From the NCBI GenBank assembly GCA_025786725.1, contig JAHLTZ010000006.1:62001-126000 (forward strand): 64,000 nucleotides of DNA. The letters run 5' to 3'. Positions 1 through 64,000 of this stretch are shown here, in pieces (position 1 is the first letter of the stretch; every line of letters starts with the position of its first letter). The notes beneath the pieces are model-generated. The model was not told where the DNA came from. It did no database searches and saw nothing but the letters and a program-made list of their open reading frames with translations. Position numbers and translations under genes: made by a program. This DNA comes from Syncephalis fuscata S228 (lineage: Eukaryota > Fungi > Zoopagomycota).

Positions 1-189
1 TTGCAGCAGCTGTACCGGTCAATACGAAAATACCAGTACCAATAATGGCACCGATACCCATTCCGGTAAGCTGGATAGCTCCAAGCGATCGAACAAGGTC
101 GCCATTATGTGCTTGAGCTGCAAGATCGGCCAGAGACTTTCTGGTAGCAAGTTTTCTGCCAACAATACGAGTTTCTCTGAAAATGTCAT
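1..189 (-). CDS. APC-superfamily (CAT-type) amino-acid permease, paralog 1; 5' part only, runs off the window edge; apparent 1-bp deletion near 168-170
   Basis: Near-identical to the 5' ends of paralogs 2 and 3 (SLADLAAQAHNGDLVRSLGAIQLTGMGIGAIIGTGIFVLTGTAA). The ATG at 189-187 is one base out of frame with the conserved part and the segment is 1 nt shorter than in paralog 3. Confidence 0.85.
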
Positions 190-2001
190 ATAATTTTAAA
201 AAATAAATCACCGTTATAGAATATACGTAAAAGGTGGCATAAGATAGAAAGATACGGGTTTGGATAGTGTGGTGTAGCTTTTAGTAAATCAATCAACGTT
301 TAAAGCAGTAGGTTAGACTTGAGAAAGCTAAGATTTCAACGGTGCGATTCAAATAACACAGCAATATAACAATTATATGGAGTGGCAATTTAGAGCAAAA
401 AGCGGTATGACAATGTGAATAAACGTAAAAAACTTAGCAGTACGAAGTGGCCGTAGTGATTGAAGAAGATAGGTTCGCATTAGTACTATGTAGAAAGCTA
501 TAAACGCCAACGCATATCACAGCTTTATATTGTTTTCGAAACAAATCATACCGCCATTAGACAGTCCATGGCGTGATCAAATAATTTATGACGCGATTAG
601 TTCATGGCCCCATTATTTGCCGATGGCTGGGAATAAATCGTTATCTGACTGGCTGTGTAATGACAAACCAAGGCAAACTACACGTCGTTTACTAAAGTTA
701 ACACCGTCATGAAATGTATATTTTTAAATTATCATAGTATTTAAATCATGATAAGCATGATATCGAAATACAATGAGATAGAATTCTGAGATACTATGGC
801 GTTTAATATAATCGGTAATCCTAATTACAATAGCCGTGATTTAAAACAACATTCATTATTAATACTATAAAATTGCTGACGATCTCTACTAAACCTTTAC
901 TACAAAAGTAACGTTGATTAAATAAAGTAGTAAATTGTATTTAGCGCATCACAAATGACAACAACCTTCATTAATGGATAATAATAAAACTTGTTTTTAA
1001 AGAAATATATACCCGCTGAGAATTTATCTTTCAACTTTGGGGACTGAGCAAAAATATTACAAAGTCATGAGAATAAATTTAATTTCTAGAAGCATTTTTA
1101 CGGTCCAGACTTTTAAAAGACATATCAATATAATGGCAAATATGGCTAAGGCGACAGCAAGTGCATCACCGCATTCAATGGGTGTTCTATACTTATAATT
1201 AATAAGCATAGCAACACGCCATGTGACTAGTTTATTCACTCATATGTCGTCATAAATTGCATAATTTAACGATTAAAGTGGCTGAATATTGTTTTAGTTA
1301 TACGGCTGCTCATTAAAGCGAAAAAACACAACAATAATAATGCTGATTAAATTTAATGTTAATATTAGTTACTTGTTAACATCTAATTGATACATAAATA
1401 GTCATAATTGCCTATTATTTTAAACACATTTTTACCCATGCAAACTAAAAGCGCTACATAAAAAAGCAAAAATGAAACGGCGCTCAACTTTCATTATTGA
1501 TAGTCATTTATCATTCACGTAATACAATATTATGAATATTAAAATTATTTTATTATTCAATAAACAATTATAATTATTTTATTTTACCTTCTTTTGGTTA
1601 CAAGAGCTGATTGGTTTATTAGTTGAGCCTGCTGTAATTGACAACTAATAAAGAGAAAATGTATTTACACAATTAACAAGTCAGAATGTCTTGTATTAAA
1701 ATAGGTACACATCTTTAGTTAATTAACCACTAGTAAAATAAGTAAGGCGCAGTCAAAGTAATTACCACTTGAATAATTGGTTATAGTATAAATGCATATG
1801 TAATAAATTGTAAGATTATTTATTTGAGCGAGTAATTTGTTGAATTTTTAAATAATTGAGCCTAATGATCTACTATTAACAACTAGTTGAATATGTGATA
1901 AAAATTAGTCAACTAAATTTCAAAACTAATAATTATTTAAATAAAATAATTTAGATATATATAATTCATATGTTATTTATTTACTTGCAATGGGATATAA
2001 T

Positions 2002-3578
2002 TTAATGCTGTTCAGTCATACCACGTTCTGCCTGATGAGTGGCAGCAACATCTTTCTCTTGGTTCATTTCGGCAAATGGATCGCTGTTGCGTCCAACCAT
2101 GTCAACTGGACGACGTTCTGGATGATTAATGTATGAATGACGATATCCATAAGCGAAGTATATAACAATACCAACAGCCATCCAAATAAACAATCGTTCA
2201 ATTGTTGGAATGGTAGCTGTACAAATTAATCCAAGTGATAATGCTGCGCCAATGCCTGGAATAATAAACGGCCCACCTGGTACTTTGAAACGGCGTTGGA
2301 GATCCGGCGCAGTATATCGCAAAATGATTACACCGATATTGACTAGGAGAAAGGCAAACAATGTACCAATTGATGTCATTTCACCGAGAACATCAATAGG
2401 CAATACACCGCCGGCAACAGCACAAATAACACCAGTAATAATCGTAATAACATATGGTGTGTGGAATTTAGGATGGATTTTAGCAACAAACTTGGGGAAT
2501 AATCCGTCGTTGGCCATGGCGTAGAAAATACGAGGTTGTCCCATCAACATAATTAACATTACAGACGTTAAACCAGCAATGGCACCAATGTCGATAATAA
2601 TGACAAGCCATTTCCAGCCCAGTGCCTTTTCGATAGCATAGGTAAGTGGGTGAGCGGTGTTGAGTTCGTTATAAGGCAAAAGACCAACAAGAATGGCAGC
2701 GACAGCAATGTAAAGTACGGTGCAGACAACAAGAGAACCAAGAATACCAATTGGCATGTCTCGTTGAGGATTTTTGGCTTCTTGGGCGGCAGTTGATACA
2801 GCATCAAAACCGATATAGGCAAAGAATACCACGGTAGCAGCAGTGAAAATTCCCTTACCGCCATATTTGCCATCATCGGTACGTGGTGGAATAAATGGTG
2901 TATAGTAATCGCTATTAACCTTGCTGCAACAGGCAAAGATAAATAGCAAAATAACGATAAGCTTGATGACAACCATAGCAGCGTTGAATCGAGCTGAAGC
3001 CTTGATACCAACGACCAAAATTGCAGTAACTACCAATACAATTAAAACCGCAGGCAAGTTTATGTAATTGCCCGTAGCTATAAATGCTTGAGTATCTTGA
3101 TCAAAACGAACTGGTGCACTGATTAAATATTTGGGGAATGTTTGGCCAGACACGGTCTCTAAGAAGGATACGGTATAACCAGCCCAACCTACGGATACAG
3201 TAGCGGCACCAACAAGATATTCAAGAATTAATCCCAGCCAATGATCCATGCAAGGAATTCGCCCATAGTTGCGTAAGTGTACGTGTAGGCAGATCCGGCA
3301 ACTGGAATCATCGACGAGAGCTCAGAGTATGACAATGCTGCAAATGCGGCAGCAAGACCGGAAATGACAAATGAAATAATTACACCGGGACCGGCATAGT
3401 TTGCAGCAGCAGAACCGGTCAATACGAAAATACCAGTACCAATAATGGCACCGATACCTAAACCAGTAAGCTGGATAGCTCCAAGTGACCGAACAAGGTC
3501 GCCATTATGTGCTTGAGCTGCAAGATCAGCTAAAGACTTTCGAACAACTAATTTTTGAATAATATCACGAAAAGTCAT
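2002..3578 (-). CDS. APC-superfamily (CAT-type) amino-acid permease, paralog 2, intronless; split by a 1-bp deletion at ~3230 that is probably an assembly error
   Basis: ORFs 3228..3578 and 2002..3249 together are colinear with the intact 531-aa paralog. ATTAATCCC here versus ATTAAATCCC in paralog 3. Motifs GAIIGTGIF, GSAYTY, FFAYIGFD. Confidence 0.9.
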
Positions 3579-5026
3579 TATTTTAAATGGAATTAACCGC
3601 TAAAATAAGCATGAAAACGTAAAACGCTCAACAAAAGCCAATGTTTGGCTGGAAAGTGTGTTAAACAAGCGAGAAAAAACGTAAATACGTTCGCTAAATA
3701 AGTAGAAAAAATTGTCGAACGGAAAATAAGACAAGTCAATAATAGGGTGCTTGTGGCAAGATAGCAAGGATAGTGAATTATGATCTGCGTTTTGTTGCGA
3801 ACGAAATGCTGTGTATTTAAGAAAGCTCGGCATACAATTGATTCTTAAAAGAAGTTCTCGTTAGGTGTCACAGCAGTAAAGAGCAGTTTGAGATGCTATG
3901 GTACTGTATTCTCTGAATTAAGGCGTACTGTTTAAGCGTGACAATGACAAGCAAAATCGGCTATGTTTGTTGCCTAAAACTTGTATTAGTTGCAGTCACA
4001 ATTCCGCAACAATGTTATTTTTTGTTTAAAATTTATTGTTAACAAGTGCAATTCAGTAGTAGAAATACTAATTATAATGTATTCATTGACATTTGCCAAG
4101 TAAAACTAACCAACTAGAAATGGCTTTGCCTTTTTTGCCTATCTAGAAGCTATTACCTATCTAATCTGTAACAACACAACATCAAGCATTGTTGTTGAGC
4201 TTGTATATTTTATTACCGAGGCCTATCCATTACAAAGTTGGTAGAAAACAACCAATAGCCAAGCACGCCATTTAGCCGTTACACCTTCTAATGGAAAATT
4301 GCACTGTTTCCTATTGACTAAAAATAAACATGTGGTATACCAATTTGTGCGACAATTACCATTCAAGTATCTAATTCCAAATGACATGTCTATTGTAATG
4401 CATGGGTAATCACATAGTGTATACATCACCATGGATTTTCTTTGCATAATTGGGAAGAAAGTGTATAAACAAAAATATTTTAACAAAAATCTTATTGCTA
4501 ACGGCTTGAAAAGGCCAAATCATAGGCGTTACACTACAGTTTCTACGGCATAAGAGTCACTGCCTTTGCCGAGATTCCTGCACTGCTACAAGAATCTTCC
4601 AGATCAGAAGCCTTAGTATCACCGAAACAAGTTCGGTGAAGTCTTTTTTTGGAACAACCACAATAGCCGTAGAAACAAGGCAGTAAGGCTAACAAGTACG
4701 GTTACACGGATGGCGTGGCAACGTTATGCTAGAAGATCACATGAATGGTGCATTTGATAATTAGTGTATTCGTCTATTCGCCTGTTGTTACAATACCGAA
4801 CCACGCCCAGGTCATAGGCGAGGAGTGCGACATAAGTTGTGTTCAATAGCGTTGAATAGTTGACGCCATAATAAACTATAGTAAATAACATTTGCACAAT
4901 ATTGATAGTAGCCATAGTGATATTAGTCGTTTAATTATATTATAGTTAATGGGAAAACATGCGGAAAACACGTTATCAAAATTGTTATAGAACATAGCAA
5001 CAGTAGACATGTAAAGTATTTCAAAT

Positions 5027-6622
5027 TCAATACTTTGTTTCGGCAGTTGACGCTAATTCAGCCTCATGCATCTCTCGCGCCTTGTTATCATCAGGTATTT
5101 CTGCAAATGGATCGCTATTGCGTCCAACCATATCAGCTGGACGACGTTCTGGGTGATTAATGTACGAATTGTGATATCCATAAGCAAAGTATATAATAAG
5201 TCCAATAGCCATCCAAATAAACAATCGTTCAATTGTTGGAACTGTGGCCGTAGCAATCAGTCCAAGTGATAATGCTGCGCCAATGCCTGGAATGATAAAC
5301 GGCCCACCTGGTACTTTGAAACGGCGTTGAGTGTCTGGTGCAGTATAGCGTAAAATGATTACACCAACATTGACTAGGAAAAAGGCGAGCAGCGTGCCAA
5401 TTGATGTCATTTCACCGAGAACATCAATAGGCAATACACCGCCGGCAATAGCGCAAATAACACCAGTAATAATCGTAGTAACATATGGTGTACGATATTT
5501 AGGATGGATTTTAGCAACAAACTTGGGGAAAAGACCATCACTAGCCATGGCGTAGAAAATACGAGGTTGTCCCATTAACAAAATTAACATTACAGACGTT
5601 AAACCAGCAATGGCACCAATGTCGATAATAATGACAAGCCATTTCCAGCCCAGTGCCTTTTCGATAGCATAGGTAAGTGGGTGAGCAACATTAAGTTCGC
5701 TGTAAGGCAAAAGACCAACAAGAATGGCAGCGACAGCAATGTAAAGTACGGTGCAGACAACAAGGGACGCAAGAATACCAATTGGCATGTCTCGTTGAGG
5801 ATTTTTGGCTTCTTGGGCGGCAGTTGATACAGCATCAAAACCGATATAGGCAAAGAATACTACAGTGGATGCAGTGAAAATTCCCTTACCGCCATATTTG
5901 CCATCATCGGTACGTGGTGGAATAAATGGTGTATAGTAATCGGTATTAACCTTGCTGCAACAGGCAAAGATAAATAGCAAAATAACGGTAAGTTTTATAG
6001 CAACTATGGCAGCGTTGAATCTAGCTGAGGCTTTAATGCCAAACACTAAAATTCCAGTAATAACCAATACGATTAGCACAGCGGGCAAATTTATGTAATC
6101 GCCTGTAGCCTCGAATGCTTGAGCCTTCTGGTCAAAACGGACTGGTGCATTGATAAAGTGTGTTGAAAAAGTAGTCCCAGACACAGTTTCCAGAAACGAC
6201 ACCATATAAGCGGCCCAACCAACGGATACAGTAGCAGCACCAACAAGATATTCAAGAATTAAATCCCAGCCAATGATCCATGCAAGGAATTCACCCATAG
6301 TTGCGTAAGTGTACGTGTAGGCAGATCCGGCAACTGGAATCATCGACGAGAGCTCAGAGTATGACAATGCTGCAAATGCGGCAGCAAGACCGGAAATGAC
6401 AAATGAAATAATTACACCGGGACCGGCATAGTTTGCAGCAGCAGAACCGGTCAATACGAAAATACCAGTACCAATAATGGCACCGATACCTAAACCAGTA
6501 AGCTGGATAGCTCCAAGTGACCGAACAAGGTCGCCATTGCGCGCTTGAGCTGCAAGATCGGCCAGAGACTTTTTGGTAACAAGCCTTTTGCCAAAAACGC
6601 GGAGTTTGTCCGAAAATGCCAT
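5027..6622 (-). CDS. APC-superfamily (CAT-type) amino-acid permease, paralog 3, intact, 531 aa, intronless
   Basis: Single ORF with many hydrophobic segments; TM1 GAIIGTGIF, TM6 FFAYIGFD, AQEAKNPQRDMP, PRIFYAMASDGLFP. Confidence 0.95.
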   Translation of the reverse strand: MAFSDKLRVFGKRLVTKKSLADLAAQARNGDLVRSLGAIQLTGLGIGAIIGTGIFVLTGSAAANYAGPGVIISFVISGLAAAFAALSYSELSSMIPVAGSAYTYTYATMGEFLAWIIGWDLILEYLVGAATVSVGWAAYMVSFLETVSGTTFSTHFINAPVRFDQKAQAFEATGDYINLPAVLIVLVITGILVFGIKASARFNAAIVAIKLTVILLFIFACCSKVNTDYYTPFIPPRTDDGKYGGKGIFTASTVVFFAYIGFDAVSTAAQEAKNPQRDMPIGILASLVVCTVLYIAVAAILVGLLPYSELNVAHPLTYAIEKALGWKWLVIIIDIGAIAGLTSVMLILLMGQPRIFYAMASDGLFPKFVAKIHPKYRTPYVTTIITGVICAIAGGVLPIDVLGEMTSIGTLLAFFLVNVGVIILRYTAPDTQRRFKVPGGPFIIPGIGAALSLGLIATATVPTIERLFIWMAIGLIIYFAYGYHNSYINHPERRPADMVGRNSDPFAEIPDDNKAREMHEAELASTAETKY

Positions 6623-9338
6623 GATAATTTTAAGAGATAGAGCACCGTTATAGAATATACGTAAAAGGTGTCGTAAGATGGAGAGTTATGAGTTTGAGTA
6701 GAGTAGTGTAGCCTTTAGTAAAAGCTAATCAGTGGTTAACAGTAGGTTGGATTCAAGAAAATCAATATTCAACAATACAATTCGAATAACGTAGCAATAT
6801 AACAAGTAGGTGGAAATGACAATTTGGAACACAACGCGGATAGGATAGCGTGAGGTAGAACACGAATAGATTTGATGATATGGAATAGTGGTGGGGATAA
6901 AGGTCGAAGAAGGGAAGTTTGCAATCAAACTATGGATAAGATTTTAAACGCCAATGCACGTCACTGCTTTATATTGCGTCCAAGACGGCCCATAAAGCTA
7001 CTACTTGGCAATCCTTGGGAATGTGCGTTATCACATTTACTGCGTGATTACAATTCAATGCAAACTACGCGCCGTTTACTGGAGTTAACAGCGCCATAAA
7101 AGTCTGACTTTGAAGTCTGTGTTACCTAAAACTCAGACCACGGTAGGAATGGTGTTGGAATACAACAGAACAAAATTCCGAAACATGACGGCATTTCAAT
7201 ATGATAGGTAATCAGAGTTATGAGAGTTGTCATTTTAACAAACAAACACCGCTTAATATTAGTTTTGTAAAACCGCTGGGAATATTGTTTCTTCATGTTC
7301 GGAGACTGAGTGGAATATTGTAAATTCGTGAGAACATTTGATTGCTAGCAATATTGTCAACAAAGCTCATATCTTTCAAAGCCATATCATTATGACTGCA
7401 AATATGGCTAATATAGCGCCAAGTGTATCACCAGCATTCAATGGATGTTCTATAATTAGGTACTTTTGAATTTCAAGCGTTGATAAGACGTGCAGCAATG
7501 ACGTATAACGCCGAGAAATTTATAGAACGCCACACTATGTATCATGTGACATGGGGGCCATGCGTATTTTATTTCAATGCCGCAAATGTCTTAAAAAGAA
7601 ACCAAATTAAGTAGTCTGGCTTACAAACAAAACTCTGTGATTGGTTACAGACGGCTATAGATGAGAAATATTGGTTTAATCGCGTGCATGTGTCCAGCAA
7701 TCAATGCCCATCGAATAACTGCATAACTTGTATGTAACATCAGCATGGCAATACTATCTCCTATATACATAAACTTATCAGTAAATTGCCATTATACATT
7801 TAATAAGATTTAATCAATAGCATTGTACTATATTTGTTGTGTGGCAGACAAAACGAATAATTACATTTATTTGATATTAGTAAAAAAGTCATTATATGAG
7901 TATTACAGCCGATTTAGGAATGATGGGCATTTGCATATTAAGCATGCACATGACCAAATAAATTTCTAGGAGGTGCCCGATAATCGTTCTACAATTTTAA
8001 ATTTTATCAAAAAAACCAAACAATTAAAATTTGACAGATGACCATTGGTTTAACTAACCGAAACTATTGCACATTGACTTTCACATTTTTATTTATCCAT
8101 TTCACTTCTCAACACTTTTGAATACAATTAAACACTCATTCATTACTATAACATGTATAATATTGCATCAACATTAATTAATTAATGTTTAATTATCGAT
8201 ACAATAATGTAATTAAATATGCACATTGCAGTATTAGTTGAAGTTAAAATAACATTTAATAAAATAAAATGCTTTTTACACTGAATTGTTAAACATCTTT
8301 GCTGAAATGGTCTACAAGTGTAAAAAGAATAAAATAATTGCAATTATTGAATATAATTATTATAATATGCAAATGTGGTCAAGTAAACAGAAACAAGATA
8401 GAAAAGAAATAGATCATATAACAGTTTAATGTGCAGTATGACAAACAGGCAACAGAAGTAATGAGGAACGATATGGAACCAATTATATGGCTTCTATTAA
8501 TATTCGATCAATCTTTCTACACATGGCCAACAACAACAATAATCGGCCTCAAATGCTTCAAAGAAATTAAATAGTATGTTACTTTTTTATTTGAATCAAT
8601 TTATTAACAATATTTTAATAGAGGTAATATAGTTATGTTGTGCATAACAGTGCAACTCTGATTAAAACGAATTTTGTTTCGAGGGCTCAAATAGAAGAGT
8701 AAAAGTATAATTCAGTTAAATAAATCATATTACACAGCTAACAATTAACTAATTAACTACTATATATCTACGTATTAATTCAAGCAGATTTACATAAACT
8801 AAGAACGATGCATGCCACTTGTTACTGACAACGCAGGCACATTCCAGCTTTTATTCGTACACTGCCAAGCTCTTCAATACATAAGCGCTTATCAGTCCAA
8901 TTTGATTTGTATACAATATATTATGATTTGTCTTGTCCTTTCAAGTCACCAAGGTCAAAACTTTACAATTCACACAACGATATACCGAATAGCACACTTT
9001 ATCAAACAGGTATATTAGACTAATGGTAGTCTTCCTTCACAACTACTACCAACTGCAGCCTCATGCATTAAACGAATGATAGACCACGTGCTGATCCGTC
9101 TCTTCTTTAGCTGTTCCAGCCATCATCCATCGCCGTATACCAACTGTCTTTACTTTTACTCGGTATTTACTGTAGCCTAATACACTTTGAACCAAACTAT
9201 CCATTTTTATATACATTCGTTCTAACCTTTAATAGCCATTATCTAATTCCTACTGTCAAATATTATCATTGTGAATTGACCATTGCTGACATTCCTTTAT
9301 TAATTGTAGATAAACTATATCTTTTAACATAATTCAAT

Positions 9339-11667
9339 ATGACGACGCCAGAGATGACTGAGCGGCTAAAGCCGTCTATAGTTGACCTTCAATCAGTATC
9401 AATTAAGCCAAGCACATCAACGGCTCAGAGAAATCAATTAAAAAATCCGCTTCAAGTAAGCAAAAAATAATAAGGATTGTTTAATTTTGTTAACTTTATT
9501 ATAGGTTGTATTTCGCGATTTGCGATATTCAGTACCTTCTAGGGATCCGGTGACAAAAAAATTGGTTGAAAAGCCCATTTTAAAAGGGGTGACGGGCATT
9601 TTTAATCCGGGCCGATTAAGCGTTATTTTAGGTGCTTCAGGTGCCGGAAAATCCTCGTTACTCAACGTACTAGCGGGTGAGGTACACGAGGGTACAATCA
9701 GCGGAGAATTGCTTGTCAATGGCCAGCATGCTACGGGACGTGAACTTCGCAAACTTGCTGGTTATGTCTACCAGGAAGATATCGTATTTCCTACAATGAC
9801 AGTACGTGAAGCCATGATGATGTCGGCCACTCTCCGCATACCCACCACAGTTTCAGACGATGTTAAGCGCGAGCGCGTTAATGATCTTATATCGCTACTT
9901 CATCTGAACAAAGCGGCCGATACGCAAATTGGCGACGAACGCGTTCGTGGTGTTAGTGGAGGAGAAAAAAAACGCGTCTGTGTTGGCACGGAATTGGTCA
10001 CCAATCCTGGTGTTTTGTTTTTAGATGAGCCAACAAGCGGTCTTGATTCATTTACCGCCTATAGTGTTATGCGCTTTCTTAAACGCATTGCACGTACTGG
10101 CCGCACTGTTGTCGCTACAATACATCAACCATCTTCGGAAATATTTCATCTTATTGATGATTTAATGCTAATGGCAGTAAGTTAGCCGTAAATACGTCAA
10201 TAAACTACACTAATCAGCTGTTTTATTTTAAACATTAGGAGGGAAAGGCTTTATATTTTGGTCCTGCCGCTCAGTCTGTCGATTATTTTGCTACTCATGG
10301 TTATATATGTCCTCAGTACTGTAATCCGGCCGACTTTTTCTTCATGTCTATTCTTCATCAAATCAAATCGCCTAGCAATAGCTTAGTTGATATAGAGTCT
10401 CGTGAAAATGGAGCATTAACCGAAAATAGCACTTCTTTATCCACCAGTAGACAAAGTAATATAAATAAGCAAATTATAGTGGCGGTACAATCACCTACAA
10501 AAGGATCTTTGGATGTAACTTCAGTGGTAGATGATAAACAAAGACTGCATCAATTACTTGATTTATGGCCAACCACGCCAGAAGGACAGTTGCTCTATAG
10601 TCTGGTCAACGAACCTCGTCAAGATGGATTCACTCGCGAAAATGCAAAGTTTAAGAGTAGTTTTATAAATCAGTTTGCGCCAATGTTTAAACGTAATCTA
10701 AAAAATAGCATTCGCGATCCAAGTGTGATTGCCTTTAAACTATTACAGGTCATTTTGTTTTCATTGCTATTTGGTATGATTTACTGGAAAATTCCTAATC
10801 GTGATCAAGAGGCACAGATTCAAGTAAGTTATTAAAACTAGACACTAGCCGTGTAGTAATAGTAGCACTTTTTGGCCATTAGGATCGCTCTGGTGTTCTT
10901 TTCTTCTACGTTATTACATTGATTATGTCCAACGCCATGGGTAGGTTGTCTTGGCATACAAAGCCTTATATTGTTCTCTCTTTTTGCCTATTCTCATTCT
11001 TAATTATATAGCCATTCTTATGGTATTTAGTATTGAACGCGCCGTGTTTGAACGCGAAAATCATTCAGGACTTTATGGATTGCCGGCTTATTTTTTTTCT
11101 AAAATGGCCATTGAAATACCCATTTACGTTTCTATGCCATTTATTCTTGTAACGTGCACCTACTTTGTATTTGGTCTTCATCCGGGCGCGTCACATTTCT
11201 TCATCACAGCCTTAACTTGTGCCCTACTGGCCGGCCTCGGTATGTCCATTGGTTTAGTGGCAGCATCTTATTTCCGCCAACTTACCATTGCTCTATCGTT
11301 GGTGCCACTTTTCATCTTGCCCATGATGTTGTTTGCTGGTCTTTTCGTCAATCTTTCGGGTACACCATCGTGGATTCAATGGGTCAAATGGCTGTCACCA
11401 ATGAAATACGGCTTTGTTGCCTTGATGAAAAACGAGTTTGACGGTTTAACCATTGATTGTGGCACCAACGTTCCAGCAAGTCAATGTGTTCCACGTCCGG
11501 GATCAGCCATACTTGAATCGCTTGGTCTAGGAGACCAAGGTTCGCTTTGGATGAACATTGGAGTTATTGCAGGTTACTGGTTTATTCTCATGGTCTTTTC
11601 TTATGTCGGGCTATGGCGACTTGTACGTAGCCGCTCTGGACGCGGTGTTAAAATTGCTAGTAAATAA
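9339..11667 (+). CDS. ABCG (White-family) half-size ABC transporter, NBD-TMD, multi-exon
   Basis: ATG at 9339; intron 9456-9504 splices in frame to the 9520 ORF. Walker A GASGAGKSS, signature VSGGE, Walker B FLDEPTSGLD, TIHQP, FERE motif; C-terminal TMD ends at TAA 11667. Confidence 0.93.
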
Positions 11668-12029
11668 TGTTTTTATTTTCTATATTTTTGAATTTTTTAA
11701 ATAGCAGCTCAATCTTTATTAGACAATAAATATACAGCTAATAATATGGTAGTAGAATTAAAAATATATAATTGTTGTATATGAATAAATTTGATTATTT
11801 ACATATAAGTTAATTAGTTATATAGTCAATATTCAACGTTGTAACTCATGCTACTTACGCACAAAAATGTACATAACTATTGCAATTTTTCATTAATGCA
11901 CCCATTGGTAATAGAATCATGTACACTGTTATCTGTTATTAATTCATGCAAATTGATGACTGTAAAGTAATGTAAAATTCAATATATAGCACGATCACAT
12001 TATCTCTACACTATCTAAATATATCTATA

Positions 12030-12620
12030 TAACATGAATTGTCACTGTGAATTGGTATTTCTGCACATTAGCTTGTTATTATGTTTATTTTATCATCATA
12101 AAACGCTTCAAATTTATTTTAAACTAGATTTTATTTTTAATATTAGAATTTTTAAATCTATGTAATATGATTACTTTCTCGTTAACTATTTACACGAAAC
12201 TGTAAACTGTATTTTTGGTCAACTTTTATGGCAAAAACTATTGTTTTATTTCTTATACCAATCGGTATAACTAAGCATGGAGAACTTGAATCCAATCATT
12301 ATTTTGCCGTATTTTAATTATATATGTCATGAATGACTAAAAACTGCTATTTTTGTGCATTCATTAGTGTATTACTACAATTACTACATTATCACACAAC
12401 ACAATAACGGTATACTTTACCAATAGCTACCTATATGTTATGTGCATACTTGTGCAAAATATCAGGCAATTTTCTTGATTATACGCAAAGTTATACGTAA
12501 TATTATCAATTTTTTACTAAGTAAATAATTATTACTGCTTTTTAATTTACATTCCATTGGCTTTTATCATTTAGTTACACTATAATTATTCTTTTAAGCT
12601 GCATATAGCTATTATGAATT
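12030..12620. repeat. Diverged partial copy of the foldback element (matches ~58320-58900)
   Basis: Shared strings such as ATACCAATCGGTATAACTAAGCATG, CATGAATGACTAAAAACTGCTATTTTTGT and TTAGTGTATTACTACAATTACTACAT in colinear order. Boundaries approximate. Confidence 0.85.
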
Positions 12621-12855
12621 AATTAGTTTATGAAAATTAGTTATTGGTGTTGATATTTGATATATTACTGTTCTTAAAATCATTCACATATGGTACGTTG
12701 TTCAATCATATAGTGTAATTACTGGCCACACTGTTAAAAAAATATGGCCATAATACCAGGATTGTAACAACATATTAGGATATTATGCTTAAGCATTCTA
12801 CTAAATAGTGTTTATTTAGTTAATTACTTTACTATATATTAATAATAAATAAATC

Positions 12856-14112
12856 TTAGTTTGATGAGCTGCAAATAAGTTCCAAAATAACATCGTTGTA
12901 TTCGTCCGGCTTTTCTGCATTAATGCAATGGCCGCAGCCTTTAAACACTTTTAATGGTGCTTGCAAGACTTTGGCAAGATATTCGGAATTGGAAGGTGCA
13001 ACAAGACAGTCTATATCTCCAGTACAAACAAGCACTTTTAGATTGCTATCTCGGATCTTGATAAGTTTCTCCTCGGTCATGTAGGGAATGACAACAGCCT
13101 TGAGCTGTGCTTGGTAACCTTTGTTTATCATAGCATAGCTATTGGGATTGATTGATAGCACCATCTTAATAAATATTATATTAAACGTTAATATTAAAAC
13201 TAGCAAACAGTATTGCATATTATACCTCTAGTAAAGATTCTCGATTAGTTTTGGTAGAATCTATTTTCGACGGAGAATCTAGCCATTTCTAAATCTAATT
13301 AGCATCGATTGGTTGCTTTTGTATTAAAGCACTAATAGCTTACAACAGGGTAAAAAAGCTCTTGAGTTTCCTTGAAACGTGTTACTGGATCTAGCTGTGC
13401 TATATTTCCCAAACGTTTCTTTGAGTCCAAATCCTGAATATATTGAATCAACACAGTCTATACAAAGCAGCAAATCACCGACATTTTATGTCTACTCTAA
13501 CTTACCTTTGGACCTTTAGTAGTGCAAAAAGGCTTGTCAGGCACACGGACTTGAAGTACTGTGGATATTCGCTGGCCAATCCTTGTGAAATTAGTCCACC
13601 CATACTGGTTCCAATAAGATGTACGTCAGATGTCCATCCTAGATGATTAAGTAACTCAATAACGTCCATTACCATGTCATTAATACTATATTGTAAATAA
13701 AGAGTAATTTTTATTTTCAATATCTATACAGTATTTACGCATAAGGTTCATCAGGAACATCTAATAATTTGAAAAAAATCAGCCTATTTAATTTGATTAC
13801 TTGTACAAACCACCTACCAGAGCTGCCTGCGCCACGATTGTCAAATATACACACTTGAACATTGTGCTGTGACAAAAAATGTGCTTGCGGTAACCATGAT
13901 TTACCGATAAAACCTAGACCTGTTGCTTTTAATTAATGAATGTTGATTATTGTTGCTTTGCTTATCGTAAATAGCATCATTAAAGCCATACCCATGATAA
14001 AAATTGCCCGCTTTGTCCCAGTACCATATACTTCATATGATATATTCAATGGTCGAGCGCCACGATTGGCAGCCACTTGACAAACGCCCTGAGTGACGGT
14101 AGGAAGTGTCAT
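12856..14112 (-). CDS. Alpha/beta-fold hydrolase, multi-exon
   Basis: Nucleophile elbow HLIGTSMGG, FDNRG motif (~13835-13850), acid residue in TGDID, catalytic His in GCGHCI; GT-AG introns join the ORF fragments. Confidence 0.88.
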
Positions 14113-14766
14113 AACGATAAATAAAACTTGAGTAGAATATAGGGACAAATTATGGCAGTGTATATTGGATAGTATAAAATAATGGAATTGTTTAAATGAC
14201 GTATTATATTTAGTTTACTATCTCGCTATTTAAATGTTATCATGGCAAGCTACTAGTCATAAGCCTTTGAAGATATACGTCACCTTTATATCTGTAGTAC
14301 GCAAATAACATTTTTCAATAAAATATTGGCTTTTATTCTATTATTATTATATTTTCATGGTTGCGTGGTTTTATTTACAATATCATAGCAAGTTTAGCCA
14401 TATTACAACTTTTCACAAATCGCATGCAGCAAGCACTTAAATCAAAAGTCAACATCTGATTGAAGTCCCAAACATATTTTATCATTGTCGGTATCTACTT
14501 TTCTGCTATACATATGCTAAATGTAGATCCATCATTATAGCACGTAATCTCAGTATAGTGGCTAATATGTTAAAAGTTATTTTTACTTATATCATTATAA
14601 TAATATAGCTATAACATCGGTATGGTAACAAGACAATTCGTTTGTATATGCATAAGCTTGTTATTTACATATAAATTTATAGCATGGCATATTATAATCC
14701 AGTTAAAATAAATGCTTAAACTATGAGTAAAATAGTCAAAAAGTAAAAAAATAAACAAAATAGTAA

Positions 14767-16048
14767 TTAACGAATTAAACGAAGAATTAACAATGTAGCT
14801 GCAATACCGGCTGCAAATCCTTGGGCAACAAAGATTAATGAAGATGGCCCGTCGTTGGGAACTTGTCGTTTTGTAGATTTCTTACCAATAAATAAACGAT
14901 TGGCGTGATCTACTCCTTTACTGAAAAATGATGATGTTTGATTTGTATCTGTTACATTGGACCTATCAGCAAATACATATTCTTCGCTTGCTTCGGCTAT
15001 CGGCTCTTGTACTGTGTTATGTCGATGTTCAAGTGCATACTCCAAACGCGCAATACGTTTAGCCATTGACAAGCCACGACTATTATGCTCCTTTAATGCC
15101 AGCTCTGCCTTATCCTGGCTGACTGCCACTCTACGAAGCAACTCTAGCTGATGTGTAAACTGATCCTCAATATAGGCTGCAAGACTTAGATCGCCATCTT
15201 CTTGTAGCTGCAACCTACGGCGATGCTGGCGCTCTTTAACCAGCCCTAGAGTTGTTATGATACGGTGGCACCACTGTGTATTTACACCTGATCGTCGTAG
15301 GTCAAGTTCGGACATTTTTGTTAGTTGGGCGCCATCTAGCTTTTGCTCTTCAATGAAATTAGCCGTTTCACGCGAGAGGTCAATTGGCAACGATAGAGTA
15401 ACTCTAAAAAAGTCGGCTACATCGGCATAGCCCCACTGCGCCACGGGAATTGAAGAAAGATACTCAATTTCAGCCGGTAAAATTCCACTTGCTACCGTGG
15501 CAGCATTGCTAGCTGTCTCGCCGCCACCACATACATTGTTCAAGCCTGAAGAGGTACGAGAAAGTGCAGGCGATGAGCGAATGGATAACGGATCATAAGA
15601 CCGATCAGATGCTGGTGTTGGTGGCAGTACCACATCAATCGTGGACATTGAATTGGTATTGCCAATGGATCCGGCTGATGAAGCAGTATTAATTGTTACA
15701 TTGCTGCTTTCTTTGAGCGATAGGGACGAAGTTGTACCCCATTACTTAATAAATCATTCGTTTCATTACTTGTCTCTAAAATAGGCGATGTTTGGCTTTC
15801 GAAAGAAGTCGATGTCAGTGGAGCTGATTTTGGCGGATATGGCAATGTTGATGAACGCCAATTGCCTTTGGCCAAAGATCCACACTTGGATGATTCTGCT
15901 GCTGCTGCGGATGCTGCTGCTCAAATGAAGAGGCAAGAGTAGCTACTGAGATACTTAGGGAAGAAGAGCGGTTTAGTTTGCAATTTTGCTCGGACGAAAG
16001 CGACGTCCTTGCAGAAATATCACCATTACTTGATGTGATACTTGTCAT
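14767..16048 (-). CDS. SAM-like-domain protein with Ser-rich N-terminus, coiled coil and C-terminal TM anchor; two apparent 1-bp deletions (~15890, ~15738)
   Basis: ORF 14767..15648 has a SAM-like segment (WGYADVADFF...EQKLDGAQL..MSELDL). Restoring one C in each of two C runs gives one open frame from ATG 16048. Hydrophobic tail FVAQGFAAGIAATLLILRLIR. Confidence 0.65.
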
Positions 16049-17210
16049 AATATACACAATAACAAAAATTCAATATTATTTCGTTGAAAGGACTCGGAAA
16101 AGCGAAGTAAGTAAAAGCGAATGAAAAGAGATACCAAAATAACTGCTATATTGGCAAAAGGCTGTTTTTGGAATCAAACGTCATTATGCCATATGTGATG
16201 GCCACATGACCAAGTCGGTGCTCTGTATTACAGCTCCGAATGGTATTGCCATAAATAGAATATTGGCAATTTAAATTATTGTCACAATGTTAGCGCATAC
16301 TTATGGTGTTCCCATTCTGCAACACAACGTCTTAGAGGCAGCCATGTTTTATTCTTTGTTTTTTATAACTTTAATAAAAAACAATGTTTAATATCAGCTT
16401 TAAACAAACAAAATGCCAATTTAATCAATTATCACCTGTAGTGTTATCAGTAATAATAAAGACAATAAACGTATTGTCACCGATAGTGTATTTATTTGAC
16501 TAAGTGGAGTTATGTTGGTAAACACTGTTTAGAGCATTGTTAAATCAAAGTTTATTTGCTATTTTACTACCTAAATTAGTAATTGCTATATATTTTATTT
16601 CAGTATAATGATTAGAATTATTTCAATTAGAATATATTGTTCCAACTTACTGGCAACAGATTTGACTGAATTTACTTAATATTTCAGTACTTGTGAATAA
16701 AAAACTACTTTATTTAATTAATTAATATATATATATATATAGACAGTGCAAATCAAGTAAGTAAATGATATACTGCAATTATCAAAAATTCTACTATTGA
16801 TACGTATATACTTATGATTTACGTTCAAATGGCTATAAAACATAGTAGTGGTAGATTGATTGATATTATGGCTATTTAATAAATCAAAAAGATAACCTAA
16901 ATCTTACAGCAATTTTAAAAAGTGGATTAATGAGCAAAATGAATCAAGTTCGATAAAAAAGCAGTTAGCAATAAACAAGTAAACTTCTACTATTGACCAG
17001 TAGACGATAGAATGGAGTATATTAGAGCGAATATACAATGAAAAGAATATATTTATATAGAACAATAATGATTATAGATTACTATCATACAATATAAATT
17101 TAAACAATCATCAAATGTAGTATTATCATTAGCAATAGAGACAATGAAATAACATGCCATTAACGTTTATTTAGCACGTTTATATTCATAATCGTTACCA
17201 TCCTTTTGCT

Positions 17211-20115
17211 TCAAATACGGCAAGGTGTCAGCCATTGATTAGCCTTGATAAATTGTTGATACACATTATTATCAATGGCATTCTCGGTCTTTAGAATTTT
17301 AATAGCCGCCATCAACTATGATCAGACACCGAGGTTAATCAAGAGTATACGCCATCAATGTCATCCATAACGCTTACCTGATCCCAGAACCGGAAACCAC
17401 GCTGTAGTTCCTCCTTAACATCTTTACAACCCGTAAACGTCTCCTCAACGTGACGTAAAGCCTCTTCAACTGCTGTACTGGCCGTGGTGCCCGAAGGCTT
17501 TGACTTGATTTGTTCAAGGTACACTTTAACCAAAATGCCCAGGCCAGTATTCGTATCTGTTCCAAATGGTAAACTATACCATACAAAATGGAAAACAAGT
17601 AAGTACGTAGAACTAATAATGTTGGCCAGTTATTACCTTAGATTGAGTTCGACAAAATCACCTCTATTTCTTTCGACTTGGCCTGTGATAAAACTACTTA
17701 GTAAAACAGCCTCACAAAGTGTACGTAACGATCGGCCAAGAGCTTTGGAAAAACTGTTAAATGCCAACAATTCACGGCTCAATGGACCTGACCATGGTAT
17801 AGCCTGCACAGTAATACATATTAAATAAATATGCTATTTCATTAGCTAATTGCACTGCAGTGCTTTACCTGATGCGATATTTGAACAAGCGTAAAAGCTC
17901 GTGAAATTAACAGAATAGGCGATTTGTCTTTATCTAGTTCATTATAGTATTAGTGTCATTAGTAATAGTAAACAATTGAATATGTATATATACTTCTATC
18001 GTTGCTTACCTGCCACAGCCGTATTAGCACCTCCATATGTTCTGCTGAATGGATTGCCATGTAATATACCAAAACGCAATAATTCAATGGCCAAAAACAA
18101 TTCTGACTGATGCGTGTAGGCAGCAGTCTTTGGTTTGGCCGATAACGAACATGCCTGTAGTAGAGCTCGTCCATAAATACTATGGGTATGTTTAGCCGTC
18201 AAAAATCTATCATTTGTATAGTTGCATATCAATAACAGTCCTATTTCATTATAACCATAATACTAACTCGCGATGCTCCAAAGTCCGGAATAGTGTATCG
18301 GCAATAATCTCGTTTTTGGTTTCCATTGGCTACACCTTTGGTATTAGTCAAGCACTATTTTAATTCTACATTATAATACCTTATCTGCAGGCCGCTTTCC
18401 GACTGTTTTTGATATCTGAGCACTTGAGGAAAGCGCTTTAAGACAGAATAGAATGTTGATATCGGCCGTCTAATCGTATTGTAAGCTATACTGTGGTAGC
18501 TACTATGATCCATTTTTATTTACAAATGCCAACTTACACGCTGTTTTTTAAGTTCCTCATCTATCCACGCTCCCGTTACACACCAATCACTCCACGACGA
18601 TGGATTATCGCTGGTATGATCAAGAGGCCGGTCTACATTCGGTTCAAACCAAGTGGTACACGTCTAACGATGGCAATCGTAAATCTATTCATCAGCCAGC
18701 TTAAAACTCAATAACTTACAACTACACGATTTTTATAAAATTCATGAAGATGCGACGTAACCAAAGAAAGTGTACGTGTACGTAAAGGTGCAAGGTCATC
18801 AATAAACTTGTGATATTCATTTGATTCTCCATTGCATAATGGTGCTTGCTCAACTAGCTGCCCGCTAACTAGTGTATTGAATATCTATCGATAAAGATAA
18901 ATGGGTCGTTATGACATAGTTTCTGTATCAATAAACTCACTTGTGGTGCAACGAGTCCCTGCGTTAAATAGTTGTAGATTTCATCAGGTAGACGTGGACC
19001 CATAAATTCATGAATATCGCTATCATATACAATCGTAGGTCATTTAATTGTTCGTTTAATTATTCAATTAATAGTTTACCTTGGCACTTGATCCGTTATT
19101 AAAGGCTGTACTGTACCATCAGTAGTCATAACCAAATGATGACGCATAGCACTCTTTACACGACAAAATATATCTTCGTATCGAACCTTAATCACCTCGG
19201 GATGCTGAGCAAACAAGTGCACAGCACTATATCCAGAACGGTATTGACGTACCATGTCATAGACCATTTTGAAATTAAAACTAATTGGATCTACAGTCAG
19301 TACAGGGAATGTCGAGCAATAATCACAGCCAGCAAGAATACACGCGTCAAGAAACTGGTCATCTGTCAATTGTAGATCGTGTAGCATGGCCCGTTTAGAT
19401 ATCCATGCGAATGATCCCTTTTCTAAATCGACAGATGTAATAACTCGATCGACATCAAACATCAGTAATTCGGTAGCACCGAATATCGCATGGATTGGTT
19501 GATCAGGATGTTTTTCCAGATATACCAGCTATTATTGCCAGTATTAATATATTGATTAATTGATTAAATACTGCATTACTTACTTGTGCCCAACTAGAGT
19601 ATGGTGCACGCATGAATTCCACGCCATTTTCTTGCAAAACTTTAATAGCTACATTGATTAGTTCAACTGGAGCAATACCACCACTAGCACTCCAGCCGCT
19701 GTTAGCCTGCTCTACACGGCCTCTATCGTAAGCATCCCACGCTGATGCACGCTTTGCCGGTCGCAGATCTTCGGTGGAGAAAGCACGCTCTTTACGAGGA
19801 ATAGTAATTCCGTGAAATACAAAGAATGGATGAATTTCATGCGCACGGAAAAGATTAAGTTCCTTTTCAAGGGCGGTCCGCAGTCCGTTGGGACTGCCAC
19901 TCATAGCCACTGCAGCCGGCTCTTTTGTTGTCTGCTGTAATACACGACGCAGCCAGTAATTGCCATCAATGCCCAGCCGAGTGTCACGCAGTAGATGAAG
20001 CGGCGATGTTTGCACCAGACGGCGCTCGGCCATAAAATCTAGATGCGCGTCATTAGAACACTCGTGCTAACTCTAACCAGTCATTATACATACAGTCAAG
20101 CTGGCGGACTGGCAT
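17211..20115 (-). CDS. MKT1: Mkt1 post-transcriptional regulator (XPG/PIN-like N-terminal domain), multi-exon
   Basis: MPVRQLD|YFMAERR..LGIDGNYWL, PFFVFHG, EFMRAPYSSWAQ, FLDACILAGCDY, C-terminal ELQRGFRFWD. Last exon ends at TGA 17211-17213. Confidence 0.88.
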
Positions 20116-20346
20116 GGCGTGCGAATGAAGCTAATATACACCAGGAGAAGCAATACGCTTAGATAGGTTAGGTTATACGGTGTATGATGTAGGGGAACGC
20201 GACAATAAAGAGATGAGGTGTGTAGAAATATACTTCAGTGGATGTTTATTACTGTCATAGAATAATAAACATTAACTAATTACTTTATACACCTAATACA
20301 TCCTCGTTAAATTGTTGGTTTTTTTTCTATTTTACACGCCAATACT

Positions 20347-21467
20347 ATGTCTCAACTAACGCTACTGGCAAGACGAGCAGCGATCTGTAGTAGGCCAAAT
20401 AGTATCTACACCAGTCATATACGAATAAAAAACAGCCTATGGTCATCGTGGCAATTGACACCACCAACACACACAACACTCGTTTATGGATATGCAAATC
20501 CAGTTATTAAATCAACATCTTGCAACATTATTAATAGAACGTATACTACGTTAAATATTCGACAACATCTATCTAATAGAATACTGGCACTTCAGCATAG
20601 TAAACAATCGTCGTTAGGATATTTTATTTCAACATCAAAGCAGTTGGGTCGTCGTAACTATACTCGCTATGCTTCGTCACATCATCGAAATCTATCCCAT
20701 CTAGTAACGCCAGCCTTGATTTCGTTAAACATAATTATCTACGCAACGTGGGTCTACGCCAAGTGGGACCAAGAAGCACATCCGAACTCGCGCTCAACAC
20801 TTATGAAATTTATGCAACAAAACTTTCTTTGTAGTTCAAACTATGTATTACAAGATAATCGTTGGTGGACACTATTAACAGCTAGCTTTAGCCATAGCGA
20901 GCTATGGCATATGGGCCTCAATATGTTTGCTCTTCATAGTCTTGGTTCATCGGTAAGTAGATCCACGATATAATCAATAGCCCTATCTTACAGTACCATT
21001 CTACCAGCTGGCAACAGTTATAGGTACTCGACGCTTTTTGGCCATTTACCTGATCAGCGGCATTACTGGCTCGTTGACTAGTATTATGTATAATCGCTGG
21101 CGAGAAAACCAAATAGTAGCAAAGTCCCATCTGCCTAGATCGTTATTGCCAATGAATGCTACCCATGGCGCGTCAGGTTAGTATTGTTTGTTTGTAATGG
21201 TATTCATCTAACAATGCCCGTTTAATAGCAAGCATATTAGGCGTGGCGACTGTGTATACACTACTATTTCCAAGTACTCGATTTCTATTGTTTTTCGTAA
21301 TACCTATGCCTGGATGGCTAATGATGACGGCGTTAGTGGGATGGGATGGATTCAGTTTGCTCTCTAATAAGCCTAGCGTATTCGATCATGCGGGTCATTT
21401 AGGCGGTGTGGCCGGCGGACTAGGCACTACTGCTCTGTTAATGACTCGTCTATTCGCACGACGATGA
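20347..21467 (+). CDS. Rhomboid intramembrane serine protease, probably mitochondrial PARL/Pcp1-like, 3 exons
   Basis: Arg/Ser-rich presequence-like N-terminus, RWWTLLTASFSH..HMGLNM, catalytic Ser in HGASA (across an intron), catalytic His in DHAGHLGG. Confidence 0.88.
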
Positions 21468-21488
21468 AAACAATTAAAATAAACAACA

Positions 21489-22437
21489 CTATATTTTATT
21501 TTTATTGTGCAACTGAAGATGAGCTCGCAAGCTAGGCATATTGTTTAATTGGCAACGACATTGGTGACAACACAACTGTTTACTAAGCCATGGCTTTGCC
21601 TGATCCAACTCAACCATCTTTACAACAGTGTTGTTAATAACACGGTTAAACATCACATAATGGCTTACTTTAATTTCACCGTCATTTTTTAATAAATCTA
21701 ACATTCGACGAGCCGGCAAAAAGAACTCGGTTGTAAATGAATTGTAATGGATTTTCTTCTTTAAAGAAGGACTACAAAAGTCTTGGCTAATCACATGCAT
21801 ATGAAGTGGTCTAATTACGCTATAAATATACTAGAAATAAACAGTATTTATTGTATACACTACCTTAGACTTGGTATAGCATGAAATCCCATGCGATAAC
21901 ACATTGAACCATAACGTGCTGCGTCATTAGCTCCAGTAGAGGCATGGTCTGCGTCCATATCGTAGGCATGTTCACCAATGGCAGCTTCAGCTATAATGCG
22001 GCCACGCTCCATCATATGCGACAATAGCGCTAAATGCTCTTGTTTCAATTCCGCTAATGTACCTAACGGTTGTCGCGGCATTACTAGCCAATGATGACAA
22101 GACTATAAAATATAAATGTACCAATCTATGCAAGCACTTGACTAAATCGCATTTACCTTAGGATAACAGTCCTTTATTACAACCAGCTCGTCATCCCACC
22201 AGCAGGCCTGCTCAGGAAATCGCTGAGGATCACGACAAAAGGGTAGTAATGCATCACGCCACGACATCGCTTTCTTTGCTTTGCCAACAACAAAAGCCGA
22301 TGCTTTTGAAGATCCAAAAGAATCTCGACTTTCTGTGGCTAATCGTTTCGACGCATTCATTAATTCATCAACTGCAGTCAATTAATTAATAAACCATTAC
22401 ACAAATGCACTGTAAACTCACACGCTGTACGCTTCAT
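21489..22437 (-). CDS. APTX: Aprataxin (HIT-family DNA 5'-adenylate hydrolase with C2H2 zinc finger)
   Basis: IKDCYPK, GFHAIPSLR|PLHMHVISQDF..SLKKKIHYNSF, C-terminal CHQC...HLQLH. Spliced start MKRTA|FDELM. Confidence 0.9.
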
Positions 22438-22513
22438 GTCAGAATCTCAGTACTAAAAGTTAAAAAAATATCAAATTACGTCTAGTACATGCAAAAATAA
22501 AGGTTTGCGCAGC

Positions 22514-22520
22514 AAAAAAA
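22514..22520 (-). terminator. RNA polymerase III oligo-dT terminator (T7)
   Basis: Seven T on the minus strand directly after the tRNA-Lys acceptor stem. Confidence 0.8.
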
Positions 22521-22592
22521 GCCCAATGCGGGGGTCGAACCCGCAACCTTGAGATTAAGAGTCTCACGCTCTACCGATTGAGCTAACCGGGC
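22520..22592 (-). tRNA. tRNA-Lys, anticodon CTT, intronless
   Basis: GCCCGGTTAGCTCAATCGGTAGAGCGTGAGACT-CTT-AATCTCAAGGTTGCGGGTTCGACCCCCGCATTGGGC forms a full cloverleaf with A and B boxes. Confidence 0.97.
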
Positions 22593-22600
22593 TATTGGGT

Positions 22601-22718
22601 AACTACATTACTTCTCATTCCCGCGTGGTCCCCCACCGCAGTACTACAGAAGCGCGGCCTAACTTAACTTCGGAGATCGGACGGGATCCGGTGCTTTCTA
22701 GGCGCAATGAACGTAGTT
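22601..22718 (-). rRNA. 5S rRNA, 118 nt
   Basis: Conserved core GCACCGGATCCCGTCCGATCTCCGAAGTTAAG and TAGTACTGCGGTGGGGGACCACGCGGGAA. Helix I AACTACG/TGTAGTT, helix II GCGCCTAG/TTAGGCCGC and GCTTCT/AGAAGT all pair. Confidence 0.93.
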
Positions 22719-23781
22719 GAAGTGGAAGCAGTTTTTTGCAGGTCGTTCGTAATTTCTTTTACGTAAAAGCCTACCATTATCATGGTATTTGGCTACACAT
22801 ACGTCATAGGATTGCATCGTATACAAAAGCAAACGCATACACGCAATAATAGCAACAGTTATAAACATAGTGCTATCGATAAGCATATATATAATAATGA
22901 TGACAGTATATGCATGTAATCTATTAGTATAGTTATTACTATCATCAGCATAATACAATAAACGAATTATATCAATGAATAACAACAAGAGCATTTATGA
23001 GTAGTACGGTGCAATGTATATGCAGTTATAGAATACGATTACTATTCAATAGTAAAAGTATATATACACATATATTGTGCATATATGCGTACTGCTATTC
23101 AATAGCTATAGCAGATGACAAGGTAATACAGTGCATTAAACGATAAGCATAAGCAACAATAAGAATGCATATAGAGTAGATGACTAGCATACATACAGGC
23201 TGTGTACTATAGTCAATAGCAACAAAGCAAACACGATAATACGAAAGAAAGATAAATAGACTTAGACGTGACGTGCATATAGTATGCCTACTTACCATCA
23301 TAATTACCTGTGAAAGTGATGAACAAAGAATACAGATGGCAAGTACAGTAAGGAATAGAAAGAAAGAGCGCGATAGGTGACGTGATGGAAAGGAATAAGT
23401 GTGATGCATATAGGCTGTGCTAAATGGTGTGTGACTATTGTAAAATAATAAAACGAATAAGTAATAGGAAAAGTATGAATAGTAATGCCGAAGCTATAGT
23501 GCATATAGTCTGATGAGCGACATAGGTTAAATGAGTCGAGTGTTACTAGTAGTCAAACTAGCGTTAGACAAATAGCAGTTCTGAATAGCGTGTAGCCATT
23601 GTAGAACAAAGCGATATATAAAAGAATGAATATAGAGTGAAAGGAGTCTGAATAGCGATGTTAAAGTTATAGTGCATACAATGCAATGAAGAGAATGACT
23701 GAAGTATACTGATACATATAAACAATAGAATGTGTCTAATATATCATATATTAATAACATCTTAATGTAAAGCAAATGACC

Positions 23782-26755
23782 AAAAGATATTACAATAATA
23801 TTTATTGGAACAATAATTAACTGGCACTGATTATGCTGTTTAATAAAAGCTAGCATTATAATATGCATATTAATTGAAAATGCAATGTACATAAATATTA
23901 GAAATGTGTTTTGTTTATTGTAAAATGGGTATGAAGTAAATTTATAGTTGCTCTAATATAAAGGCAACGTATAAAGGTGTTACCAATAAGCTTGTCGATA
24001 TTACTGTTCGTGGCATGATATAGCCGTCAGTGTTTATGACACGGCAATAGTCAGCTAAGTGTCTAATGGTATATGGATATTACTGCGGTGTATATCAAAG
24101 GAACAAAAGGTACTGTTTTAGATCTAGTGTTATGGTCTAGGATTTATAGACAGATACAACTTGCAGACAAACCAGACAGTCAACGTAAAGCTTTCTACTA
24201 TTGCTGTATGTGCTGTTGCTGTATTACTTATATCTGCCACTACAACAATAAATGCCAACCTAAGTCGTCTTCGTCGAGGATTACCGTTGAGTTAAAGACA
24301 AGATTCATATACACTTAGCAAAAACAACAATGCTGTAGAATCAAGCTTGGGTCATCTACGTTAAAATTAACTAGATAGAGGAGCATGGCCAGTGTGTTTT
24401 TAAAAGCTGTAGGCTCCGAGATAGAGCTAGTGCCGCTGAATAAAGTATATTTCCATATAATCCGATGACTGATACTTACAATCACCATACTTTAGTTCAT
24501 TCATATTTTTAATTCGGTTGGTGTAAATTATATACATGATGCATATTATATATTAAAGTGATATTTGTCTTTTTGTTGTTACTATGGTTTTAAGTAATGC
24601 ATACCAAACCAAAATCAAAATAGTGATTTATTAACTCGTTTACTCTATTGTCTATCACATAATATCTATTGTCTTTCGGTAAACATATGTTGCTATCCAG
24701 TCTTCTGTCTATTATTTGAATGTTAAATTGACAAAAAACTATTTCAATATATATGATAATATTGCGATGCAGCTCAAGCGACCAACAAGCATTACGGACT
24801 GATAGGTATCTTCTACTATCTTTACCTTATAATCAAACAATTGGCAACATCAATGCCTGGTCCAGTGTTTTATTATCAGACATGTCGATGCACAACAGCC
24901 AATAATTAGCTCAAATAATTGATCCAAAACCAAGGTTTTATCGACAGGTGGTTTTACTGTGCTAAAATAACTCGTTCATTCCTGTAACCAGACTGCAATG
25001 TCAAATTAAATGAATTTGTGAGCTGACCAGTATATTCGCATAATTTAAATGTTGCAGCTAGTTTATGCACAATAGTAGGTACTTGTAAATAACCACAAGC
25101 TAAGAAATGTTGTAGGGCAATTAACAATTCACTAAGTGATCATCATGCGTGGCAATAACTTAATATAATAGGCCGTAAGTGATGCTGTATATTAACTGAC
25201 TATACACTAATTGCATAGTTACTGTTTGTATCAACAGCTTAATATAATAGGCTGTAATTGGTATTGTATATCAAGCAGCTACACGCCAATTTTGTTATAT
25301 ATGTAATGCGCATAAACAAATTAATATCAATAGATAGTAAGTGATATCTTATAGCAATTGGATATATACCGACTATATTTATGCGTTGTGTTTATTAAAT
25401 AACTTATAGAATTAGATCGTAAGTGGCATTATATATCAATTGGCTATGTACTAACTGCATATTATGCAATGTGTGTATCAATACGCTGCTATTAGTAGAG
25501 AGTAAGTAATATGGCATATTGGCTGATTATGCATTAATTCCATGTTATTTACTGTCTATATCAATGATTTAATGCAAACAGTCCATAAGTGACATTGTGT
25601 CAATTAGTTATGCATTAATTGCATATTCATTGCGTATCAATAACTTAATATTAATAGGCAGTAAGTATTAGTGCATATTAATTAACTATGTATTGTTTAT
25701 ACACTACATGTTTTTATATCAATAATTCAATGCTAATAGGACGTAAGCGATATTGTATGCTAATTAACTGGTTACTAATTACACGTTTATTTTGTATGCT
25801 GATGCTAATACTAATAGGCGGTAGGTGATAATTTATATTAATTATTTATGCGCTAATTGTATATTATATACTTTATGCATCAATGATTTAATAGTAATAG
25901 TAAGTAATATGGGATATTGATGTATTATGAATTAATTTTATGTGATGTTTTGTGTTCAACAACTTGACATTAATAGAGAGTAAGTGATGTTATACATTGT
26001 TGGTTTATACATTAATTCATATCACTTGTGTATATATTTATAAACATAGAATAACCGGTACATCCAATACATTGGCATTAGCAGTAGGATTGAACGACTA
26101 GTTCAATCTATTCTAGGTATATACTAGGTGCAAGGCAAGGTCGTTTGACAAGTGCCGTTCAGCTTATTTATATAGCAAGTTCCAGCCAATGATCCGGTTT
26201 ATTTCTTTTAATCAGTGACACCATTACATCACTAGCAAACCTGAATTCAGTTGTGTTTATTCAACTATTCAGATTTTTAGTAATAAATACATGGCTCCAT
26301 TTTACTTTGTTTGATCAAGTCATCATGTCTATGCTCATGTTTTATTTACATCCAACAATTAGCAAATGATAATCAGCTATATTATTAACATGTTTGCAAA
26401 AATACAAAAGCTTAAATTTACATATTTCAACACTTTGTGCTAATCAACTGTTTTCTCAATAGCTTTAATTTTATTATTTGCTTTTTATGTAACAAGATTC
26501 GATACTGTCAATTAGCTGGCTAATTCATTTAACCATTCTAGTCGCTTGACCAATGATCGCTAGCATCTTCAGTGTAGATACTGCGCTTGTTTATCGCACT
26601 GCGAGTATCAAGTGCTTTCAGATTATCAGCCTCTACTTGTTGTGTAGCTGCCTTTATTTGGGCCATTACAGTTGCATTACGAATGGCCGAAGAGCATGTG
26701 GTAGTGGCAGGACGTGGTTGAGCCTGAGCGTTGGAAGTAGCATAAGAAACGTAGA
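23782..26755. repeat. ~2.97 kb direct segmental duplication, copy A (derived; carries a 3' fragment of VPS72)
   Basis: Near-identical to 42145..45109 (offset 18363 at the left end) with scattered substitutions and 1-bp indels; breaks off inside the VPS72 last exon. Confidence 0.97.
25100..26049 (+). other. Tandem array of homologous 70-80 nt intron-like units separated by 3-nt putative micro-exons (copy A)
   Basis: YAG|NNN|GTAAGT-type junctions at 25172, 25251, 25334, 25416, 25499, 25582 (donor ATAAGT), 25658, 25740, 25818 and 25977; final acceptor at 26049. Confidence 0.7.
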
Positions 26756-27051
26756 CTATGTGCCGTGGAACTGACAGACAATACTTATAAAAGTGTAAGA
26801 CGAAATATTAACAACAGGTAATTAAGTAATAATAAATAAAAGGCAATTGACCCAATATTCCTGTATATTATAAAATACGTTATCAGTAAAATAATGAGTT
26901 GTAATAACAATTAAATTGAATAAATATGCAGGCTTATGTGGTACATGTAATCATTTAAATCTACTGTAAATAAAGTTTTATTATAAAATTGGATTTATGG
27001 CTGTTGGTAAAACAAGCGCATTACATTAGAAAAAGGCTATTCGAGTGTAAT

Positions 27052-27792
27052 TTAGGCAGCTTCGGCGGCAGAGACTTCGTACTCTTCGGCTACAGTGTCG
27101 GTATCAGAGCGTGGAACAGCTGGGCCGAGGTTCTTGCCATCCTTGTCAACGCAGTATGACTTTTCAGACTCTGGCTCGTAGACCATAGCATAACCATCCT
27201 TGTAGTTGCAGACAAAGTCGTGAACCAAAGAGGCACCAGCATCACGAACACGGATAGCACCCTCAGTAACCTTTTCCTTAATGTTGGATGGAGAGAGAGG
27301 TCGGATGATAATGCGGATCTTCTCGCCAGCGGCGTGGGTGAAGTCGCCGAGTTTCTCAGCACCTTCCTTTGTAACCTTAACCAAACCTTCACCGGTCAAA
27401 ATGATACCGCCAACAATAACCTTGCCAGTGGTGGCAAGGGCGTGACCAGTAGCAGCAATAGCATTGCCAGTAGCATTAACAGCCTTCTTAGTGGTGTCCT
27501 TGGTAGTGGTCCAAGCATCTTCGGCAGTTTCCTTGGCGGAATCTATGATGGTATCCGCTTTGTGGTTAGTCTTACCGACTACAAAACCAAGAACACTAGC
27601 GGCACCACCGTCGTGAGCGGCGGTCTTAAGGCCTTCGCGCCATCCGGGGATATCAGACTTGTTTGTGTCATCTTTGACGACTGTCTGGATATCAGTGTTA
27701 CCGGCGAAGGCCAAGTTGTCTGGGGCTGGCATAGCAGCGGCAAAAGTAGCCATGGCAACAATGGCCGAGATAATAGTGATGCGCTTAAGCAT
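27052..27792 (-). CDS. Secreted hypothetical protein, 246 aa, Ala/Thr/Lys-rich amphipathic middle, two C-terminal Cys
   Basis: Intronless ORF with signal peptide MLKRITIISAIVAMATFAAA; higher GC than flanks with C/T-ending codon bias. Confidence 0.85.
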   Translation of the reverse strand: MLKRITIISAIVAMATFAAAMPAPDNLAFAGNTDIQTVVKDDTNKSDIPGWREGLKTAAHDGGAASVLGFVVGKTNHKADTIIDSAKETAEDAWTTTKDTTKKAVNATGNAIAATGHALATTGKVIVGGIILTGEGLVKVTKEGAEKLGDFTHAAGEKIRIIIRPLSPSNIKEKVTEGAIRVRDAGASLVHDFVCNYKDGYAMVYEPESEKSYCVDKDGKNLGPAVPRSDTDTVAEEYEVSAAEAA

Positions 27793-29018
27793 TTTGATGA
27801 GTTAATAGGATTGGAAATAAAAACGTAAAAGTGACGTGAACTATTTCTAAAGCGTAGATGCCTGTAGACTAGTGATCTTCAAAATCAAGTGAGGTGGATA
27901 GAGCGTAAGATGAAATGAATGGTAGCGAACATTTGCCAATAGCGGCGTAAAGCGAGGCTTTTTATTCTCTTTTCCGTTGGCGCATGAACAGATAATCTTC
28001 TTTTCTTTTTTGCTTTCTGTTCGTTTTGTTGCCACATGCTAGAGCCTTTTTTGGATCAAATTGACCTAGCGCTTCCACATTGAGAAGTCAACGCTGTATC
28101 GTTTGATAAGCATAGTGTGCTTGTCGCCACGTTTGGAACTGATGCGGATGTGGATTATTTGCCGGAATACGCAGCTCTCCCTAATGTGTCAAAGCCATGC
28201 AACTGTATCTACATTTAGATCAACAGCTGCTTGTGCCACGGTTGCTTTTTCAATCGAGTCGGCGTATACATATTGGGAAGTCAATAAAACCTCAGGGGGC
28301 AGCACGCATTTAGAAATTCCTATTGAGGAATGCAATCACGTTTGTTTTGGTCAAATATGGAAACAAATATATTTGAATTCTTGTTTAGTACTTTTAAATT
28401 GGTCTACTGATTATCGGAGAGGAGCAACTGAGCTTAAATGTTTTATACACTGTCTAGTTTATTCAAGTCGTAGTAGTCTGAAACAATAAAATGTCTAATT
28501 GGCATGTGGCAATTGCTAATGGAACTGCTGAATCAGCATGAATCAGTTATCCAACTATGCTGATAAGATGGGTGCTTTGTATTCATTTGTTGTAAAATAG
28601 TAAACTTGGATAATTAAGGCAAGCAGCATGAGCGAATGAAATAGTAGTAATAGATTGATTGGTCAATGGATGGCAGAACTTTTACAATGTTAATAAAAGA
28701 TATTTTAATATAGTAGTATAGCGATAATCCTTGTTTTATTATAGCCACTATGTCATTAGTGCTCATCTTTTCCAATTGTGCATATAGAATAAACTGCTCA
28801 AACGAGGCATAATAACCATGTACCTGTATCTATTTCTATCGTTATACAGGTATTGTGCGACAATGCAATAGTATGTGTGCCTAGATAGTTGGTTGAAGCA
28901 GTTGGCGCAATAGATGGCTGCCCCCAAATGTTTCAGTGACCGTACAGCCAACCAGTTATCAGAATCTTGACTATCCACCCCCTTTATTCTGTTTCCTAAG
29001 TGTAGCTACAACAACAAC

Positions 29019-29852
29019 ATGGTGGTAAGCTTTATCATTTGACAATGAAAGCCAGCTGTTTTACTGAGAAGCTATTATTGCGCAGAACTTTTTTGTCCAA
29101 TTAAGCGCGCAACTGGAGAATATTGAGCAGCTGCAGCTGCCAAACAATCTTGAATTTTACTTTAAGGTTTGTGCAGTTATGGCTGAACGTGTATTTTGCT
29201 TACATCTGTTCAGATTCAGTGTAATCAATGCCATGAAGTAGCCAGCAACTGGATCTCTTTTAACGCGCAGGTAATCTCGCCCTTCTAGCTATATGGCCAA
29301 GATTGACCAGTGATCAACAGGAGCTTTACCCAATAACGCATTCTCGCGGTGATGCCAACCTAGTTGTTCGGTGCAAGTTCTGTAGCCGTGAAAACTCTGC
29401 CAGTAGGTTTGAAGCATGGTAACAGCCATTATGGTAACTTAGTTAATACGCGTACATACATACATACATATATAGCTTTTGTTGGATCGCCTCGTGCTTA
29501 TTCAGCCGAGTCTAGCGGACAGTTTCAAACCGTTGCCGAGCTGGACTGTCGTGGGTTGGAGCCGGTAGAAGTTGAGCTACGTGTAAGCAACGATGCTTAA
29601 GTTTTCGCTATATATACGCTAAATAAAAGTGCCTGTAACTGTTTTTGTTTATCAATAGGATGGAGTTGTAGTAAAAGCCAACTCGGGTGCTCATTTTGAA
29701 GACGTGGACTTGTCTGAAAAAGAATGGGTTGAATACGATGAAAAAGTAGCGTTACTTATCATAATGTTATGCATAATCTAATTATCTTTATCGAATAGTC
29801 GGGCGATTCGTTAAGCATTATGGAGTTGGCAGGCCAGATTCGACGTGCGTAG
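29019..29852 (+). CDS. DUF866 / CXXC-motif zinc-binding protein (C1orf123/CZIB-like), 7 short exons
   Basis: Spliced product MV|NFFVQLSAQLENI..FYFK|IQCNQCHE..|..SRGDANLVVRCKFCSRENS|..LDCRGLEPVE|..FEDVDLSEKEWVEYDEK|SGDSLSI..; first coding exon is 6 nt. Confidence 0.88.
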
Positions 29853-31323
29853 TTCAAGTTTAAATCAAGTGGACAAATCATGTGCTGTTTTTTGAACTAA
29901 TAGTAGTTGTTATACTATATTCAAATAAATAGTATTAAATGAAAAAATGTAGCTGAATAATTAAATAGATAGTGTCAAGTAAATGAGCTTGTAATTATAT
30001 GAATTGCCATTACAAAAACAACACTATTAGTTTTTTTGATAATAATTGCATATGCTTTTTATACTATGCAAATATATAAGTAGATATAATATAAATACTT
30101 TAGTTAGTAGTAGTTACTAATTTTTTATCTAAATGATTGCTATTTATCCGTATTAAATTGCTGATTGTTGTGTTATATATATATAATTTACTGCTTAATA
30201 TCAATCAATATGAATATAGATTAAAGTACAAAAATACTGCTACTATGGCTATCATTCGATGATGAATAGATAAAAGTAATCAGAAATTCTAGCGCCACAA
30301 CTACATAGATACTAGAACTTGATTAAAATCATTTTCATGCAATATAGCTATAGTGTTTGATTAAATCCTAAGTGCTGGCATTATTGATATTTTTAGTTAT
30401 AAAGTCGTCACTATACTGATTATTGTTATATAAAGCAATGCAGCATAGCTTAAAATAACTCTGTACCACTGAAAGCGCTATTTTTAGCAGATCAGTGTTG
30501 CTTGCTTTTTCGCCTTCCTCCAAATACTAAATGGGTCAATGGCGTATTTTGATTCATAACTCAAGGTGAAAACAAAACAAAAACTTTTAGCCATGGCAGC
30601 AAACAGCTCATTATTACTGACTTTATTGTTTATATTGTATCTCAAAAAGCATACAATAGATTTAAACGAACAATTGTATTAAAATAATACCATTAAAGCG
30701 TTGAAATATACTACATTCATAGCATATCATTGGACGCACGGATGCTGAATTAAGCCAGTTTTTTATTCCGTAAACGGACTTGCGTGTCCCTGTCGATAAT
30801 AACGCGTACATCACCGACTGTTTTGGCACATGCCCGTTAATATTGTGATTAATAAAACAGGTTTTAGTTTCAGTAGATCCAATACTATAATGCCATGGGA
30901 TGCATTCAAGAACCCATGTTCTATTTCAACGCTAGCGTTATTTATCACCATGACAGCGATGCTGTATCTTTTAGTGAAAACAATCCGGTTAAAGTGCTTG
31001 CCATGCAGTTAGGCCTTCAGCGAACATCTACTGCAAAATAACAACCAAGTATTCCTATGGTTTAATTTTTTGGCCTTTGCGACGGCGTTGTAGTGACTAA
31101 TGACTTCGGCTTTTGTTACAGCCTTATTAATACAGGAATGGACACCACACGGTTGCCTATTCTTCCACATGCTTAAACGCACACACACCTGTACGCAGAT
31201 TGATATTCACTTGTTCTTTTCCTCTCGCCATTATCCATCTATTGCTTTGTTCTTTTCGCGTATGACTATTTGATTTACTAGCTGGTTATAGTTATTATTT
31301 TGCTAAATTATATCTATCCAGTC

Positions 31324-32127
31324 ATGGGAGATTCTACTGTGCCTGATATCGGTAACGAGTTGATTGCTGGCCATGTACCGTGCGATGATCAAATAGTACC
31401 GGAATATACAGTACCTAATTCAAAAGACAAAAATGTTCAATTTAGTCCATCGAGCGAAGATCTCGAAGAGATGGTAGTGCCCGACCTAAATGCCATGCGA
31501 AAGGCTCGATGCAAAACAATACCGTATAATTTTACGGAAAAAGCATGGGTTCAGATGCATTATACGCTGCTCTATCCATTGCAGTTAAGCGAGAAGTACA
31601 CGGCGCCACTGGAAAACCGCAACGCAACTGTCGTGGAAAATGGCCGGATATCACGACTGTACAAGGTCACGAGCCGAATGGTCAGCGAGTGGAAGCATAA
31701 GCCGCGTAAATGGTGGCAGCGAGGGGGGAGATTTGCCCAACCTGCTGCACCAGCCACCGTGACCACTTCTACTTCACTGCCTATATCCATGATGAAAACC
31801 ACCGTAGCACCCGCCATGACTGTCACCAATACTAATTCAACCTCGACAACAGTAGAAAGCAATGCAGACTATTCCACAAACAGTCCTACTGATTCGCCGT
31901 CTAATACGATAACTCAACCCAATAAGAAGGTTTCACGCCATCTAGCTCGGTCTATTACTCATGCCCCTATAGGTTTCTATAATCGAATTAGCGCCAAGCT
32001 TCATAGCAAAGGGTCAAAGAACGCAGCTGCTTTACAACAAAAAGCCGCTAATGAAAATCACCATGCCACTTTGGTGAAAGATACACCAGTGCATGTAAAT
32101 TCCAACGTAGCATTAGCATCTACATAG
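31324..32127 (+). CDS. Hypothetical protein with Thr/Ser-rich low-complexity C-terminal half
   Basis: Long ORF with coding-like composition; no family recognised; start chosen at the first ATG. Confidence 0.65.
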   Translation: MGDSTVPDIGNELIAGHVPCDDQIVPEYTVPNSKDKNVQFSPSSEDLEEMVVPDLNAMRKARCKTIPYNFTEKAWVQMHYTLLYPLQLSEKYTAPLENRNATVVENGRISRLYKVTSRMVSEWKHKPRKWWQRGGRFAQPAAPATVTTSTSLPISMMKTTVAPAMTVTNTNSTSTTVESNADYSTNSPTDSPSNTITQPNKKVSRHLARSITHAPIGFYNRISAKLHSKGSKNAAALQQKAANENHHATLVKDTPVHVNSNVALAST

Positions 32128-32388
32128 TATTTTTATTGTCATTTATAGTTTAATAAATTATTTTATTTTGTTCTATATGGACCATATCGCTTTAGATATA
32201 AGCAATGGATGTGGCCAATACTTGCCATTATTCCACACAACTAGCTATACTCTGTATACTCGATGGTACTAGCATCTACATTATCATTTGCTTTACTCAA
32301 TGGATAGGACGCAAAAACAGCATATACATGATAAACGTAGTGTATATATTATACAAAGAAACGAGACATAGATCAATGAATACATACG

Positions 32389-35022
32389 CTACGCAGTTTC
32401 ATAGCGCGGCCGTGAATCGTCCGACTGATTAGAATTCATCGGCAAGTAGTTACGTAATGCAGCTTCAGCCGACGGTAGCGGCTCAAAATAGATGCCATTT
32501 GGCGCATTGTCGTCATCCTCTTCATAGTCCATCCTCATATCATCTTCATAATCATCATGTTCATCAGGTGACTCCCAAGCATCTGAAAACTCTTCCGACC
32601 AATAGCCATTGTAGTAATCGTCAGCATAATCGCTATCCCCTTCATACTGATCAGTATCGTCATTATCGGCCCTCATAACTGGGTGTGCTGGATCCAAAGT
32701 ACCCGTCGCATATAGACACCCCGCTGTTAGTGTGGCCAACAGCGAAATGACTACAAATAGCCGACTTGTCGTTTGAAAAGAATGATCTATCGCAATAGTT
32801 CGTGCCACGATAAATGGCACAACAACCAGGGACAAGTTCAAAAGACCGGTCATTCGAGCATATGCTAACGGATGATGATCCATATTAGGCAGTATTTGCG
32901 GTAATGCAGTCCAAAATATCTATTTATATATTTACATACGATCAATTACTAATCCTATCGAGTCAGCTATTAGTAATACTTACCACAGAGAATATACCAT
33001 AACATAATCCCAAGGTCATTAAAGCAACTACCGCACCCAATCCATGCCATTGATCTGAATTGCCTTCACCTAAATACCAATGGACCATTGTCATAATACA
33101 GCCTACCCATAAAAGGGTCCACCGTTGCTGTGATCTATCATAGCATTTATCTGCGCCTAGTGGTACCAATAGCGTACTAATAAGATCAGGTAAAGCCATT
33201 AATAGACCAGCATAGATGGGACTTGTTGTCCATCTTGTTAAGAAGTAATCAGATGCTTATTTAAATGTTAGTCAAATACTAATACAACTAACTTATTACT
33301 TACCAACATTGACCAGTGGAATGACTGCACTATAAAAGCTAAATAAATAGTTATACATACAATTAATACAATATAATATATCAAATCATACCACTTACCA
33401 TATCATAGAGGAACACAGCAATCCAAACTGCCATGAACAAGAGAAACTCATAGTCGTTATAGTGTTGGTGGTAGCAATGGTGGCCATTGATATATCTCTA
33501 CCATTACTCTGATTACCAGTGGTTGTATCATTTCTCAATGATCTATGCTGTAATGCCCGTCTCTTTCCACCCTGTGGATGGGCCGGCCAATGTCGATTCG
33601 TCGATGCTGTAATATTGCTGCTATTGCTATGATTATGACCCGGAGAAGAATAGGGAATAATGGCATCAGCGGATGTAGTAAGTCGTTCATTCCCGCCTAT
33701 ACTACTATCACCGCCACTTGGATGTCGTTGATGTTGCCGTTGGTAGGAATCCTCGTGCAATGATGGATCAGAAGATGTCGATAGGCCATGTCCCATAGGA
33801 GGTGCCACCCATACTGAATCTACTGAACTGCGTTGTCGTGGTCGGCTCACTCCGGGGATAGGTCGTGAATATCGACGATAAATGCCGCTTGTTCTATTCA
33901 GTCTATCGGTACGGAAGTAGGAGTGCCGTATAGATCGAATATCACGATTACTCACTTGTCGACGTACACTCGAAAAGGGAAGATGTAACTGTGGCTGTGA
34001 ACCATGAAGTGGCAATGGCACATTAAGTGAAGTTGCAGATGTATTCCGTTCAGCGCCATAAAGTGTTGATCGTCGATGATTCAACAGTGGCTGTTCACTA
34101 TTAACATGACTATTACTATTATTGACATTGTTATCATTATTGGTAACTACAAATGATATTTCTGGATTTCTTGTATAACGTTGTTCTGACCAATAGTCCA
34201 TAAATACCACAATACACGCGGTTATTAAACCAGCCATACACATGACTAAACCAATTATATTGGCCATAATAGCACCGGTTAACCAGTTCTCTGGTATACC
34301 ACATCTAGTTAACCATGACCATAATTGATTCATCCACGTATGATCTGGACTGTCCCATTGATGCCATATCCATGGACTAGTTATATCGTTTAGAATGGCT
34401 CCCATTCGAGCCATAACTACGTTTAACGATAAGGCTAGACCGAGTCGGCGTGATGAAAAGAACCACTGACAAGTAAGTGATGACTGCGCCACACCTAATG
34501 ATTCGACGCCTAATCCTAGTAGAAAACGTCCACCTAAAAGTAATAATAAAGAGTTGTGTTTCGTTGTTGTTGTTGTTGTTGTTGATGGCAGTAAAGCTGT
34601 CGTAAAACATAATTGGCCTATAAGAGCCAGTAAAGCGAGTAGAATAAATAAATAGCGTGGGCCTATAATAGAATGATAAGATACTGCTTCTTTTTGTCTA
34701 TTCTATTTATTGCTTACCTAGTTTATTCATTAAATGAGGAACGTAGAACGGCATAAATACATTGGGTAGTGCATAGGTGGCATAAGACCCGGCCAACCAA
34801 TATTGCCATTCATCATGAGCAATATTGAGTTGAGAACGCAGTGGTCGATTTAATGCAGCCGGCAGATCATATACCTATTGAGTTCAGTACTATGTAAATC
34901 CAATTCAAGCCATGAATACCTACATAATAACTGCTGGCCAACGATATGCACGTCAATGCCACTACAGGCCATCGCCACCGACGACGTGAGTTACGCACAT
35001 AGGATACCGGCCGAGATGACAT
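32389..35022 (-). CDS. MFS transporter, MFSD1-like, with very long central loop and acidic C-terminal tail, multi-exon
   Basis: MSSRPV..RWRWPVVALTCISLASSYY|VYDLPAAL, YALPNVFMPF, AQSSLTCQWF..LGLALSL..ARMGAILN; multiple TM exons. Confidence 0.8.
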
Positions 35023-35870
35023 CAAATAAACTAATAGTAACGATTAATAAATACCTTACAACAATACTAGTTATTTATTTACCCAAATTCAAAAGTTGCT
35101 TAACAAAAGATTTCACTATTTTGCAAACCAGTTGAACGGTAATAAATAGAACGTGGCATCAATAGTTTGTTTATTGGTTGTGAGTGTAGGGTTCGTTCGT
35201 TCTTGTTCTTTACTACTTGTGCATCTGTGCGTACACTATAAACAAACCAATCGCATAAAGAAAGCACTATGGTAGCAACAAAGAACTGCCCTGACAATAA
35301 AGAGAATAAACGTCACTTTGTAGAGATGAGAAAAGGCCAAAGAAAGAGCGGGAGAGTATATATCAGTATCTGTAATACTAATGACGACAAATGGAATAAA
35401 ATGTACCACCATGACTGGGCAATCGTCCGTATTACCGTAGAATGTAGGTCGGAATTGTGCCACTTTCATTCACTCACATCTCTGCCCAAATAGTCAGGTG
35501 GATTCACGTGTGTATGAGAGAGAGAGAGAGAAGCGGTTCATTTTGCCGTTCTCTTTCTCACATTGTAAATTTATTTTATAGCAAAGAAAACCGGTATTGG
35601 TCTACTATAAGGTTCGTATTATACAAGTGAATGAGTGTATTAGAATGTCGATATAGGACAAATGATTGCTATTGAATTACTATTGAATTATTTTACAGAT
35701 AGAATTGTTGACTAATTTTACATTGATCGAATTTGATTGATGATTAATGTTTATTGCTATTGTTGTTGTTATTAGCACTATTAGCATATTATTCTTTTAC
35801 TGCAACTACAACTACAACTACAGCTATTGATTGTTTCCTTTATTACATTTAATGGCCATTAAAAACATCA

Positions 35871-37385
35871 ATGTCATTATTGAAGCCATCATCGTTGCCA
35901 TCATCACCATCGTCGCCACCATCTAACACAACTGTCGTATCGACATCTCATTTAAAGGTTTGTCCGAATACTCGACAACTTTTATTGACCCATAACGATC
36001 AACCATTACAAGATGTTTATGGATCTATTGGATTGGCCCGGTTCTTGGCCCATCCTGAAGTGCAAGATCAAATTCTACAAGATCCGGAAACTTACTTACC
36101 TTCACTTATCCTAGCGGTGGACAGTGTTGAGAAACGAGGTCGACGCGGCTATGCACGGCGGGCTTTTCGCTTTTTAATGCACCATCGACGCTTTACTATG
36201 GATGATATACAGCCATCAGAGGGACGGTCATTTGAATTGTCTACGGCCACCAATAGTCATCGTGGCAGTAGAAAGCGTCCTTCAGTATTGCCTTCTGTGC
36301 CACGAGCAAGAAAGAAACAAAAGAATGTACTAGTAAAGACGGAGCAAAGGACAGATACTACTCATTCAATCCACAGTGTAGTAGAAAAGACACCACAAAA
36401 ACTATCTAATCTAGATCACACTACTTTTGTATCAACATCACACACAAATACGGATAATTCTAATTGGTCATCTACTGAAGAAGATGAAGGAGAAACAAGC
36501 GATGATAATGATGTTAAAGATAATTTAATTGATTTATCAGCAAAAAGATTAAAATTTACTACTACCAGTCTAGCAAAACAATTAGTATTGTAGATACAGA
36601 TCGTGATATATTACCACGTACAGTTCTACGCCCACCTGTATGTTGTTGTTGTCGTCGCCATGGCCTACCCGTCGTATTGATGTCGTTATTCCTACTAGAA
36701 CATCAATTCAATTAAACAATTCAAATGATAGATCATTATTAGATGGCAATGAATATTTATCCAATAGAGATGAATTAATATCGTTAAAACCAATAGATAA
36801 ATCAACAACGCCGTTATCTACTACTTTACAACAACAACAACAAAACCAATATCAACATCCTTACCTGCTGTATCACCACCACCACCAATCATCAATTCAT
36901 CTATTGTTCCAGAGCTTGAACCGGTATTACCTACTAATAGTCTATCTAATACAACTAGCAGAAAAGAGAATAAGGACAATGAAGCAGAGACGGCTGAACA
37001 GATACGCGCTATTGAAGCTTTAATGTTTGATTTGGATACTGATGATGCCAGTCTTGTTTTAACAACAAATACAAATACAAATACAATAATTGATAGTGGC
37101 ATACCATCAGTGCCTGTAACCAGTCCATTAACTGAACAGTCTTTATTGGAAACAACAACTCGATTACTTGTATCACACCAACATGATTTGTCATTACAAG
37201 GTTTATCAATAGATACATTTCCATTAACAAATCAATGTTCTACTGAATCAATAGTCACCACTACAACTACACCAACAACACTGCTTAATCTTTCTTTATT
37301 TGATAACAATATTTTAAATGACGAACTTGTTTATTCATCTATTCCTTATCCTCATTCTCATTCTCATCCAGATTCTACTGCTTAG
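35871..37385 (+). CDS. Hypothetical low-complexity (Ser/Thr/Pro/acidic) protein, one gene split by three apparent 1-bp deletions
   Basis: ORFs 35871..36593, 36640..37023 and 37023..37385 join through three consecutive single-base shifts (~36575, ~36660, ~36860); basic NLS-like clusters RKRP and RKKQK. Confidence 0.6.
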
Positions 37386-37453
37386 TCTCTATTGTTTAAC
37401 CAACCAACCAACTATTATTCTTATCATTATAGCATCATTTTTATTCAATTGAA

Positions 37454-40400
37454 TTAAAGATATAAACTGGCCGCAAATACAATATCTCGTTTGATTTTAG
37501 TAATACCTATTAATGTTATTATTAATGCTGTTATTATTCCAAGTTGTTCATTTAATGGTTTACCTTGGGCAAATTTAACTTCTAGTTCTGTATTACCAAT
37601 GGCTTTGGCAGCTGCACTCATTTGTCGTAGTAATTCTTCCAATCGTCTAAATGCTCGAATTAATGATCCCTCAAATACATCGGTCAACTTAATGACTTGA
37701 GAGAATTTGGCACCCTGTGTTTACATGCTGTATTAGTAATTGTGTGGTGGTTATTAGTATATCGATGATACTACTTACATTACACCAGGCATAGACTACA
37801 TCCATCAATTCAGGTCGGAATGAGGCAATGTATTCTTCTTCGTCAATCTCCAATTTAGACTCTTTAGAAATCTTGGCAATGCGGCGTGCTGTCTCTTGTA
37901 GTACACGTAATGGACCGGCCAGTTCTTCCGATAGTTTTGTTGTTTGATCGCTCTATTGATTGTTTAATATTGATGTGGCCTCTATCTTGTGGTTGTAGCT
38001 TACCTTTTCTTGAAATACAAAACAGCTAAGTAGCGATACTGATTGCTCGACTGTCAAATCATTAAAGACACCATTAAAGATCAATTCAGTCAGCATGAGT
38101 TCGTCACCGGTACTGATTTCGCAGGCTACACGGCCTTTAATCTCGATAACATCAGCCGCATTTGTATAATCAAGTCTAAATTAATGTTTAGCTAGGTTAT
38201 AGAGGGGTAGTCTCTCTTACCGTCGAAGTACTCGTTTACGGCATTTTAGTTCTTCTAATTGAGCAACTGAGACGGCAGTCCTGATCTTTCGCTTGATTTC
38301 CTTTATTTTACTCATTAATAGCTGTTTATGAGCATATTGATCGTAGAGTTTTGGTAACCGATCCGATCCGTGCAATGGATTGGCAAATAGCTTGCCTTCA
38401 AGTAGTTTTGTTTTCTACCATTTAATCAATATTAATGTTATTTAAAATGTAATCAATTTACCTGAACTAGCTTCTTAAATGTCTCATCGCGAATATTCAT
38501 ATGCTCAACTGGATCCAATAGAGGTACACCATCCGGGAAGCGTTTCTGTACTTCCAAGATTGATTTGCGCACCATATTATAGTCTTCCTTATTACGTAAA
38601 TCCTTTTTAATATGAATACGCAAACTACTTAGACCATCGATAGCACCCAAGGCTACTGGAACCACCTAGTGACCATTTAGTTAGTTTAATCGATTCAATA
38701 GACTACTTATCAATGATTAATTGATGGGTAGATTAGTAAATACCTGTAATTCAGATTTGCCATTAGACAAGGGTGGGTGGACAGCGTTTTTCCACCACGA
38801 CCTATGCCATCAGTTACTTGACCTTGATTTGGTGCACAAAGAAGTGCTGTATCAACGATATATGCCTGATAGGCTGGTGGTTCTGGTTTGCCCTATAAAT
38901 ACTAGAATTAGATACCTGTTTATTCATTATATATATAGTAGCTATTCTATTTACTTTTTGAACAGGTGTTTTTTGATAGTTAACAATAACACCCCATCCA
39001 AAGTCATTATCACCATCTCGGACACGGATTAGACGACCAGCCTGTAAGAAACGCAGTACATGCTGTGGATGATGCATAATTGTACGAATATCGGTATTAA
39101 ATGCCTCAATTTGTTGACGGATATCATAATATTCAGTTACTAATGCTTCGTCTTCAATAACAATATCATTGCGCGCTACTTCAAGTGCACGTTGTTCTAA
39201 AATAAAAATAAAAATACCGTGCTCATTAGAATTGTTTATCTACTAATACTATTTACAATTAAATGCTCACCTTCTTCTAACGATGGCACACTAGCATTGC
39301 TTTGGAATTGGAAAAAGCAGCGTTCTAACATAAACTCTGGACTAATTTCCTCGACTCTCATTAAATTCAAAATCATATTATACGACAGTCTAAATGCGGA
39401 ATTAAGTCGATCGGCTTCTCCCTAATCATATGTCATATATCAGAGGTTGTCCCATTAACTGGTCACTGTTTAATATTACTTACTTTAACCATGCCTTTAG
39501 CTACTGGTGGTTCCATCTTTTCGTCCAACATCAAAATAACAATACCTCGATCATCTAGACCACGTCGACCGGCACGACCACTCATTTGGATATATTCACC
39601 ACCTGAAACCTATTTATTGTTCATTTGTTAATAGTCATTATATTGCACCTATACTTGAACCTACCCAACGGAAGTCTTTACCATCGAATTTACGAACACT
39701 CGTAAATACTACTGTTTTAGCCGGCATATTCAAGCCAATAGAAAATGTTTCTGTGGCAAATAGTACTTTTAATAAACCTTCTTGGAACAAGATTTCAATC
39801 ACTTCTTTAAGAATTGGTAATAGACCTGAATGATGGATACCGATACCGCGTTTCAATAATGGCAAAATATGTTCGATTTGCGGTAGTTTGCGGTCATCCT
39901 CTGATAGCGAGTTGATAGCGTTATTAAATATCTGTCCTACTAGATCCCGTTCATCGTCTAATTCAATCAAATAAGTATATATTGTATAATACAGCTGGTG
40001 TAATGCCAATAATGGCACTGTCATTATTTATCTACTAACCGCTATTGAAATCCAATTTAGACATCTGTAATGCCAATGCTTCACACTCCTTTTTACTAAA
40101 GGCAAATACAATGACTGGATGATAGTTTTTGGTCATAATCATCTTGACAATCTTGTAAATATCGCTTGGCCCATCCTTCTTTTTGTTTCCTTTATTCTTT
40201 TGACCACGTCCACTACCACCGGCGTCCAATTCCGCTTCTTGTGCTTGTTGGCGTTCCGATAATACTGCCAAAGCCTTTTGAAAGTTCTCTTCGCGAAAAT
40301 TACTCTTTTCATCGACTACCAAGTGAATACCGTCACCACCAGCAGGGAATAAATAGTGTTGTAGTGGAGTGGGTCGGAAATCCGTGTAAACAACATGACA

Positions 40401-41700
40401 TGGCTATATAGATGTTTAATATCAATTATATACATAAATATACAAGTAAAATGTATTAGTGGTTTAATTACTTACTTGTTCATGGATCTTTGTAATCCAT
40501 TCGGCAAACTGAAGTGCATTTGGAATGGTGGCCGATAAAAAGACATAGTGAACTTTATGTGGCATAAGAATCATCGTCTCCTCCCAAACAACACCGCGTG
40601 CTAATTATTAGGGTCAAAATGTTAACATTAATAGTAATTTGATCATTTGACGTAGTAATTACCTGCATCTCTCATATAATGGACTTCATCAAATACTACC
40701 CATGCTACTTCTCGCATAACTTCTGAACCTCGATACAACATAGAACGAAGAATCTAGTGTTAAGGGCAGTATTAGTAATTTTATTCATTCCTGTGAAATA
40801 CAATACTATGGAAACCTACTTCAGTGGTCATGACCAGGCAACTGGCACTAGGATTAATAGTTACATCACCGGTCATTAGACCAACATCGCCAAACTCGCA
40901 ATAATTCACGATATTTTTGATTACTTAATGCCTATTCATATTTACATCAGTATTCAATTAAATAATGTATAAATTTGATCTACCTTAATTGGGCTAGTGT
41001 AGATGACTCGTTGTTTATCGCGTAGACTCGTCGCAATTGCATACTCGGCTACCACTGTTTTACCAGCACTAGTATGGGCACTGACCAGAACAGACTCATT
41101 ACGCTGAATACACCGGATTGCTAGGTCCTGGAAAGGATCAAGTGTAAATGGATAGGTACGCGCTGGCTGTGCCGGTGGAATATGTTCATTAATCGGTATA
41201 TAGTCGTAGCCAGGTGGAAAAGCTACTTGATGGCGTGCCTGTTACATATACTTAATATTTGCCATTAATAACATTAACTAATAATTACTTACTTGATGGC
41301 GTAGCTGGATCTTCTCCTGTCCATCGGTTTGCAAACCACCAGCTGCCACCTCACGTTCTGATTCTTGAGCGAATGCATCAGTAACAATGGCGGTTGGTGC
41401 ATTGCGTAATCGACGTTGAACGCGCTCCTTCTCGGCCTCATTTTCAAGCGTTGAATCAAGGCCAGTTGATGCTGGCCTTTTAGCCAGTGGCTGTTCGTTA
41501 TCGCCCAGAGCTCGTTTTCCAGAAGATAAAGCAGGTGTAGTGGCTGATTCAAGTGATAGCTTTTCCAACGTTGCCATCGGATCGTTTACTCGTTTATTCT
41601 TTTGCTCTGTCAGCGCGACATTCTCATCGAGTAAAGTCTGATGCGACTTTTGATTCGTGTCGAACACATCAAACAGCGCATTGGCATTGCCGTTGAACAT
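37454..41700 (-). CDS. MTR4: Mtr4/Dob1 Ski2-like RNA helicase (TRAMP/exosome cofactor), many exons
   Basis: [68 protein letters not shown]-terminal [13 protein letters not shown]. Confidence 0.96.
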
Positions 41701-42144
41701 GTTGCCGTGTAATCTTGGATTAGTGTAAGGAATTCTAGACAAAATGCGTCGCTGTCTACAAAAAAACAAAAAATATTTTATTTTTTATACACTCGATCCA
41801 ATTCACTGTGCATTGACATAAACCATATTAATCATACTGATCGTCAGCAAATTTAATATGCACACTTTAGCTTTATTCCTCTGCCTTACTCAACTGTAAC
41901 TATTGGTACGTGAGACTATAATTGCAAATACTATATTGCTATTGGAAAGTATTAATGGAACCTTTCTTACAAAAGTGAGTTGATTAACTGACAATATATT
42001 CTATTCTCCGCCTTACAGTCTATAATATTTATTAATAAACAATATTTTATTGTTGTGTATTAGTATTTGCAAAAAGCAAATTTTATTTAACTAGTCAAAT
42101 AAATAATCTATACAGTAATAATATTGTAGTAAAATTAAGTAGTT

Positions 42145-45109
42145 AAAAGATATTACAATAATATTTATTGAAACAATAATTAACTGGCACTGATTATGCT
42201 GTTTAATAAAAGCTAGCATTATAATATGCATATTAATTGAAAATGCAATGTACATAAATATTAGAAATGTGTTTTGTTTATTGTAAAATGGGCATAAAGT
42301 AAATTTATAGTTGCTCTAATATAAAGGCAACGTATAAAGGTGTTACCAATAAGCTTGTCGATATTACTGTTCGTGGCATGATATAGCCGTCAGTGTTTAT
42401 GACACGGCAATAGTCAGCTAAGTGTCTAATGGTATATGGATATTACTGCGGTGTATATCAAAGGAACAAAAGGTACTGTTTTAGATCTAGTGTTATGGTC
42501 TAGGATTTATAGACAGATACAACTTGCAGACAAACCAGACAGTCAACGTAAAGCTTTCTACTATTGCTGTATGTGCTGTTGCTGTATTACTTATATCTGC
42601 CACTACAACAATAAATGCCAACCTAAGTCGTCTTCGTCGAGGATTACCGTTGAGTTAAAGAAAAGATTCATATACACTTAGCAAAAACAACAATGCTGTA
42701 GAATCAAGCTTGGGTCATCTACGTTAAAATTAACTAGATAGAGGAGCATGGCCAGTGTGTTTTTAAAAGCTGTAGGCTCCGAGATAGAGCTAGTGCCGCT
42801 GAATAAAGTATATTTCCATATAATTCGATGACTGATACTTACAATCACCATACTTTAGTTCATTCATATTTTTAATTCGGTTGGTGTAAATTATATACAT
42901 GATGCATATTATATATTAAAGTGATATTTGTCTTTTTGTTGTTACTGTGGTTTTAAGTAATGCATACCAAACCAAAATCAAAATAGTGATTTATTAACTC
43001 GTTTACTCTATTGTCTATCACATAATATCTATTGTCTTTCGGTAAACATATGTTGCTATCCAGTCTTCTGTCTATTATTTGAATGTTAAATTGACAAAAA
43101 ACTATTTCAATATATATGATAATATTGCGATGCAGCTCAAGCGACCAACAAGCATTACGGACTGATAGGTATCTTCTACTATCTTTACCTTATAATCAAA
43201 CAATTGGCAACATCAATGCCTGGTCCAGTGTTTTATTATCAGACATGTCGATGCACAACAGCCAATAATTAGCTCAAATAATTGATCCAAAACCAAGGCC
43301 TTATCGACAGGTGGTTTTACTGTGCTAAAATAACTCGTTCATTCCTGTAACCAGACTGCAATGTCAAATTAAATGAATTTGTGAGCTGACCAGTATATTC
43401 GCATAATTTAAATGTTGCAGCTAGTTTATGCACAATAGTAGTACTTGTAAATAACCACAAGCTAAGAAATGTTGTAGGGCAATTAACAATTCACTAAGTG
43501 ATCATCATGCGTGGCAATAACTTAATATAATAGGCCGTAAGTGATGCTGTATATTAACTGACTATACACTAATTGCATAGTTACTGTTTGTATCAACAGC
43601 TTAATATAATAGGCTGTAATTGGTATTGTATATCAAGCAGCTACACGCCAATTTTGTTATATATGTAATGCGCATAAACAAATTAATATCAATAGATAGT
43701 AAGTGATATCTTATAGCAATTGGATATATACCGACTATATTTATGCGTTGTGTTTATTAAATAACTTATAGAATTAGATCGTAAGTGGCATTATATATCA
43801 ATTGGCTATGTACTAACTGCATATTATGCAATGTGTGTATCAATACGCTGCTATTAGTAGAGAGTAAGTAATATGGCATATTGGCTGATTATGCATTAAT
43901 TCCATGTTATTTACTGTCTATATCAATATTTAATCAAACAGTTGTAAGTGCATTGTGTAATTGCTATTCATTAATTGCATATTCATTGCGTATCAATAAC
44001 TTAATATTAATAGGCAGTAAGTATTAGTGCATATTAATTAACTATGTATTGTTTATACACTACATGTTTTTATATCAATAATTCAATGCTAATAGGACGT
44101 AAGCGATATTGTATGCTAATTAACTGGTTACTAATTACACGTTTATTTTGTATGCTGATGCTAATACTAATAGGCGGTAGGTGATAATTTATATTAATTA
44201 TTTATGCGCTAATTGTATATTATATATTTATGCATCAATGATTTAATATTAATAGTAAGTAATATGGGATATTGATGTATTATGAATTAATTTTATGTAA
44301 TGTTCTATGTTCAACAACTTGACATTAATAGAGAGTAAGTGATGTTATACATTGTTGGTTTATACATTAATTCATATCACTTGTGTATATATTTATAAAC
44401 ATAGAATAACCGGTACATCCAATACATTGGCATTAGCAGTAGGATTGAACGACTAGTTCAATCTATTCTAGGCATATACTAGGTGCAAGGCAAGGTCGTT
44501 TGACAAGTGCCGTTCAGCTTATTTATATAGCAAGTTCTAGCCAATGATCCGGTTTATTTCTTTTAATCAGTGCACCATTACATCACTAGCAAACCTGAAT
44601 TCAGTTGTGTTTATTCAACTATTCAGATTTTTAGTAATAAATACATGGTTCCATTTTACTTTGTTTGATCAAGTCATCATGTCTATGCTCATGTTTTATT
44701 TACATCCAACAATTAGCAAATGATAATCAGCTATATTATTAACATGTTTGCAAAATACAAAGCTTAAATTTACATATTTCAACACTTTGTGCTAATCAAC
44801 TGTTTTCTCAATAGCTTTAATTTTATTATTTGCTTTTTATGTAACAAGATTCGATACTGTCAAATTAGCTGGCTAATTCATTTTAACCATTCTAGTCGCT
44901 TGACCAATGATCGCTAGCATCTTCAGTGTAGATACTGCGCTTGTTTATCGCACTGCGAGTATCAAGTGCTTTCAGATTATCAGCCTCTACTTGTTGTGTA
45001 GCTGCCTTTATTTGGGCCATTACAGTTGCATTACGAATGGCCGAAGAGCATGTGGTAGTGGCAGGACGTGGTTGAGCCTGAGCGTTGGAAGTAGCATAAG
45101 AAACGTAGA
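42145..45109. repeat. ~2.97 kb direct segmental duplication, copy B (probable donor; continuous with intact VPS72)
   Basis: Matches 23782..26755; its right end runs on into the complete VPS72 last exon. Confidence 0.97.
43460..44404 (+). other. Intron-like unit / 3-nt putative micro-exon array (copy B)
   Basis: Same junction series starting TAG|GCC|GTAAGT at 43534; the sixth junction here keeps GTAAGT (43944); last acceptor at 44404. Confidence 0.7.
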
Positions 45110-47007
45110 TTTTCTGGTCATCCATCCAATGGTAACCGCCTTGTCTTAACTGATGGATGGTATCCAATGCTTCCTCGGTGGCGTAAGGCAAACCAGTATG
45201 CGGCTCATATCCTATAGCAGGAAGTCCAGTAATGATGCATTTGATACCTAATTATTGCAGTTAAAATATTAGTATAGCGCTAGTATAAATCAATTAAACA
45301 ACAATTTACCTTTTGTGCCCAAATGTAATAATGTCGCAGGTGCTTGTTCATCAGCGGCATTGGTATATGCACCCAAATTATTGTTCCAAGGAAAAGTACC
45401 AGCTGCTAATCGTCGCAACATTGAGAATGCTCTTAGATTAGCATAAGGTAGGCCAGTCTTTGGATCACGATATTTTGCTGGTAGCCCAGTGATGACACAG
45501 GTGGACTTCTCGGGATCTATGTATTGCATTTAATTAAAAGAGACATGTTTAGCATATTACTTACAAGGCAAATCATTGTGCCATGAGGCAAATGTTTTTT
45601 CAAAGCTTTGTTTATCCGAAAATGTGACACGAACTTGGGTTCTTAATAAATTCGACTTTTTGAACGACCCGATTTCATGATCCATGTTAGAATCTTCTTT
45701 AAGCTCAATAAACGATACAGCGTTGCTGGATGGTGTTGAATGTTTTTTTGAATTGTCGACTAATGTAATAGCGTCATTTATGTGTGTGTTATTATTGTTA
45801 TGCTGTGGTTGTGATGTTAAGTCATTTGTAGAGTCTGTAAGCTTTTTACAAACTTCTACATCTATTTCCACCTCTTGATCCATTACATTTACAATATATG
45901 ATGGATCATTTTTTGTTACAGCACTATTAGTTATATGATTTGTTGAAACAGCTGACACGGGATCCGACGTAGCTTCATCCTTCGCCAAATAGGAGTGTAT
46001 TTTTAGTGTTGGTCCTGCTAACGTATAAATCAATATAAGTTAAGGTAATAAATAGTAATAATTAATATTTTATAATCAATATAAAAGGATATTTATAACG
46101 CTTTGTGGCCCAAATATTTTTTCGCTTCTGTTGCTCTTGTTCTTCCAGCTTGAGATGTTTTTCTAATTGGGCAATATTTTCTCTTTCCGTTTGCTTTGCT
46201 TCCAATAAACGTTCTGCCTGAGAAATAATAACAGGCTCTGCTTTTTCTTTTTTTGGAAAAATAGACTATCATTTATATTAGAACTACATACTAATGTGCT
46301 CCCTTATCAATCAATACCTACTCTTCTTAACTCTTCTTGACGTAGCCGCTCCTCAACCTGATGTTTATTTATAATTGCTTGTGTTCTTAGTGAATGTCGA
46401 GGTGGTGGTACTGTATTAGTTTGTTAGATTACCAAATATACACAATATCTTAATGCTTACAAGGCTGAGTACTTGTTGTTTTTGAGGTCAAAGTTGTTTT
46501 TGTCGATGTAGTTGTTGTGCGTTTGTTAATTGTTACTGCTTTTTGTGGTATATTCCATGCCGGTACATGCTATAGTCCAAGTGAGATGATTGATTATAAA
46601 CTATATAATTACTTACTACTTTTTTCTTACGTCGACGCTCCTCTTCTCGTTCCTCTTCAAACAATTGGGCATCAGTGTCCAATGCATTGGTTCCCTCCGT
46701 CGTTTCTTCATTTTCCTCCTGCTCAAAATCCGAATCAAATACATCGCCATCCTCGACTATGTAACAAATCATTAGATATATCGTAATAAATACCCGCCAA
46801 GCTTACCCGGTTCAGCAAAATCCTCGTCGTCGGCTTCTGCGCCGTCATCATCCACCGTACCAGCAGCCTCGCGTTGCATCATACGTTCATGTTCTTTGTC
46901 CAACAACTCACGCATTCTAAAAAGACTAAGCTATTATTTGTGCAAGTACTTATGGCTTACCGATTGCCGGCATTTGCACGGCGAGATCGTTGACTAACAA
47001 ATGACAT
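44892..47007 (-). CDS. VPS72: Vps72/Swc2/YL1 (H2A.Z chaperone of SWR1) with two tandem YL1-C domains
   Basis: N-terminus MSFVSQRSRRANAGNRMRELL, acidic DVFDSDF, RHSLRT, ERLLEAKQTE; C-terminal CVITGLPAKYRDPKTGLPY followed by a second CIITGLPA..EPHTGLPY. Confidence 0.9.
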
Positions 47008-47224
47008 AGCGAAAACAGACAAAAGTCTACGTTGGCATATCGTAATTGCTTTGCAAGGTTTGTTGATCGTGCTGATCTCAACGTTATTGCTATAGTAGTT
47101 TTGCAAATGACGCGAGTATCAACAAAAGGTGAAAATTAAAAAAACCAATTTGGCTGTATTACAAAGCCAGAGTCACAATATTAATAAATTAATATTATTT
47201 AAATAAATACTATTTTTTAAAGTA

Positions 47225-47370
47225 ATCATTGCTTGAACAGTATTTATTTATCTGGAAAGTGTAAAACAAATGCTAAACACTAAAAAAGTGATTTATTATA
47301 TACTTGCTGTTTTAGAATACTAAAAATGTAATAGATAATAGATTCAACGGCTGGAACAGCTTCAATCACT
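47225..47370 (-). pseudogene. Decayed duplicate of the tyrosinase 3' end and 3' flank
   Basis: Aligns to ~48703-48848 (TTGAACAGTATTTATTTATCT, CGGCTGGAACAGCTTCA) with many G>A and C>T changes. Confidence 0.8.
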
Positions 47371-48769
47371 CAAACCGAAGTATAGTAACATAAATACAAG
47401 CAATAATAATAATCATCATCATCATCTATATTCAAATCTATATTCTATTGTATTTGCAAAAATGATAGCAGAGCAAAATAAATAGTGCATAATAAAAAGT
47501 GAGCGTTTATTTCGTAATAATCCCAGTCATGTACAGCAACACTCTAGTAATAGTTGTGTGTGCATTGCCGAGCAAATGACAATAAAGATGCTCATAGCTA
47601 TTTGCATAATGTCGTAGTTGTTTGCAAAATACATAACTCAATAAACTTTAGTAGTACTTGCTTACAGATCTTGAGAGATGACGTGTATTAAAACGTAGAT
47701 CAGTTGGGTATATGGTTAGATAATGTTCTGCAATGATCAGCAACAAAATTTGACGCCGGATACTGTGTCGATTTAGAATGAATAGTATAATAAAGAGAAT
47801 ACCAGTTGCTGCGCTGTTCAGTTACCACTGGACATATACCAAATACAAAAGTAGCTATGATGCAATCACACCTTTAGTATGATTGCTGAATAAGTCTTTA
47901 GCGCCAAGGCTGCAGTGTGATCTGTAGTGGTATTAATACCAAAAAACAAAGTATACAACGAGATTTGATAGTATATATGCAGCAAAACATAACAACAAGT
48001 CAGAAATGCAGCTACTATGCCGAGAAAAGTGACAATACTAATGATCGGAGTGATTAAGATGATTTACAAAAAAGGTCAGATTACAAAAGAGCAATGCAAA
48101 GACATAGTGTAAATAGTATTTGTACTTGACTAGTAGTTAGTCAACTACTGATACTATTTATGTAGTATATATGGTATGTACAAGTATATGCAATGTATAT
48201 ATGCTATCAAGTGTAAAGAAAGAGAAAGGAAATGTGATGACGTAGATTGTGAGCTGTGGACCCTGTCAGTCAATATTTATAGACAAAAGAGTTTAATTGA
48301 TTAATAAATGCAATGTGAAATAATAAAAGTCAATCTACCCAACATGTCGGTACACCATAGAACAGATAAATAGTAAATAAATAAATGCATTAGGAATAAA
48401 GGTCATTTTACCACCAAAACTGCTCATTATCATAAAACATATATTCAGTATAATGGCAAGTATAATAAAAATAAAATTTATTTAACACAAAATTATCTTA
48501 CGTGTAAAGTATAAAATAAATATGTATACAATAGATTCATCTGCAACAGCACAATATCATTATGATGTACATTAAACATATATAAAAATATAAGTTTGCC
48601 GCGTACTGGATAAGTACTGAATTTACATGACATTATCTAAATCCTATACGTACATTATCTATAAAGCTATATTCACTTATATGGCACATTTAAATGTAGC
48701 TAGTCATTGTTTGAACAGTATTTATTTATCTAAAAGCGTAAAACAAATGTTAAACACTGGAGAAGTGAT

Positions 48770-50962
48770 TTATTGTGCACCTGCTGCTTTAAAAGCACCA
48801 AGGGCGTAGTCGACAAAAGAACCAGCGGCTGGAACAGCTTCAGTTACCTTGGCTGCTACATCTTGGGCTGTAGCATTCTGGACTGGTGCTGTTGTTGTCT
48901 TCTTGTCCTCTTCCTCATCGCAATCCTCATCAACAACGGTATCATCGTCGCAGTCTTCATCCTGTTCCTCTTCCTCACAATCCTCATACACATCCTCATC
49001 TTCACAGTCTTCATCATCGGAGCTGGTAGATGGGGTGGTAATAGGTACCCAACCGTGGGTAAGATCGCGGCTGGCAGCAATTTCGAAGTTGGAGGCAGAT
49101 GTGGAAGCAATACCAGCTTGCTGGGGTGTACCGATAATGGCAGCTACTTCGCTGATGATGGTGGATGGTTTGAAAATGTTGCCGATGATGCTCAATGGGC
49201 TCTTGACAATGTAAGTGGAAACCTTTTCACGAAGGTTCTTGACAGCAACATTAACATCGGTAGTGGTGCTATTGACAACAACTGGGATACGTTCAGTACC
49301 AAAGCCAGCTGTAAAGTCGCGTTTGCCTTCAGCAACCAATTTAGAGACAATATCACCACGATTGGCCAAAGCGCAGGCAGATATGTAGCCCTTAATGGAG
49401 TTGAGTTTGTCGTACACTTCAGTCTTGTAGCTGGCTTCACGCTTGCGTACCTGCTCAACTGGTTGATGGTTTCTCTCAAGCCATTCATCAGTAACTGGAG
49501 GAGGTATACGGATCTTGGTCAACGATTCACGATTGTCACCTTCTGGAGTAACAGGAGCATTGGTTGTTGGCTTCTTAATGGCTTCTTTGTCGGCTTCCTT
49601 CTTCTTCTCGGCTTCCTTCTTCTTCTCATCCTCCTTCTTTTCCTTTTCCTCCTTCTTGGCCTTCTTCTCGGCCTTCTTTTCTTCTTCCTTCTTCTCGTCA
49701 GCTTCCTTCTCGTCAGCTTCCTTCTTGTCAGCTTCTTTCTTGTCAGCTTCCTTCTTGTCAGCTTCCTTCTTGTCAGCTTCCTTCTTGTCAGCTTCTTTCT
49801 TGTCAGCTTCCTTCTTGTCAGCTTCCTTCTTGTCAGCTTCTTTCTTGTCAGCTTCCTTCTTCTTCTCAGCTTCCTTATTCTCTTCGTCCTTCTTCTCAGC
49901 TTCCTTCTCAGCTGCCTTCTTGTTTTCAGCTGCTTTCTTATCAGCTTCCTTTTTCTCGGCCTCCTTCTTAGCAGCCTCATCGGGCTGTGGGATGGCGGCA
50001 GGCTGCTTTTTCTCGACGGGCTGCACTTCTACCTTGTCAGCTGGCAAATCACCATAAGTGTAGCAAAGAGCCTTGGTATCGAACATATCCGCAACTGTAA
50101 GGTCGTTCCATGGTGCCATCTTGGCGTTTGGAGTGGCTTGAACAAATTGGCCGTTTACTTTGAACCAACCGCTGAATGCCTTGGCGTTGCCTGGACGAGC
50201 GCCTTGCCATTGCCACCAGACACGGTCAAGCATGGCGTGATGCAAGAAGAAGAGAGGATCTCCTGGGCTGTACATGTTCAACATACCACCACCGATACCA
50301 AGGTGAATACGGGCGTGGCAGGTACCTTCAATATCGATAGAGAATTGGCCGAAGTCTGTGTTGTATGTGATTAACCGTTGAACGGCCTCAATCGAGTAAA
50401 AGGCACCAATGTTGCGGCCATAATCAAATGTACGGCTAAGACATTGGTTATTTGAGTAGTGAGGGGCCCAGTCAGCAAATTGACCGTTTCTAACACAGCC
50501 GCTGCTGTCACCATTGCCACCAAAGTATTTTTCGGTGAACACAATCGACCTCTCTGGTGCTTGCGAGTCGATACTCCAGTCCCAGTAAGGTAGCGTGATG
50601 GTTGGGTCGATAGCTTGCAAATCAATTTCCAATTCGCGGGCCATACGACGATGCCATGGCATAAACAGGGCCGTGCCATGGGTAATGTGGGAATTGTCAT
50701 TGTGCATCTTTGCGTATTGATCGTAGCGTGTTGGTCTGGAACCGGATTGCAGCTTACGGAGGGCGTTGATAAACTTCGTAAGATCAGCATCAGAAAGAGT
50801 ACGGATTTCACGACGTTTTTGGATACCGTTGGCGCACTTGTTCAAAACAATGCGACCTGGGGCGCTTACATCAGCTACGGCGGCATCGACGATTCCGGCA
50901 TCGGATGCAGCAGTAGCTAGTGCGGCTGCCACCGTAAATAATACGAAGGTACTGTATTTCAT
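48770..50962 (-). CDS. Secreted tyrosinase (type-3 di-copper protein) with KKEAD-repeat linker and acidic Cys-containing tail, intronless
   Basis: Signal peptide MKYSTFVLFTVAAALATA; RREIR; CuA MHNDNSHITHGTALFMPWHR; LPYWDW; CuB HARIHLGIGG..SPGDPLFFLHHAMLDR. Confidence 0.93.
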   Translation of the reverse strand: MKYSTFVLFTVAAALATAASDAGIVDAAVADVSAPGRIVLNKCANGIQKRREIRTLSDADLTKFINALRKLQSGSRPTRYDQYAKMHNDNSHITHGTALFMPWHRRMARELEIDLQAIDPTITLPYWDWSIDSQAPERSIVFTEKYFGGNGDSSGCVRNGQFADWAPHYSNNQCLSRTFDYGRNIGAFYSIEAVQRLITYNTDFGQFSIDIEGTCHARIHLGIGGGMLNMYSPGDPLFFLHHAMLDRVWWQWQGARPGNAKAFSGWFKVNGQFVQATPNAKMAPWNDLTVADMFDTKALCYTYGDLPADKVEVQPVEKKQPAAIPQPDEAAKKEAEKKEADKKAAENKKAAEKEAEKKDEENKEAEKKKEADKKEADKKEADKKEADKKEADKKEADKKEADKKEADKKEADKKEADEKEADEKKEEEKKAEKKAKKEEKEKKEDEKKKEAEKKKEADKEAIKKPTTNAPVTPEGDNRESLTKIRIPPPVTDEWLERNHQPVEQVRKREASYKTEVYDKLNSIKGYISACALANRGDIVSKLVAEGKRDFTAGFGTERIPVVVNSTTTDVNVAVKNLREKVSTYIVKSPLSIIGNIFKPSTIISEVAAIIGTPQQAGIASTSASNFEIAASRDLTHGWVPITTPSTSSDDEDCEDEDVYEDCEEEEQDEDCDDDTVVDEDCDEEEDKKTTTAPVQNATAQDVAAKVTEAVPAAGSFVDYALGAFKAAGAQ
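49690..49870 (-). repeat. Coding 15-bp tandem repeat (KKEAD)n inside the tyrosinase
   Basis: Repeated TTGTCAGCTTCYTTC on the plus strand. Confidence 0.95.
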
Positions 50963-53401
50963 GTTAAAATATGGCAATAACCAATATGTATAGATAGGCA
51001 ATAATTGATGCCGGTGTTACGTTTGATGTTATAACAAGTTGAAAATATCAATTTCAAAAAGTAGCGAGGATTAAATGCAACAACAAGATATTGTAGATTG
51101 TAAAGTTTAAAAACGATATAAATCACCTGCCAGCTGGTTGTGACTTGAGTGTAGTCGATAGGTTGGGGCGTTGGAAGAATAGTATAATGGTGTCAGTGTC
51201 AGTAGTGGTAGTGGTAGTAGTAGTAGTAGTAGAGTAGCATTAAACGATAACAACAACGGCGGCTCTTGCGTGTAGCAAATTTCACCGTGAAAATGGGTCA
51301 TATTAATAGTATTTTTTTATATGAGGCATGCGTATTAACAGTGCAGGGTAATCTAGATGATAGGTCCATGATGTCGAAAATACCAGTATTGTTTCTAATT
51401 TCACAAATGAAATGTGTTGAAATAATAAGGGCCACATGTAGGGGCTCATGATAAAACAATGAGATGGGTACACAAACCAGTCACTCATTCATAGAATTGG
51501 ACACTAAGGATTTCCCGCACTTCGCCTTAGCCCAAGCGAACACGTTGCCGCATTCGAGTTGGCCGAGGTCATTGATTGTTAATTTCGCTAAAAATAAATC
51601 CAAAAACAGCTTTTTATTATTTCAAAAAAATGCACCTAAACACGTAGTAACTGCTGCAGAACAAAACAGCTGATTTTGTCGCGCCAAGCATTCCAATACG
51701 TATGCTTGACTAAACGAGTCGAAGCAGTATCTGACATTGAATCAATAGTTCGAGACTGAGTTTGCAAATTCTACAGACTATTTTTATATTGGCTAGGCTA
51801 CGTAATAGGCGACATTAAAATGCGCAAATGTGGAATTGTTGAGCAAATGTTAAAATGTGGAATCCATACAAAAATGGCATGACTAATAAAACGGTTGATG
51901 ATTATTACCATTTTCACCGCGGCAATTAATGGCTGCAACAAACATTTAAACAGTTCTTTTATTTGCATCCTTTAGCCTGAAACATGTAGTTATAGCAAGT
52001 ACATCCCACAAGGCTTTTTGCTATTTTTTTGTATAATGGAACGATGTCGCTAGCGTCATTGCTTCTCTTTCTTCATCATCATGTACTCTACTGCAGAGAA
52101 TAAACTTCAAGTGGTATAGTCATTTGGAGCCATGGTGGCAACCTTATGGTTCCGCCCTTGTTCTCAGCAGAAAGCAGTAGCCTGCACTGTGGCTATTGTT
52201 GACTGCTGAGCAGTACTGGGTCAGTGGCTCACTGCCACTTAAGCTCTGCCATACTAGGCTGCTTTCAAAGAAGGCAGTCTAGTAGATGCATGCTTTCTAA
52301 TTTTTTGGAAGAAGGGAGTAAGTTAAGGCCTGACTCTCATCCCTTCTAACACAACAAAAAACATTAATAGAGAACTAAGCCTTTGTTCTAAAGGCAAGTT
52401 GCAGAAACATAGGCGTCGTTATGCAAGTTGCTGTTCAGCAATGCTTCTAGACAATTGAGCAATTACATTTCTCCTTGTTGTCTTCTCCTATTTCTGTTTC
52501 ATGTTGGTAGCAGTTATCTCACATATACAGTGCAGCAAACGTAGTTGGCACGTTGTTACGCGTTAGCAAGCAAGTTACGTTGTCTCAATTAACAAATCTA
52601 ACCAAATGCCAGGCCATAACTTAATATTGAGCAGTCTATTACCAGTATTATCGTACACGTGCACTTCTACTCCGTTATAGTATTGTTATAGATATGTCGC
52701 TGATATCACCTTCGTACCATACCGAGCATATCAAACAGTAGCTGAAACAATTCAGCGTGCCTATATTATGTCAGTTACAGATATTCGTGCCGTTTGGTCA
52801 GCTGAGTAGCATGTTTTAATGGACATAAGGCGGATATAACGTTTATTGCTATTTATGGTATTTATCGCAGTTTTAACAGTATATTACTAATTTATAGCGA
52901 CAACTACATATGTAGACTCAGCAGTCAACTCCGCCATCATTGGTATTTGCGATCAAAGCAGTCTACGACTATAAATAGTTGCATTAGCAGCATAATATAA
53001 ATCAACGTTATAAATTAAAAATTATTTATTGATAAAAACCTTAGTCTACTTTTAATATCTTTTTATTCATATATTTTGTCATTGTATTGTGTACTACAAG
53101 TAGCTGCAGTAGTTTAACTGTATTTTTCAACTGCACACAATGTTCTCAAATGTAAAATCAAGATGTACAAGTAAAAGCATTATGTATTTATAATATTGTT
53201 GAATAATAAGAGCTAAAAAGCTAAAAATCCCTGATGGGAAAAATTGCCTGATGGGAAAAAGCTAATTACAATAAATGAAACGAATTTTAATTTAAACTGT
53301 TTATAGTAAAGATAATTGTTTGATGTTAATTACAAAATGTTAATGCATTTAATTGTTGACAGTTTAGTTTAAATAAAACATTTGTATTTTATTATAATAG
53401 C

Positions 53402-55559
53402 CTATTCATGTGTTTCAGCAATGTGTTTGCCTTGCGCATCTACAGCTACAATACGGCCTTCAACGACCGGTGCCACGGTAGCCCAATTGATGACGGTATT
53501 TTTTCTATCATCTTGTGGCACGCCGCAGTCATCTAGAACAGTAGACGAAGATTGGCGCTTCGCACGCTGGAAGCCAGTCAAAGCATCCTTCATATCAGTC
53601 TCCGGAACACCCTCTGTAGATGATTGCAACTCTTGTTCGCGCGTACGGCGTCGGACAAGACCTGCTTTAAAAGCATTTACTGCTTCATTAACACGTCCTC
53701 CTACTGCTCGTTCTTGGAACTTGATTGCATTAACGTATTTAAGACCCAAGAAAAATTTACGCAATAGCGTGGAAATTAATATGCCGTTTTCATCATCAAC
53801 TAAGAACTCGCATCCCTTTAGCGGCTCATAACCATCATTGCCGCAGGCGAGATAGTAGCGGGTGCACACTTTATACATATGGTCTAAATCAAGTTCTACT
53901 TCGCCTGGACGAGCTAATGTTGGATCTTGGCCTTCAGAATGGGCGTTGTATGGTGCATTACCATTGGACTGTATCCATACCTTGCGTACACGCGAGCCGG
54001 CCGGTGCTGTTGGCTCGTATACAACTCGACAGCCAGATACATGTGGAAAACGGCCTTCTTGTTTGGGTACAGCACCAAGCGCACTTTCAAACGTTGCTAG
54101 CAATGTTTTGCCAGAAATACGAATAAGCACGCTTGGATCTTCAAATGGAAAAATATTCATAAGATCACGCTTTGATAGAACACCAGGACCGTACGTGGAA
54201 TCAGAGCGAATAGTACCGCCGCACAATAAACCAATGTCGGTACCGTCCCAGTGTAGACGCATTAGATCGGCTGCAAGATTGCCAATGTTGGATTCTTTAA
54301 TACGAACTGTTGTTGAACGAGCATCCCATGCAGTAAGTGTACGGCCTACTGGCGTACTTAGTTTTGCATTGATTTCACCTGTCAATGAAGTAACAAGCGT
54401 GGCCATTTCCTCATCGGCAGTGTAACTCTTTGTAACTTCGACGTGATGAGCTAATATGGATTAATTAGTAGCAAGATAATTGTCAAGTTAAACACCTACC
54501 TTTAATACCGTTAATACGACGACGACCCTCGCTGCGCTTGCCAACTGTAACATCAACGCGGCTTATTTCACGGAAATCACAGCCACTCTTAAGCATACGT
54601 AGGCCACCATCATCTGGTCGGCTCTGCTTAATAGGTTTGCCATCAACATCGGTCAAACAAACGGCACCACCATAGTGCGAAAAGTGGTCATGGCCGCCTA
54701 GAACCAAATCGACCTCTTTATCGAGCTCACGGGCGCAGACTTGGTCATTAGGTAGACGCATATGTGTCAATGCAATGACAATATCGCATTGACCACCCTC
54801 GGCTGACCTTAGATGATTGGCAAGTTTTTTGCCAATTTCTACGTAGTCACGATACTCGACCGTTGGTGGTAAGCTAATGCATTAATAAGCTAATGGTTAA
54901 AAACTAATAAACAGCAACACAGCGACTTACTCTGAAATGGTCTGTAGCCATTCTCTAATGCACATTAATTATTATTAGCTGTGTTGTTATAAATGCTATA
55001 TTAATATATTGAATCTTACTTTTCAACCAAACCAATAACACCGATCTTTATGCCAGCACGCTCTACAATAATATACTCTTTTCCATTGGCTAGAGGCATA
55101 TTGGTGCTTGAGTCAAAGACGTTGGAAAGCAACCATGGAAAATTGCACAAAGCAGCCAGCTTTTCCAAATTGGCTACACCAAAATCAAAATCCTATTTAT
55201 AATATGTAAGTAAAATATTCAATACTGAATATTAGTTAACAGCTTACATGGTTTCCGTAGCAAGCAACATCGATATTTAGTTTATTAACTACTGGCACCA
55301 TATGTTTGCCTTTTGTAACGGAAGACTCGATACTGGGATTGAAAAGATCGCCGCTGAATAGAATCAGTGCATTATCCAACGGAGCCTGGCCATCCACTTG
55401 CTCAGTAAATGTACGGGCTTGTTGTAAAGCGGTGTAGAAACGAGCCGCGCCACCGACCGGCTCCTTTGCTTGTTCATCCAAATGATAAACATCGTTGAAA
55501 TGAACAATACGCAACACCGTCTCTCCGTGCTCGTTGGTCCAGCTGTTATCGGCGGTCAT
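53402..55559 (-). CDS. 5'-nucleotidase family metallophosphoesterase (N-terminal MPP plus C-terminal 5'-NT domain), no signal peptide, multi-exon
   Basis: HFNDVY, SGDLF, YGNH|DFDFG, THMR, LGGHDH, ESNIGNLAAD, GGTIRSD, GRFPHVSG. Confidence 0.92.
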
Positions 55560-56908
55560 AGTGGCTATGTGAAGGGTGCTAATTCTTTACAGGTGAATAG
55601 GATGAATGAGTGTGCGTATACGTACACGTATACACGTAGAGGATAGGTATGCACGCGCATGCCTACAAAGGAATGTGGCTGTTCTTGGAAATCCAAACTA
55701 GTTTCGATAGCACCATTGTACTACTTAGTCTTATGGGTCCAGTGTTAGTTTGTTTGCTATTTTTATATTTACATATATATTAATGCATCACTGTTCAAAC
55801 ACAGCTTAGTTGATCCAACTCATTAATTGCAGTCTTTTGTTTTAAAACTGGTGTTGAGCAGCATATTTTATTAAATACAAATGTTGTAAAACACGAAATA
55901 AAATACAGCTGCTAATTATAAGCAGGTTGCGGAATTACTCATTAATTGTAGATAATGCTATTTAAATTACACTTACCACATTTGGTAATTATAAATTATC
56001 TAAATCTTCCCACAGTTAGAATTGTAATATATGCATTTTTTACCATATTCCAGACCTTATTTTCTACATAAATAGAGAATAGCTATTTAATTAGCTACTT
56101 TTTATTCGCAATAACGTACAGATAAGTTGTTTTAATTTATATCTCTACGTATGTATATATTTATAACTGTTATCGTGTTTTCACAGCAATTTTATAATTT
56201 ACTACAAATATATTGTATATTATATGAAAGCAATATTAAAAATATATTAATTAGCAATATTGTTACTGTTCCACAATTACGGTATATTCATAATTACATC
56301 AAATATGTCACATGATTAACTATTCTACCATATGAATTAGCGATTATATGACACGGCCGAGACATATGGCCCCATGATATTATTTACATACATGCAAATA
56401 GCCACAAGTATACAATAACACAAACAATATTTTATATCTACAATAATACAAGTAATATTTAAGCTATCTTGTTAGTCGGCTTACGTGATTGGCTATACAA
56501 ACTAATAAGTATCACATGAAGAAAGAAGAACAAGCAAGATGTTTAATTTTATCATTAAATATTATTTAATGTCGACGCGATATTTTTTATATAATTACGC
56601 ATATATTTTTATTATCAAAATAAGCCACTATCATTTATTCTAATCTCAATTTTTAGTTTATATTCAAAAATTTGTCCCAGTTTATTTTATTGTCTAAACG
56701 GTGTCAATACGCTGAATGACCACTAATTAGCTGCTCTAACATTTTACATATTTTGTTTGACTAAGGTAAGCTTCTTATTGGTCACGTATTCAAGTACTTA
56801 TTTATAGTGAACCATTATCTCATAACTAATTTTTATTTCAGGTATAAATTTAAGATTAGATATTGCATAGCCGACTAATTGCTGTGTCTAATTTGCATAA
56901 CAATAGCA

Positions 56909-59200
56909 TTGTTAATAAACACATGTCAACAACTAATAACTGTTGTTAGTTGTTTATCGATAATAGTTAGTGTTGATATTATATATATGTACTATCCTTG
57001 TGATTTAGTAGATTTTTCTAATTGCCTAATGTATTTTTAGGCACACTGTTATAACAATACTGACATAATATCGGAATGCTAACAATACTATGGTCGTGAA
57101 AAAATAACATTTTTATTTCTAATAGTTATAATTGTAGTAAACATATCTTGAAAAGCCGATAAAACGCTAGTTTACAGATTTAAACCTTCAATTATCATTT
57201 CAATTCTATGCCAGTATGCAACCGTATTAAAAGAGCTATTGTAGTGTAATTAGATGATAAAAGGCAATGGAATGCGAATTAAAGGCAATATTAATCATTT
57301 AATTAATAAAATGTTGTCAGTATGATGTATACCTTTACGTAAAATCAAGCAAATTGCCTAATATTTTGCACAGTTATGCATTTGATATATAAATAACTAT
57401 TGGCAAAGTATACCGTTATTGCATTGTGTGATGATGTAGTAATTGTAGTAATACACTAATAAATGTACAAAAATAGCAGTTTTTAGTCATTCATGGCATA
57501 TATACTTGAAATACAGTAAAACGATTATTGGATTCGGGTTCTGCATGCTTAGTTATACCGATTGGTATGATTTATAGAACAACGATTTTTGCAAAAAAAG
57601 TTGGTCAAAAATGCAATTTACGTGTCTTTGATTTACTTAGTAAAGCGTTGATATTACTACGTATACCTTTACGTAAAATCAAGCAAATTGTCTAATATTT
57701 TGCACAGTTATGCATTTGATATATAAATAACTATTGGCAAAGTATACCGTTATTGCATTGTGTGATGATGTAGTAATTGTAGTAATACACTAATAAATGT
57801 ACAAAAATAGCAGTTTTTAGTCATTCATGGCATATATACTTGAAATACAGTAAAACGATTATTGGATTCGGGTTCTGCATGCTTAGTTATACCGATTGGT
57901 ATGATTTATAGAACAACGATTTTTGCAAAAAAAGTTGGTCAAAAATGCAATTTACGTGTCTTTGATTTACTTAGTAAAGCGTTGATATTACTACGTATAC
58001 CTTTACGTAAAATCAAGCAAATTGTCTAATATTTTGCACAGTTATGCATTTGATATATAAATAACTATTGGCAAAGTATACCGTTATTGCATTGTGTGAT
58101 GATGTAGTAATTGTAGTAATACACTAATAAATGTACAAAAATAGCAGTTTTTAGTCATTCATGGCATATATACTTGAAATACAGTAAAACGATTATTGGA
58201 TTCGGGTTCTGCATGCTTAGTTATACCGATTGGTATAAGAAATGGAACAATGATTTTTGCACAAAATGTTAGTCAAAAGTGGAATTTATCTGTAAATATT
58301 TTAATGAAAATCTGCTATATATATACCAATAGCATAAATTACCACTGTGTATTAATGTTTTTGTATACTAAATTGCTATTATGTTTTGTTTTTGTGCTGT
58401 AGAGTACTTTAAATTTACTTTATACCAAATTTTATTTTTTATATTAAAATTATAAAGTTTAACCGTTTTCATTAATAGTATTTACAGGTAAATTCCACTT
58501 TTAGCTAATTATTTTTGCAAAAATCGTTGTTCTATAAATCATACCAATCGGTATAACTAAGCATGCAGAACCCGAATCCAATAATCGTTTTACTGTATTT
58601 CAAGTATATATGCCATGAATGACTAAAAACTGCTATTTTTGTACATTTATTAGTGTATTACTACAATTACTACATCATCACACAATGCAATAACGGTATA
58701 CTTTGCCAATAGTTATTTATATATCAAATGCATAACTGTGCAAAATATTAGGCAATTTGCTTGATTTTACGTAAAGGTATACATCATACTGACAACATTT
58801 TATTAATTAAATGATTAATATTGCCTTTAATTCGCATTCCATTGCCTTTTATCATCTAATTACACTACAATAGCTCTTTTAATACGGTTGCATACTGGCA
58901 TAGAATTGAAATGATAATTGAAGGTTTAAATCTGTAAACTAGCGCTTTATCGGCTTTTCAAGATATGTTTACTACAATTATAACTATTAGAAATAAAAAT
59001 GTTATTTTTTCACGACCATAGTATTGCTAGCATTCCGATATTATGTCAGTATTGTTATAACAGTGTGCCTAAAAATACATTAGGCAATTAGAAAAATCTA
59101 CTAAATCACAAAGATAGTACATATATATAATATCAACACTAACTATTATCGATAAACAACTAACAACAGTTATTAGTTGTTGACATGTGTTTATTAACAA
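56909..59200. mobile_element. Non-coding foldback / long-inverted-repeat element
   Basis: 56909-57597 is the near-perfect reverse complement of 58512-59200 (~689 bp arms); no ORF; a related diverged copy lies at ~12030-12620; no TSD seen. Confidence 0.75.
57327..58236 (+). repeat. 334-bp tandem repeat, ~2.7 near-identical copies, inside the foldback element
   Basis: GTATACCTTTACGTAAAATCAAGC starts at 57327, 57661 and 57995. Confidence 0.95.
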
Positions 59201-59993
59201 GAGCCAACAATTTTGCGTTAATGATTAAATAGTACAAATTATTTAGGTTCTAATAGTTTTGGTCACTGAAAAGTAATAGCTCTATTCAATATTAATAAAA
59301 TAATAATTGTTTCTAGTTTAATCTTATTTCTACTCAGTGGCATACATGCTATTCAATTTACTATAGTCAAGCTGTGCTAACTAATGATCAATAAAAAATA
59401 AGTTTATTATTGAATTAATACGACTAAACAACAAATTGTATTCTAAGCATTAAGATAAGCGTTAATAAGCATTATAAATTAACGTTACAAGATAATTTCA
59501 AAATAAAGTATTGCTTGGCCATTTAAGTCGCAGTTTCTAAAAGTAAAACCGTAACACCATGTTTAGCTTTTATACGATATTTTGCAATACGGATTTCTGT
59601 AACTGCTTGTTTCCACATATCAAAAATAAAATTTAACGAATGAGTTATTTGTCTATATACCGTATTTGTACGAGGGCAATACATTCTACTACAACAATAC
59701 ACATACAAATAGTATTTCTACTTAGTTTAAGTCTAGTATATACTTTGCGGTCATGCATTTTATTTACTCGTCTAATAATAACAAATAATATGGCAGAATA
59801 GTTGGTATAAATTTGTAATAATTTACATAAACAATAAAATGTCTTTTGTTCTATCCAACATAACATAAAAAAACAATAGCGTTATTATTAACGAATTAAA
59901 ATATAATATATCATTATTATTACACCAATACTAATAAAAGTTTAGAAATAGGTAATCAGCTGATTTACTAAAAAAACGATTTAAACTCATAGC

Positions 59994-61202
59994 TTAGCCA
60001 CGAAAATTGTTTTTCATTTCGCGTAATTGAGCCATAACATTTACCAAAGAGGTTTGACCTGTTGCTTTTTGTAAAGCCATCTCTCTATAATAGACCATTA
60101 ATAACACCATTCAACTCTATATTACTAATTACTTACTGAGTGCGCATAAATGGATTGCAAGCCAGTTCTGATGCAATGGTGCTTGGTACGGTACAATCGT
60201 GCTTTTGCGCAAAACTCAATTTCTCCTATTAATAGCGATTAGTTTATGTTATATAAATGGTAAATCAACCTACTTGAAGTGCTTTATTATCCGGATCGAC
60301 AGAAATAGCAAACTATCATAATTTGTTTGTATTATTTTCATACCCACTTATTATTGTACCCACTTTAAGATTGGCAAGTGTATATTCATGGCCGCAGTAC
60401 ACCTTTGTATCCTCTGGCAATGCAGCTAACTTGCCCAAAGAAGAAAGCATTTGTTCTGCCGTACCTTCAAAGAATCGACCACAACCGCCAATAAATAGCG
60501 TATCACCGGTGAAAACAACACGCTGATGCTCTTCATCTGCAGCCGAAGGATCGACAACATAATAGCAAATATGACCACTAGTATGGCAAGGCGTTGCTAT
60601 AGCGCGTACCTTTAATTGACCAATCTACATTGAATAAAACAGATGCCGTAGTGGTGTTAATAAGCCACACAATAGATTTGTATCAATCTAACTTACTGTA
60701 AATTCATCACCATCGCCAACATGATGGTTAAGAGCAGCAATACGATCATCGCCACCAAATACACGCAGATCCGGCCGCTCTTTAAAGATCGTCCCGTTTC
60801 CACCCGAATGATCTCTATTACATTAGCATTAAAATTAATACAATTTATTAATCAAAGCATCAACTTACAGGTGATGATGCGTTGTAAGTACCGTTGTAAG
60901 CTTGCATTCATGTCGCTCAACCGCAGCTAGTAAACGCTCTGGCTGTACAGGATCAATGACCGCCGCTATCTATCTATTAATAAAGCTACTTTTAAACAGC
61001 AATAGTAATCTTTACCCTCTTGCGTCACTGGATCAATTAGTAGGTAGGCATAGTTGTCGCCTAAACAAGGTACAGGTTCTACCTTCATAATGCGTGTTGT
61101 GTTTGTTGAATAAGCGTAGTGCCGAGTACTAAAAGACCACCTAGTATTGGCTACAAGTGATTGCTTGCGTAGTAACCTAAAGCGACAATAAAGTGGAATC
61201 AT
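59994..61202 (-). CDS. GLO2: Hydroxyacylglutathione hydrolase (glyoxalase II), multi-exon, with probable mitochondrial presequence
   Basis: [73 protein letters not shown]. Confidence 0.93.
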
Positions 61203-61724
61203 GAACAAATAAGCAATGTGGTGATCACGTCTAGTTTCATCAAGGCGACTTTCTTTAAACAGCCAATTCATTGATACAGTTATTTGGTATAATCATACAC
61301 TATTAGCAGTATCCATCTATTACTAGCATTACAAGTAAAAGCCTATGTATTTTTATTAAATGGGTTATTCTATTCATTTAGAACGCTGTGGCGGACCTTT
61401 AAGCCACTGTCATAGCCTTGTCAATGCGATATACGGCAATCATGGTGGGTGGATTCGTTGGTTGGTTGTGGGACCGTTTTTGACTGATCCGCTTAAGCAC
61501 AAGCCATCATGTGTTCTACACCACTACTATTGCTGCCTATGCCGAAATAGCAATAGCATCGCCGACAAGACCGAGTTGATGGGGATGCGGATAAATACAT
61601 TCACAGACTATACAAGTGACAGGAATGGTGGCTTTATATAGAGATATAGCCATTTCTATAGGTATCTATCGGCCAGATTCGGACGAGAAGTGAGAGAAAC
61701 GACCTTGTCGCCACACCACACTCA

Positions 61725-61845
61725 TTCACTCACACCACACTCACAATAGCACTTACACACACACACACACTTGCCCATCCTATTGTGGATACACTATTTC
61801 CCATTGATATACACACACACACACACACCACACACACACACAGAG
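61725..61845. repeat. (CA)n-rich microsatellite cluster
   Basis: Several CACACA runs; further (TG)n and CT-rich tracts continue to ~63700. Confidence 0.8.
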
Positions 61846-63949
61846 AATAAAGTGGTCAACCTTTTCTCATTCCTCCCACACACACAAATATATTTGTTCT
61901 CTATTACAGATCGATATCACTTTTCTTTCCCATATTGTTCTTTCTTCAACACAGTTCTACCTGGTTAATGATACTTGTTCAAAGGAACAAACTATCACTA
62001 CTATCACACCATCATTCATTAGTATCGCTTTAACTATTGAATCTACATCAAGTATCACTTTTAACCAATTGATTGAGTGACTGTGTTCATCAAGTGCAGT
62101 GACTGTGTTCATTAAAGACTTGTAGCTAGCCTCACATACGATTTTGACCACCATCACACTGTTTTGTTTAATTCAACGGTAAGTTAAAGAAGTCTAGACA
62201 CTGGTATAGACCATCTATTGTCAATATCAAACTCTTTATTATTTGTTATTATTCTATTATATTATGGTTATACTGTTTGTTTCAAAATGCTGTCAAGGTA
62301 GTTTTGGTCAGACTTACTAAAGCTTGCTTCTCCATGTTTAGCTTTACAACTTGATAAGCTGGGACGCATGCTATTGCGACATGGACGCACTTCTCCCTTT
62401 TGTATCATCTTTGTAGCATGCGTATATTGTTGTGTGTAGACATTGATATCTATGTGTGTGTTTGTGTGTGTGCACGTAGAATGTGCGGGGATATGACAAT
62501 GGCCATAACACCACGTCCATGCTGCAGCACCTCAGACCAACACTCCTAAGCATGGCATAGCATAGCATAGGAGAGAGTGAACGAGGTACAGGGTGGTTGG
62601 TGTGATCATAGTTGTTGCCACCAGTTGTCATAATATGAATGATAATAGAATAATAGCAACCATTTATATCATAACAATAATACTATATAGTTTATATGAC
62701 CTTATTTCCCCTTTTTGTTGTCCATCTCCTTGTCATAATGGTCGATAGAAGGGCCGTAGAGGATGAGTGGTGTCTATTATTTATGTAGTATGTATGTAGG
62801 TGTAGGTGTGTGTGTATGGTCTCGCCTTTTGTTCTTATGCCAACAATACTTGCACGCTTTTTTGTTAATGGTGTGACGATGTCTCGTAGAATGTGATCCC
62901 CTTTTTTCTTCAATCCATCAATTAATGTGTGTGTGTGTGTAAGTCATGGCTTGCATGCGATATGACCACATACACATACCCATACACATACACATATACA
63001 CCTATAGACACACATACACATATAGATAGATAGACACATTAGTAGATAGATACCCTCATTTCTATTTGGCACACCCGTCTATCCTCGTGGTCCTATGATG
63101 ATCCTACCATTGGATTTGTTGTATTGTGTTAATAACATACACTTTGTATTCAATGTATCAATGATGTAAAACGAGAACCATTGCTCGCGCCTCTTTACGA
63201 CTACCATCCTTGAAGGGGAGTTTTCTATGACCTATTTTGGTTGACGACCTGTTATTCCTCTAAATGATGATGATATGATTCGCACACTTACCACGACTAC
63301 TCTCATTCTCACTACATCCACATTCACACTCTATTCCTTGTCCTCCTCTTTATCTACTCTCCTTCTCTCTTTCTCCTCACACACAAAACTCAAATATTTA
63401 CCACTCACTCACAGACGGCTTTTTCCTTTCCGTTCTTATTTCATTCCCGCTTTTTCAATTCTCTTCTCCTTCTTTTAACTACTACAACACTCTTTGCACT
63501 CGTTGTTGCACCCGCCTGGTTGTTATAGGTGCTTGTTCTCTCTTACTCTCTCTTACTACCACTACCACTCACTCACTCTCTCTCTGTCTGTCTGTCTCGT
63601 GTCGCTCGTTCATTTCTTTGCTTTGCTTTGCTCTGCCATATTGGTTTGCTTTATTCATTTCATTTCATTCACTTGTTCTTTCACCGGCTTTGTGTTTTAC
63701 GCATACAATAGTAGTGCCAATTGTCGTCGTTTAGCGTGCTTAAAATACATTACGCTTTTACTTTTCGTTCAATATCATCTCCGTTGTGTTACTGTCTTTG
63801 TTTCGCCACCCACCTTCTTCTATTGTTTGGTCGCTTGTCTTCAATCTTGACTAACCAGTCCTTTCGCCGTTGTACTACAGATTATACTGATTCGCACGAC
63901 TTTGCTGTGTTTTGCCATCCCCCGTTATACACCGTGTCCGTCCTTCAAT

Positions 63950-64000
63950 ATGCTTAAAGAAATCAACGTTGCCATCGAGTTCTTTGCTCGTATCTTCCGT
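63950..64000 (+). CDS. 5' end of a probable BTG/Tob-family protein (runs off the window)
   Basis: MLKEINVAIEFFARIFR resembles the BTG/Tob N-terminal helix (MxxEIxxAxxF); only 17 codons are visible. Confidence 0.5.
   Translation, partial: MLKEINVAIEFFARIFR

Follow-up and report, generated by a model that had tools for sequence, protein, structure and literature searches.

Does a 5S rRNA gene that carries no transcription terminator of its own, and that is followed within a few nucleotides by a tRNA gene on the same strand, form a single transcription unit with that tRNA? The question is raised by a locus in the 64-kb stretch of DNA analysed here (the window, taken at its whole length), in which a full-length 5S rRNA gene, scoring 105.3 bits with Infernal and Rfam against a gathering score of 38, lies directly ahead of a gene for tRNA-Lys(CTT). 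The features of the locus are as follows, with positions upstream of the 5S counted from its first base.

22600..22718, minus strand: intact 5S rRNA gene without its own terminator (Rfam RF00001, 105.3 bits, model positions 1-120)
22593..22599, minus strand: 7-nt spacer without a T run, predicted to form a single-stranded linker, with RNase P cleavage predicted at its 3' end (sequence and fold)
22520..22592, minus strand: tRNA-Lys(CTT) gene, the putative second cistron (Rfam RF00005, 68.2 bits; ARAGORN, Lys(ctt))
22512..22520, minus strand: terminator, T7 followed by GC, its first T being the discriminator base of the tRNA (sequence)
22719..22774, minus strand: core upstream element (-1 to -56), a putative TFIIIB or upstream promoter region (conserved in 20/22 units)
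22775..23426, minus strand: 5S-specific, diverged, non-coding upstream block (about -57 to -708; matches between units)
22600..23742, minus strand: cassette of about 1.14 kb (-1024 to the last base of the 5S), common to three units (three-way alignment)
23611..23756, minus strand: fragment of an abundant dispersed, transposable element (TE)-like repeat at the left edge of the cassette (genome-wide copies)

An initial annotation of this DNA had placed the 5S and tRNA-Lys(CTT) genes correctly to within 1 nt, as judged by Infernal and Rfam, ARAGORN and the sequence itself. It had also reported that no oligo-dT separates the two genes and that a T7 tract follows the tRNA; this is borne out, the only T run of the unit being the T7 at 22514-22520. 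The spacer measures 7 nt, or 8 nt if the end of the 5S is set one base earlier. The description of the 5S as dispersed among protein genes was likewise accurate, with a rhomboid gene and an aprataxin-like gene adjoining it; the neighbouring genes are eukaryotic and contain introns. We rejected a bacterial or organellar rrn operon, as the 5S and tRNA-Lys are the only Rfam matches within the 64-kb window, the upstream sequence is a non-coding repeat and the neighbours are intron-bearing eukaryotic genes.

Pairing of 5S and tRNA genes across the genome

The assembly searched (29.36 Mb in 371 contigs) contains 22 5S genes according to Rfam, and BLAST with the 5S returned the same 22 (22 candidates, 22 scored). 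ARAGORN placed a same-strand tRNA gene 6-8 nt after every one of them, with the 5S first in 22/22 units and with each tRNA class having its own spacer. The partners are tRNA-Gly(GCC) in seven units, tRNA-Asp(GTC) in five, tRNA-Ile(AAT) in four, and tRNA-Glu(CTC) and tRNA-Lys(CTT) in three each. The genome-wide count of 5S-tRNA pairs for which the initial annotation had called thus gives 22 paired genes out of 22, a pairing far beyond chance, and these units are the entire assembled 5S gene complement.

From the side of the tRNAs, BLAST searches of the assembly with each partner found every gene for tRNA-Asp(GTC) (5/5), tRNA-Ile(AAT) (4/4), tRNA-Gly(GCC) (7/7) and tRNA-Glu(CTC) (3/3) linked to a 5S, together with three of the four identical tRNA-Lys(CTT) genes, such that 22 of the 23 genes for the five partner tRNAs sit behind a 5S. 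The single free tRNA-Lys(CTT) gene (L026) is preceded by AT-rich sequence and followed by a T4 of its own. The genome as a whole holds at least 62 tRNA genes. The 5S genes are maintained, because 19 of the 22 copies are identical over 118-119 nt, scoring 105-106 bits; two of the others have one substitution each, and the last, in unit L022, has two deletions, with a further deletion in its tRNA.

We consider it likely, on analysis of the sequence and by analogy with known systems, that the locus belongs to a set of 22 obligatory dicistronic Pol III units, each with a 5S followed by a tRNA, the transcripts of which would be processed by RNase P and a 3' exonuclease. An entirely different view would take the units for inactive relics, either pseudogenes or a composite SINE-like repeat, with the working 5S genes in an unassembled array. 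Although the fragmented state of the assembly (371 contigs) and the deletions in the 5S and tRNA of L022 would fit such a view, it is opposed by the identity of 19/22 5S copies at 105-106 bits, by the intact tRNAs, by the presence within the units of every gene copy of four tRNA species, and by flanks that are shared upstream and carry no poly-A tails, which is not the structure of a retroposon. We regard it as very improbable. A SINE-like or retroposed composite was rejected as a specific candidate, given homology that is confined to the upstream side, 22 copies of which 19 are identical, and no A-rich tail; the pseudogene or SINE alternative that the initial annotation had named is ruled against by the same 22 copies, intact and nearly identical.

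Sequencing depth bears on the unassembled array. Four runs (X1, X2, X6 and X8), from 21 runs, were compared as Logan contigs. Run X1, tentatively flagged as RNA, yielded a contig of 120 nt equal to the 5S at a depth of 259, one of 49 nt covering the start of the 5S and the proximal core at a depth of 78, and others, at depths of 12-19, that run on into the sequence flanking other 5S copies upstream. This gradient is that of collapsed genomic repeats, and X1 is therefore most likely DNA. The ratio of 5S to flank depth, 14-22 on rough contig depths from a run of uncertain kind, matches 22 copies and argues against a large unassembled 5S array. The contigs of this probable DNA run covered neither the tRNA nor the 5S-tRNA junction, and nothing in the contigs of run X2 matched the unit.

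Termination, initiation and the predicted precursor

In all 22 units the longest T run between the first base of the 5S and the end of the tRNA is three or shorter, the 5S has no T-run terminator of its own, and the first run of four or more Ts (T4-T7) begins 0-4 nt past the tRNA. Among stand-alone tRNA genes, 15 of 16 distinct genes carry T4-T6, nearly always followed by GC, a few bases from their 3' ends. Judged from these gene flanks, from which the termination rules are drawn, T4 is evidently a working Pol III stop in this genome, so that its absence after the 5S is meaningful: with no run of four Ts, Pol III should be unable to stop there. The initial annotation had read the locus as encoding a single precursor, and this reading stands in its genomic predictions, namely the 22/22 layout, the intact copies, the lack of T4 or longer before the end of the tRNA and the terminator after it.

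The two kinds of tRNA gene also differ in what precedes them. The 70 nt upstream of stand-alone tRNA genes are 66-90% A+T, often with ATATAT at about -35 to -50, whereas the same positions of the 5S-linked tRNAs are taken up by the GC-rich 3' half of the 5S. By the genome's own standard the linked tRNAs therefore appear to be without a normal TFIIIB landing site, the GC-rich 5S probably making a poor platform. Because their A and B boxes are intact, some independent initiation of the tRNAs, inside the 3' part of the 5S, may still occur.

These signals bear on the possibility that 5S and tRNA are adjacent without being co-transcribed. The 5S transcripts would then stop at some non-canonical signal within the spacer or close to it, the tRNAs would use their own promoters, and the layout would be a by-product of a cassette that spreads by insertion or recombination at the region where tRNA transcription starts. 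Spacers specific to each tRNA class are what native tRNA leaders would look like, and non-canonical Pol III termination is reported in human cells (PMC3141230). Yet 22/22 units lack any T4 from the 5S to the end of the tRNA, in a genome in which T4-T6 followed by GC stands after tRNAs throughout, and a separate tRNA start would require TFIIIB to assemble on the GC-rich 5S, a setting that none of the stand-alone tRNA genes examined presents. Where tRNA genes are duplex in yeast, the promoter of the upstream gene carries transcription of the pair (PMC2566860).

On the promoter side, the 56 nt before the 5S are conserved in 20/22 units regardless of the tRNA that follows, with a TTACGTAA palindrome near -45, AAATTACGAA near -30 and GCAAAAAACTGC near -15. 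The exact pattern of the first two boxes has 10 matches in 29 Mb, all immediately upstream of 5S genes, and a reversed-pattern control had 0 matches genome-wide. Two Gly units, L007 and L010, are without the core, and the element is therefore not strictly required for a unit to persist. Within the 5S, the counterparts of box A, IE and box C, which make up the internal control region in other species, agree with the Rfam consensus.

A scan of the genome for zf-C2H2 domains gave a candidate for TFIIIA itself (G000:C317, about 562.1-563.9 kb; locus L031), with ten C2H2 fingers over six open exon-like segments. Four of its five introns were mapped. Their donors are canonical (GTAAGT/GTATGT) in three cases and, as read from frame translations, GTAGGT in the fourth; the phases of all four, worked out by hand, fit the frame changes. 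We compared the candidate exon by exon. The exon for fingers 4-5 had Xenopus TFIIIA as its best PDB match (E = 5.8e-19) and aligned best to fingers 4-5 of that protein, the next unrelated protein being at 1e-11. The exon for fingers 6-8 matched yeast TFIIIA best (E = 2e-14), with a designed finger protein close behind, and for the exon of fingers 2-3 WT1 came ahead of TFIIIA, so that single exons are not all diagnostic. Position 7 of the candidate is a CX2C finger, as in Xenopus TFIIIA. A TFIIIA with ten fingers has been described in S. pombe (PMC2566860). We regard L031 as a probable and apparently intact TFIIIA gene, which answers the initial annotation's call to check for one on the strength of the ten fingers and the exon matches. 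Together with the 5S core and the consensus internal regions, this probable gene would make the ordinary type-1 (TFIIIA) route available.

A second way to transcribe the dicistron is modelled on yeast U6 (SNR6), which has a split promoter. TFIIIC, which tolerates long distances between A and B boxes, would here bind the A-box region of the 5S together with the strong tRNA B box about 120 nt away; the tRNA would thereby be a promoter element that the 5S gene needs, and TFIIIA would be auxiliary or dispensable. The initial annotation, too, had the tRNA B box as a possible aid to TFIIIC recruitment. A tRNA B box does stand at a fixed distance from every 5S gene (22/22), L007 and L010 persist without the upstream core, and in Yarrowia, where tRNA promoters drive the 5S, TFIIIA is dispensable (PMC2566860). 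Against a split promoter stand the retention of a ten-finger TFIIIA-like gene with open exons and consistent intron phases, the conservation in 20/22 units of an upstream core specific to the 5S, and the agreement of the counterparts of the 5S internal control region with the Rfam consensus, and we think it unlikely.

The 199-nt RNA made up of 5S, spacer and tRNA is predicted, in both its minimum free energy and centroid structures, to fold into the three-way junction that is canonical for 5S and, beyond a linker of 7 unpaired nucleotides, into a cloverleaf of its own. The folding energy is no better than that of shuffled sequences (z = -0.8), and the fold therefore speaks for compatibility only, not proof. 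In this model the 5S and tRNA modules fold independently of each other.

For the reading that we prefer, a dicistronic precursor made from the 5S promoter, the following course can be proposed. Pol III would start at the first base of the 5S, directed by the internal 5S promoter through TFIIIA, TFIIIC and TFIIIB, with the conserved 56-nt upstream core probably assisting initiation. It would continue across the 6-8-nt spacer and the tRNA as far as the T4-T7 run, followed by GC, just past the tRNA, and stop there. With the two modules folding separately, RNase P would cleave at the 5' end of the tRNA and leave the 5S with 6-8 nt of spacer at its 3' end, to be trimmed off by a 3' exonuclease of the Rex1 type, while the 3' trailer of the tRNA would be removed and CCA added as usual. 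As a consequence, 5S and the tRNAs Gly-GCC, Asp-GTC, Ile-AAT, Glu-CTC and Lys-CTT would be in fixed 1:1 transcriptional coupling.

The upstream repeat and a cassette common to three units

Beyond the core, the block from about -57 to -708 finds its matches, with identities of 66-76%, solely upstream of other 5S units. HSPs of 200 nt or more between upstream regions number 412, compared with 0 in a reversed-sequence control. The homology between units reaches 0.7-1.4 kb upstream of the 5S start and does not extend downstream, where identity drops to background right after the tRNA flank. A coding potential of this 0.7-1.4-kb block was considered and rejected, as it holds low-complexity ORFs only, none of them credible.

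Three units carrying different tRNAs, the Lys unit of the window (L019), an Ile unit (L005) and an Asp unit (L015), share 95-100% identity from -1024 to the last base of the 5S; in a three-way alignment the values run from 0.93 to 1.00 between about -1000 and +119. The identity breaks exactly at the 3' end of the 5S, beyond which both spacers and tRNAs differ. Units have therefore swapped or copied the 5S with its upstream part, the break falling precisely where 5S and tRNA meet. The route may have been gene conversion, ectopic recombination or mobility of the cassette. The TE-like repeat at the left edge of the cassette (23611-23756) gave 339 first-look candidates genome-wide, the copies having 0.4-1.2 kb in common, with inverted parts.

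A cassette of about 1.14 kb that ends at the 3' end of the 5S, is nearly identical in three units with different tRNAs and has a fragment of a dispersed TE-like repeat at its left edge would suit adjacency without co-transcription. To account for the whole pattern, however, such a cassette must have reached nearly all genes of five major tRNAs; linkage on this scale points to selection for it, and with the termination and TFIIIB evidence above we judge mere adjacency to be distinctly improbable.

The same cassette could also enter a more far-reaching picture, in which the 5S depends on the tRNA twice over. The tRNA B box would be the TFIIIC anchor of a U6-like split promoter, the tRNA alone would define the 3' end of the 5S, and the arrangement would have been spread by a transposon-bounded cassette of about 1.1 kb targeting the start regions of highly expressed tRNAs. 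We hold this picture to be doubtful and rather unlikely; if it is true, a targeted mobile cassette would have given rise to a natural, genome-wide coupling between the supply of ribosomes and that of tRNAs.

Eukaryotic Pol III genes are in the textbook sense single-gene units, and natural dicistrons are rare. To our knowledge, the only natural 5S dicistron described has the tRNA in front, and this tRNA-first order accounts for 5S synthesis in the absence of TFIIIA. In the present genome the 5S comes first, so that the promoter logic cannot be equal to that of Yarrowia, and there are no exceptions: every assembled 5S gene lacks a stop signal of its own, and five of the main tRNAs are almost without genes outside the 5S units. 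If the dicistronic reading is confirmed, 3'-end formation of the 5S would be dependent on RNase P, and the output of 5S would stand in a fixed ratio to that of a block of tRNAs. The units would then also offer a natural test bed for the interplay of type-1 (TFIIIA) and type-2 (TFIIIC) promoters set 130 nt apart, and a natural counterpart of the engineered 5S-tRNA promoters used for CRISPR guides. The cassette structure, in turn, suggests a mechanism by which 5S-tRNA units spread. The system should be of real interest to those who study Pol III and ribosome biogenesis.

Comparison with known systems

In Yarrowia lipolytica, dicistronic genes with a tRNA followed by a 5S are transcribed, and the fusions processed into two functional RNAs, both in vitro and in vivo (Acker et al. 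2008, PMC2566860), and the initial annotation was right that their order, tRNA first, is the opposite of the one here. The two systems share dispersed 5S genes fused to tRNAs with no terminator between them, the spacers in Yarrowia being 4-8 nt, or 17 nt within a tricistron. The overlap in partners is striking: Gly-GCC, Asp-GTC and Glu-CTC serve there too, and Lys-CTT occurs in one tricistronic unit. They differ in that the tRNA is upstream there and the 5S is upstream here, so that the tRNA promoter cannot simply replace the 5S promoter as it does in Yarrowia; in that 48 of 108 5S genes are fused there, compared with 22/22 here, where nearly all genes of the partner tRNAs are fused as well; and in that Ile-AAT is a partner here, whereas Gln and Thr are not. 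The co-transcript is proven in Yarrowia, whereas here it is predicted from gene layout.

No natural nuclear 5S-first dicistron was found in the literature searched, of which coverage was partial. We also scanned metagenome contigs with a degenerate pattern and examined the hits with Rfam and ARAGORN. Where an environmental 5S gene has a tRNA or tRNA-like element close by, a T4-T11 run stands immediately after the 5S in most cases. Two loci have no T4 between the genes, one consisting of a 5S, 8 nt, tRNA-Gly(TCC) and T8 (L050) and the other of a 5S, 11 nt, tRNA-Asn and T6 (L060). Unlike the units described here, both are single junctions in very dense Pol III gene arrays, with 5S sequences unrelated to that of the window, and the L050 contig holds other 5S copies with T7-T11 terminators. 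The scan found no close relative of the window 5S, only unrelated eukaryotes. Isolated 5S-first junctions do occur elsewhere, but these cases neither follow a genome-wide rule nor come from relatives of this organism.

Run X6, from a second organism, contains a 1.9-kb contig in which an identical tRNA-Lys is preceded by about 30 nt that are possibly a 5S 3' end without a T run. Only 7 nt of this candidate match the window 5S, other 5S-like contigs of the run are followed by T4, and the contig is a weak hint of conservation. In run X8, from a third organism, tRNA-Lys genes stand alone with AT-rich upstream sequence. Linkage of tRNA or tRNA-like sequences to 5S genes has also been noted in mussels and a fish (cited in PMC3464664); the tRNA there lies in the non-transcribed spacer of tandem arrays and is separate or degenerate (SINE-like), in contrast to the units described here, where it starts 6-8 nt past a 5S that has no terminator.

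With the canonical type 1 5S gene the units share sequence and three-way junction, but not the T-run terminator, which is missing here. In bacterial and plastid rrn operons, such as those of E. coli, a distal tRNA lies just past the 5S, and RNase P helps to define the 3' side of the 5S precursor (PMC5179076). The likeness to these distal tRNAs that the initial annotation drew holds for processing and fails otherwise, as the window has no rRNA operon and only a 5S and a tRNA; rrn operons are long 16S-23S-5S units read by a bacterial-type polymerase, whereas here a nuclear, stand-alone 5S sits in an intron-bearing genome.

A closer parallel to the proposed processing is the tRNA-Arg/tRNA-Asp dicistron of S. 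cerevisiae, in which RNase P cuts first at the downstream tRNA and Rex1, which also matures the 3' end of 5S, trims the 3' extension of the upstream RNA (PMC12129344). This is exactly the logic proposed for the 5S-tRNA units, and it gives an exact precedent for the initial annotation's scheme of RNase P cleavage followed by 3' trimming. The yeast case differs in that its upstream cistron is a tRNA and that it is a single locus, not a genome-wide rule. Finally, engineered 5S rRNA-tRNA fusions serve as guide RNA promoters in Rhodotorula, Humicola and Issatchenkia (PMC8542773, PMC8542335). They too have a 5S and then a tRNA in one Pol III transcript, with the tRNA as a processing handle for RNase P and RNase Z. 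Being man-made and carrying guide RNA cargo, they say nothing of natural gene organisation, but their use means that the 5S-first order is workable in fungal cells.

Genomic surroundings of the 5S–tRNA unit

The 5S–tRNA-Lys(CTT) unit of the window lies next to two protein genes, and the aprataxin-like gene starts around 130 nt past the terminator of the tRNA.

Protein genes neighbouring the unit (window coordinates)
20347-21467, + strand, rhomboid protease gene, split by an intron
21489-22381, − strand, aprataxin-like gene (DcpS_C/HIT and zf-C2HE domains)

The 5S cassette, the approximately 1.14 kb of upstream sequence and 5S gene common to three units with different tRNAs, has at its left edge a fragment of a dispersed repeat (window 23611-23756) that we also found 0.9–1.25 kb upstream of at least eight other 5S units. 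The family to which it belongs is abundant, with 339 first-look candidates, and its copies at loci L096–L107 have 0.4–1.2 kb in common, with internal inverted segments; the repeat looks TE-like or foldback-like. Separately, a sequence of around 517 nt lies beyond the upstream side of the cassette, at window 23782-24298, and recurs 18 kb away.

Further copies of the ~517-nt sequence (G000:C, contig coordinates of this assembly)
Window 42145-42661 (G000:C328:104145-104661), same strand as the first, second copy, 99% identity
C328:163490-163840, diverged copy, 72% identity

Divergent and promoter-swapped units

Three 5S–tRNA-Gly units depart from the common pattern. L007 (G000:C4) and L010 (G000:C113) are natural 'promoter-swap' copies: from −3 onwards their sequences agree throughout, and the match continues, at 99.6% identity, for over 1.5 kb downstream, whereas their upstream sequences are unrelated and the core motif is missing. 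These copies could reveal whether the upstream core matters. The third is either a decaying copy or part of a low-quality region of the assembly.

G000:C142:7950-8143, 5S–tRNA-Gly unit L022, 5S scoring 88.9 bits with two single-nucleotide deletions, tRNA with one

5S genes in metagenome contigs

In the metagenome contig L050 (Ga0310345_10026741), two of the three 5S genes end in T7–T11 terminators and one runs without a stop into tRNA-Gly(TCC); in L060, a 5S gene continues into tRNA-Asn. Both contigs, like L034, L055, L056 and L066, come from eukaryotes and carry exceptionally dense tRNA arrays, often spaced by less than 20 nt, in which 5S, U1, U2, U4, U6 and SRP RNA genes are interspersed. 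At L032, L043, L048, L046, L052 and L061, the 5S has a T5–T6 terminator followed by a B-box-containing element for which neither Rfam nor ARAGORN gave a tRNA call, and which may be a tRNA-derived SINE-like module.

Pol III signals and a TFIIIA candidate

At the stand-alone tRNA loci of this fungal genome (L070–L090), the Pol III terminator is strikingly regular, T4–6 followed at once by GC (TTTTGC), and many of the tRNA genes have a GGAATATATA-type motif around 35–50 nt upstream. Outside the window, a gene with ten C2H2 fingers probably encodes TFIIIA.

L031 (G000:C317:561500-564500), about 620-2370, + strand, TFIIIA candidate, six exons encoding the ten fingers

Five short introns were inferred, four of them mapped (38–115 nt), and the best match of the exon containing fingers 4–5 was Xenopus TFIIIA.

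Follow-up and report, generated by a model that had tools for sequence, protein, structure and literature searches.

The question raised by this locus in Syncephalis fuscata S228, a member of a mycoparasitic genus (PMC10386755), is whether an array of units of about 80 bp is a satellite or a chain of introns separated by exons the size of one codon, and what such a gene could encode. The window, which is the whole 64,000-nt stretch of DNA that was analysed, contains the array on its forward strand, and the splice junctions that an initial annotation had listed between 25172 and 25977 were all found at those positions when the sequence was checked, with intron lengths of 70–80 nt and a last acceptor at 26049 (Table 1). 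A junction near 25900 had been described as collapsed; its position holds, while the RNA shows a 5-nt exon there. A second, almost identical copy of the surrounding segment had been missed. The two copies differ by five one-base deletions and three substitutions within 47 nt around the sixth micro-exon (25566–25612 in copy 1, 43925–43970 in copy 2), and the clustering of the one-base deletions in copy 2 suggests local consensus errors. The best overall explanation, and one that we consider highly probable, is that the array represents the 3' half of one gene from a large family encoding small, secreted, Cys-rich peptides.

Table 1. Coordinates of features in the window and of codon-sized exon chains in metagenome contigs (positions refer to the window unless a locus is named).
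Feature	Position	Strand	Remarks
Segmental duplication, copy 1	23782–26755	+	2,976 aligned nt, 98.9% identity to copy 2
Decayed relative of pre-pro leader	24185–24283	+	Without ATG and without donor; tblastn E ~0.01; separate upstream paralog relic
Deletion junction	25092–25149	+	Upstream homology to L004/L005 stops at ~25092; array homology resumes at 25149
Micro-exon array, copy 1	25149–26049	+	11 intron plus micro-exon units; corresponds to the 3' half of an L003/L004/L005-subfamily gene; homology to intact L003/L004 starts at 25149
Micro-exon GCC	25172–25174	+	In window-type RNA, donor spliced to an AG lying upstream of the next micro-exon, so that the following exon has 16 nt (25238–25253); 16-nt insertion, contig depth 116.5, as read from the alignment
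Micro-exon at 25251	25251	+	Listed junction; next donor GTAATT
Intron with weak donor GTAATT	25254–25333	+	Retained in window-type RNA contig
Micro-exons ATA, ATC, AGA	25334–25501 (starts 25334, 25416, 25499)	+	For ATC and AGA the RNA takes the AG upstream, making exons of 9 nt (25410–25418) and 6 nt (25496–25501)
Sixth micro-exon	25582–25590	+	TCC with non-canonical donor ATAAGT in assembly; ATT in RNA
Micro-exons GCA, GAC, GCG, 5-nt exon (25895–25899), AGA	25658–25979 (starts 25658, 25740, 25818, 25895, 25977)	+	Consecutive joining in RNA
Terminal exon	26050–26330	+	2 coding bases, TAA stop 26052–26054 in phase 1, then 3' UTR; 98% identity to L003/L004
Segmental duplication, copy 2	42145–45109	+	Second array 43511–44404, terminal exon from 44405
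NACHT/NLR-like gene, then 21–33 phase-0 codon-sized exons	L049: 5235–7523; L041: 5567–8174; L109: 5342–6880		Metagenome contigs, other fungi
Signal peptide ending in KR or AR, then phase-0 chain of 3-nt exons	L113, L146, L076; also L143, L128, L043, L108, L065		Leader seen in L113, L146 and L076

That codon-sized exons of spliceosomal introns are really spliced here, as had been proposed from the sequence, is borne out by joints in one RNA run (X1), used as Logan contigs, which drop rare isoforms and variants, and aligned to L003, the closest intact relative of the window array. The RNA status of X1 was guessed automatically, and the run behaves as RNA, with a summed contig depth of 10^4–10^5 in the bins of exon 1, where paralogs and both micro-exon and intronless genes are pooled, and 0 in the promoter bins. 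A terminal-exon contig stops matching at the acceptor, and joints with GT..AG ends include ATC-TTG-AGA-ATT across three introns (L004 allele) and TTG-TTT across one, while a 3-nt insertion fits GTC-GTC. For intact genes the joints come from partial intermediates of low depth (2–8), short of a complete mRNA, and the relic adds a contig of its own. The contig of the window type matches the joined exons of the window in 33 of 36 letters, contains the GAC and the 5-nt exon that are found only in the window copy, and takes the first AG wherever two exist, producing exons of 16, 9 and 6 nt; an RNA contig also ends at the acceptor homologous to that of the window's terminal exon. The remaining three letters are ATT in the RNA, against TCC followed by the ATAAGT donor in copy 1 and TT in copy 2, and neither assembled copy therefore explains this molecule fully; besides consensus error, a transcript from an unassembled allele is a possible reason for the mismatch.

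The units belong to a family spread over the genome. A search of the genome returned 134 matches on about 30 contigs, and a genome-wide regular expression for the junction, a check suggested in the initial annotation, found at least 3,092 adjacent pairs of an intron and a 3-nt exon vs 0 for the reversed control pattern; near-identical locus pairs are probably haplotype duplicates that inflate the family counts. An intact gene opens with a phase-1 exon for the signal and pro-peptide, continues with one 3-nt exon for each residue and closes with a terminal exon; each codon is built from two exons, and every codon of the family spans a splice junction. Exon 1 starts with ATG, encodes a hydrophobic leader, is 94 or 97 nt long and ends in phase 1 in 16 of the 16 fetched loci where it was seen, and the leader, which ends in a dibasic RR in most members, is a predicted signal peptide, judged by eye from the hydrophobic stretch and the dibasic site. 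About 19–40 micro-exons follow in the intact paralogs (3 nt at 475 of 503 junctions, with nearly all of the others 6 nt through an acceptor shift), lying between mutually homologous tandem introns of ~80 nt (70–85 nt), and the terminal exon contributes mostly two bases and the stop. Conservation by column, the other check that had been suggested, was computed for 488 unique paralog units and also bore out the splice signals, with GT or GC at 488 of 488 donors and AG at 487 of 488 acceptors against 84% for the median interior column; this is supportive rather than independent, since most of the 488 units were first found by splice-site patterns and the conservation is thus partly built in.

The order of the exons carries the coding signal. 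When the exons of 17 arrays were joined in order and read in phase 1, the 440 codons included one stop, which belongs to the short L010/L011 gene, and 81 Cys, whereas 2,000 shuffles of exon order gave 27.5 ± 3.9 stops and 38 ± 4.4 Cys, and 0 reached the observed values. The array therefore cannot be accounted for by a satellite, the signal being tied to the order of its exons. An ordinary ~80-bp satellite with a splice-like consensus by chance would fit units that are 65–75% alike and homogenised within arrays, but not the order-dependent avoidance of stops and enrichment of Cys, the conserved signal and terminal exons or the existence of intronless equivalents; the satellite reading is refuted by the spliced RNA joints, is left with next to no probability, and the initial description of the units as intron-shaped stands. 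Its phase-0 peptide does not, the frame of the family being phase 1; read in phase 0, the joined arrays have five stop triplets and two Cys. Further, three annotated S. fuscata proteins (P0003, P0009 and P0014) match the genome at 100% without introns and have the same leader and Cys spacing, which confirms the phase-1 frame independently.

The window locus itself and its twin at 43.5 kb are best read as a transcribed pseudogene that lost exon 1 by a deletion of ~1.4 kb. The suspicion that the locus is left over from a family with active members elsewhere was well founded, as exon 1 is deleted and intact paralogs are present in the genome. Upstream of the array there is a 70–77% match to the upstream region of L004/L005 that ends at ~25092, and, relative to L004, the ~1.4 kb absent from the window copy comprises the proximal 5' region, the signal-peptide exon 1 and the first ~10–11 micro-exons. 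Both of the remaining Cys codons of copy 1, as assembled, read Arg. The decayed leader relative upstream (Table 1) was considered as exon 1 of the window array and rejected, as its position at the L005 locus falls ~1.9 kb upstream of the true exon 1. It is very improbable that the window copy works as a gene with a phase-0 frame that starts in some upstream exon: transcription and splicing are seen and phase 0 is open across 10 codons in copy 1, but the family frame is phase 1, phase 0 has five stop triplets among 457 in intact paralogs, exon 1 is deleted, the RNA shows exons of 16 and 5 nt as well as a retained intron, and additional AGs upstream of the acceptor are present at 3 of 10 junctions in the window copy vs 4 of 442 in the paralog set. 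The deletion of exon 1 came first and the segmental duplication second, and the window-type transcript is still produced and spliced, though via cryptic acceptors and with one retained intron.

The products of the family have about 50–70 aa and four to six Cys, often arranged as C-x2-C-x3-C...C-x3-C, with spacings such as 3-14-3 and 2-3-13-3-3, though some members depart from this, including the window subfamily (3-9-1). A Pfam search of the Cys peptides, made with the intronless relatives, found no domain, and an Atlas feature search likewise returned nothing. The mature part of P0014 (residues 31–69) was modelled as a two-helix hairpin, a helix-loop-helix with a CxxxC on each helix (pLDDT 89.5), and its nearest solved folds include peptides of the plant alpha-hairpinin type, with TM scores of 0.75–0.79 and Z up to 5.8, a weak match (E 6–8). 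Alpha-hairpinins and vicilin-buried peptides (VBP-8, Jug r 2 leader peptide, Luffin P1, Nigellin-1.1 and BWI-2c), which are helix-loop-helix peptides of ~40 residues with CxxxC on both helices, were the top or near-top fold matches; a hairpin of two helices is, however, a shape that many proteins have, and, unlike alpha-hairpinins, many of the Syncephalis members have six Cys. A sequence search for homology to plant vicilin-derived peptides gave no match, and the likeness is most likely convergent. A CS-alpha-beta defensin fold was rejected, the single model made having no strands, as was an ankyrin or LRR context for the array. The product would be a Kex2-processed, disulfide-stapled helix-loop-helix peptide that works outside the cell, with host fungi or competing microbes as likely targets, and from its form and the ecology of the fungus it may be regarded as a putative extracellular effector or antimicrobial peptide. 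Six other S. fuscata proteins (P0004, P0005, P0011, P0015, P0016 and P0017) carry the same pre-pro leader on unrelated mature domains, one of them with a Pfam SVWC match, and this leader-sharing superfamily is reminiscent of conotoxin precursors.

Intronless paralogs are an integral part of the family. A profile search with exon 1 found 17 proteins, and all that were looked up are hypothetical proteins of Syncephalis fuscata; the annotated family members that were checked are either intronless or do not follow the arrays. From 319 candidate leader hits, 150 were scored, with about 80 stopping after exon 1 and 21 of full length without a stop (count by hand). Judged by coordinates, homology to the terminal exon at C350 and C35 starts 148 and 193 nt past the ATG, which equals 94 + 3n, and the stop lies two bases on. 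At C35, C243, C143 and C361 the intronless ORF follows immediately on the complete 716-nt stretch of upstream homology (78%). As several intronless genes keep this whole upstream region, they are not ordinary retrocopies at new sites, and a classical retrocopy was rejected on the same ground, upstream promoter sequence being kept in several of them. The intronless copies were compared through matches of proteins and of coordinates. They would have arisen by loss of introns in place through cDNA, which is the favoured reading, or would represent the ancestral state. Family members often occur in inverted pairs (C347, C146, C350, C1 and C112 of G000), and at C347 two divergent ORFs less than 1 kb apart have an upstream region common to both.

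Comparison with described systems places the family near, and outside, two of them. The micro-exon genes (MEGs) of schistosomes have a signal peptide, small symmetric exons, a product secreted by a parasite, family expansion and fast amino-acid change, and their exons are mostly 15 bp (6–81), with introns of 0.1–5 kb and documented alternative splicing; they are reported as restricted to flatworms (PMC4350168, PMC10526429). Like them, the Syncephalis family has a leader, tiny symmetric exons that make up most of the coding region, an expanded membership, fast amino-acid change and a history of being overlooked by automatic annotation, but unlike them, nearly all of its exons are 3 nt, in phase 1, with homologous ~80-nt tandem introns. 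No sequence homology to schistosome MEGs was found, the protein matches lying only in S. fuscata among those named. The nank genes of Tuber (2012), as they are cited in PMC4986451, have codon-sized micro-exons in part of a large intracellular NLR and diversify via alternative splicing. In so far as that account describes them, the Syncephalis family resembles them in being fungal, in having several codon-sized spliced exons and in being an expanded family linked to interaction between organisms, and differs in that its micro-exons supply the entire mature portion of a putatively secreted peptide, in a fungus of the Zoopagomycota; NACHT and ankyrin domains are absent from its short products. 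In Coprinopsis, 3-nt exons occur at about one per gene, 27 in 26 genes (10.1101/2024.05.10.593147). The array family works like a micro-exon gene and belongs to neither the MEG nor the Tuber nank family. A literature search, with subscription papers outside its coverage, returned no report of the Syncephalis family or of genes with one intron per codon, and the family is apparently an undescribed, extreme variant of micro-exon genes.

Related architectures appear in other fungi. A pattern scan of metagenomes recovered 23 chains made up of differing triplets, which in phase 0 contain 0 stops over 391 codons vs 29 and 16 in the other phases, these counts being at the sequence level, made after stop-rich triplet sets had been filtered out and including two loci that are duplicates. 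Some of the chains follow NACHT genes and are Tuber nank-like, while at least three come after a signal peptide that has KR or AR at its end (Table 1); there was no Syncephalis-like family among them. The phase-0 chains for secreted peptides are apparently an independent class of micro-exon genes in other fungi, and the matches imply that many fungal genomes may hide such genes as apparent minisatellites. Several metagenome matches were false, consisting of CRISPR arrays (L036, L116) and short TAAG-type satellites.

The initial annotation had proposed that skipping of exons in combination makes peptide variants, and this has found no support so far. Joins that make a stop amount to 0.2% in order, 7.1–8.2% when one to three exons are skipped and 6.5% for random pairs, and Cys account for 7% of skip joins vs 19% of joins in order; selection acts on the product of ordered joining, whereas nothing points to selection for tolerance of skips, a pattern that low-level skipping would still fit. 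That combinatorial alternative splicing is the main purpose of the arrays, giving many peptides per gene as reported for Tuber nank and schistosome MEGs (PMC4986451, PMC4350168), is unlikely. All of the exons are symmetric (3 or 6 nt), skips keep the frame and 92–93% of skip joins are free of stops, but skipping creates stops at the random rate and breaks the Cys pattern, a weak test in that a 7% loss could be tolerated, and every interpretable joint in the X1 contigs lies between consecutive exons, with no exon-skip joint among them, in contigs that hide rare forms.

The other part of that proposal, an origin of the units by tandem duplication, is upheld by comparison of units within and between arrays, and the units still multiply in this way. 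In several arrays the introns of the inter-Cys loop are 90–100% identical to another unit of the same array, while the introns of the N-terminal framework are at 70–85%, and close paralogs differ by whole units. Exons diverge about 2–3.5 times faster than introns in most close pairs (0.275 vs 0.081 for L017/L009), and the pooled pN is 0.106 vs 0.043 for introns, figures from non-independent pairs whose introns may have been homogenised; pS is 5/65, too noisy for a dN/dS estimate or a claim of positive selection. Each intron and codon together would form a recombination substrate of ~80 bp, in which unequal crossover or gene conversion would add, delete or swap single residues, mostly in the inter-Cys loop. 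Diversification would thus proceed residue by residue via unequal crossover and gene conversion, and peptide diversity would arise mainly at the DNA level, through duplication of units and rapid change of exons.

A neutral origin, in which the unit of intron and codon spread like a minisatellite and was tolerated via efficient splicing without any benefit for diversification, would suit the intronless paralogs, whose shared leader, promoter and Cys pattern mean that introns are dispensable for such a peptide. This explanation is rather unlikely, as array-type loci outnumber intronless ones (about 80 vs 21 among the scored leader hits) even though they are ~25-fold more costly in length, units duplicated recently lie mostly in the inter-Cys loop, and unrelated fungi have similar arrays in NLR tails and in secreted peptides. 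We put forward tentatively, with a confidence just short of even, that the intron and codon units are heritable single-residue cassettes in a recombination array, that spliced variants may be fixed as intronless genes, and that other fungi independently evolved the same architecture, in phase 0, in their NLR genes and their genes for secreted peptides, a widespread class hidden from gene finders and read mappers.

As an extreme of gene structure, 20–40 consecutive 3-nt exons spliced in order make exon definition, order and fidelity testable at minimal exon size, with the window copy, which slips to cryptic acceptors, as a natural decayed control. A single family clearly exemplifies how tandem duplication adds introns and shows probable intron loss across whole genes, and roughly a hundred loci, counting haplotype duplicates, encode candidate effector or antimicrobial peptides in a mycoparasite.

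Several other elements were observed in the arrays and in the window. Seven loci (L009, L011, L014, L017, L020, L022 and L030) have one intron of 472–501 nt per array, with a related element of ~410 nt near its 5' end, which occurs in different genes and units and has a (TTTTA)n end and an apparent target duplication of ~16 nt. The element had no terminal inverted repeat and no match in an Rfam search, and its sequence suggests that it may be SINE-like, antisense and with a site preference. In the window, two tandem amino-acid permease genes (2002–3578 and 5027–6622) are 90.5% identical, the first being split in two ORFs, and a 334-bp tandem repeat with an inverted copy occupies 56909–59200, with a related copy (83%) at 12202–12597.
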